Positions 1 through 64,000 of a stretch of 64,000 nucleotides of DNA are shown here, in pieces. The stretch lies in contig OZ025796.1 in assembly GCA_964019425.1 (NCBI GenBank), positions 868,001-932,000 of the forward strand, in the 5' to 3' direction. The position numbers and the translations under genes were made by a program. Every line of letters starts with the position of its first letter. The stretch's first letter is position 1. The notes under the pieces were generated by a model. It made no database searches, was not told the DNA's origin, and worked only from the letters and a program-made list of their open reading frames with translations. This DNA is from Flectonema sp. DT1601 (taxonomy: Eukaryota).

Positions 1-2259
1 AATTACTCTTTTGCTACCGATCTTGTTAGTGCTTCTTGAGAACATACTAACAGATCCTAACAATGCTTCTTGAATGTAGATTTCAGGGGAAGTTGTTGAA
101 AGGGGATTGTCCTGGTGCCATTTAATAGCTCGTCGAAGATAGTTCGCGTCCGTGAACCATATCCCAGGAGGAGTCCTCATTAGTGAGGAGTTTGTTACGT
201 CTCCCAATAATGGATGAATACCATTTCCTATTTGAATTAGTCCGACATGAATATCATCCAGAGGCAATTCAGCTACGAAGCTCCCGAGTGCCTCAAGAAG
301 CCCATAATATCCAACAGGGTGTCTTCTAAACGATTGTTGCATCGATGCAGATCCGTCAAAAATGAAAATTAAATCCATTGCAGGGCACTCTCCATAAGCC
401 TTATACATACATTCTCCTTTTGCATTTATAAAACATGAATCCAGCTTGGCACAATCACACGTGTCAGCTGCTGAACATGTACGCAGGGAACAAATACCAA
501 AGTCAAGGCCACACAATGAATTACTTTGACATTCGGTGTCGTTCTTTAATCCTCCACACACTGTAGGTTGACAATTTCCTGAAGATGACACATCCCAAGT
601 ACATCTCGGATCCCTTCCGCAGGATAATTCATTGCTCCCGTGCACAGCACACACATGTTGAACACATTTCGATAATGAAAGCGACCATTCACAATTCCCA
701 TCTGCTCCACAGCTTATTTCAGAGCTGTGAGTTGGACATCGAGCCTTTTCTTGACAACCACTGTAACTATTATACACACAGTCGGCGTCGTCGGTACAGT
801 TTGATATATCATGATGTTGACACTTCTTCACTTCGCACTTATTTGTCCATCTACAATTAGAGTTATAGATACAGTTATCTTCTGTTGAAGAATAACACTC
901 TGCTAAATGACACAGGGATTCAGTTTGATTCCAAGAACAGTAAGTTGACCTCTCACAATTATCTTGTCCCATTAGGCACGGTAGGTATTCATGACAAGTA
1001 ACGTAAACTGGATCCCATCTGCAATAGCCACGAGATGCATGGCAAGCATCTGGAGTACAGCGAGACACACAAGGTGACGCAATGCACTCCAAGCTTGCAG
1101 CACTCCAAGTACAGACACCGGTATAGGCACATGTGGCTTCTGCGGTGTAAGAGTCGCAATGCACTGCCCAATCTAATGATAACGCAGGAGCTTGGCATAT
1201 ATCATACAGCGGGTTGCTGATTGTAGTTGAGAAAACATCAATGGTGATACCAAAGAAGTGACGGTCACTATTATGAGCTGTGCTCAAGGTCTTCAAGTTT
1301 ATTGCAGTCTGGCTATCAAGAGTGGTAGGAGTCGGGTATTTCATAATAAAAATGGAAAACACAACTACATTCATTGACTTTAGTTTATCCATTGCTGTAT
1401 TTGTATTACCCATGTCGATGGGATTACCCGTTGATATTATAATCATAGCAAGCTTCTGTCCAACAGAATCGCGATGCAAGAATGTATTTACAGCATATTC
1501 TAGTGCTGGCGTGATCGTCCTTGTTCCCTTTAATGGGTTTGCATTGTGCCAGTTAAGGTCAATTAGTAATTCGTTGAAGTCGCCTGAGAGCTTTCCTTGT
1601 GTTCCAACAGGGGGTGTTTTGAAATTAGATCCGAATTGGATAAGTGCGACTCTCATAGTATCAGATTGGGTTACAGGATCAACAGCAAGTTGTCCAGAGA
1701 GAGGAAGCTGTTGTATCCAATCACGAATCACTGTGAGGATGGCATTGTATCCTTGAGGATGACGAGAGAGAGGTCCCGATGCAGCATTGGAACCATCAAA
1801 TACAACAACAATATCAAGCTGTACACATGCAGCAAACACTGGATTTATACAAGTAGTTGTGTTATGATTATAATGACAATTAACATCTTTATGACACGAA
1901 CATGTATCTAGTTGATTACAGACCTTGGAAACACATGATAAGTTGCTACTATCCCACATGCACTCTTCTGTACACTGGTCAGAGTTTTTTAGTCCACAAC
2001 CGCTCGTTTCGGTACTACACTTTCCATTCAAATCCCAGTAACATGAGTCTCTTCCAGTGCACTCGTATTCGTTAGTGTAATCGCAACCATCAGAAGGAAG
2101 TAAAGTAGTGGATTGTTCGTGTTCACACAGAGATGTCAATGAATTCCAATAACATCCGGTCGCAGCGTCACAGTCGGGTTCGATAAAATGTGAGGAACAG
2201 ATCGCTGCATTTGATACCTGCAACAAAACCAATGTAACAACAGTCCGTATGCAGGTCAT
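1..2259 (-). CDS. Secreted Cys-rich protein with two von Willebrand factor A (vWA) domains; 3' end runs off the left edge of the window
   Basis: Hand translation from ATG 2259; absent from the ORF track, consistent with no stop inside the window. Signal peptide MTCIRTVVTLVLLQVSNA, repeated Cys-x-Trp modules, two vWA starts (CVQLDIVVVFDGSNAA ~1790-1825; CPAMDLIFIFDGSASM ~345-390, DxSxS MIDAS motif). Confidence 0.85.
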   Translation of the reverse strand, partial: MTCIRTVVTLVLLQVSNAAICSSHFIEPDCDAATGCYWNSLTSLCEHEQSTTLLPSDGCDYTNEYECTGRDSCYWDLNGKCSTETSGCGLKNSDQCTEECMWDSSNLSCVSKVCNQLDTCSCHKDVNCHYNHNTTTCINPVFAACVQLDIVVVFDGSNAASGPLSRHPQGYNAILTVIRDWIQQLPLSGQLAVDPVTQSDTMRVALIQFGSNFKTPPVGTQGKLSGDFNELLIDLNWHNANPLKGTRTITPALEYAVNTFLHRDSVGQKLAMIIISTGNPIDMGNTNTAMDKLKSMNVVVFSIFIMKYPTPTTLDSQTAINLKTLSTAHNSDRHFFGITIDVFSTTISNPLYDICQAPALSLDWAVHCDSYTAEATCAYTGVCTWSAASLECIASPCVSRCTPDACHASRGYCRWDPVYVTCHEYLPCLMGQDNCERSTYCSWNQTESLCHLAECYSSTEDNCIYNSNCRWTNKCEVKKCQHHDISNCTDDADCVYNSYSGCQEKARCPTHSSEISCGADGNCEWSLSLSKCVQHVCAVHGSNELSCGRDPRCTWDVSSSGNCQPTVCGGLKNDTECQSNSLCGLDFGICSLRTCSAADTCDCAKLDSCFINAKGECMYKAYGECPAMDLIFIFDGSASMQQSFRRHPVGYYGLLEALGSFVAELPLDDIHVGLIQIGNGIHPLLGDVTNSSLMRTPPGIWFTDANYLRRAIKWHQDNPLSTTSPEIYIQEALLGSVSMFSRSTNKIGSKRVI

Positions 2260-3004
2260 GGTAAAATTTTTTATTTCTGCGTCTGTGGGTAAAGTATAGT
2301 AGTTGATTGTTTTAAAAAATGCTATAACAACAGTGTCACACATATGGTAATTATGATTTAGCTTTAAAAAAAAGGAAATTCTCTCTTTATAGTTTCTATT
2401 TGGCTGTATTGCACAAAGAACCTTACTTTTCTGAGAGAAACAAGAAAGTAGGCAACAATAAAACTCCGTCATTTCCAACGAGGGACAACGTAAAAACAGT
2501 AACAACTTTAGGTATTAAAAACAAAATTAATATCAAATACTCGACTGAAAAAGATTTGTAGTTGTTAGTCAAAGAAAATTACGCATAGAAAAAAGAAAAC
2601 ACACAAGGGAAAACTATATTTTTCGTCTTATCGACCAGAAGACGTTGTCGAATCTGGTGATTTCGGGACCGTACTATCAGGTTGAGCGTCCCATGCCCTG
2701 TACCAATATATTTAAGTATTCCCACGTGCCACACGAGATAACGGGTACAAAAACAGATAATTGCCAATGGAAGCGATTGTAACCAAGCAATCGAAGTTAG
2801 GGTTTTTTTTTCCCCCTGAAAAAAGGGGATATATCGGTCCCGATGAGAGGTTAAAAGGAAAGAACAAGAAGAACTCATGCCACGTCGATAGGATGTGTCA
2901 CAAGCAACAAGCGTAGATACAAAAGTGCATAGAGAATTATTTCTCCCATTGTTTTTTTTTTTTTTGTTGTTGGAATTGGTTCATCATTCTCTCAAGAGTG
3001 TTGA

Positions 3005-3901
3005 CTACGAGACCTTACATTGTCTCAACACCAAAGACATTCTTCTTTCAGAGTGTAAGTTACGGTTTTCGAGTCCATGTGTGTACTCGTACCTTGCCTT
3101 ACCAAATAAAAGCTGAAGTGAGAATTCAGGAAGATAACTGTCAAAAGAACTATTCGATGAAACAGATCCAACATCAATCTCTTGTTGTGATGCAGATCTC
3201 GGAAAAGATTTAAAAGTAAGTGTTCCACTACCTAACAAACCGATAGAGACGATTACAGGACCGGAGAGAAGGCGATCATCGTAGTGATCGCGGAGACGGT
3301 CACCGCGAGACTTTATAAAGTTAGTGATGTTCCCCTCATTTGGTATCCAATCTCTTAGTACAGATGCCCAGGGAGCTTTTGGATCGCGAAGCTTTTTAAT
3401 TATTGGTTCCAAAAAACCTGGAGTGTTGTTGCACTCACTCGCTTTACGACCAGTATAATCAACTTTCGCACCCCAATTTACTGCCTCATAATTCCCGCTT
3501 TTACCAGTGTGGTATTTGTATGTATTTTCAAAGTTGTATATTAATAAACGCGCCTCTTCAGCGTTTATAAAATTTTTGTACTGAATCAAGCCTTCTACCC
3601 CTCCCATTTTGGAACTTTTAACCGCCCCTTTCATTAATAATGAAAATGCGTTTTTGCGAGGGGCTTCAGTAATAGTGTTCTTTTTAGGGGGCTTCAAAAC
3701 AATAGGAGAATCAGAAACATTTATAACCGTTGTGTTATCTGATTTTTTTATTTTAGAACCGGAATTAGAGTCTTCACCTTTTTCTATCTCTATTACTTCT
3801 AGTTCAGGCGGATCATCAATTTTAGGCCTCTTTAATCCAAAACTATCTCTGCTGTCAAAGTCACTATCACTGATTACTGTTAGGTCGACGCATTCTAACA
3901 T
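3005..3901 (-). CDS. AlkB-family 2OG-Fe(II) dioxygenase (298 aa, disordered N-terminus)
   Basis: HxD (DHYDD), PVIVSIGL, ARYEYTHG (distal His) and RMSLVLR (RxxxxxR) motifs. TTTAAACAG acceptor 11 nt before the ATG. Confidence 0.85.
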   Translation of the reverse strand: MLECVDLTVISDSDFDSRDSFGLKRPKIDDPPELEVIEIEKGEDSNSGSKIKKSDNTTVINVSDSPIVLKPPKKNTITEAPRKNAFSLLMKGAVKSSKMGGVEGLIQYKNFINAEEARLLIYNFENTYKYHTGKSGNYEAVNWGAKVDYTGRKASECNNTPGFLEPIIKKLRDPKAPWASVLRDWIPNEGNITNFIKSRGDRLRDHYDDRLLSGPVIVSIGLLGSGTLTFKSFPRSASQQEIDVGSVSSNSSFDSYLPEFSLQLLFGKARYEYTHGLENRNLHSERRMSLVLRQCKVS

Positions 3902-4610
3902 TGAGAAAAAGTCTGTTTAAACAAAGATAGTGAAAGTGAGAGCAAAAACATAAATATCAAAAAAATAACAAAAAAAACACACAATCAATGTAGACTATGC
4001 ATGGGCCTTGAATGCACAGTCCTGTAAGAAATTAAAAAAAAAAAAAAAAAAAAAAAACAGAAAAGGGAATCAAACATTATGTAAGAAGACAAAATCTATT
4101 ATTTCCGAAAAAACCTAAATTACTCTGTTCGGATATGCGCAAAAGGCTTTACCTTTGGTCATCAACCTATGTAAGCACCTCATTCACCGCGATAAGAACA
4201 CTTCGGTAGTATTGACACAACAAAAACACATTAAAGTAACTAACGCTGCCAACTGCCTTAATAAAACAATAAAACCGTTTTCTCAGCAAAGGTCGCCGCC
4301 CTCCCATGGAAAAAGTAATCCTTACCTCGCTAGACAGGTAGACAGTCTTAACAAAACATAAAAGAAGAAAAAGAGAAACGGGAAATTAATAAAATGAAAC
4401 AAAAAAAATAAAAAATAAAAAAACACACCTGTGAACACGCAAAATAAATGCTCACAGGAATTGTCTTTATACAAGACCTTAAAACGTATTTTATTATTTT
4501 TGACGATTCCAAAAAAGGCATTTATCATCAATCTCGGATTATTGCTATGAGTCTGCTATGAATAGTCAGCTCAGTCTGAGAGTAGTCGTTACCAAGAAAC
4601 CTAACAAGGT

Positions 4611-5069
4611 TCATCTTGATACTCGAGTCACCAGCCAATCATCACCCTTTTCACTTTTTGTTAAAATAATATTAAAAGGCTCAAGGAGCTCTTTAACTGC
4701 AGAAGCGATACATGGAACACAATTCTCCAAATATAGTTTTCTCTCAGAAACGTCAAGCCGAACATGTCTACCTTCAGTGTGAACCAGTATCCAATCCGTT
4801 GTTTCTCTCACAGCCTGACCCGTACATTCCAGGGGCTTCTTAAAATCAAGGTTCACTTTCCATAATGTGTTGTAGTGGAAATATACAGTATTCATTTGTT
4901 GGGTTCTTATCACGTTGTCGCCAGAGAGAAGTTCTCCTGGGGAAACCTTTTCCAGGTTATGTCTTCCTTTCTTTACTATTACCATTACCAAGTACCCTTT
5001 TAAACTCCCTGCAAAAGCCGCCCATTTATCAACCTTTGGCCTCTTCTTTTTAACTTTTTCTTTTTGCAT
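4611..5069 (-). CDS. Hypothetical protein (~152 aa), likely start MQKEKVKK
   Basis: Open frame with protein-like composition on the same strand as all neighbours. The upstream part of the track ORF is T-rich intron/UTR-like sequence. No family recognised. Confidence 0.55.
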   Translation of the reverse strand: MQKEKVKKKRPKVDKWAAFAGSLKGYLVMVIVKKGRHNLEKVSPGELLSGDNVIRTQQMNTVYFHYNTLWKVNLDFKKPLECTGQAVRETTDWILVHTEGRHVRLDVSERKLYLENCVPCIASAVKELLEPFNIILTKSEKGDDWLVTRVSR

Positions 5070-7959
5070 TTGGGTGGCTTGCTGTGTAGGGGGGTAGTTG
5101 TCGTTATAAGAAATTAACACATTGCTCTGTGTGATAGACCTGAAACGAAGGATAAAAAGGTAAAAAAAAATATACTCTGAACAACAACACAAATATCAAG
5201 TAATAATTGAATAAGGTTGTGAGGTATAATTGCATACAATTAAAAAAAAAGAAAACTGCAACAGTCAGCCTCGCCGAGTTCTAAAGGACAAGATCGCACA
5301 TCCGGAAACTTGTATTTTCGTTTCTTTTTTTTTCCTTTCTAATGTTCAAAAGAACAATGACAAAAAAAAAGAGAAAAAAAGAGAAAAAAAAAATGAGAAG
5401 GATAGACAAAGAAGGGAAAATGAAAAGAAAGGGGGAAAAAAAAAAAAAGAAAACACAAAATAATAATGAATGTCTGCTGGGAATTTCCAGCACCAATTGA
5501 AGTCATTATGAATCAACTTAAGTTACGACAGATGTCATTCGTCTTTAATAGTTTAATATCAAGTCAGAAAATAAACAATTAAAGAAAAGAAAAAAAATAA
5601 TAAAAGAACAAGAAACTCCAACCACACGACAAGCTATCAACAAGATTACGCACGACAGATGTCATTTGTCTATGTGAAGCTAGTGTTGGTTTAAGTTTCT
5701 TGACGTGTGGAAGTAGAATTGCAAACATGAATAACTTTTGGACAAATCGATTGATTTCGTTGGCGAAAGCGCAGCCACAGCACAAGTATCTGTGTTGTGT
5801 TTTACTCGTATGTTTTTCTTTTTCCCTCTCCTAACTTTGCAGAAGTCGAGAGGGGAGAATGGAAAAAGAAAAAAAAAAAAACGGGGGGGGGATTTGCTAA
5901 TGCTTTACTGTCAGGACTTGCCTGCAATCAGATAGAATATTTCTATTGAACAGCTATACGAACTTCTACTCACTTCGATTCGTATCTGATGGTAAAAGAT
6001 TCAAAATGCTAACAGAGGGAGGGGTTAACCAACACGAACAAAGACATCTGAAATTCTACAGATGGTCACAAATTCAATTCTATGGTAAGTCGCTTGACTA
6101 CACATAATATGAGACATTCAAGTAGTCTTTCACAAATCGGGAGTATCATAGTCAGCACTTAATCGCTTTATTTCTCCCGATAGACTAAAGTTCTTATTTC
6201 AATTCTCTGAGAGTAGTATCACAACGCATTTAAGGGGAAAAGAGAACAAACGAAAAAGGAAGGAACAAGAAGATAAAGTAAATTATATTATACCAGATCA
6301 TAATTGAGATGTATTCTCTTTGTCATCGTACGCAGCAGAAGCTGCGTTTGATGACAGAAAATGGAGCACCCGTTCAAATTGTTCAGAGGAAAGAGTTGTA
6401 GCTCACAGTATCTATTTTTATTTTTTTTAATTCTTTTTTTTCTTTTTTAAATCAGGTTTTTTTAGTGACTTATAGTCTCTAGAAGATACATGCAAAACTA
6501 TTAACCCCCCAACTCGCAGTTCTGAGCATAAATAGGAAGAAGTGCCTAGCCAAAAATAATTTTCGAGGCAGACAATTAGGTATCTGCAATTGGAAGTTAG
6601 ACATATTTATGGTTCAGTTATTCTTCTTTTCCTTTGTCATATCAATCCAGAGATGGATTGTTTTGGGGCAAGACATAAAGAATAATATATGGGAAGGGGG
6701 GTGACAAAATACAACAACAGAAGGGACAAAAACAATGAGAGAAGAAAAAAAAAAAAAAAAAAAAAAAAAAGGAAAGTGATTTACCGCTTGAACGGACGTA
6801 TCGCCCCTTACGTAACCAAAAAAAAGGATCTATTAAATTAGGAAATCGAATATAAAGGATGATAATAATAATAATAATAATATGAGACTTTCTCTGTTGC
6901 TTGTCACCTTAACTTTCTTTTCTCCGTCGCCTGCATTCAAAAAAGCTGTTGTGAAAAACTTTTTTTTTTTTTTTTAACGGAGAAAAAATAAAGTTTTGGG
7001 AAGCAACGGAAAAGTGCTCCAATAATATAAACAAAAAATGGTGACGCCCGTGCAGAATCCTCCGGGTTTCCGGAGTGGTTGTTGTGGGCTACCAACACAA
7101 CTTTACAACTTAACAAACATAGCTGGGAAAACCTCCAACACAAAAGATTCCGAAACCCGCCAACTCTTCTACAAACACAAGGCTGTATGACGATGTCGTT
7201 TTTCAGAAACTTGAGATTACTAATTCTCCCAAAAAAAGATTGCTTCGAACCAAAAAAAAAAAAAAAAAAAGAAAAAATATATTGATGATAACCTACAAAC
7301 AAATCTAATCCTTTTAAAGAAAAAATGCATATTAAGGCACACATTGGCAAATACGTGCAGTTCTCTATTTCTCTACAGAACATGCCAACTTTTCAATAAT
7401 ACTGAAAGTCGAGTTATAAAGTCTTATTTTTTAAGAATGGAATGATGCCATCACCCTAAATTAAAAAAAGAGTAAGTAATTCAGAAAATGTTGAATATCA
7501 TCAAAAAAAAAAAAAAAAAAAAAAGGGGGGGGGAAAAGAAACGCAAGAAAATGTGGTGTGCGTTTGTTGTGTGTTATTTATTGATTATCAATAAAAATGA
7601 TTTTAACAAACAGGTAAAAGGTAAAAAGACAATTGTTGTATTAGTTGCTGTGCTATGGCAACAACAGCCCGTATATCAATTTTTTAAACAATTTAAAAAA
7701 AAAAAAAAAAATCTTATTATTTTCAATCTAAAATTAATTAACGGGAGGACAGTGAGAAACAAACCGAAAAAAGAAAAAAATTCTATTTTCGAATGCAATA
7801 AGAAGTAATCAACCTGATCATAATCAGAGTACAGCTCGCTGCTTTTATTCTGACTTGTATATCGTGACGCTAAGAGTTATTTATCTTTCCTTTTTGAGGA
7901 AAGTTTCATGAGAATCACTTTCACGGAATTTAAGGTCTCCTTCATCAATCAAAAACTAA

Positions 7960-10659
7960 TTAGTCTTCCTGTTCAATTTGGACTGCTTTCACTTTACTGC
8001 TTTTTTTGCTCTTCTTTTCTTTCTTCTCTCTCTTGTCACGTTTCTCTTTCTTTGATTTTTTCTCCTTTACATCACTAGAAAAGGCAGTGGCTTTGCGAGA
8101 CTTCTTTGAGGGTTTAGTAGGAGTCTCAGGGAGAATAAAACCTCCTTCCGATTCCGTGGTATTACGTCTCGAAATACGAGGGCTAAGAGTGTCGGAGTTG
8201 CTTTCCGAAGAATGTTGCTGCACAGGTGGTTCACCAAAGGAAGAGACTGGTGGTCCCGTTAATACTCTCGCTTTTCTCGGAACCATCTCTGTTGGCATTG
8301 CGGAGGGTTCTTCTTGTTCATTTATATCGACATTTTCTATTGGCGGAGTGCTCTTCGCACCTGTTCCAATTTCTGGGAATGCTCTGCTGGTCCCTCCGAT
8401 ACTTTTTTGACGTTGCTTACCATGAACCTGATTGTGCATTTTAGTTTTTCTCTGATCCAACAATCTGGTTTTGAAAACACCAGTCTGAAACTAAATAAAT
8501 GAAACAAACCTTTCCAGCAGTCGATGTGCTGCATCTGAAAGCAATAAATGCAACAACAATTATCACAAATAGAACAGGGGCTGCGATAATTATGGGAAGC
8601 AACTCCTTCGCTTTAGAATCACCTCCCGAACGATTTGGTTGTGGAGCTGCTGTAGTTCCTTCACACGGTTGAGATACATAGCTGTGTGAGGGATTTTTAT
8701 TATTAATATATTGTGAGAAATACAAAGCTTATGGCTGAACCTACAAAGTAAGTGAAAGAAAAAAAACACAAACCAAGTTCGTAAAACGATAACTTCATAA
8801 CCACTTCTGTCAAAAGGAGGTAACTGGCGTTTCATTAAAGTGACTACTTCATTTTGGAGTGAGAATAGCTGAGATTGACCTCCTGTACTGTTAGTAAGAC
8901 CTATTGAAAAGGTCACAGCAGTGACACGAGGTGATTCCTCTAGAGAGTCTGACACATCCAGAGTTGCTCCGGCAGCAAGCGATGCGACGACTCTAGTTGC
9001 GAAATCAACGCCGTTAAAGTCAGCAAAAGCAATTCGTAACTTAACAATAAAATGACTTAATACTAAATCAGGATTAATATAAACAGGAACAGGCGTATCG
9101 ACTACAGGAGTCGGAGTATCAGCTTCTACGATGCCACAAGTCCAGTTGACATTAGGTGAACACTGAGGAGGAGCTATGAGGGTTGCATCAGGCTGGACTT
9201 GAGTGGAAGATGATTGAATCGCATCAAATGTCTTACACAAACCAGTCATAACGTTGTATTCAAAAGCAATGCAAGAACTGCTCGACTGACACTGAACTTG
9301 ACAGGCTTCAGGACCCGCAACATCATCAAAAAGACTTTCAGAATCTGAAACAATAGCTCCCGGAACAGAACATAAATTAACTTCATCATAATCAAAAGGA
9401 CAACAAAACGCTTCGCTGTGTGGGTCCGTCCATGGAGGTGACGGTGTGTTTAGACCTAAATTATCATCAACTCCGATCAACTTATCACTTAACGATCTAC
9501 ATGTTGTAGCTACTTGTAACCACTGATTGTTGTTATCAGCGACTGGAATCCATCTTTGGTTATTGATATTATTTTTTAATAAGAACCTACACACTTCTGA
9601 AGCTGTGCAGAGTCTCCGAGATGTATTAAGGCAGCTGTAAACAGCATCTGCGTAAGTTGTATTGATTCCTTGTTCTATTGAAATGAGTAGTGGTTCTGGA
9701 GTCCTTCGAAATACTTGTGTTGAGAGTTCGACATCTGAAGGACCATAAGAACAGGTATTTCCAATTAAACATCCGTTGATATCATTAACCGAGTTCGTAA
9801 AACTAAAGTACATACAGGTGTTAGACTTTGAGCATTCTAAGGCACACTCTGAAAGTGTCTCTTGGTCAGAACGTGTTCCAGTCTGACAAGTACTGTTAAA
9901 TTTATATAAAGTAAAGAAAGAAGGTATCTGATTTCCTAACGAAGTCTTCTTTACTGTGACAGCAGTAGAGTTATTCATAATACTGTTCCATGAAGAACAG
10001 GTTGTTAGTAAACGACAGCTGTTGAGAGTTGACTCAGAGTAGACGCAATTAGATGTTGTTTCACATCTTGATAGACACCCAGCAACACTTAGCGCAGAGT
10101 CGACTAGAAGCACATTACCCAAATCACAAGTAGCCCAACGAGCAATTTCAAAAGATGGAAATGAATCGATTATTTGATCCCAAGTTTGGATGGTTTTCGA
10201 TTCTGTTTTAGATCTCGACAACGATCTGGTCACAGTTTCAGTTTGTTGACCACTAATCAATGTGGTTGAGTGTTCTGTTAATGTTGAAGTTGGTTCACTA
10301 TCATCCGTCATAGACTCAGACTCAGACCTGCTAACACTTTTTGATAATGTCATAGAAACGCTATCAGTAGACAGTGGGATTAACGTCAACGATGCTGTTG
10401 TCGCAGTCCGAGATAGAGTCGCCGTAGAACTCATTTCAATCTCCGGTGTAGCAGTAGCAGTAGCGGTAGAAGTAACAGTAGCACGCGTTATTGTTACTTC
10501 ATTATTAGCAGTACTTGGAACCTGGGGATACTCCCCGTCATTATTTATCACAATTCTATTTCCTATATTCACATCCTGTAACTGCCAACTACACTCCCAC
10601 TGTGTTGGTAATCCGTCAGCAACCACCGCTGCCAGAAGAACCTGTGCGATGGTTTTCAT
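7960..10659 (-). CDS. Type I membrane protein (~860 aa): signal peptide, Ser/Thr-rich stalk, several PAN/apple-like Cys domains, TM helix, low-complexity cytosolic tail; 3 exons (10659-8774, 8681-8510, 8484-7960)
   Basis: Three track ORFs join in frame through GT-AG introns 8773-8682 (92 nt) and 8509-8485 (25 nt), reading VLRT-C-YVSQP and AGK-TGVFKTRLLDQ. C-x3-C-x5-C PAN-like motifs; TM LLPIIIAAPVLFVIIVVAFIAF. Confidence 0.8.
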
Positions 10660-11480
10660 AGCACCAAATGGGCATGTGGGGTGTACCTTTATTTTCTGGT
10701 AAGAAGATAATATAAAAATAAAAGTCGAAAACTAAAAATCTTGCTGGGGTTGCTAAAATAGAATATTATCAAAACAACTAGCAGTAAAGGTTCCTTTCTT
10801 TGTTCTTGTTTTTTTAAAGTTTTTTTATTTTAGTTTTTATTTTTTTTCCCCCCTTCCCCATTATTTTTTCTTCTTCTCCTTGTTTTACGGCAATTACATC
10901 TGAGTGTTTACATTGCAAGAAAAGCGGACTATTTGTTTTTTTTTTTGGCTTGAAGTTTTTGTTTTCCTGCGTAACCAGGTAAGCCCAAGTCACATTAACC
11001 CGTTACTTACTTTTTTTTTTTTTTTCCTCCATTCCGCTTTATTAGTAAAAAGGAAGGTGAACATGTTGGGGGTCTTAACCCAAATTGTTTTTTTTAAATA
11101 CGTTTATAAAGTAACTCTGTCAATGGTTTAAAAGTAACTGAAAAGTTTTGATTTTTTTTTTTTTGCAACGGAAATAAAACACCAGAAGGCCAACCACCTC
11201 GACTTACTAGTACATCCCTACTTAATTTTTTTTCTTCTCCTCCTATTGATAGTCGCAATGGTAAAGCGCCTTAACAATATCAATTGTATTTTTTCCCTCA
11301 CTTCAGACCAAGCAGTATTTATATTGTACTAATATTGCAGTAATTGACAAAGTGAAAGGGGAAAAAAAAAAAAAAAAAAAAACTAGTTTCGACGGACTAA
11401 TAAAAATGCAAAATCGCATTTCCGTTTTTTTTTTTTTAAAAAGTGAGAGCTAAATCCCACAATGCAATAAAGAAACATAC

Positions 11481-11514
<34 letters not shown>

Positions 11515-11661
11515 AGGAAAAAAAAACAACAAATGGTGTGTGGAAGGGGAACATGGAAGAAGGAAAAGAAAGAAAGAAAAAAGGTCAGTTATGCGTGCTT
11601 AACTATTCTTGCTTTATTGGCAATGAAGATTTGATCCCAAATAAACTTAGGCATCGATTGG

Positions 11662-12300
11662 CTATTCGATTTCATGTGGAAACAACAATTGTAAGAATCC
11701 AGGAGTTGGAATTATTTCTTTGTTACGACCAAGTAACTTCGGCAGGATATCTTCACAGTACCAAAACAAGTGACCCGCCGCAATGCCTATCAAGTCAGAC
11801 AACGGAGAATGATCAAAAATAAATCCGAGAGCTAAGAAGATATACGCCAAGTAAGGAGCTGACAACGTGACAAGACCATATATAGAGAGATGCTCATCCG
11901 GATTGCGTCGCGACCAGACGTATAAAACCATAGTGACCAAACTATGTGACAAGAATGGAATATCACATACTGCTGCCATACCAACCATCATAAGGCTACC
12001 GAATAGTAACATGTAAAGGAATCTTGCAGTCCTTCTGTGGTAGAAGTGTTCTTCCAACCTTCTTGAGTAAAAATATAAAAAATGCATATGAAAAAAGAAA
12101 CCGATACTGAGGGTGTCAAAAAACACAAAACTCGTCAACAGCCTCCAAACTTCACCCTTCCATACTAATTTGAAATTTAAGTATAAATTCAACGGACTTA
12201 GAAACTCAAACGTCACCGCTCCAGCAGTCAGAATAGACAGAGTCAGGTATATTCTTGTCACAACAGGTATAGAGAAATATGCTTGCTCTATCTCAACCAT
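11662..12300 (-). CDS. Derlin (Der1-like ERAD membrane protein)
   Basis: IPVVTRIY, GEVWRLLTSF, YSRRLEE, YVWSRRNP and DLIGIAAGH motifs of Derlin-1/2. Start placed at MVEIEQ after a CCCTACAG acceptor. Confidence 0.92.
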   Translation of the reverse strand: MVEIEQAYFSIPVVTRIYLTLSILTAGAVTFEFLSPLNLYLNFKLVWKGEVWRLLTSFVFFDTLSIGFFFHMHFLYFYSRRLEEHFYHRRTARFLYMLLFGSLMMVGMAAVCDIPFLSHSLVTMVLYVWSRRNPDEHLSIYGLVTLSAPYLAYIFLALGFIFDHSPLSDLIGIAAGHLFWYCEDILPKLLGRNKEIIPTPGFLQLLFPHEIE

Positions 12301-12600
12301 TGTTTTAATACTACACGAGCTAGTCACTGTAGGGAAGAAAATACTATTAAAAAAAAAAAAAACGTTAAGTTCCAGTTTATAAATATATAAGAATCCCCTA
12401 ATAGCTTCTCCTACAATAAAAATAATAAAATAGACAGCTGAGGGGGAAAAACTCAACGATTTCAATCCGGAGAGGTTAGAAAGTTCCGTTAATAAATAAT
12501 TCCCACTATAAAATACGACAGGTAGGTATTAGAAGTTAGATTTAAGGAAACTGTGCAACAAAAAGAGGAAAGGCAATGTGAATAAAGTAAAGACCAATTA

Positions 12601-25345: not shown

Positions 25346-26665
25346 TTAGTTCAAAACAACTTCCTGCAAACTTTGCATCACCGCATCTAACTCAGCCAGA
25401 GTATCAATCGTGTTTCCACTTGCAAATTGTTTAGAAAGAGCGTCTAGTTTACTATTTACTGCTGGTGAGGTTAATGGTCTTAAATGACTGCTGCCTGTAC
25501 GAGAACTGCCTTCAGGTGTTTTAGAGGTGCGGTCGATGAGAGATTTAGTGGCTGTAGCAGCAGCGGCACGTTCTTTAATCTTTTCGCTGATTTCAGCTAT
25601 TTTTGTACTATTTTCAGTCGTACGTGATGAGGTTGAATTTATTGATTCTTTCCTACCCCGGGAGGGTGTTACAGAATTTCGAGCCAGTCGCTCACGCTCC
25701 CTACTTATGAATTCTTCTGCTCTTTGAGACGTAATTCGATGTGAAGGTGGTGGAGGTGGAGGTGGAGGTGGTTGGTTATTAAAATCACTCGCAACACTAA
25801 CAACAGGCGATCCAACTGGACTTGCCTGAGGATCATCTTTCAGTATTGGAGAGCTTGAGAAACGAGATTTTTGAAAATTTCCTCTTTCACTAAAGTGAAG
25901 AGGCGATACAGACCTACTAGGAGACTTCCTACTGTAACCATTACCCTCAGCATGGCGTACCCTCTGCTCAAGAGTTGTTAGTGTCTTTCCAAATTCATTT
26001 TGAATAGCAAGGCCTTGCTCTTCTGTTGCTAGTCGCTGTTGTTTTTCAGAACGTAGTTGACCAACCAATACTTGAATTAATTGCTTGAGACCACTCACAG
26101 AATCTGATCCAAACCTGTTGTCCGACGCATGAGTTATTTTTTCTTTTATAATTTTCGACAACGTAGCTTTCGCTTCTGGTGGAACATCCTCAAGAATTGC
26201 TTGATCAGGAAGGGTGTTGTTTTGTGAATTTGTCCTGCGGCGGTTATTAACTGACCGTAGGTTTGATTCTAATGTTTTATTATGTTGCATAAGACTGTCA
26301 CACTTGGCGTTAATTTCTCGAACAGCACGCTGTTCTTGCTTCAGTAGGTGATCGTATTGCTGTACTTTATCTTCTAAGAAATGTTCTATTCTTGAGATTT
26401 TACTTCGTTCTCTTTGAAGTTCCTGTCTGTGCTTCGCTTCGAGTTGTTTTAATACGTCTTCGTGTTCAGTGCCATTATCTTTGATTTGCTCAGATAAACT
26501 CCCAACAACAGCTACTAGTTGTTTGAATGTCTGTTGTATATTTCCTCCTTCACCTACTAATTCCAATCGAGGAACTGGCACAGTAGGATTATACGTTGGT
26601 GGTGTTGTTGTAGTCTCTGCAGAAGACGAACCGGGAGAGAGATGGCTGGTAGGTTGCCTTCGCAT
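25346..26665 (-). CDS. Hypothetical coiled-coil / low-complexity protein (~439 aa)
   Basis: Long ORF with heptad-like segments and poly-Pro. First ATG (MRRQP) follows a probable 5'-UTR intron ending GCTAG at 26702. Confidence 0.7.
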   Translation of the reverse strand: MRRQPTSHLSPGSSSAETTTTPPTYNPTVPVPRLELVGEGGNIQQTFKQLVAVVGSLSEQIKDNGTEHEDVLKQLEAKHRQELQRERSKISRIEHFLEDKVQQYDHLLKQEQRAVREINAKCDSLMQHNKTLESNLRSVNNRRRTNSQNNTLPDQAILEDVPPEAKATLSKIIKEKITHASDNRFGSDSVSGLKQLIQVLVGQLRSEKQQRLATEEQGLAIQNEFGKTLTTLEQRVRHAEGNGYSRKSPSRSVSPLHFSERGNFQKSRFSSSPILKDDPQASPVGSPVVSVASDFNNQPPPPPPPPPSHRITSQRAEEFISRERERLARNSVTPSRGRKESINSTSSRTTENSTKIAEISEKIKERAAAATATKSLIDRTSKTPEGSSRTGSSHLRPLTSPAVNSKLDALSKQFASGNTIDTLAELDAVMQSLQEVVLN

Positions 26666-26923
26666 TTTATAATTCTTTTGTGGAAGGTCTGGATTGACCA
26701 CCTAGCGACAGAAATTAATAACAATGAGAAAGAACAAACAATAAAAAGAAACCCCAAGAATCATAACTTGTACCTGAAACCTGCTGTGAAACTAATGTAA
26801 CAAAACTTAAATCATATCACGAGCACCACCGACAATATTATTCTGTTCTCGAAGGTGGCATGGTGAAGTTTTTGAGCCAAGCTGTATAGCAGGACTCAAT
26901 TATAAACACTATTTAAAAATTAG

Positions 26924-26954
<31 letters not shown>

Positions 26955-29169
26955 GTTCTTTTTTCGCTTCTTTTTTTTTTTTTCCTTTTACTGAAAGAAA
27001 TATGTTGGTGGTAGTGGATAAAAATTGATACTTTTGGGCTTTTTTTTTTCTTTCTTTTTTTCTTGTGCCGTGGGGAACCATGCCAAAATTTATCAAATCA
27101 GTAAGAAACATTATGCTAAAAATTATTAAAAAAACTATCTGTAACACAGCAAAAAAGCTGGATTCCATTCCTGAAAAGTACTTATTCGGGGAAAAGCTCC
27201 ATGCGTTAAATACAAATAAAGAGAGGCGGTGTTGTACGAGGAGCCAAAAAAGGAAGCAAGTGAACTGCTTGAGTTGCTACAGCAAAATAGGGTAAGCGGA
27301 GAATTTTAAAAAAAGTGAAAGTGTTTTAACCATCGTTGGTACGCATCCGAGGAGACCAAATTTGAGCTCCTCGGTTTCCGTATGCATTACAAAGAAAAGT
27401 TCTTTTTTGTGACAGAGCATCCAACAAACAAAAAACTAACTAAGCTAACGAATCACATCATTTTTCCAGTCTTATGAAATAGTGGCATCACAACAGTCGA
27501 CCTTGCTGTTGACTATCCGCTTTGCTCGACGAGAATAACAAGCCAATCGCCGCACGCATATTTCTTACGTTCGCATGTGCGGCTATTTTATGGCAGTAGA
27601 GAGGGGGAGGCTGTCCCGAGGGCGGGAAAAAGAAAAATGAAATGTGAAAAGAAACAGCCTGAGGCGCGAGTAATTAACCCGCAATAAATCAGTACACTGA
27701 AAGACTAAATATAAAATTTCTCTGAAAAACTAAAAACGAATTTAAACACGAGAAGAAAAAAAAAGAACTTCACAAAAGCAACTGACTACACAGAGAGGGA
27801 ATTAAAAATCCTACTTCTTAGGAAGATGCTGACACAAGGTCCGAACAAACATACCGTCAAACCGAAAAAATTCATTCAAACAGAATTTGAACACACGATT
27901 AGCTTGCAATCTTGATCTCCATTCCTGTCTCTTAATTCACACTTGCATTAGACGGTTAAGGAAAGTTATAAAAAAATAAAATATTATTTTTTTTTTTTTT
28001 TTTTTGAATTTCAACTCATCCCATAACGCTAGTGAGGTTTATAACCATCGACAAGATTGAACAACATGCGAACAAAAAAAAAAAAAAAATTTTTTTTTGC
28101 TTCTTGGATAGTGAGATCTCATTTACAGTGTGTTTAGAAGAGATAAACACACTTTTCATAAAAAGACACGCGGTAGGGGGTTTTGTAAAGGGGAACATCA
28201 AAAATCCGAATAAAATAATTATGTGTTTAGAGCAATAAATACTCTAATTTATGGCAATTAATATTTATTTGCTTCTCCATAAATCAGCGAGAAGCATACT
28301 GGACAAGGGATGGGGGGCTACACTTAGGGGACGTCACTCGCTAGAAGTACAGCAAAAACAAGAGCGCCTGATGAGGAAGCATGTCTCCCTCCCAACCACA
28401 ACGGGTTGCAGCGGGTAAGCAAGCAAACACCATTTTTTTTTTTTTTTTTTTGAAAGTTTCCGATACGAAATTCCACATCTCAATACCTTCGTATGAAGTT
28501 GGGGGTTTAGAACTTTTCGAATGGGATTAAAAGCTTTCTATATTTCTTGTTCCCTCAAATGGTTTTCTAACTTGAACACGCACAAGAGCACTATGGGTTA
28601 GCTATTGCTCGATTGCGTTTTTTTTTTTTTTTTTTTTTTTTTCTTCTACTCGATTAAACACTTCAAGATAATTGTATCAAGCTATCTAACACTATTCAAA
28701 AGGTTTTTTCATTTCTATTCTCCGCCGACGAAGTCAGGAAAGCTATGTCGGGGAAAGCTAAGTAATGGGCCAACTTTATTTTCATTTTATTTTATTGTTT
28801 ATATTTTCTGTTTTTTTTTTTTTTTGGTTTTCAATATGATCGATTAAAGAGAACTTTCCTGAATGATGTTTTTCACAGAGAAACACTAAGGATATCACTA
28901 GGTTTTTATCTGCTGGCCACTATCTGAACGAGTTTTACTCACCCGTAAGGGAAAAAAAAAGGAAATGCAAAGAACATTACCCGTAATGAGTGAATATATA
29001 AATTTCTCCCCTTCTTTTTTTTTTTTTTTTTTTCCCCCTTCTCAAATTTATGCCGTACCTTTATTAGGCAGATAGCTTATACTAAAATCAATCATTCATG
29101 GGAGCGCTTATGGAATAGGTTAGTATAATTAAAAAACATGTATGGGAATACAAGATAGTAAATCCAATA

Positions 29170-29418
29170 AATGTATTGTTCTGCTGTTTTGTATGACACT
29201 GTAGAAAGCGTAGTTTCAGACCTTAATCTTATACTACTTGTCCCTTTTTTTGGCCTTCATCGGTAAGTTTTTGGGACTTTATTCTAAATTACTTGTAAAT
29301 CAGTTTCAAGAGTGGTTCTTATCGTAAGAACTGATAAGAGCATAGAGCTTACCAGGACACGTTAGCATACACTTGCTTTTGTTTAACTAAGTTGTATCTC
29401 TTCCGGTGCGGCGTGTTA
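29170..29418 (-). mobile_element. Dispersed repeat family A, copy 1 (carries a rearranged hammerhead-like motif)
   Basis: Aligns by eye with 46455-46650, 46695-46806, 51445-51567 and 42328-42420, e.g. shared + strand strings ttgtaaatcagtttcaa and agcatacacttgcttttgt...aactaagttgtat...cggtgcggcgtgtt. Confidence 0.8.
29210..29277 (-). ncRNA. Candidate non-circularly permuted hammerhead ribozyme (U4C variant in this copy)
   Basis: Minus strand reads GTCCC AAAAA CTTA CCGATGA AGGCC AAAAAAA GGGAC AA GTAG TA TAAG ATTAA GGTCT GAAA CTAC. Stem I CTTA/TAAG, stem II AGGCC/GGTCT, stem III ACTAC/GTAGT, cleavage triplet GUA, extra helix GTCCC/GGGAC. Confidence 0.65.
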
Positions 29419-32400
29419 GTTTAGTTTATAAATATTTTTATTTATTTATTTATTTAAATGAAGCACACATGGCAACCTACGAGTCCAAAAAAAATTAAAT
29501 AATAAAATAAAATGGACATATTCAGACATTCCTAGTAAACTCAACGAGAACAGTTACTTTGCTAAGCTATGAAATATTATAACAACGTCCTGGGGTACGT
29601 TCATAAAACAGATGGGTTGCGATTACTTAGTCTCGAACGACTGTGAGACGTAGACCTTCGCATCCCATTAAGGTCTCTATTACAACTTATGGTGCTACTA
29701 ACAGTTCTATTTGTTTTTTTTCCTTTTTTTTTTTAAGCTTGTTCGGTTTAAAAAAAAATGGGATAAAGAACAAAAAAAAAAAAAAAAAAAACTGAAATTC
29801 GGCTCCCTGACAACTTGAAACACTTGTGTCAAAAATAAAGTTTTTTTTTCTACTCCCGGGGACTACGCCTCATAAGGGTAGAGGGTAAGGGGAAACAAAA
29901 AGGAATAGCATCCATAAAAATAGAATTAAAAGGAAGCTCAGAGAGACAAATCAGTTTCAGGTCCCAACTGCAGAGCAACCGAAGAAAGGGTAAAATTAAA
30001 ACTTTTTCGAAAAGGGGGGTGATAATTTGATAGAAAAATAATAAACTTCACATCCTAGGGGTAAGAGTATCCAGAAGACCATTGTCGAATCTAGTAGCGA
30101 ATCTAGTAGTTCGGGGTGAGCGCCCCTTGCAGTCCGCTACAATGGATGTATTTTTTTTAATTTCTTTTCTTTCTTATCTTTAGTTATCGTTTTTTTTTTT
30201 TTTTTTGATAAGTTTGTATTTGTTTAGTTTCACAGTCACACTTTCTCTCTACAAACAAAAAAACCTACAACGTTTTTTTTTCTTTTTTTTTTTTCTGTTA
30301 TTTATTTGCTTTGTATGGAATGTCCCACTAGATTTACTGTCGAAAATTTTCATTATTGACAAAGAGGGAAGAATGTGATCACACTTCTGTGACGTGACAA
30401 AAACGACAAACACAAACCGCTATATAAGCTTGCGTTAATCGTGTGACAAAGAGAAGCTGTAGGCTTATTATTTTATTATTATTTTACGCCTAACAACGTT
30501 TAAAAAAAAAAAAAAAAAAAAAACTTTATTAAGTTGGTGAATGGGTCCGCTGGTTTTCATCAGAAAAGAAAAACCAGTGGTAGGATCGTCCACTAAATTT
30601 TGTGGAAGCATGCTGTGGGTTGAATTTTTTTTTTTATTTTTTTTTTTCCCCCAACACTTCTCAAGTTCAACGACGTTGGGAGTGTTTACAACAAACTAAC
30701 CATACGGACAGTCTGCAAATCACAATAAAAAACCTAACCCAAAAGGGGTACGAGATATCCAAAATGACAGAACCATGACTTAGTTCGTTCATCCTTGAAG
30801 TTGCTGCTCTACTAGGAGATTAGTAGACAATTCACAACAACAGGATTCTATCTGTAGCTGAGAGATAGCAGCTGCTTACCAATAACAATTGAAATGGAAA
30901 AAAAGGAGATAAATGAGTAGAGTTTCGTCCGTTGTTTCTTCTTCTTCTTCTTTTTTTTTTTTTTTTATTGGTTGGAATCAGAGAACACAATGAATAAACC
31001 TAGGGGAAAGCTAAATTCGAATTTTTTTCAGTTTTTTTTTCTTTTTTTTTTTTTTTTTGTTTCCCTTTCTTTCGTTCTTTATTTATTTCCTTCCTTTCCT
31101 TGCTTTCAATTCACACAACTCATTGGTTAGTACATCAATATAACATTCGCATATTGCTTTGCCTAACTGTTTGCCATCATCCTAAAACAAGCACATAAGG
31201 AAAATATTCGATTCTTAAATAGACAGATAATGACGTCTATGTACGTTGCATACTGTGCATTGCTTTCTAAATTTATTTTGTTCATTGGTGGAAAATTACA
31301 GCACCGATACATTTTAAATGTACACAGGCTAGTCGCAAAAATAGTCGAGAGGTAACCTAGTTGATCGGAAAGGGTGCTTGAATCGAATCAGCCTTTGATT
31401 GAGTCATAGCACTCTTGTTTTAATTAAAATCTCTTTAAAAAACCATTCAGATAAAAAGCCTCATACATCTTGTCGATCGCGGACAGTAGATAACATTTGC
31501 CCATAAATTTAAACGGCTCTTTTAATCTGAATAGTTTCCTTCTCCGACTTTGTCGGTGCAAAAAAAAAAAGGAAAAAGAAGAAGGGAAGGGAAGGGAACC
31601 AACACAAGGTTTGTTGAAAAAACCTAATTAAAATGGCAAAACAAAAAGAATACACAACAGAAGAAGTAGACAACCCCCACTACACAGGTTTTGATAATAT
31701 TGGTGGAACAGAAAAAGCGCTTGTTTAAGACCAGAAAAACACACCAATGATCTGCCTAACGCTGTTTAAAAAAAAAAGGGGGGGGTTGGGGTTGGGGGTC
31801 AGCTGATGTTGATTTCACATTATCAATTACCATTGAGCAACAGTTACCTCGATGAGCATATACGAATGGTAAACTTTCTTGTTTTTTTTTTATAAAATAA
31901 TAACGAGACATTAATCAACATCAACTTTTTAAAAAATACAGACAACAGAGAGGGACTTAAACTTCCTCACAGCTCTTTTCTAACCAACTACTTTAGTTGG
32001 ACACTTGTGTAGGGCTCAGCCAAACCTGGTTGGTAGAATATGGGGATTCGTGGGTAAGGGTGGATGAAGAAAAAGAAGAAATTAATCAGACGAAAGAACA
32101 AATAATATCTTGTCAATCCGATGAGGTGAGAAAAGATCCATCACAAAAAAAAAAAAAAAAAAAAAAAAAGAAAAAATCCACACGATTTCCCACTAAACAG
32201 ATTATTACTGTAAACGAAAAGGGGTGATGGTATTACAACTCTTTTTTAAAAGTTCTTTTTTTTTTTTCTTTCTTTTATTATTTAAAAGTTTGGCTCATTT
32301 CAAATACGGCAAAACAGTCAACGGAAGTCCCTACAAATTTACAGATTAAGTGGTTAAAGAAAAATGCCATATCTGGCAAAGAGAATACCCCATGTTTCAG

Positions 32401-33431
32401 ATAAAGAGGACAAAAAAAAAAAAAAAAAAAAAAAAAACGAGTAAGGAGATAAATAGGAGAAAAAGAGGAAAATACTACTAAAGGAAAAAATAATCAGCAA
32501 TACGCACTCGTCTCGGGTGCATATAGCATGAGTAGACTACACAAAAACCTTGTCCTCAGACAAGGACATTGATATAGGCATTGATTGCAACACAAATGTT
32601 CTTATTATTTCTTTTTCGTTCAAAAAAAAACTGGGGATGAATTAATTATTGGGAAAGCTTTTTTTTTTTTTTTTTTTTTTTTCACCTTTTCAAAAAATTG
32701 ACCGCAAGCAAATAAATGTTCCATTTTATTAAGGATCAACTACGACAGCATAATAAAATCCCATCTCTTTGAAACCAGTAGTCTCACTTACGACTCAACA
32801 AACACCTTACTACTATGCATAGCGTATTCTAAAATAAAAAAAGAAATGAGGACTTGAGAATAATGAAGTAGTTTCATTTGTTGAAACAAGAAATAGCCAG
32901 AACACAGCTTTAGACCGAGGTCCCATGTAGATCATGCTATGGTACTTTTTTCGTATCTGGACCACAGCAAAAAAACAGAGGAAAAAATAATCCGGCTGAA
33001 TATATTTTTTGTCTCAAAAAAATTGTTTTGATTGAAATTTCCTGGTGGATCGTCCTCTATGACAGGACAAGAGTCTACCACCTGTTGTGGAATGACTGCA
33101 TCCTTTGAACTAACCTGTCACACAAGACTCAAGAAGTATAATAAAATAAAATTTGAACAGACTGGAATACTAATTGTAAACGACAATAAGATGTTAGCCT
33201 GAAATGCAACTGACTTCGAGTGATGGAGAACTTAAAATCAGGAGCAGACCCTAGACGCACAAATAAGCCAATCTTATTAAATGCTACGTCAATATCCATC
33301 GTAGGTGGTCATCATCTTCAACATTGGTGGTGATGTTCTTCACAATACCTCAATACCTACCAATCTTTCATCTGCGGGGGAAATCCTTTGTAGAATAAAA
33401 GGGCTGGGGAGGTTTAACATAACAGCCACTA

Positions 33432-34574
33432 CTAAGACCCCATTCTTTGCATACCAAGTGACCACGGAGTTTCCGCCCCATACTGCATTGGCATTGTTGG
33501 CAAGTGAGGGAATCCCGTAAGCAGGTTTTGCATTGAGGGCATGGATGCATACGGCATTCCATACGTCCCCATTGGGTCCGCCAATGTCGTCGTTGGCAAA
33601 GCATTCTTATTCATCATACCTACACCAGATTGTTGTAATAATTGTTGTTGTTGTTGGAATTGTACTTCTCGTTTTCTGAGATCCTTATCAGATTCATATT
33701 GAGATGACTCTTGGTAAATCCCCAAGACTGAACGAATATTATAGCTACCTCTGCTACTGAATAAGGGAGACCCGATCGCAAAGTTGTGAAAGCTATCGTC
33801 AACATAAGGATCTATTTCAACTCTCCATCTGTCGCATTGTTCTTTGAAATCACAGGTTTCAGTAGTAAACATGACACTCACCGCAGGAAGGAATTTGTTT
33901 AGCTGATCAAAACCTAGAGAAGCCAACTGTGGGGGAATTTTGTAGAACTTTTCCCACATGTTGAATACTTCCCAAATCATTGCACATCTATCGATGATCG
34001 CTAATCGCTCAGTACATTTGTAATAAAACATTCGAATTATCCAAGTTCCTTGAATCCTGCTCCAGTCAGAGTTGTCAGGGTTTCCAATCACATTAATTGG
34101 AAGAATATTTTGAAATATTAAATACCTTTCATTAGCAGGGAACACTAGCTTCATATTTTCAAGAACAAAAGCAAGGGTTTGACTCCGATAAACTTGATTT
34201 TTATTTTTACGAAGTCCTCCAGTAATCTTTAATATCATGTCAGCATGTGTTTCAGATCGAGTTCGCTTTAGACAAAACCCATCGTTGCATAACTTCTCTC
34301 TGAATTCGTGCAAACATCCTTGCAGATCCTTATTAGATGATGAACCGTATAAGCAACTTTTGTCTAAATGACGTTGGATGAGACTAATCATTCTACCTAT
34401 CATCGACTGAGCATCTCCAGGACCGTTCCATTCAACTCTACAAAGCGTGTCTACTATTGATGATGCCACTAGATCAAATCTTTTTTCCGCTACAGGATTA
34501 TGATCAACTAGATTCTTAACGATTCCCTCCAGGGCTTCTCGTATGTATCGACGCATTATCTCCATAGTAGCCAT
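33432..34574 (-). CDS. Orphan family long form A1 (380 aa; DNSDW domain, Q/M/P-rich tail)
   Basis: Clear paralogy with 54957-55862 (ILP.N....DNSDW..IQ.TW.IR.FYY.C...RC.......WE...PPQLA.L). Poly-T + AGCAG acceptor just before the ATG. Confidence 0.8.
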   Translation of the reverse strand: MATMEIMRRYIREALEGIVKNLVDHNPVAEKRFDLVASSIVDTLCRVEWNGPGDAQSMIGRMISLIQRHLDKSCLYGSSSNKDLQGCLHEFREKLCNDGFCLKRTRSETHADMILKITGGLRKNKNQVYRSQTLAFVLENMKLVFPANERYLIFQNILPINVIGNPDNSDWSRIQGTWIIRMFYYKCTERLAIIDRCAMIWEVFNMWEKFYKIPPQLASLGFDQLNKFLPAVSVMFTTETCDFKEQCDRWRVEIDPYVDDSFHNFAIGSPLFSSRGSYNIRSVLGIYQESSQYESDKDLRKREVQFQQQQQLLQQSGVGMMNKNALPTTTLADPMGTYGMPYASMPSMQNLLTGFPHLPTMPMQYGAETPWSLGMQRMGS

Positions 34575-36064
34575 GGTGTTAGTTATGGCCTGCTAAAAAA
34601 AAAAAAAAAAAAGAAATAATCTCCAGGTGATCTCGCTTAGGCCTATTTCTAGAGACTTCAAACACCTCCTACCTGTGGTTAAGTAGTTTTAATTTAAAAA
34701 ATAACGTCGTGACAACCGTTTAGAAAACATTTCACCACTCACAGGGCGCGATGTATGGAATAATACTTCACTTAACTTCCATTAATAGAATCCAAATATA
34801 AAAAACAAAATTCTTATTACTATGGGAAAGCTAATACAATAGTGAACTTTGTTTGTAGTTGTGTATTCCAACCAGCGATATAATCTCTCTCACTACGCAA
34901 GTAGACGCAGATATTGATAAAATGAGAGCAGCTAAGATAGAGGACAAAAACATGTGTCATTTACGTTTCTTCCTTTTATTTTATTTGCCTCGGGCAATCC
35001 TCACAATAATTTCGTACAGTTATTTTTAATCAGTGCTACCATGATTGGGTTGAATCTGTAATCGAAATAAAAAGAGTAATACAAATCAGAATTACCATTC
35101 CTTGATTCACCAAGAGTTTCGTTATTCGTACGAATCCCTCACACTGTTGTTTCAAACAAACAAAAAAAAAAAAAGAAAAAAAAAAAAATAGGAGACACAA
35201 TACAGAAAGATTTCTTTCTCATTCGTCACCTTATTACACTTCAGTTTCTTTTTTTTAAACACTGTTACAGAAAAAGCGAATGAAAGCGTTGGTTATTTGT
35301 ATTTTATAAAACAGGGGTAAGTTATTGATATTACCAGCAGTGACAGAACTTAATTGATAAAACTCGGTTCAGATGTGCAACTCCGCTACACTTTTGGTTT
35401 AAGTTTTATCATTCCCTTCTACACTACGATGAAAACAATAAGGAAAAGTGGAGATAAATTCCACTTATGTGGAATTGGAAGCCACACTTTCTTTATAAAA
35501 AGGAGGTTGGATTCAGAAAATGGCAAAATGAAAAAATGTAAAAAGTAAAAACACCTCATCCAGTGACGAATCTTATCTACCGTTGCACACTACTAATGGA
35601 GCACACGTCACAAGACTGTGAATCATTTTCAAAGCAGGCATCGTTTAACAGGAAGGAGCGAAGGACTGAAAGTATAACGACGTAGAGGCTCAATCATTTC
35701 TACCATAACATTAATTAGTTATTTTCAAGTTCTCGAAACTCCTGTTGCCGCGCGAATTAGATCCAAAAAAAAGAAAAATAAAGTTTCAATAGTGTATTGC
35801 GTGAAGCAACCAGACAAAACACAAGGAAACAGAAATGGAGGTTCGGATAAATAAATAATTAATAAGAGGGGAAGGGTGAGAATTTTCTTGCATTTGTGCA
35901 AAATTTGGCTTCATTTTTTTTTTTCTTTTTTTTTTTGTAAGTAACCACTATTGACGTCACGGATATCAAACCCAAAGGGAGATCAACAAGAACACTTTCT
36001 CAAAAAAGTGTGTAGTAACTCTCCCAATTGGGACGAAATCTCGACGAACAATAGTAATTACTTA

Positions 36065-36427
36065 CTATTCCTTTGATTGAATTACGGCGTTGATATCAAC
36101 TTCATATGGTTCAAAGCGGTACTTGTCTCCATCTACCATCAGATCTGACGTAACAACCTGCCTCAGACTGAATTCTCTTAATCTGGTTCTCAACTGCCAC
36201 ACCCATGGATCCAAAATTTTGCGGCTCGGATTGCACTGCAACAGTGGTTGCATTTCCTCAAGTATGTCAATCACTCGTCCAACAAGAATGAAAGGTTGCT
36301 TTCTTAAGACTTCCTTCATCGACTTTTCAATGCGGGCGATGCGGTGAAATCCCAACTCAGGGTGACCATTAGACAGCGAATAATGGACTGCATTATGCAT
36401 TTCAAGATCACAAAATCTCTTGACCAT
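36065..36427 (-). CDS. Orphan family short form B (120 aa), copy 1
   Basis: Homologous over its whole length to 53336-53719 (HPE; PSRK.LD.WV..L; GDKYRFEPYEVDINAV vs GDRYRHCPYAVGHNAV). Confidence 0.72.
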   Translation of the reverse strand: MVKRFCDLEMHNAVHYSLSNGHPELGFHRIARIEKSMKEVLRKQPFILVGRVIDILEEMQPLLQCNPSRKILDPWVWQLRTRLREFSLRQVVTSDLMVDGDKYRFEPYEVDINAVIQSKE

Positions 36428-36692
36428 TTTGTTTGTGACAATTGGGGAAACTGATACAAGATTATTTATTCAGCCGCACACTCACACAATAACATTCAAA
36501 CTGCTACCCAACGTAGTAGCCCAGACAAGTAGACAGCATTACTGCACAAGCAGACATATTTGTGAAAGCATCTGAATGAAGAACAGTTTGGGGGTCACCA
36601 ATAAATGAAACATCAACAAGAATAATATCATGGCATGCATTAATCGTATGTGTTTCGCTTACTCTGATAGGTTGCACCTCTTCTGGTGCAAC

Positions 36693-36782
36693 CTATCTAA
36701 CAGGATTATGATCAACTAGATTCTTAACGATTCCCTCCAGGGCTTCTCGTATGTATCGACGCATTATCTCCATAGTAGCCAT
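36693..36782 (-). pseudogene. 5' fragment of gene A1 created by the duplication breakpoint (MATMEIMRRYIREALEGIVKNLVDHNPVR*)
   Basis: Identical to the first 83 nt of 34574-33432; the frame ends at a TAG inside the junction insert. Confidence 0.85.
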
Positions 36783-38272
36783 GGTGTTAGTTATGGCCTG
36801 CTAAAAAAAAAAAAAAAAAAGAAATAATCTCCAGGTGATCTCGCTCAGGCCTATTTCTAGAGACTTCAAACACCTCCTACCTGTGGTTAAGTAGTTTTAA
36901 TTTAAAAAATAACGTCGTGACAACCGTTTAGAAAACATTTCACCACTCACAGGGCGCAATGTATGGAATAATACTTCACTTAACTTCCATTAATAGAATC
37001 CAAATATAAAAAACAAAATTCTTATTACTATGGGAAAGCTAATACAATAGTGAACTTTGTTTGTAGTTGTGTATTCCAACCAGCGATATAATCTCTCTCA
37101 CTACGCAAGTAGACGCAGATATTGATAAAATGAGAGCAGCTAAGATAGAGGACAAAAACATGTGTCATTTACGTTTCTTCCTTTTATTTTATTTGCCTCG
37201 GGCAATCCTCACAATAATTTCGTACAGTTATTTTTAATCAGTGCTACCATGATTGGGTTGAATCTGTAATCGAAATAAAAAGAGTAATACAAATCAGAAT
37301 TACCATTCCTTGATTCACCAAGAGTTTCGTTATTCGTACGAATCCCTCACACTGTTGTTTCAAACAAACAAAAAAAAAAAAAGAAAAAGAAAAAAATAGG
37401 AGACACAATACAGAAAGATTTCTTTCTCATTCGTCACCTTATTACACTTCAGTTTCTTTTTTTTAAACACTGTCACAGAAAAAGCGAATGAAAGCGTTGG
37501 TTATTTGTATTTTATAAAACAGGGGTAAGTTATTGATATTACCAGCAGTGACAGAACTTAATTGATAAAACTCGGTTCAGATGTGCAACTCCGCTACACT
37601 TTTGGTTTAAGTTTTATCATTCCCTTCTACACTACGATGAAAACAATAAGGAAAAGTGGAGATAAATTCCACTTATGTGGAATTGGAAGCCACACTTTCT
37701 TTATAAAAAGGAGGTTGGATTCAGAAAATGGCAAAATGAAAAAATGTAAAAAGTAAAAACACCTCATCCAGTGACGAATCTTATCTACCGTTGCACACTA
37801 CTAATGGAGCACACGTCACAAGACTGTGAATCGTTTTCAAAGCAGGCATCGTTTAACAGGAAGGAGCGAAGGACTGAAAGTATAACAACGTAGAGGCTCA
37901 ATCATTTCTACCATAACATTAATTAGTTATTTTCAAGTTCTCGAAACTCCTGTTGCCGCGCGAATTAGATCCAAAAAAAAGAAAAATAAAGTTTCAATAG
38001 TGTATTGCGTGAAGCAACCAGACAAAACACAAGGAAACAGAAATGGAGGTTCGGATAAATAAATAATTAATAAGAGGGGAAGGGTGAGAATTTTCTTGCA
38101 TTTGTGCAAAATTTGGCTTCATTTTTTTTTTTCTTTTTTTTTTTGTAAGTAACCACTATTGACGTCACGGATATCAAACCCAAAGGGAGATCAACAAGAA
38201 CACTTTCTCAAAAAAGTGTGTAGTAACTCTCCCAATTGGGACGAAATCTCGACGAACAATAGTAATTACTTA

Positions 38273-38635
38273 CTATTCCTTTGATTGAATTACGGCGTTG
38301 ATATCAACTTCATATGGTTCAAAGCGGTACTTGTCTCCATCTACCATCAGATCTGACGTAACAACCTGCCTCAGACTGAATTCTCTTAATCTGGTTCTCA
38401 ACTGCCACACCCATGGATCCAAAATTTTGCGGCTCGGATTGCACTGCAACAGTGGTTGCATTTCCTCAAGTATGTCAATCACTCGTCCAACAAGAATGAA
38501 AGGTTGCTTTCTTAAGACTTCCTTCATCGACTTTTCAATGCGGGCGATGCGGTGAAATCCCAACTCAGGGTGACCATTAGACAGCGAATAATGGACTGCA
38601 TTATGCATTTCAAGATCACAAAATCTCTTGACCAT
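38273..38635 (-). CDS. Orphan family short form B (120 aa), copy 2 (identical protein)
   Basis: Duplicate of 36065-36427. Confidence 0.72.
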   Translation of the reverse strand: MVKRFCDLEMHNAVHYSLSNGHPELGFHRIARIEKSMKEVLRKQPFILVGRVIDILEEMQPLLQCNPSRKILDPWVWQLRTRLREFSLRQVVTSDLMVDGDKYRFEPYEVDINAVIQSKE

Positions 38636-41019
38636 TTTGTTTGTGACAATTGGGGAAACTGATACAAGATTATTTATTCAGCCGCACACTCACACAATAA
38701 CATTCAAACTGCTACCCAACGTAGTAGCCCAGACAAGTAGACAGCATTACTGCACAAGCAGACATATTTGTGAAAGCATCTGAATGAAGAACAGTTTGGG
38801 GGTCACCAATAAATGAAACATCAACAAGAATAATATCATGGCATGCATTAATCGTATGTGTTTCGCTTACTCTGATAGGTTGCACCTCTTCTGGTGCAAC
38901 GTAGAGTGATTTTTTTTCTTCTTTTTTTCCTTTGCAAAAATAAAGGACTTTCAGAAATTGACAAAAGCCGGCAGACGTGAAAGGAAGTTTACGCGTGGTT
39001 CGACGAGGATTCTGGCAAAAACGCACCGAGGAGGAGGAAACCACAGCTTTTCCCTCTTCACCTACTTGTTCGTTTTTTTTTTTTTGTTTTTGTTTTTTCA
39101 ATGAGAAAAGACAGATTTATGATGAACTTTTTGAAAACAATCTAAAGCCAAAAGCAATGTCTCGCAAAAAAAAAAAAAAAGAAAAAAAAAAAAAACGAAC
39201 GAACGAAAAAAAGAAAAAAAAAACGAGAGGAAAAAAAAAACAAAAAAAAAAACAAAAAAAAAAAGGCTTGATGCCGAAAAGTAAAAAAGAATAGAGAAAA
39301 AAAAAAGGGGGAAAAATACAAAGAATTCTGTTGAACTAAGAAAAATACTGGGTTCGAAAAATGTTTTAACGAATATGGTTTGCAACAGACTGGATCGTGA
39401 ATACGAGACGATAGTGACTACCTAGCCCAAGTAGAAAAATAAATCATAATCCAGCAAAGCGAAGCGCATTGCGCATCGATGTAAGCTACCACGAAAAAAA
39501 AGATAGGGTAGTCAACATGATACTGCTGCAACGCATGACAGACTTAATTCGTGGTTTTTTCATTGTTTAGTTCTGTAAAAAAATACTACATAAACAAAAT
39601 GAGAAGGGACGGAGTATATTATCCAGCTCGACGGTACCCGAAATGGAAGCTTTTGAAAATAAAAAAATAAAAAATAAAAAGAATCCTCTTTTCATTATTT
39701 ATTCAAATCTATGAACCATAAATAAAAAACCGAAAAAAGGAAGGGTGGAATCGTGAGAGGAAGAATCCAACATTTCGGCGAGTAACTCAAAAGAAAAAGA
39801 GAGTGAAAAAAAGGAGGCAGCGTTAACTTAAACAGAAGTACAACTAACGAGATCATTACGCGTGCTATCCAATATTTCTATTCCAATCATCACACTACAC
39901 GAACAGCGTACCAACACATCATAAACACGCTAAACCACGGCGCTGCTTACTTTCAACCAATTTTTGAATGCAATTTTCAGCGTTTGTTTGTAAAAAGGTC
40001 AGAGAGTGAAAACCCTGGAAATGATTTCGGACAGAGACCATTCGCTAGGTCCCCGAAGGGTTCCAGGATGAATTGAATTTTTGCTTGTAAGCGAATAACG
40101 TTTTTGGATTATAGGTCAGTGTATCAATGCAAGATATAGCGATGGACATATTTTCCGATACACACCGTTCGTCATATTTCAGAGAAGCAAGTATAAAATA
40201 AACAGAAAAGTGACTTATTAGCTAATAAAATTGATCTTCAAATCCGTTATCAATATAAAAAAGAAGAAAAAAAAAAAAAAAAAAAACATATCATGGAGAG
40301 ACCTGTCGTTCTTTATACACTTGTCACATCAAAAAAAAAAAAAAAAAAAAAGAAAACAAGTAAATAAATAGATAGAATAATTGTTTTAAAAAAGAAATAA
40401 ATCTCAGAAGGTCACATATTTCCATTACTTTGTCAGTGCACTTTGGATACTAAGAAGAATACTTGTCGTTGGAAGAAGCATTCTCATCACGTCTTGAACC
40501 GCTTACCATATCAGTACAACCTTCCAACTCACATAAGACACATAGGATACGGAAAATCAACCAGCATTTGTATTCAAAAAAAGAGTAGAAAATCAAAATT
40601 CTAACTTTTAAACAAAAAAAAAGAAAAAAAAAAAAAAGAAAAAAAAGAATATCAAATCACAGCTCACCAGTACTGCAAGAAAACAACTGCAACGACGCGA
40701 GCGCACGTTAAGGATAAAACTAATAAAAAATAAAAAAAGTAGCAGCTTCATGCCCAATAACTAGCAAGCACGAAAAAGAAGAAGAAAAAAAAGAAAGAAA
40801 AAAAATTGTAAACTTACTAATGGATAAAAAGAGAGGAGATTGTTGATTACTATGCAGCCGACTATTTCCTTTTGAAAAATAGTTGAAAGGGAATGGAAAA
40901 AATTATAAAAAAACATCATTTATGAGGTATAATAGACGATATCGATTCGCCCGTGCCTAGTCTTGGGAAAGATAAAAGAAAATAAAGGAAAAATGTGTCA
41001 GGTTGCATGTATTTTTTTT

Positions 41020-41110
41020 CTTTTGAAACCAGTGAAGTCACAACCCCTGGGGAGGCTCACATGGCTACACAGTAATTCGGTGCCACAACTGTGAGACTCC
41101 CACAGGCGAG
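41020..41110 (-). repeat. Degenerate copy of repeat family B
   Basis: gctcaca...caactgtgagactcccacaggcga resembles gctcaca...caaccgtgagactctcacagacga at 47823-47875. Confidence 0.5.
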
Positions 41111-41742
41111 AAGAGACGCAGCTCACGTAAGCTGAATGGAATTAAAAAAAAAGATAAATGAAAAAAATAATAATGAATTGCGGACACCTTCAACCTAGTA
41201 TTTGTTTTCTATCAGATTTCTTACTAAGAGGGACTGCCAGCATGATACGCAATTCTATTTCTACCTCTCAGAACTTTACACTATTTTACCTGCCGGTTTA
41301 TACATTTTTTTGTATGTAACAAGTATTGTAAGAACGAAAAAAGAATGTTGCACACGTAAACCTCCTTTAGCTTTTTCAGTTCAAGTCGGTTCGCGGTTTT
41401 GTGCACAAACAAAACATCAACAAGTGTTATATTACTATTTCTGTATAGCTTAAGGTAAAAGTCAATTCCTTTTTTTTTTCAGAATAGTGCTTTTTGATAG
41501 TAAGGATAGAGGAAGAAGAAGAAAAATCAGGTCTCAGAAGAAATATCGTTCAGTGATTTTTCGTTTTTCTTTTTTTTTTTTTTTTGCAATGTGACTGTGG
41601 CGCGCGCACTGAATTCCGTTTCGGGAAAATGTGGTTGTGACGCTTGTGTTTTTTGTGATGCGTGATTGTTGTTGTTAATCCAATAATCACAGTTTTTTTT
41701 GTACCTGCATTTTTTTTATTGAGGGTAAGAATTGATCACAAA

Positions 41743-41777
<35 letters not shown>

Positions 41778-42327
41778 ATCAGCGAGCAAGAGAAATTCAC
41801 GGGTGCAGTGATTCTCGTATAAAAATGCAAGTACGAAAATAACCATACAGCAAACAAGAAATGGTTTGTGCGCAAGAATGAGTTGCAGTTAGTTTTTAGC
41901 ACTATCAAGAGTTGAGGAAAAAACTCGGTAACTCATAAAGAAAAGCAGAACCAAATGTTCCGTACGCGAGAAACCTGTGAGAATTACCTTCGCGGAGCAG
42001 TATCTGACTACATCAATCAGAGCTGGCTGTTTTCTTTTATCTTGCATCATGTTTAGCTTCGATAGAGATCGCACAAGTTGAATGACTTTCGAAGTCATTC
42101 GCCTTTACCCCTTACAGGAAACTAAGAACAACAGCTGCAATAAAATTTAATTATACAAGTGCCGATAGACATCAGAGACAGTAGCAGGTGTTCAACAATG
42201 CTGGTATTCGTCGTTTTTCGAAAGGAATTTTGCATAGTCGATATAATTACACTTTTTTTTTTATTTTAATAAATTATTTTTTTTGAAAATAATAATTATT
42301 TAGTATTTTACCATTAATTTTTAATAT

Positions 42328-42420
42328 AAAAAAGTGAGAATTAAAAAAATATATATATAGATAAAAAAGTAAAAAAGAAAAAGTATTCATTTTCTGCAGT
42401 TTCCCAACATCTAGGGTAAA
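42328..42420 (-). mobile_element. Repeat family A fragment (segment 3' of the ribozyme motif)
   Basis: aaaagtgagaattaaaa...aaaagtattcattttctgcagtttcccaacatctagggtaa matches 46697-46776 and 51445-51480. Confidence 0.75.
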
Positions 42421-45400
42421 TTACCGGTTTAATTGGTTTTAAGCGCAGAAAAAAAGAAATGTGAAAATAATCTCACGTAGATAAATACATGAACAGATCT
42501 ACGCGATTGGTCGAGAGAAAGCCATTATTCAGCAGATCCTCCTACTTGTTGCAGACTAGTACTGTCTGTCGATAACAAAAGTAGTAAAATGAGTTTTTGA
42601 TTTGAACTCCGGTAAAACTAGGTCAGTTGCCATACATTTCACCGATTCAAACCATAACTAATCTTGAGAAAATACTGTCAATAACGGAGAAAGGGTATGG
42701 AATAAGAATAGGTGCGATTCAGTACTTACCAATCCACTTCTTTGCTAACATTAAAAAGTCATAGCAAGGGGATAACGCCAAATAAATGGCTCGTTATGTA
42801 TTTGATGTTAAACACTAAGCAGTTCCTGCTTTTTTTTTTCTTTTTTCTTTCTTTAAATATGAAAAAATGATAACAAAAAAGTCAGACAATATCATCGAAG
42901 AACTATTCTGATGTCGGGTTACGACAAGCGATTTTACACTCCATTTCGCAACTGATAAATCAGCAGTGTTTTGCTGGTTTTTTTTTTTATTTTTTTTTTT
43001 TTTTTTATTTGTTTGTTTGTTTGTTGGTTTGTTTGTTTGTTGTGCTTGCTTTAAAAAAATAAAGTTTTTTATATTATTTTTTTGAATATCTTCATCGCAA
43101 ATTGCTCCGAAAGAAAATACTCAATAGTTAATTTTGTATACTTTATGCAAGTACGAAATGATGTGGTAACTCACAGAGGAGACAGAGGAGCCGTCTTATT
43201 GTGGGTTGGGTGTTGAGAAGGATGTTCTATATTTGATGGGTGAAGCTGGTTTTCCAATTTAACCCAACAAGAATAATAGAGATTGCAAGTAGCTAACAAA
43301 AAATCAAATAGACAAGAAGTATTCAACATAAAAGTATTGCGTAGTTAGCAAGTTAAGATCGTAAAAACAAAGATTCGTTAGCTGAAGCCTTTAATAAGTA
43401 TTAGTTCAGTGGTAAAGCCACTACTTAAAACAAAACATAAGAAACGAACAAAACCAAAAATAAATCGAACAATTGTCCGTCAAAGGTGTTCTTGATAAGC
43501 TTTGCTTTATCGAGAGGAAAATATTTGAAGAGATTTTTTCGGTAGATTAAAAAACAACCTAAGGCCAATTCTAAAAGGGTGGACAACAGAACAAGAAAAG
43601 AAAGCAAGAAAGAGAGAGAAACACGTGAATGGAATAGAGCAGCACATGGAAGAAGAAACTTCCCAGAGGCTAACTTATATTCCAAGCAAGCCGGATGTTG
43701 AGATCGTAGATAAGACAGCAAAAAGTTCCAAAAAAAAACTTACTCAGCAAAATAGTCCAAAATGGTGAACAACTAAAAAAAAAGAAAAAAGAAATTAGAA
43801 GCTTCACCAAATTGAGATAGAGATATTAAAGCAGAATGATAAAAAGATCGCAACAGGAGGGGAAAAAAAAAAAGAAGAAAAAAAATCAGCAAAATGGGAA
43901 AGACAAAAGTTGAAGTTAAACAGCATTACTTTTGTACAAACTATTTTCCTGTGAACAAAACAAAGAGGGAGATATGTTTGTTGGAATATGGGGATGAGAA
44001 AAAAAACAAAAAATGTTATAAATGTAATCAGTGCACACTTCTCTTAGAAAAGGGAACTCATACTTTGTTGATCTTTTTATAAAAAAAGAAACAAGACACG
44101 AAAAAAAACTTCCTTCGAAAGAGAGAACACACATTTACAACAGAATTACAATTCTTGAATTCGTTTTTTTTTTTTTCTTAAAAAAAAAGCCGTCCTGGGA
44201 ATCCTCTATGCAGGAATACATCTCTAGAGATTCACTGCATAGGTAAGGACAAACCTGATCTTAATATTAAAAGAAGTCGAGAGAAGAAAACAAACGGAAA
44301 GGGAAATAATAAAATAGTGACAATACTAAATAATAATTCCTACAAAGACCCTAAAAAAATAAAATAAAATTGAAAAAAAAAAAAAAAATGAAAAATAATC
44401 GGCCAACTTCATTTTCCCCACACCCTCTGACCTGCACATGGGTCCAGACGGCTCCCTGGGTGGCATGATCCACACGAATCGTTTTTTTCAAATGCGTCCA
44501 AGATCGACAACCTAATTTTTAACAAGCATTAGTATAGAATATAGTATGCATTTTTTTTTTCTTTTTTCTTTTTAAATTTTTACAAAAAGAAAATTTGAGA
44601 TGAATAATAAAGAATATCTGAGCCGATTGCTGGCTTTAGCTTTTATTTTATTTTTTTTTTTTTTTTTCCTTAATCTGTTGGGAATTGGAGGTGAAACTTT
44701 GACAATTGCAAAAAAAACAGTAACAACTTTTAGGGAATTAATATCAAAGTACCTTTTGCTTGAAAAAAAAAAGAAAATAATCGCAGTTGTTAATCAAAGA
44801 AAAAAGGTACGTTTAGAAAAAAATGGAAATATATATGTTTTGTCTTATGCTTGGGAATTGGGGGGACAAAGTAAAAACAGTAATGAACATTAAAATACTC
44901 AAAGATATAAAGCAATAATGTTAAACTGACAAGCATGACAGACGCTTTCACTTGTATCCAGAATAGTAGCTAAAATGCTAGCTATATATGAGATGTTAAA
45001 ATCTGTTGGCATTGCGTAATTTTTTTTCTTTTGCGAGTAATTGGGGTAAACTAAATAGTTGTTTTTTTTTTTTTTTTTTGAGGTCTTGGCGGGGGATGAT
45101 AGCGGTAATAAACTTTAAAAAATATTCAAATATAAGTAATATAATTTTAAACTGAGAGAAGTATGACGGAAAAAATAGCTAAAAATGCATATTGTTGTGT
45201 ATTACACTCGTACATAACAAAAAGAAAATATAATGTCAGTAAAAGTATCAACTGTCGAATCTGGAAAAGCTTGATCGGGAAATGCTATGCAGTCAATCAT
45301 GAGCAATTCTCTCGAGACGCAGCCCAGCAAGAAGGAGTCCAGAGGTATGGAATACCCGTAAAAAAAAGATTGCCTGGTTATACCAAAAGAGGCAGACTTC

Positions 45401-46009
45401 AGAATTGGACACCCTAATCATATATAGAGAACTTCAGAGAAAAACTCAAAAAACGCGAACTGAAAAACTGAGAAGAAGAACTTAAATAATTGAGAATATT
45501 GTAAGCAGCAGGACTGATATTCACTCTGACTTACAATGAACTACTTTTGGATCAAAAATGGGGAAGCAATAATGCTATCGAAAGGAAAAAATTATTTTTA
45601 ATTTTTAAAAAAAAAAAAAGAAAAAGAAAGAAAAATAAATAAATAAATAATAATAACATTAAATCACAATGAACTAAAACACTGCTCGATTTGATGCCAA
45701 GAATAAAAAAAAAAAAAAAAAAAAAAAAAAAGACAAAAATAATTTTTAAAAAAAATAATAATAAATAATAAACCATCCGCTCCAAATCTGAAAAAAACAT
45801 TTTGAAAACACAACGAACACAGTAAGGCTCAGGTTTACGGGAGAATAGGAAGCAAGATGAATATTCTTCTGTTATGATCCACATCATATATTTGAGTAAA
45901 ATAAGCTACATTTAAGTTCTGCTTGACGACTTTCAGGAGGGAAACAAGAAGAATTAATTGGTTAATAAGCAAGACCGCTATTTTGAAGACTCCATCCATA
46001 GAGAATCAT

Positions 46010-46240
46010 GTTTTATAGCTTCGGCTAGAAGGATCAATTCCCAGCTGTCCACCTTGCAGCAACATTTATTAAACTCTATTTCGAGCTTCTTCTGAGGGAC
46101 AGTCTTGCGTAATATTAAAGTAGTCTTAATACGATCAAACGTCATTTGATAGACTCCCACGAACGAAGACACACCCACCACACGAAAGAAGCAGGCTCCC
46201 CGCACTACATCAAAATATAAAAACACAATTGTTTGATCCA
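46010..46240. repeat. Dispersed repeat family C, copy 1
   Basis: 28-nt identity aggatcaattcccagctgtccaccttgc (46030-46057 = 51872-51899), plus colinear weaker matches (ccac.cacgaaagaa; tgatcca). Confidence 0.6.
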
Positions 46241-46454
46241 CGAGCTACTTACTAAATAAAAAAAAAAAAAAAAAGAAGAAAAAAGAAATATTCTTGAGGG
46301 GGGGCGTAGATTCCTATAGCTGTACCTGCTTATACTAATCTAGCAATGAATTCTTTTTTTTAGTTTTAAGTATTTGAGATTATTAAAAAAATTATGAATT
46401 TGAGAACAAAGAAAATAAGATGGTAAAAAAAAAAAAAAAAAAAACATTAAATAA

Positions 46455-46806
46455 ATAGTTCTGCTGTTCCCTTTTTGGTCTTTATCAGTAAGTTCTAGAG
46501 ACTTTTATATTCTAAATTTCTTGTAAATCAGTTTCAAAAGTGGTTCTTATCGTAAAAACCAACATGTCGATTGGAACTCGCAAGGACTGGCAAAAGCATA
46601 CACTTGCTTTTGTCTAACTAAGTTGTATTTCTTTCGGTGCGGCGTGTTTAATATCAGCCGCACTTTTTTAAGTTAGTATTATTAATTTTGGCATTAGAAA
46701 AGTGAGAATTAAAATAAATAGAGATAAGTAAAACGAAAAGTTTTTCATTTCTGCAGTTTCCTAACATCTTGGGTAATATGTAGTAGTTTCAGGCCTTAAT
46801 TTTATA
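46455..46806 (-). mobile_element. Repeat family A, head-to-tail monomer-like copy (~345 nt) with split hammerhead halves
   Basis: Minus strand begins TA|TAAA ATTAA GGCCT GAAA CTACT (46806-46782), runs through the element body, and reaches CTTA CTGATAA AGACC AAAAA GGGA (46492-46468), followed by a deletion relative to copy 1. Confidence 0.75.
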
Positions 46807-47782
46807 ATCTTAGTTAGATAGTTTTTTAAAAACTTAATAAAAGGAGAGGGGGAAAAAAGAATAATAAAAAAAAGACCTGAGAAGCTGATCGACAGAACAA
46901 TGTAGGTAAGGAAGCAAACTAAATCCGTCACTTCGGGGAAAAAATTGGCTCCGAGGACACATGTAGATTGGCTCTTTCATGGGTTTAGGTTGAAGGGTCT
47001 GCAGAGGGTCTCTCGGACTGGCCTTCTGTGTGCGGGTTACATGTCACCTCCAATGGGTTATATATTCTACAGAAGGGTACTAAATTAACTTAAAATATTA
47101 AGCTACAGGAGGATAGTTTCAACGGAAAATAATAATGTAAAAAGAAAATAACAGAACACACAGTACCACTCAATATGATAAAAAAAGAATAAATAAATAA
47201 ATAAAATAATCATTCCATGCAGTTATAAGAAACTCAAAGGTCCTACGGGATGTTTTTTTTTTTTTTTAAAAGAAAAAAATCAAAGGGAAAAAAAACATTT
47301 TATTTTTAAAAAAAAAAAAAAAAAAAACATTTACGTAGACTAGTTTCAATCTGAAATTATATTAAAAAAGTAAAAAGGGGGGAAATCAACAACAAAAAAA
47401 AAAGAAAAAAAAAAAGAACTGCACGATAACGCCTATTTTCACGTAACTAGGAAAACAATGGCAGCAAATTAGATAAAAAAATAATCCATTATCACTAACA
47501 TACTGCAGAGAGAGCGTTCACAGGAGAAATAATTAACTCCACCAGAGCCTCAATACAGCTGAAGCGCGCGGACCGAGTCTTGTATAAGATTGAAAGATAT
47601 AGGTTGTTTTAGGCTTACAGAGTTCTGAGTTAAAACACAGCGAGCTGATACTAGGCTTAGAAGGCTTATTTGGCTATTTGAGTATTCTGAAAAAAAAATA
47701 ATTTACGGTAAGGGGAAAAAAAAAAAAAAGAAAAGTGGCGAAATGAATTAAATCACCGCCACTAAAAATATTTTATTTTTTT

Positions 47783-47877
47783 TTATTTATTTACGAAGCC
47801 TAGGAGCCAAAAGCCAGGAAAAGCTCACAGGGTAACAGCTATCGCTACCAGCAACCGTGAGACTCTCACAGACGATA
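47783..47877 (-). mobile_element. Repeat family B copy, (TAAA)n-tailed SINE/LINE-3'-end-like fragment
   Basis: Near-identical to 48702-48797; on the minus strand it ends ...GGCTTCG(TAAA)n. Confidence 0.7.
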
Positions 47878-48682
47878 TAGCTGTAGGTACATCAAGCAAA
47901 TTAGAAAAAGAAATTTTGTAGCAAGATTTGTATAAAGTATTTCGGAGTCAAAAAATGGAGAACCCAATAATAATGACGGGGGTACAATTAAACAAAGCGT
48001 ACTCATTGACTTCTTCAAGGAAAGCATGCTAAAAAAAGCAACAATATTTATAAAAAGAAAAACGTTTAAGTTTTTTTTTTTTTTTGTTTTTTTTTTTCTC
48101 TACTAACTAGATAAAAATCTTTTTAAAATGAGCATTTTATTCCCGTTTAAGTATAGCAATCTCAGGAAGGGTTAAAGAACTTGGCATTACTACTTGGCTG
48201 AATATACATTGGCAGCAGTGGCAGGTAATTAACAATTTCTGAAGTGTGTTCGTTAATCGACTAGGCATTCACACCACTAGGCACAAGAATTATTTATTTT
48301 TTTTTATTTATTAGAGTTTAGGGAATACATGAACAATAATTGTACCTAGCTTGGTAGTGCATTTAAAAAACAAAAAAAAAAGAAGGGGAAAAAAAATTGC
48401 AAGTAAAAAAGTAATGCGCAACAACATAAAAAGGAAACACAATGTTAATCATACTTATTATAATAAAAACGGTTGCAACGAAAGGGAAATGTCGAATGAC
48501 CTTGATACCGTTATTTATATGTATTTTTTTTTTTATTTTTTTTTTGGAAAGACGGAAAAAAAAAAAAATGATCAAACATGCCCGATAAATAACGATTTTT
48601 TTTACAAGCAGTTAAATCCAATGAGAGAGAGAGAGAGAGAGAGAGAGCAGATAAAATTGATAAGCGGTAATTGGGTCCGCTC

Positions 48683-48890
48683 TTTATTTATTTATTTATT
48701 TATTTATTTACGAAGCCTAGGAAGCCAAAAGCCAGGAAAAGCTCACAGAGTAACAGTATAATCGCTACCAGCAACCGTGAGACTCTCACAGACGATAAAA
48801 GACGTAGAATAACCTGGAACAAATGACTACCTAAACCCACCGTCCACGCGAGCAGACAGTGTTAGAGACGGCTGATAACGCCAATTTTCG
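48683..48890 (-). mobile_element. Repeat family B copy with ~7 TAAA tail units
   Basis: Longest copy; its extension (48818-48882) aligns with 49186-49252. Confidence 0.7.
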
Positions 48891-49076
48891 AGCCAAAGAG
48901 AGGGAGAACACGCCACATTAGATATCTTGCAAATCAGTTCTTTGCATTGGCTTTTAAAAGAAGATGGCAGAATGTGATTATCAACACGTCTGGTTTACAT
49001 ACATTGTTCTACTTCCCATGCTTCCCTATCACAATAGTTCTGCAGTCTAAAGTAATTTTATTCATTTTTTTTTTCT

Positions 49077-49255
49077 TATTTACTTTACGAAACTAAAAAA
49101 TCAGGAAAAATTCACAGAGTACCAATTAGATCGCTACCACAAATTCGTAAGGCTCACTGACATCAAGAGACATATAAGAATCTAAAACAAATAACAACCT
49201 TGACCCACTACCCGCGTTAGCGGACAGTGTTACAGTAGGCTGGTAATGCCTAATG
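49077..49255 (-). mobile_element. Diverged repeat family B copy
   Basis: tttacgaa...caggaaaaattcacagagtac...atcgctacca...aacaaataacaacct...cggacagtgtta is colinear with 48707-48882. Confidence 0.6.
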
Positions 49256-51444
49256 GCACAAGTTGAGATATTTTCTTGGGAAGAAGTTACAAAGATGGAA
49301 ACACATATGCAATAAAAGTACCGACTTTCATTTAATAATTACGCTTAATGTTTTGTTCGTGCAAGAAACCGTGAACCGACTTAAAACCGAGATAGCTAAC
49401 GCGCAGCTAAAGGAGCTTTTACGCATGCTTCGCCAACATCCAACATATATTTTAGCTCTTACAATACTTGTTAATTGAAAAAAAAAAGAAAGGCAAAAAA
49501 AAAAACAGCTCGTGCGTTTTAAGGGCGGTTCAACCTTGATTTTATTTATCTACGTATTTTTTTTTTTTTAAAAAAAAAAATAATTTGAAGGGGAAAAAAA
49601 GAAAAATAAAGAGAGAAGTTTCTAGTGTCACTCAGCTATTGAACTCGAGGCACGCAATAGATAATCAATCAAATCGCGATGCCAAAAGAATTCTATGCTC
49701 TAGATAACAGAGAATAGTAATGGGCTAATTTGTAACTTCTTTTTACAAAAACATTGGTAAAAAGATTTTGAAAAAAAAAAAAAAAAAAATAATTTGAAAT
49801 AATTGAATTGCTGACACAACAAATGTGATAAAAATACTGAATGATCAAGTGACACCGACTCCGTAATTTTTTTAGTTTTTTTAGTTTTTTTAATACACCC
49901 CCCGTTCACTCGAATTGCAAAACGATTAAATCGCCCATGCTCTAAAATTAGGTCATGTGAAGAGAACAAACAAAGAAACTAGTAGTAATATTCAATATTT
50001 CCCTTTTAAACTAAGAGCAGCACGATTCCGTTTTATACGGCAAGTAAAATGAACATTATTTTTTAACAAAGACAAAAAATCTGCAAGATTTATATCGGTT
50101 TCAAGCTGTAGTAGATATGAGAAGAACACACCAGAGCTGTTGCTGTATTTTTAAGTTCAATAATTGCGATTGAACAGACCAGCATCCGATTGAGCTTGCA
50201 GTTGGTTTAACGCTAACATTACCAGGTTAAATATTAGAAAAGATTATTCCATTTTTTTCTTTTTTTTCACTTTTTTTTTAAAAGGAGGTGAAAGGCAGGT
50301 ACGGCAGGAGAGTAAACCTTCGAAACTTAGCATTTTTATGCCAACGTTGTCGAAAACTATTCAGAAGCCTTCATTGTGACATTTTTTTTTTTGTCTCAAG
50401 CATAAGGCTGCAGTAATCCACGGCCATAGTGCTTGAGTCCAGGAAAGCTTTTTTATTCTGAAAAAAAAGGATTTTTAAAAAACAAAATAAATAAACAAAA
50501 TAAATAAAATAAAATAAAATAACTATTTTCATTAAGATTACTAAAGTACGTAAAAAACGTTTTATTAATTTCGTTCTCTTTTTTTTTTCTTTGTAAACGG
50601 AGACTATGTCACCTTGGAATAAAAAAGTAAAAACCACCTTCGAGACAAACAAAAAGAATCGGCACCTCACTAAATAATTCTCACACCTTGTTTTTGTTTG
50701 TGCGCAACCGGAAACAAGCCTATAAAGTAAGGGTGTTAACGTTACGCTGCCACAATTCTCTTTCGCTCGTAAAACATGTCTTCGAGATGAAAAAAAAAGG
50801 AACGAATTGGCATCTCTCTCTCAGGTTAAATTGTTTTTGCAACGTAAATACTATGATAACATAGAGGGGGAAGACTGTTTGATTAGGTTCATACGAATAT
50901 AAGTCTCTGTATTGTATCAGAATTCAATAATAAAATTAAAAAACTCATGACACAGTGACTAATAGAGGGGGTGTTGTATGTTCGATTTTGTACAAATTAC
51001 AACTGTGTTGTATCATAAAAACATAAAGATAATTTAACATTAGTTTTAGATACAGTGACTAAGGGTGATGGGAGTTCTGGGAGGGGTAATCACGAAATGG
51101 AAGAAGGAAAAAAAAAAAAAAAAAATTTAATTCTTTCTAAATTTTCCATAAATATTCCGCCGAACACAAAAAAACAAAAGATTTTTGTTTTGTTTTGTTT
51201 TGTTACCATAATCACAATTCACTACCTTATCTTTAAAGGCTAGGAAGTGAGTCTTCCTTCATTTACTAATCATTGATGAATTATAGCAAATTGCGGATTA
51301 AAAGCTGTTACTGCAGCTATAGTAGGGAAATCACAAATAAATAAATCAATTAAGGTAAGGGCTAGGTAATATTAGTTTTAGTTTGGGAAAAACTGAATTA
51401 CAAAATAAAGATGAACTCGAAATAAAGAAATATTAAAGTAAATA

Positions 51445-51567
51445 AAAAGTATTCATTTCCACAGTTTCCTAACATCTAGGACAATAGAATATGTAGTTCA
51501 GACATTAATCTTACACTACTTGTACCTTTTAGACCTTCATCAGTAAGTTCCAGGGATTTTCATTCTA
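51445..51567 (-). mobile_element. Repeat family A copy with decayed hammerhead-like motif
   Basis: Minus strand reads AACTTA CTGATGA AGGTC TAAAA GGTAC AA GTAG TG TAAG ATTAA TGTCT GAA CTAC. CTGATGA is intact, but the triplet is GTG and GAAA is shortened to GAA. Confidence 0.75.
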
Positions 51568-51852
51568 TGTTTGAGATTCCAGTAAAAAAAATCATCGGCT
51601 CAATTTAAACTTAATGTCCTCAACGTCTGCGAGACTAAAGTTCATCATAGCAATCGTCATCCATTTTGCGTTTAATTTTTTTCTCATCATACACTATCAG
51701 TATCAGTGGTATCATATTCGAGGGTGTCATTGCGACGTCCCCACTAATGATCTGATCAACTAAGCTAAGGTTAGTCAGTTAGCCCAAAACTGATGACTGC
51801 GAGGAGTCTGGGTAACCCGCACCAGAAGAGGACCCAATCAAGGAGATTGAGC

Positions 51853-52125
51853 TTTTATGGCTTTGGCTGGGAGGATCAATTCCCAGCTGTCCACCTTGCC
51901 CAGAAAGTAACAGGTTGAAAAAACGAAAAAAAAAGAAAGATGAAATGATACGAGGGGGGAATGGAGGGAGATGTGAAGAAATAAAAAAACTTTTTTTTTT
52001 TTTTTTTTTTTTTTTTCTATTCAGTACTTTAAAAAAACCTTTCTTTTTCATGAAATACATGTCATAAAAAAATGCCGCCACCCCACGAAAGAAAATAATA
52101 ATAATAAAACCTGGAACATGATCCA
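51853..52125. repeat. Dispersed repeat family C, copy 2
   Basis: See 46010-46240. Confidence 0.6.
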
Positions 52126-53335
52126 GGCCATTCACCCCGATAGCCCCCCAATGTACTGATATTGTAAGGGACTACCGAAGGTTTTCAAAAGACATAAATT
52201 GGGTGCAACATGAATAACTACACCAATCTGTAAAGGAACAACAGAATAATAGGGAAGCTTAAATGAGATAGGTAATTTTAGGTTTTAATTGCTTAGGACC
52301 AATCAAATCTAAAAAGTAGATGAAAAAAAAAAAGATATATAAAAAAAAAAAAAAAAACGCAACGAAAAAAACATGAATGGGGGAAAATACGAATTAATGA
52401 TTACAAAATGCAAAGCCACTCAAAGAACGATACCCCAGTCAGAACAGGGCAATGAGGCGACAAAAATAAAAGCCATCTGGTTCTAAGAGATTGTTTTTTG
52501 TGCGCAGAATTTAATCTGCGCACATATTGAGGTAGAGTGGATTTCCTCGGTTAGATTGTTGAGAAAAACATACCAACACATACACACACACGAGACGTAC
52601 AATCCTCAAGAAGGTTTTTAATTCATTCGTAGATTAAAAAACCTTCTACGACGTGATTGTTACCTTACATTTTCTGGCAGAGACAGATAACCAGTCAGCA
52701 TAAATAATTACTTTCACACAATAAATGATCCTACGGCTCATATAACTCTTGTTTAAAAGAAATTGACAGCCATGGAAGCAAGTCTGATTTAAAAAAAAAA
52801 AAAAAAACAAGAATAAAAATTATTTTCCTCAGAGATATTGTATGTGTATAAAAAACCTCGATAAAAAAAACAGTCCATTTCGTTTACAAAATAATATCAA
52901 AAAAGCAAGCCAACAGAGAGCCTCAAAAGAATTACCAAATAGAGGACACCATAAAAAAGAATGGTAATACTTAACATGAAAAAGGTGGGGTCTTTTTTTC
53001 CTTTTTGTTTCCTTTTTTAAAATTTCCTTTTTTTTTTTTTTCATTTCTTTCCCAATGCGGTGTTTGAGATATATAAGGTTTTTTCACTAAGTGCCGTTAC
53101 ATACTCCTACTCAGTATTTCATTCTGCTATTTCTCAGTCTGCCCAGAGCACTTGTTGACGCTTTGGGCAGTAAAGAAAAAGAGCAATATTCCGGCAGTAC
53201 AAGCGATGCGCAGAAAACGGGGGTGGCCTCCTCCGGAGGCGACTCGTTTTGTCTTGCATCCGCAAGTAGTGCACTTTTGAAAGAAATTCTAATATAAGGG
53301 TATACGTTAGCAATTGAGTGTAAGCTTTAATATCA

Positions 53336-53719
53336 TCAGCATTTGAGCTTTGTTGAGGATTCTTTAATCCTAACAGCATTATGCCCCACAGCATAGGGAC
53401 AATGACGGTATCTGTCACCGCTGCTATCACCTGCTGCAAAAACAGGACCTTGTAGAAAATAACGTTTTACTTCAGTCTTCAGGTGATAAACCCAAAAATC
53501 TAATTCCCTGCGGCTAGGATCTCGTTTTAGCTGATGCAGCATCTGTTCAACAACATAAAGTATTGTTTTGATGGGAGTATAAAATGAGATTCTGCTAAGC
53601 TGTTCCTCCACTGAAGTTACAATTCGACGTCTCCAATTAACCTTAACTTCTGGATGAATAGTTTTCACCTTTGCGCATACGAGCTTCTGAAGGTTGTGTA
53701 TCTCCGATGCTTCAATCAT
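53336..53719 (-). CDS. Orphan family short form B2 (127 aa, start MIEASE)
   Basis: Full-length similarity to the 120-aa ORFs; TTTGTACAG acceptor shortly upstream of the ATG. Confidence 0.72.
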   Translation of the reverse strand: MIEASEIHNLQKLVCAKVKTIHPEVKVNWRRRIVTSVEEQLSRISFYTPIKTILYVVEQMLHQLKRDPSRRELDFWVYHLKTEVKRYFLQGPVFAAGDSSGDRYRHCPYAVGHNAVRIKESSTKLKC

Positions 53720-54039
53720 ATTACGTGGCAGGGGAGGAAAATCTGTACAAACGATAACTTTAATGTGCAATTAATTTTTTTAATCTCAGCATCTAGATCC
53801 TCTACCTCATCACATCAACTATGAATAATAAATCCTAACATAGAGAAAGTAATATAAACAATAAAACAATGGAATAACGAACCGTAAAGAAAAAAGTGAT
53901 TAACAACAGATTTGTTTTCACACACTCTGTGCTGCAGGTAACACATGTACACAGAGGTATTTAATTAATCTTTTATTCCTCTCGTTGTTTTTTTCTAATT
54001 TTTATTTCCTTTTTTTTTTTTTGTTTTTCCCGCAATACC

Positions 54040-54680
54040 TACCAATGCTTCAGGGGTGGGATGGAATGACTCAATCAAGAAATGACTGCAGGTTGTTAGC
54101 TGCTGATCGCGGCGAATCCCGCCGCGACCTGCAGCCAACAAGCTGCAGATCAACTCAACTAGTGATTGGGTAGTGTTTCGTATTTCATCATGAACAGTTT
54201 TCTTTTCTTTTTTTCTTTCCTTTCGAATTTTACTCTCCCTTTTTCGCAACACCTACCGCAGGGGTGATTTGGGTAAATAAATCAAGGTTAACACGGGATG
54301 GGGGAATAACTAATCAAGAAATGCTGACTAACTATACAAAACATACATTTATATATAGTTTGGCAGGGTGACGGCAGAATTCCGAGGAGTCTACCCCTTC
54401 GGATCCGCCGCGACCAGCCGATAACCTGCAGATATCATGAACAGTTTTCTTTTCATTTTTATATTTTTTTTTTTTTTTCATCGTTTTCCTTTCCTTCCGA
54501 ATTTTACTATCCCTCTTTCACACGTGTGGTGAGTGGCAGAATAATCCAAGAAATGCTGACTAACTATACATACATACATATATATATAGTAGGCTGCTGG
54601 CGGCGCAGAATTCGGAGGAGTCTGCCCCTCCGAATTGCGACCACCAGCTAACTTGCAAACTCGCAGATAACTCGACCATA
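54040..54680. repeat. Three diverged ~235-bp tandem units, each with a GC-rich hairpin
   Basis: aat(c)caagaaatg at 54073, 54312 and 54543; tcatgaacagttttcttt at 54188 and 54435; hairpins at 54086-54148, 54372-54410 and 54596-54649. Confidence 0.75.
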
Positions 54681-54761
54681 GAGTGGGTAATTGAATTCTG
54701 AAATTAAGTCTTCACACAAAAAGGATTCTCTTAAAATAAAAGCAAGTAAAAAAGGGATTGT

Positions 54762-54857
54762 CTTCTTTTTAGTAGGATGCTGTTGCCGACTCGTGAATTG
54801 AACCTTCGCTTGAAGTTACAATTCACGATTGAGCAACAGCATCCTACTAAAAAGAAG
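54762..54857. repeat. 96-nt near-perfect inverted repeat (hairpin) downstream of gene A2
   Basis: Perfect 25-bp arms 54762-54786/54833-54857, then 10 bp 54791-54800/54819-54828, a short bulged stem and a 4-nt loop. Confidence 0.9.
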
Positions 54858-54956
54858 TTTCCTATACAAATAAAAAAAAATTGAAAATAGAATTGCAAAA
54901 ATAACAAATTACTCCCACCATTCCAACCTAACTAAAGTACCTTGCAGGGAAGTCAC

Positions 54957-55862
54957 TCAACTGAGATAATGACCTGAAGGAAGACTTGGTTGTTGTGGAA
55001 CGTGTGGAGACGAAGATTGTTTTTCCCAACGAATAGTATCCGTAGTAGAGTACGGGTTGTGGGTGTAAACACCAGTGCATTGAATAGATTCCTCGATAGC
55101 TCTAAAGGGAAATTGACGTAACCTCGCTAAAACGTATGGAGTCTGCTCCCTCTTCCAATTGTCCAGATTCCGCCTGAAAGCTGCGTCATCCTCAAGGAAA
55201 ACAATCCATGAGGGAGGAAGTAATGTTTTGAGACAATCTGCTTTTAAAAAAGCAAGTTGCGGAGGAACGCTGAAGTCTTCACTACCTGCTGAGATCTCCC
55301 ACTTTCTAAATAAATCTCTAACAACATCACAACGACTGTCATTAGTCATTTGTCCACTGCATTGATAATAGAATAATCTAATGTTCCAGGTACTTTGGAT
55401 TATTGTCCAATCAGAATTGTCAGCTCTGATTTCACCATTCATAGGAAGTATTGATTTCAGTGATGTTTTTGTTCCCTCACTGTTGAATCCAAGATTAGTA
55501 AGGATGCACCACATAGTGTTTGCTCTGTGAATGTGACTAGAGTTTTCCTCAACTCCGTCACATATTCTCAAGACCTCAGCTGCTGCTTCAGTATTTTCTG
55601 TTAAGGTGGAACGAAGTTCATACTTCTGCCGCAATGATTCCTTAAGAAGATGCAACCAACTCTCAAAGACTTTGATACTCGGGGTTTCAGGTAATTTCTG
55701 AACTTCATTTTCCAAAATCCGACGAATATCATGAAGACAAGGGAAGTGCTTGATCTTTGTAAGTAGATCTGTGATCGCTTTAGCGTTGCGCGTTGTTTTC
55801 TTATTCGTCACCTTAGATAGAATACTAAGCACAACTGAACCTAATTCTCCAATGCAGCTCAT
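54957..55862 (-). CDS. Orphan family long form A2 (301 aa, start MSCIGE)
   Basis: Paralog of 33432-34574; TTTTTTTCCTTCAG acceptor upstream of the ATG. Confidence 0.8.
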   Translation of the reverse strand: MSCIGELGSVVLSILSKVTNKKTTRNAKAITDLLTKIKHFPCLHDIRRILENEVQKLPETPSIKVFESWLHLLKESLRQKYELRSTLTENTEAAAEVLRICDGVEENSSHIHRANTMWCILTNLGFNSEGTKTSLKSILPMNGEIRADNSDWTIIQSTWNIRLFYYQCSGQMTNDSRCDVVRDLFRKWEISAGSEDFSVPPQLAFLKADCLKTLLPPSWIVFLEDDAAFRRNLDNWKREQTPYVLARLRQFPFRAIEESIQCTGVYTHNPYSTTDTIRWEKQSSSPHVPQQPSLPSGHYLS

Positions 55863-56443
55863 TGTTAGATGTTGACAGCTACTCCCCTGAAGGAAAAAAA
55901 ATAACTTCTTTATAAGCAACACAACAACGAATTCTCAGGTAATAATCTGCCTTCATCACGAATTTGATTTTTTTTAAAACTACTCGAAAAGAAGAAGAAA
56001 AAACGATAAATACAAAGCAAGCATAATTATTGTTAATAAATAAGTAGCTTCCCCTTTCCTCTGTCTCTTCTTCTTTTTTTTTTTTTTTTTTTTTTGGCAG
56101 CATACAAGATCATCTTTTTTGCTTGCCCCAGTCCTTTTCAATTGTAGTTGAGAAAGGCAGGGAGTGCAGCCTCGGTGTTACTTGAGGACCGCTTTTTAAT
56201 TATTACAACGAATAAAATAAAATAAAAAAAATCAACACAAAAAATAATAATAACAATGGCAAGGCAGCCATCGATTAATCTAAAACTCGTCAATAGAGAA
56301 AGAACAGGGAAGGTAAGCTTCTTATCACTATATCTATTCTTTCTCATATTCCATGCTCTGTTCAAACATACAATCTGATGACAGAAGCAGTCTCAGTTGT
56401 CGTAGTCGCGGTGATCACTTCCCATCGTTATCTGTTGAAGCTA

Positions 56444-57181
56444 TTATAACTTACTGCGGATTTGATCAGGAGCCTGCTTCTCAGTTGCACCAGCTGCTGG
56501 TTCACGTGACCTTGCAGCTGCACGAGATAGTAGATAAGCTCCTAACAATCCGACAGTACCCACACCTGCAGCAGATAATTGGATTTCTGGTGTTGATGTT
56601 TCTTTCTTAGCTTTAGGAAGTGGTGTAGATTTCTTTGATTCTTCCAAAACGATTTCATCCTTTTCTTCTTCTGCTGGTGGAGCAGCTTCAGCTGCAACTT
56701 CCAATGGAGTGACAGGTGTTGGTTCCTCTACCGACTTTTCTTCTTGTGGTTTCACTTCTTCAGCTGGAGCTTTCTCTGGTACTTCAATTTCCTTAGGAAG
56801 GCTCACAGGTGACTTTGGTTTTGGGGATTCAACTGGAGCTGCTTTTTGCTCCGCCACGGGAGTTGCTTTTACCTCTTCTTTCTCAGCAGGTTTTACTGAT
56901 TCCGGTTTTGGTTTTGCATCCTCGACTGAAGCTTTTGCCTCCTCCTTAACTGCTTCCTTCTCTACTGGAGCTGGTGGAACAGGGTCTTCTTCAAGGACAG
57001 GTGCTTTCTCGATCTTTACAGGGACCTCCTTTACCGTCTCCTTTACAATTGGTGCTGGGGATGTTACTGTAGGGGTTGGGGTTGGGACAGCTATTGGCTC
57101 GGTTTTAGTGGCTTCAGCTGGCTTGCCTCCGTTGCGCTTGCCTCCTGCTCCACCTCTTCGATTATTGCGACCTCCTCCCAT
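56444..57181 (-). CDS. Pro/Ala/Glu/Lys-rich low-complexity protein with a C-terminal hydrophobic (possible tail-anchor) segment
   Basis: 245-aa ORF with hydrophobic stretch LSAAGVGTVGLLGAYLL. A possible 23-nt GTAAGT...CAG intron (56454-56432) would alter only the last residues. Confidence 0.7.
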   Translation of the reverse strand: MGGGRNNRRGGAGGKRNGGKPAEATKTEPIAVPTPTPTVTSPAPIVKETVKEVPVKIEKAPVLEEDPVPPAPVEKEAVKEEAKASVEDAKPKPESVKPAEKEEVKATPVAEQKAAPVESPKPKSPVSLPKEIEVPEKAPAEEVKPQEEKSVEEPTPVTPLEVAAEAAPPAEEEKDEIVLEESKKSTPLPKAKKETSTPEIQLSAAGVGTVGLLGAYLLSRAAARSREPAAGATEKQAPDQIRSKL

Positions 57182-57486
57182 TGTTGTTGTTGTTTATCTG
57201 GTAAGGTGAGAGATACTTCTTTTTGACAACAAATCTCTTATTCTAACTATTCTTTTTATCACTTACCAACACATCTTTGAGATCTTTCTGTGATTGTGTA
57301 AAGTGATAATAACACACAATACTTTAAAGATCCTTTATTGTTGTCCTTATTTAATTTTCCTTTTTAAAAAGCTTTTTACTGGAATGCCGTCAGTCGGGTC
57401 TACCTTACCTTCCTTCAAGCGCATAATTACCGAATAAGGCACTACTATGTGCCTGTGAAGGGAATACTAGCACCAAGGGTTTCGCA

Positions 57487-57525
<39 letters not shown>

Positions 57526-58375
57526 TTCATACCGCAACTAAATATAAAGCAACTTGAAACTGGCTAAAGTAAAATAAGGTTCGGCCAAAACCTAGTTGCC
57601 ATATGTAATGAAGACCAAGTTGGTAATTGATAAAACCCAAGGGGGGTTACCCGCATAAGCATATTTATAATGATATAAATACAATGTATCGTATCAAAGT
57701 AAAACTAATATAAGCTTTTTAATAATTTATGACAGAGAATGAACATATAAAGCTAATGTTTGCAAATAGGTAAATACTCTGCAAATGTCAAAAAAAATGA
57801 CTTTTAATTGTTAAAATAATTGTGAGGCAGAGTATAGGTTTTTACCTATTAATTACTTGTCGAAACTTAAAGTCTATTAAAAAAATAGTTTTGTGGGGAG
57901 AAAAAGGGGGATGAAAAAAAAAAAAAAAATAGGTCAGGTTCGCTTTCAATAACGAAACATTTTTTTAATAATGCTTAATAAATGCTTTTTTCAATTTTTT
58001 TTCAATCGCAAAAAAAATATTTTAAAAAAAAAAAAAAAAGAGAGAAGAAAATATAATTTTCCTCTAGTGGACTGGGCCGCACTTTAAGACCAGCCAAAAA
58101 AGAAACTTCAAATAGTTTTTTTTAAAAAAAGCAATCTAAACGATTACCAATAACAGTAATGATTGGATGCTGTGAGAAAAGCGTCAGAGGAATCTGAGCC
58201 TAACAAACCAAACAGGCAAGTAAGAAAGTATTCCCTCGCTAATAAATGAAAACAGATTGTTAGGACAAAGAAAAAGGACAAAGTAGATCGATTGATAACT
58301 ACTTTTTAAAAACTAATTATGATAAGTATCAAAACAAACCACAAATAGAAACAATAATAACTAACCAGACAAAGT

Positions 58376-60309
58376 TTATTCTCCAAGAGAAGCCTCCATG
58401 AAAAGCAATTGATCGATGTCTTTCCAGAGATGAAGTGATTCCTGTGGAATTATTGCTTCAAGAGATCCCATGAATGTTTTGCAACCAGGATCAACAGCAG
58501 GAGAAGCATTCTTTATCAGAGCATAAGCCTTATCAAATACTGGCTTGCTCAATGCTTCTTCCAGTGAAGTGTAGAGAGCCGATGTGCGAGATTCGATGTG
58601 AAAAACTGTTTCTGATTCAGATTCTAATTCCTCTTCGTCTTCTTCATCAGCGATAAGACCAGGGGATAGTAATTCTGTTTGTTGTGGTAGACCTTGATCT
58701 TCTGATAATTTATGAATCCTTCCAACACATTCTCCAATCTGTTTTCGGTATGACGCAACTTGCTCCTCGAGTTCATCAATCATCCCATCGACGTTACCCT
58801 CACCATCTGTTTGACGTGATGGTTTTCCAATTGAAGGTTTTGATAATCTAGGAGAAGCACCTTTATGATATTGATTAAACTCTGCTTGTTTTGCTTCAAC
58901 ACGTTCTCCAACACTTTTAACACGAGCCCTCTCCAAAGCTGCTAATCGGTCGGCTTCCTCGCGAGCTATCCGTTCACTCTTCTTTCTCAAGACTCTATCT
59001 TTTGCTGACATACTTGATGCTTCAGAAGGTACTCGCTGTTGTCGGGGTTGTTGCTGTCGGGGTTGTTGCTGTTGCTGTTGTTGTTGTTGTTGTTGTTGTT
59101 GCTGCTTTTGAGGGTAAATCTTCTCGCTTCCCTTTCTCTGTACCTGCAGCGCGTCATCAATTTGTCGACTGATCTGCCTTCTTCCACTGTCAGCATCTTC
59201 CTTCAGCTTTGCGATTAACATTTCAGTTTCAACCATCATTTCATGACTTACCTATTTTGTTATATTATTCGGATTACTGATGTCGTTTTTTTTATTATAG
59301 CCTAGCTAACTCTCACTCGGGAGAGGACAAGAGAACAAACCTGTAAAGCCTCCATTTCTCCCTTAATACTTCCGTCTGTTTTTTCGATTGATTTTTCCGG
59401 TCTGTTTTCCTTATTCTTAAGGATGCCGAGGGACACTAATTGCTCTTGAAGGATTGCTCTTTCCTCTGACTCTTCTTCGTCGTTACGTTTTGATAAGACT
59501 TCGAAAACACGTGATGCGTGTTTACGTACCATCGGTGTTTGTAATATCGAGTCTGCTGTTGGTCTTTTTGTTGGATGCTTGTTAAGCATTTTAGTTACGA
59601 GAGAAGTAAAATTTTTTGAATATCTTCTATTGACTGGTGGGTAAGATGCTCTTAAAATCTTCATCACTAAGGAATTCAAATCCTTCGACTCGAAGGCATG
59701 CTTTAGATTCGCCAATTCATAAGCTACGCATCCTGCAGCCCAAATATCGGATGAGAAGCTGTACGGATCACCATTACAGACTTCTGGTGACATATACATA
59801 GGAGTGCCTATGGATGTAGATGCCATATCTTGACTCTTGTCAAGGACTTTGGCTATTCCTAAATCACCTAAGGCCACACATCCATCTTCAAGTATAAATA
59901 TATTCTGAGCTTTAACATCTCTGTGAAGCACTCTTCTAACGTGCATGTATTGCAGTGCTAACAGAATTTGAGAAACAATAAATAAAATATGATCTTCGGA
60001 AAAGTATTGTTGGCTTCCTTGTTTGTCGTGTATCATATTTGATAAGTCACCCCCTTTATAATACCTCATAACAATGCACATATCCTCACCGTTATATAAA
60101 AAAGAATCCCAATAGTAAGTAAGACACGGATGAATTAATCGCTGCATCAGCTGAACTTCCAATTTAGCCTGTCCTCTCTCTCTCTCACTTAAATCAACCA
60201 ACGGAATACGTTTTAGTACTACTTCTTTATTATTTTCAATGTCTATAACACGGAATACACTTCCATAGCTTCCTTTTCCGATCTTCTTTTGTATTTTATA
60301 TCTTTCCAT
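58376..60309 (-). CDS. NIMA-related (NEK) Ser/Thr kinase, ~614 aa; exons 60309-59341 and 59251-58376
   Basis: GKGSYG, VVLKRI, HRDVKAQNIF, DLG, IGTPMYMSPE, SDIWAAGC. An 89-nt GT-AG intron (59340-59252) joins in frame to a coiled-coil/polyQ tail. Confidence 0.93.
59039..59105 (-). repeat. Coding (CAA/CAG)n polyglutamine tract in the NEK tail
   Basis: Encodes QQQQQQQQQQQQQQPRQQQPRQQ. Confidence 0.9.
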
Positions 60310-60912
60310 GTTGTTATTGGTTTTTTTTTTTTTTTTTTTCCCTGTTAAATGAAATTTGAATTTTGGAACAATTTTTTTTCAAAAAAAAATTAACCGGATT
60401 TTCAATTTTTTTCTTCACTTCCATGACGTTTTCCTGTGAAAAAATGAGAAAGCTTAAAAATGGGGGAAAAAAGCCACATACACACCGGTCACATGTACAC
60501 TCTTTGTAATTCAGGCAGCAGAGTTGTCTGCGAGCTGCGTAAAGAGATTGAGACTGAATAAGAAACCTCTCACAAAAAAATAGAAGTAAATTATTGGTTC
60601 AAAGTAAAGAGTTACGATGTGTTGAAAAGGTTATCGTCCAAACTCTTTGAATAAAAGAAAAGCAGAAACTCATGAATTCTCCCTTGACCTAGTCTAATAC
60701 AGAGCAGCACTTCTTACCACGTAACATATAAACAATAACAGCGCGAGTGCTTTCGGACATCAATAGGAACTGCAGTTTGCTCCACAAACTAAGCAGGGGA
60801 TGCAAACAAAGCTCAGAAAAAAAAAAAGAAAGGAAAATGAACTGAACAAAAGACATGTTGACAATAAACAATTTTTGAAAAAACTAAATAAAAAAAAGAA
60901 GAAGAAAACAGT

Positions 60913-63243
60913 TCATTGACCAGGAATATCATACTGCGCAATGTGTTGCATATTTTTATTCTTTGCTAGTTTAACGACCTCTATTTGTAACATCCGAAGT
61001 TGCTCAAAGTGAGCAGCTATTAATGAACGAAAGTTTGTTATGAATTGCTTTGGATTATTATCTAAAAGAGCATTTGATAACTCTGGCGGACTGATATCTG
61101 TAACAGAACCTCCCAACTGTACAATCTGAGATCTTCTTCTTGTGAAGACAGATTTATGCATCTCTATAAACTTAACAGCAAAGGCTAAGACCTCTTTAGC
61201 ATTGCGTAATGTTATCAAACGATCTAATTTACTGTGTTGGACTCTCTCATCGAGTGAGATCATCCTAGCAGGTTGTACGTAGTGATATAAAGTAACTTCT
61301 GGAACACTAGCAAAGTTTACTTCCTTACTGTCAACAGCATATGGATGCATCTCCATGTGACTGAAGACAGAAATCTTTAAGCCCAACAGTGACAGCAACA
61401 GTCCCGTCAGTAGATCTGGACAATAGCAAATCAAGTCGAGTTTACTACCAAAGAATTTCATAAAATAAGAAACATTTTCAGCATACAATCTTGCAGCAGG
61501 TTTTGACAAAATCCACGCTGTTCCACCTGAAGTCCATTCAAACATATTTTCGTAACGTTGATTCCAATCAGGAAAAGCTGCTGATAACTTCTCGGTTGTG
61601 GTTACTTTTTGAATCCAATTCCAGGCATCAGAGTGGTTTAGTCTTTCTCTGTAAGAAGTTCTCGCTAACCATAGTGGTTCCTTACTGTCATATTGCTCTA
61701 GTCCGTTTAGCAGGAAGTCAGTATTTATGTAGGTATCATCACCTACTATAATGAACCACTCAGCTGACTTTCCTTTAATAAAAAGTTCCTTAAGTCCAAG
61801 TAGTTGAAGTCTTTGTGCGTTAGTGTGTTCATTCTCTACTTTGATTAAAGGATCCTTTGCTGCTAGTGTGGTAACAGATAAAGTGTTTTTATCAATTCCA
61901 AAAACGGTTCTCTCATCAGCAGCAGTAAATGTCATTCGAAATTTGATTGAAGACAGCCAAGTGTCTTCACATATCGCAGCTCTACTATAGAGTAAAGACT
62001 CACCGCTATATAATCCTATGGCTAGAGAATCCTCATTATATCGACCAAAAGGAACGTGATAGGGTGTCATGGGATTGCCTATCTTATCACAGTACCACTT
62101 CGGAGACAAAGCCTCTGCTAAAGGCGGATTAAAAGAAGCAGTCTGAGAATGATGACAAGGTATCAAACCAACTCTACTTCTCCAAGCTTCATAATCAGCA
62201 TCACTACATAAGAATGATTCGACTAAAATAGGAAATCCGTTAGGCGGTTCCGGCACTGCAGTTGGAGGTGGAGGTGGTGGTGTTGGAGCATTTGTAATCC
62301 CAGGTCTGATATAACCACATGTGCCGCTATCATACTTCTTATCCTTTATTCGTTTTCTTATAACTCTAAACAAGATACAGATGTTGTCTTCATAATTATA
62401 ACTGTATCCTATACAACGAACATCTAAACATTCTCCTATGCAATTACCAGTTGACATAGACCGAAATGAGCTTATGATATCACCTTCTTCACCAAGTACT
62501 TTAGTAGATATATCTGTTGTACATGAATTATAAGAACGAATAGATCCAAGTGATGTTAATTCAGGAGATGCTGTCACGTAACGGAGACATGCTCCTGAAG
62601 AGTGAGTCACGTCAACATGTCGCTCAATGCGAGACGCAAAATGATGACAGCTTTGATCACCTGATCTGTAATTAAAATATGAACAGTCGATTTCCCTCCA
62701 GCAAGATGTCGCACAATCGACGTCTGTTGTGGCAAATTTCTCCTCAATAAATTGACCACTCCACCAGACACCAGGTTCAATAGTACAGTTTGTGTGTTTG
62801 GGAAGTTCGTACTTTTCACAGTAACCAGCACTGTGTTTATCATCTTGGTGACGCTTTGTTCGAGTTGAGAACAAGTGGCAGACTTTATCATTTCGAAAAT
62901 TAAAATAACTACAAAGTCTGTTCTGTGAACATAAAATTTCACATTCTTTAATTGACTTATCGTTAGCAGAAGATACAAACTCCCCCTCATACCATGTACT
63001 GTTTTCTACCTTGCATGATGGTGGTGGTGGTGGGCTGCTTGTCTTCGCTGACAATATCCCTGAAGCCCTCTGCTGCGCCTTCTGCTGTGCCTCAACTGCT
63101 ATCATTGCCACAACGTGATCGACGCGTGCGTCTTCAGCCCCTCTCGACATCCCTCCAACAAGAAGGTAAGTCACAATTACCAACGGACATATTAAAAGTA
63201 GCAATGCACGTCGGGGGGACTTGCTACTTGTTGCGCTGTGCAT
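60913..63243 (-). CDS. Type II membrane GT31/Fringe-like glycosyltransferase with three PAN/apple domains (776 aa)
   Basis: N-terminal TM helix, three C-x3-C-x4/5-C..(F/Y)xY...C repeats, then TWL, WFIIVGDDTYIN (DxD-type motif), SGGTAWILS and D..GLLL..LG motifs. Confidence 0.85.
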   Translation of the reverse strand: MHSATSSKSPRRALLLLICPLVIVTYLLVGGMSRGAEDARVDHVVAMIAVEAQQKAQQRASGILSAKTSSPPPPPSCKVENSTWYEGEFVSSANDKSIKECEILCSQNRLCSYFNFRNDKVCHLFSTRTKRHQDDKHSAGYCEKYELPKHTNCTIEPGVWWSGQFIEEKFATTDVDCATSCWREIDCSYFNYRSGDQSCHHFASRIERHVDVTHSSGACLRYVTASPELTSLGSIRSYNSCTTDISTKVLGEEGDIISSFRSMSTGNCIGECLDVRCIGYSYNYEDNICILFRVIRKRIKDKKYDSGTCGYIRPGITNAPTPPPPPPTAVPEPPNGFPILVESFLCSDADYEAWRSRVGLIPCHHSQTASFNPPLAEALSPKWYCDKIGNPMTPYHVPFGRYNEDSLAIGLYSGESLLYSRAAICEDTWLSSIKFRMTFTAADERTVFGIDKNTLSVTTLAAKDPLIKVENEHTNAQRLQLLGLKELFIKGKSAEWFIIVGDDTYINTDFLLNGLEQYDSKEPLWLARTSYRERLNHSDAWNWIQKVTTTEKLSAAFPDWNQRYENMFEWTSGGTAWILSKPAARLYAENVSYFMKFFGSKLDLICYCPDLLTGLLLSLLGLKISVFSHMEMHPYAVDSKEVNFASVPEVTLYHYVQPARMISLDERVQHSKLDRLITLRNAKEVLAFAVKFIEMHKSVFTRRRSQIVQLGGSVTDISPPELSNALLDNNPKQFITNFRSLIAAHFEQLRMLQIEVVKLAKNKNMQHIAQYDIPGQ

Positions 63244-63737
63244 TACTTTGCACTGCAGCCTATTCGAGGAAGTGAATTTTTACAAACAGACTGTAGTGTA
63301 ATACTCAAAGGGTTTAGCAACCTGTGCTATCCCGCGGTAACAAATGGAAGGTTTCCACATGTAAACTGGCACACTAAGAACACCACTAATTAACACGGAC
63401 AGCTTCCATGTTAATGGACAGGGAAGGATTCATGCTCGCTATTTAAAGAAAACAGCTGCATCGTTACAGAATACAGAAATATTGAGAAGGGTCACAAATC
63501 ACTTCACAAAATAATAATCAGTTCGCAATTCAACCTTTTAGGTGGAAGAAAATGAAAGTATAGAGCCCAACAAGTACTTACAGTAAAATCGAAAGTCGAA
63601 GGGAATGAAAAAGATACTCTAAGGAGAGAGAGAGAGGGAGAGATCCAGTCTCAGATTTTAATAATATTGAACCTCGATTACGAAATAGATGGTTCCGTGT
63701 TGGAGTACAGAATGTCTTCTCACCTATCTGTTGGTGA

Positions 63738-64000
63738 TTATTTGCTTCCCCAAATTTCAGGCCACTTTTGATTGATTTGTTGCTTTGATGTATTCTTTCC
63801 TTGAGGACTGAGAACTTGTGTCCAGGTATTATCAGATATCCAGACTTCAAGTTGGTCTTCACTTCCTGGTTTTGATAATTCCCAATACATCCACGGCATA
63901 TCATTCTGTAGAGCTACTTTAATTTGATCGTTAGTGTGGTTAGCCTTTTTGTTTCCATAGGAACCAAATTCTTGAAGAAAAATTCTTTTTTGACCACTGT
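63738..64000 (-). CDS. C-terminal fragment of a glycoside hydrolase (GH5/clan GH-A-like); 5' part lies outside the window
   Basis: Hand translation from 63998: SGQKRIFLQEFGSYGNKKANHTNDQIKVALQNDMPWMYWELSKPGSEDQLEVWISDNTW...WPEIWGSK*. Nucleophile-type xEFG and beta-8 PWMYW motifs. Confidence 0.7.
   Translation of the reverse strand, partial: SGQKRIFLQEFGSYGNKKANHTNDQIKVALQNDMPWMYWELSKPGSEDQLEVWISDNTWTQVLSPQGKNTSKQQINQKWPEIWGSK

Follow-up and report, generated by a model that had tools for sequence, protein, structure and literature searches.

The motif located at positions 29277–29210 on the minus strand of the window, i.e., the whole 64-kb stretch of DNA analysed here, is probably a decaying hammerhead ribozyme of type CSG, lodged in a short repeat that is presumably a non-autonomous retroelement of Flectonema sp. 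DT1601, a diplonemid (marine protist; Euglenozoa). It shows every structural characteristic of this type that was tested: the order of the blocks, stems I to III and the joining helix. Its descent from a real CSG hammerhead is very likely and, given this descent, the carrier is fairly likely to be a Penelope-like or a retrozyme-like element. The block order is not new in itself; the host setting and a family with unrelated stems are.

The hammerhead blocks C, G and S were defined by Eckert et al. 2023 (PMC10085705), and the order C-S-G was designated type CSG. In the account given there, the type is based on two similar DNA sequences from soil metagenomes with eight differences, for which no host or element is named; the two, named CSG-1 and CSG-2, self-cleave at 0.004 and 0.026 per min. 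The authors consider the type "likely valid", with a weaker support than type SGC, and describe its sequences as DNA-derived and unassociated with other ribozymes (PMC10085705). The preliminary description of the Flectonema motif had presented such a rearranged order as a rarity reported from a Xenopus repeat. This precedent was not sustained: the order had already been named and tested from soil metagenomes, and Xenopus is absent from the main text of PMC10085705 and appears once in its supplement, in connection with a type III ribozyme. In the literature searched, from which subscription papers are largely absent, the terms "type-CSG" and "type-SGC" occur only in PMC10085705, "permuted hammerhead" occurs in no paper, and none of the papers listed for diplonemids together with ribozymes deals, by its title, with hammerheads.

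In the 29.2-kb motif, the three blocks follow one another from 5' to 3' as C (CUGANGA), S (cleavage site) and G (GAAA), each of them uninterrupted. Block C (29270–29252) comprises the 5' strand of stem I, the core sequence CCGAUGA (29263–29257) and the 5' strand of stem II; block S (29237–29225) includes the 5' strand of stem III, the cleavage triplet GUA and the 3' strand of stem I, which runs into a GAUUA word; and block G (29222–29210) is formed by the 3' strand of stem II, GAAA (29217–29214) and the 3' strand of stem III. Stem I pairs 29267–29264 with 29231–29228 (4/4), with two more pairs beyond an A-A mismatch; stem II pairs 29256–29252 with 29222–29218 (5/5; A-U, G-C, G-U, C-G and C-G), and stem III pairs 29237–29233 with 29214–29210 (5/5). 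Pair by pair, the three stems close at the hammerhead core positions. The only core change is U4C at 29262, so that 11 of the 12 conserved positions (CUGANGA, GAAA, UH) are intact in this copy, which is the best one; no copy is perfect. A fourth helix, P4, is formed by 29277–29273 and 29244–29240 (5/5 pairs), and the cut is predicted at 29232|29231. The coordinates, the pairings and the GUA cut site had been correctly given in the preliminary description, and the fourth helix that it gave is supported.

Two adjacent hairpins can be formed by these sequences: P4 encloses the CUGANGA block, and stem III encloses the S and G blocks. They are joined by two A's, and their loops are complementary to each other at two places, which correspond to stems I and II. 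The predicted nested fold of the motif consists of P4 and stem III (z −2.89), and in a context of 370 nt the pair probabilities are 0.99–1.0 for P4 and 0.93–1.0 for P4 and stem III overall. Stems I and II score zero in this calculation because pseudoknots are beyond the folding program; taken as duplexes on their own, both are weak (−0.8 and −4.8 kcal/mol). By analogy with the CSG and SGC ribozymes already published, the P4 loop and the stem III loop would kiss through stems I and II, and the kissing loops would restore the usual hammerhead core in the form of a double pseudoknot that may be cut 3' of GUA. Two features of the folding would also suit an accidental likeness, or an RNA that never took this fold, the repeat being then AT-rich sequence in which two commonplace hairpins occur: a 4-bp inner hairpin within stem III competes for the 3' strand of stem II, and the reverse strand folds about equally well (z −2.37).

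The motif shares with CSG-1 and CSG-2, as presented in PMC10085705, the C-S-G order, the arrangement of stems I to III as a double pseudoknot (presumed for the motif), the length (66 nt for CSG versus 68 nt for the motif), a P4 that links the leader with the strand following stem II, the 2-nt linker to stem III, and the word AUUAA ahead of the 3' strand of stem II. On the other hand, the stem sequences are unrelated; the motif has A-U at positions 10.1–11.1, where the CSG and SGC rows compared have G-C; unpaired A-rich linkers lie between its P4 and stems I and II; its triplet is GUA instead of GUC; and the gap after stem II is 12–14 nt, whereas the CSG descriptor allows 10. In addition, CSG-1 and CSG-2 were obtained from soil DNA and their cleavage was demonstrated, whereas the motif lies in a eukaryotic nuclear repeat and its cleavage is predicted. 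Since the published descriptor demands G-C at 10.1–11.1 and a gap of no more than 10 nt, it would miss this family; for the same two features the motif is not filed in the CSG-1/2 sequence family, these being settings of the descriptor and not part of the definition of the type. Likewise, comparison with Rfam revealed nothing at the gathering score in the window, no ribozyme-like match for the motif up to an E value of 10, and nothing at E 0.05 in 26.5–33.6 kb or 38.9–53.4 kb. The idea that the motif escapes standard descriptors was in this way borne out.

The other published relatives are the SGC variants, for which an alignment of 33 rows is available (PMC10085705). They have the same two hairpins, which in the motif would kiss as they do in these ribozymes, and, in a comparison by eye, share the word GAUUA after the first three bases of stem I, GUC within stem II and AA following the 5' strand of stem II; one of the rows, again by eye, has the eight bases that follow the cut in the motif. 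In contrast, their hairpins are in the opposite order, they have AUC where the motif has AAC, they often have one unpaired U where the motif has an extra A-U pair beside the core, and their source is contigs of metagenomes and metatranscriptomes.

How often this layout would arise by chance was estimated with a descriptor that covered the six block orders on both strands, allowed one core mismatch and demanded stems of at least 4 bp. Its single match in the 64-kb window was the 29.2-kb motif, identified as CSG; the orders CGS, GSC and SCG, i.e., those of hammerhead types I to III, were absent within 90 nt, which agrees with the earlier statement that the order CUGANGA, UH, GAAA is a non-circular permutation. 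Dinucleotide-shuffled windows, 1212 in number, were matched 119 times by the loose CSG descriptor and four times by the strict one (4/5/5 pairs); when stems of 4/5/5 pairs and a fourth helix of at least 5 bp were demanded together, two of 2536 further shuffled windows matched. At these rates, a scan of approximately 250,000 windows would still yield chance matches, therefore evidence from outside is needed. When the GAUUA word of the published SGC-variant alignment is also required, the chance per window falls to about 1e-6 with P4 uncounted, a rough figure from an order-2 Markov model with approximately seven simulated events and with features chosen after seeing the motif. It is from the two values, 2/2536 and about 1e-6 with the published words, that an accidental likeness was judged improbable. 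The abundance of loose matches and the lack of covariation described below speak for the accident; against it stand the fit to a layout that was defined elsewhere and tested experimentally (PMC10085705) and to non-core words, the exact CUGAUGA supplied by a second full copy, and the behaviour of pattern matches in public collections.

Among these pattern matches, all three stems of at least 3 bp were found in none of 57 viral matches, none of a further 36 viral matches, none of 11 matches in prokaryote genomes and none of the 119 metagenome matches, of about 130, that were filtered for pairing. This near absence indicates that the words by themselves do not bring such pairing with them. The metagenome result is nonetheless weak as a negative, because the scan missed the published CSG-1 and CSG-2 although both fit its pattern. 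In another viral set, with 120 of about 600 matches filtered, one locus (L127) had 3/5/4 pairs and a UUU triplet; it was taken as chance. A family-specific 22-nt pattern gave no match, and a covariance model (R1) detected no new copy in the 64-kb window (next match, E 0.56) and none in 100 of the 119 metagenome loci. No outside homologue was found across the viral, phage, metagenome and prokaryote collections scanned; BLASTN against phage sequences gave no match, and four 55-nt BLASTN matches to Borrelia plasmids (E 8e-3) were taken as AT-rich chance. Two of the metagenome-pattern loci look by eye like ordinary type I hammerheads: L187, on the minus strand near 988, and L226, on the plus strand near 472.

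The motif belongs to a dispersed repeat, as had been proposed. Four insertions, all of them on the minus strand, were detected in the 64-kb window with BLASTN, nhmmer and the covariance model. The insertion at 29.4–29.15 kb consists of a segment U upstream (29417–29278), the full ribozyme, and a downstream segment A (29209–29150, with an uncertain end). Segment U is homologous to 46648–46503, with 51/56, 19/38 and 42/46 identical positions in three consecutive parts, and segment A has 52–58% identity to the copies of another segment, B, a value matched by 0–2 of 200 shuffles. The second insertion (46812–46445) is a partial tandem with the order ribozyme 3' half (starting at 46812 or 46804 and ending at 46783), B, U, ribozyme 5' half (46502–46468, with the core change G8A), a deletion, and A. 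The third (51567–51420) has the second full ribozyme, 51557–51493, followed by segment B, and the fourth (42419–42300) consists of segment B alone, with no detectable ribozyme part upstream; a ribozyme half proposed for that place was unsupported (115 and 333 of 500 shuffles scored as high). Considering A as a diverged B, the repeat unit would be ribozyme-B-U, with a period of approximately 346–348 nt that is observed once, as the partial tandem with its diverged downstream segment. A short hairpin in segment B, 46783–46750 (minus strand), is kept in all three B copies. The words beside it resemble the loop B consensus of the hairpin ribozyme; such a ribozyme was rejected, with no loop A partner seen by eye and no Rfam match. 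Segment U opens with a 7-bp GC-rich hairpin (46663–46637, minus strand), inside which the 29.4-kb copy starts.

The beginning of the 46.8-kb insertion is of particular interest for the predicted cleavage. Positions 46812–46805 are identical to the first eight bases past the predicted cut, and a 7/8 copy of them comes next; the sequence upstream is unlike both of the full copies (138 and 127 of 500 shuffles scored as high). From the eight-base match and the unrelated sequence upstream, homology in this insertion starts within 2 nt of the cut. As a sign of cleavage this start is suggestive only, because the other three insertions begin elsewhere (1/4 at the cut). The same insertion bears on whether the blocks act in an order other than CSG, either as SGC across 281 nt, in a circular order across units, or as GCS with an upstream GAAA. 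Its S and G blocks are ahead of block C, a GAAA at 29307 allows a 3-bp GCS alternative, and many eukaryotic hammerheads are described as acting as dimers (PMC4209133). Pairing of adjacent blocks needs a linker of 2 nt only, as in CSG-1 and CSG-2, the published SGC linkers are of 0–44 nt (PMC10085705), the GCS alternative fails when stems of 4 bp are demanded, and the orders of types I to III are, as mentioned above, missing within 90 nt; a different working order is thus very improbable.

With regard to conservation, the 51.5-kb copy has, as had been noted, an intact CUGAUGA, and its stems I, II and III have 4, 4 and 5 pairs; however, this copy breaks one pair of stem II and two of the six P4 pairs (P4 retains five consecutive pairs at 46.5 kb), has G at position 17 and lacks one A of GAAA. 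Likewise, the stem II variants AGACC and GGCCU are present, but they come from half copies and are mutually mismatched at one pair. A core defect had been ascribed to every copy: U4C, G8A, and G17 with the lost A were found as described, but GAAA of the 46.8-kb half is unchanged, so that the four core changes, among 34 observed positions, affect three of the four fragments. Each position of the core is still intact in one copy or more, and this pattern is the outcome that would be expected of neutral decay from an intact ancestor, without being proof of present function. When the 29.2-kb copy is compared with the 51.5-kb one, 54/69 positions of the ribozyme (78%) and 37/70 of the 3' flank (53%) are identical, and the 5' flank is unrelated; the ribozyme is therefore the best-kept part in that pair. 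In the comparison with the 46.5-kb copy, however, the ribozyme half (32/46, counting end gaps) is less conserved than the two ends of segment U. In an alignment of four rows, 43 of 47 cells pair, versus 26–46% in slid controls, a biased control, since one of the aligned rows supplied the structure. The covariation check, limited in the window to two full copies, revealed three one-sided changes that keep the pair, and none of the 22 pairs changed on both sides. Altogether, the copies of the window look like relics without detectable selection.

Decay does not necessarily imply that all activity was lost. In a viroid, the U4C variant showed a lowered activity that was sufficient in vivo and allowed infectivity (PMC3088659), and G17 is reported to be tolerable in tertiary-stabilised hammerheads (PMC3884650). 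By analogy, U4C would not necessarily be fatal for the 29.2-kb copy, and its cutting still at a measurable rate is conceivable, albeit doubtful.

These changes also matter for another possibility, a domesticated signal for RNA processing or decay, i.e., a weakened ribozyme, retained on the transcribed strand of a polycistronic gene cluster, that would cut or destabilise the precursor between genes. All 16 stop-to-stop frames of at least 250 aa in the 64-kb window are on the minus strand, the same as the four insertions. The arrangement of the frames agrees with the Diplonema papillatum genome, whose genes are described as forming unidirectional, probably co-transcribed clusters (PMC10161547), and a ribozyme with U4C or G17 could keep some activity. 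Opposed to this are the core changes in three of the four fragments, two of which are halves, and a motif no better conserved than the best flanks; furthermore, four insertions on one strand have a 1 in 8 chance, and other repeats share the strand. A domesticated signal is, in consequence, distinctly improbable.

The 29.2-kb motif is intergenic (26.7–33.4 kb), and the other copies are located in a gene-poor stretch (39–53 kb), alongside other decayed repeats. A second decayed minus-strand family, with ends in TAAA, was observed at 47772–47877, 48683–48882, 49057–49250 and 41007–41121; it includes a partial tandem with a period of approximately 370 nt and is retroposon-like. There are also a GC-rich hairpin repeat with two copies about 230 nt apart (54311–54430 and 54542–54657), an inverted repeat of 46 bp with a 4-nt loop (54762–54857), a small repeat pair (46011–46057/51853–51899) and a small inverted pair (41305–41420/49484–49345). 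A degenerate fragment of LSU rRNA lies at 46891–47000 (plus strand), maybe reaching approximately 47060, about 80 nt from the 46.8-kb insertion and on the opposite strand; it was detected in an Rfam scan of 701 bases (E 2.5e-5) and is absent from the output of a 14.5-kb scan. This piece was considered as a target site and found unsupported, given the distance of about 80 nt, the single insertion involved, and the abundance of such pieces in Diplonema; approximately 3600 scattered 28S pieces are reported for D. papillatum (PMC10161547).

The gene-poor region is flanked by an orphan gene family (33435–34592 and 54960–55934, minus strand), to which the members seen by eye at 36068–36469, 38276–38677 and 53339–53770 can be added. 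Its two long ORFs have 33% identity over 193 aa; no Pfam family was found, the database matches were only three, including itself, and the Atlas had none above 0.78. It was considered as a mobile-element gene and rejected, with no sign of such nature. A mitochondrial carrier in the window identifies the host as a diplonemid, by an identity of 88% with a protein of Flectonema neradi and of 62% with proteins of Diplonema japonicum and D. ambulator. Other features are a cytochrome b5 domain and several globin domains, which lie in adjacent ORFs (20646–24303, minus strand), and a 2.2-kb tandem duplication (34492–36695/36700–38903) with 99.7% identity, which is either very recent or an assembly artefact.

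The nature of the carrier was considered in the light of the known elements with hammerheads. A non-LTR retrozyme is defined by a type I hammerhead per unit and two complete units (10.64898/2026.07.22.740005); the repeat lies outside this definition, given that its hammerhead has the order CSG and that two consecutive complete units are absent from the 64 kb, where one partial tandem with two half ribozymes was found. The retrozymes and the pseudo-LTR hammerheads of Penelope-like elements, as described (10.64898/2026.07.22.740005, PMC4209133, PMC8557442), resemble the repeat in having a short non-coding unit with one hammerhead each and in their partial tandems and truncated dispersed copies; the partial tandem with a diverged tail is in particular like Penelope-like insertions (PMC8557442). 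They differ in that their hammerheads are type I and that no ORF for a reverse transcriptase-endonuclease lies beside the repeat. Beside a Penelope-like element an ORF for a reverse transcriptase, with or without GIY-YIG, would be expected. Neither the 18 long ORFs of the 64-kb window nor 137 of its 169 short frames (the other 32, of low complexity, were dropped beforehand) yielded a reverse transcriptase or endonuclease family, and no reverse transcriptase remnant was seen; such an absence from 64 kb would still suit a non-autonomous derivative. Protist Penelope-like elements are described as carrying hammerheads of the monomer type (PMC4209133), and one Penelope-like element was reported to insert in vitro without needing cleavage by its hammerhead (PMC11167929). 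These surveys do not extend to diplonemids: diplonemids and Euglenozoa are unmentioned in PMC8557442, and euglenids in PMC4209133. For the Naiad and Chlamys elements (Craig et al. 2021, PMC8557442), canonical hammerheads were reported to be absent and "HHR half cores" to be present; in eight of these elements the second half core is 35–50 nt from the first, and the halves of the motif are 39 nt apart. This link, made by setting the motif beside the published description, is only a lead.

In the mechanism that we favour for this presumed retroelement, RNA transcribed through partial tandem copies would be cleaved at intervals of ~346 nt. The unit-length products, in linear or circular form, would then undergo reverse transcription in trans, with a Penelope-like enzyme as the likeliest agent, in keeping with what was proposed for Penelope-like elements and animal retrozymes (PMC4209133, 10.64898/2026.07.22.740005). 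A different origin, in which the ribozyme is real but derives from a circular, viroid-like RNA (about 346 nt, of the sort with SGC ribozymes) that was occasionally reverse-transcribed into the genome, with no Penelope-like ancestry, is unlikely, though it has several points in its favour. In a circular molecule SGC and CSG are one and the same order, the words nearest to the motif belong to the metatranscriptomic SGC-variant family, which its authors linked to virus-like circular RNAs (PMC10085705), the window has no coding partner, and one insertion covers nearly one cut-to-cut unit. Against such a circle, the opposite strand of the unit is without a ribozyme, both in a relaxed hammerhead scan and in Rfam up to E 10; the diverged A and B tails, together with the diverged middle part of U, point to several genomic master copies; and the published CSG sequences came, as mentioned, from DNA and stand apart from other ribozymes.

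If the reading as a CSG hammerhead in a retroelement is correct, a CSG family with unrelated stems and the same periphery, in a repeat of a named eukaryotic host, would independently confirm the type, and would give it a first biological setting, with a known host and a likely role in a jumping repeat. It also illustrates how current descriptors overlook such ribozymes. The words shared with the SGC variants suggest that CSG and SGC interconvert by a swap of the hairpins, which offers a testable answer to the question raised by the authors of PMC10085705 on the origin of non-circular permutations. Taken one step further, and only as a tentative proposal, a lineage of euglenozoan retroelements may cut its RNA to units by a CSG hammerhead that is an SGC variant with its hairpins swapped; knotted hammerheads would then be one family, shared by circular replicons and nuclear retroelements, and could explain part of the "hammerhead-less" Penelope-like elements.
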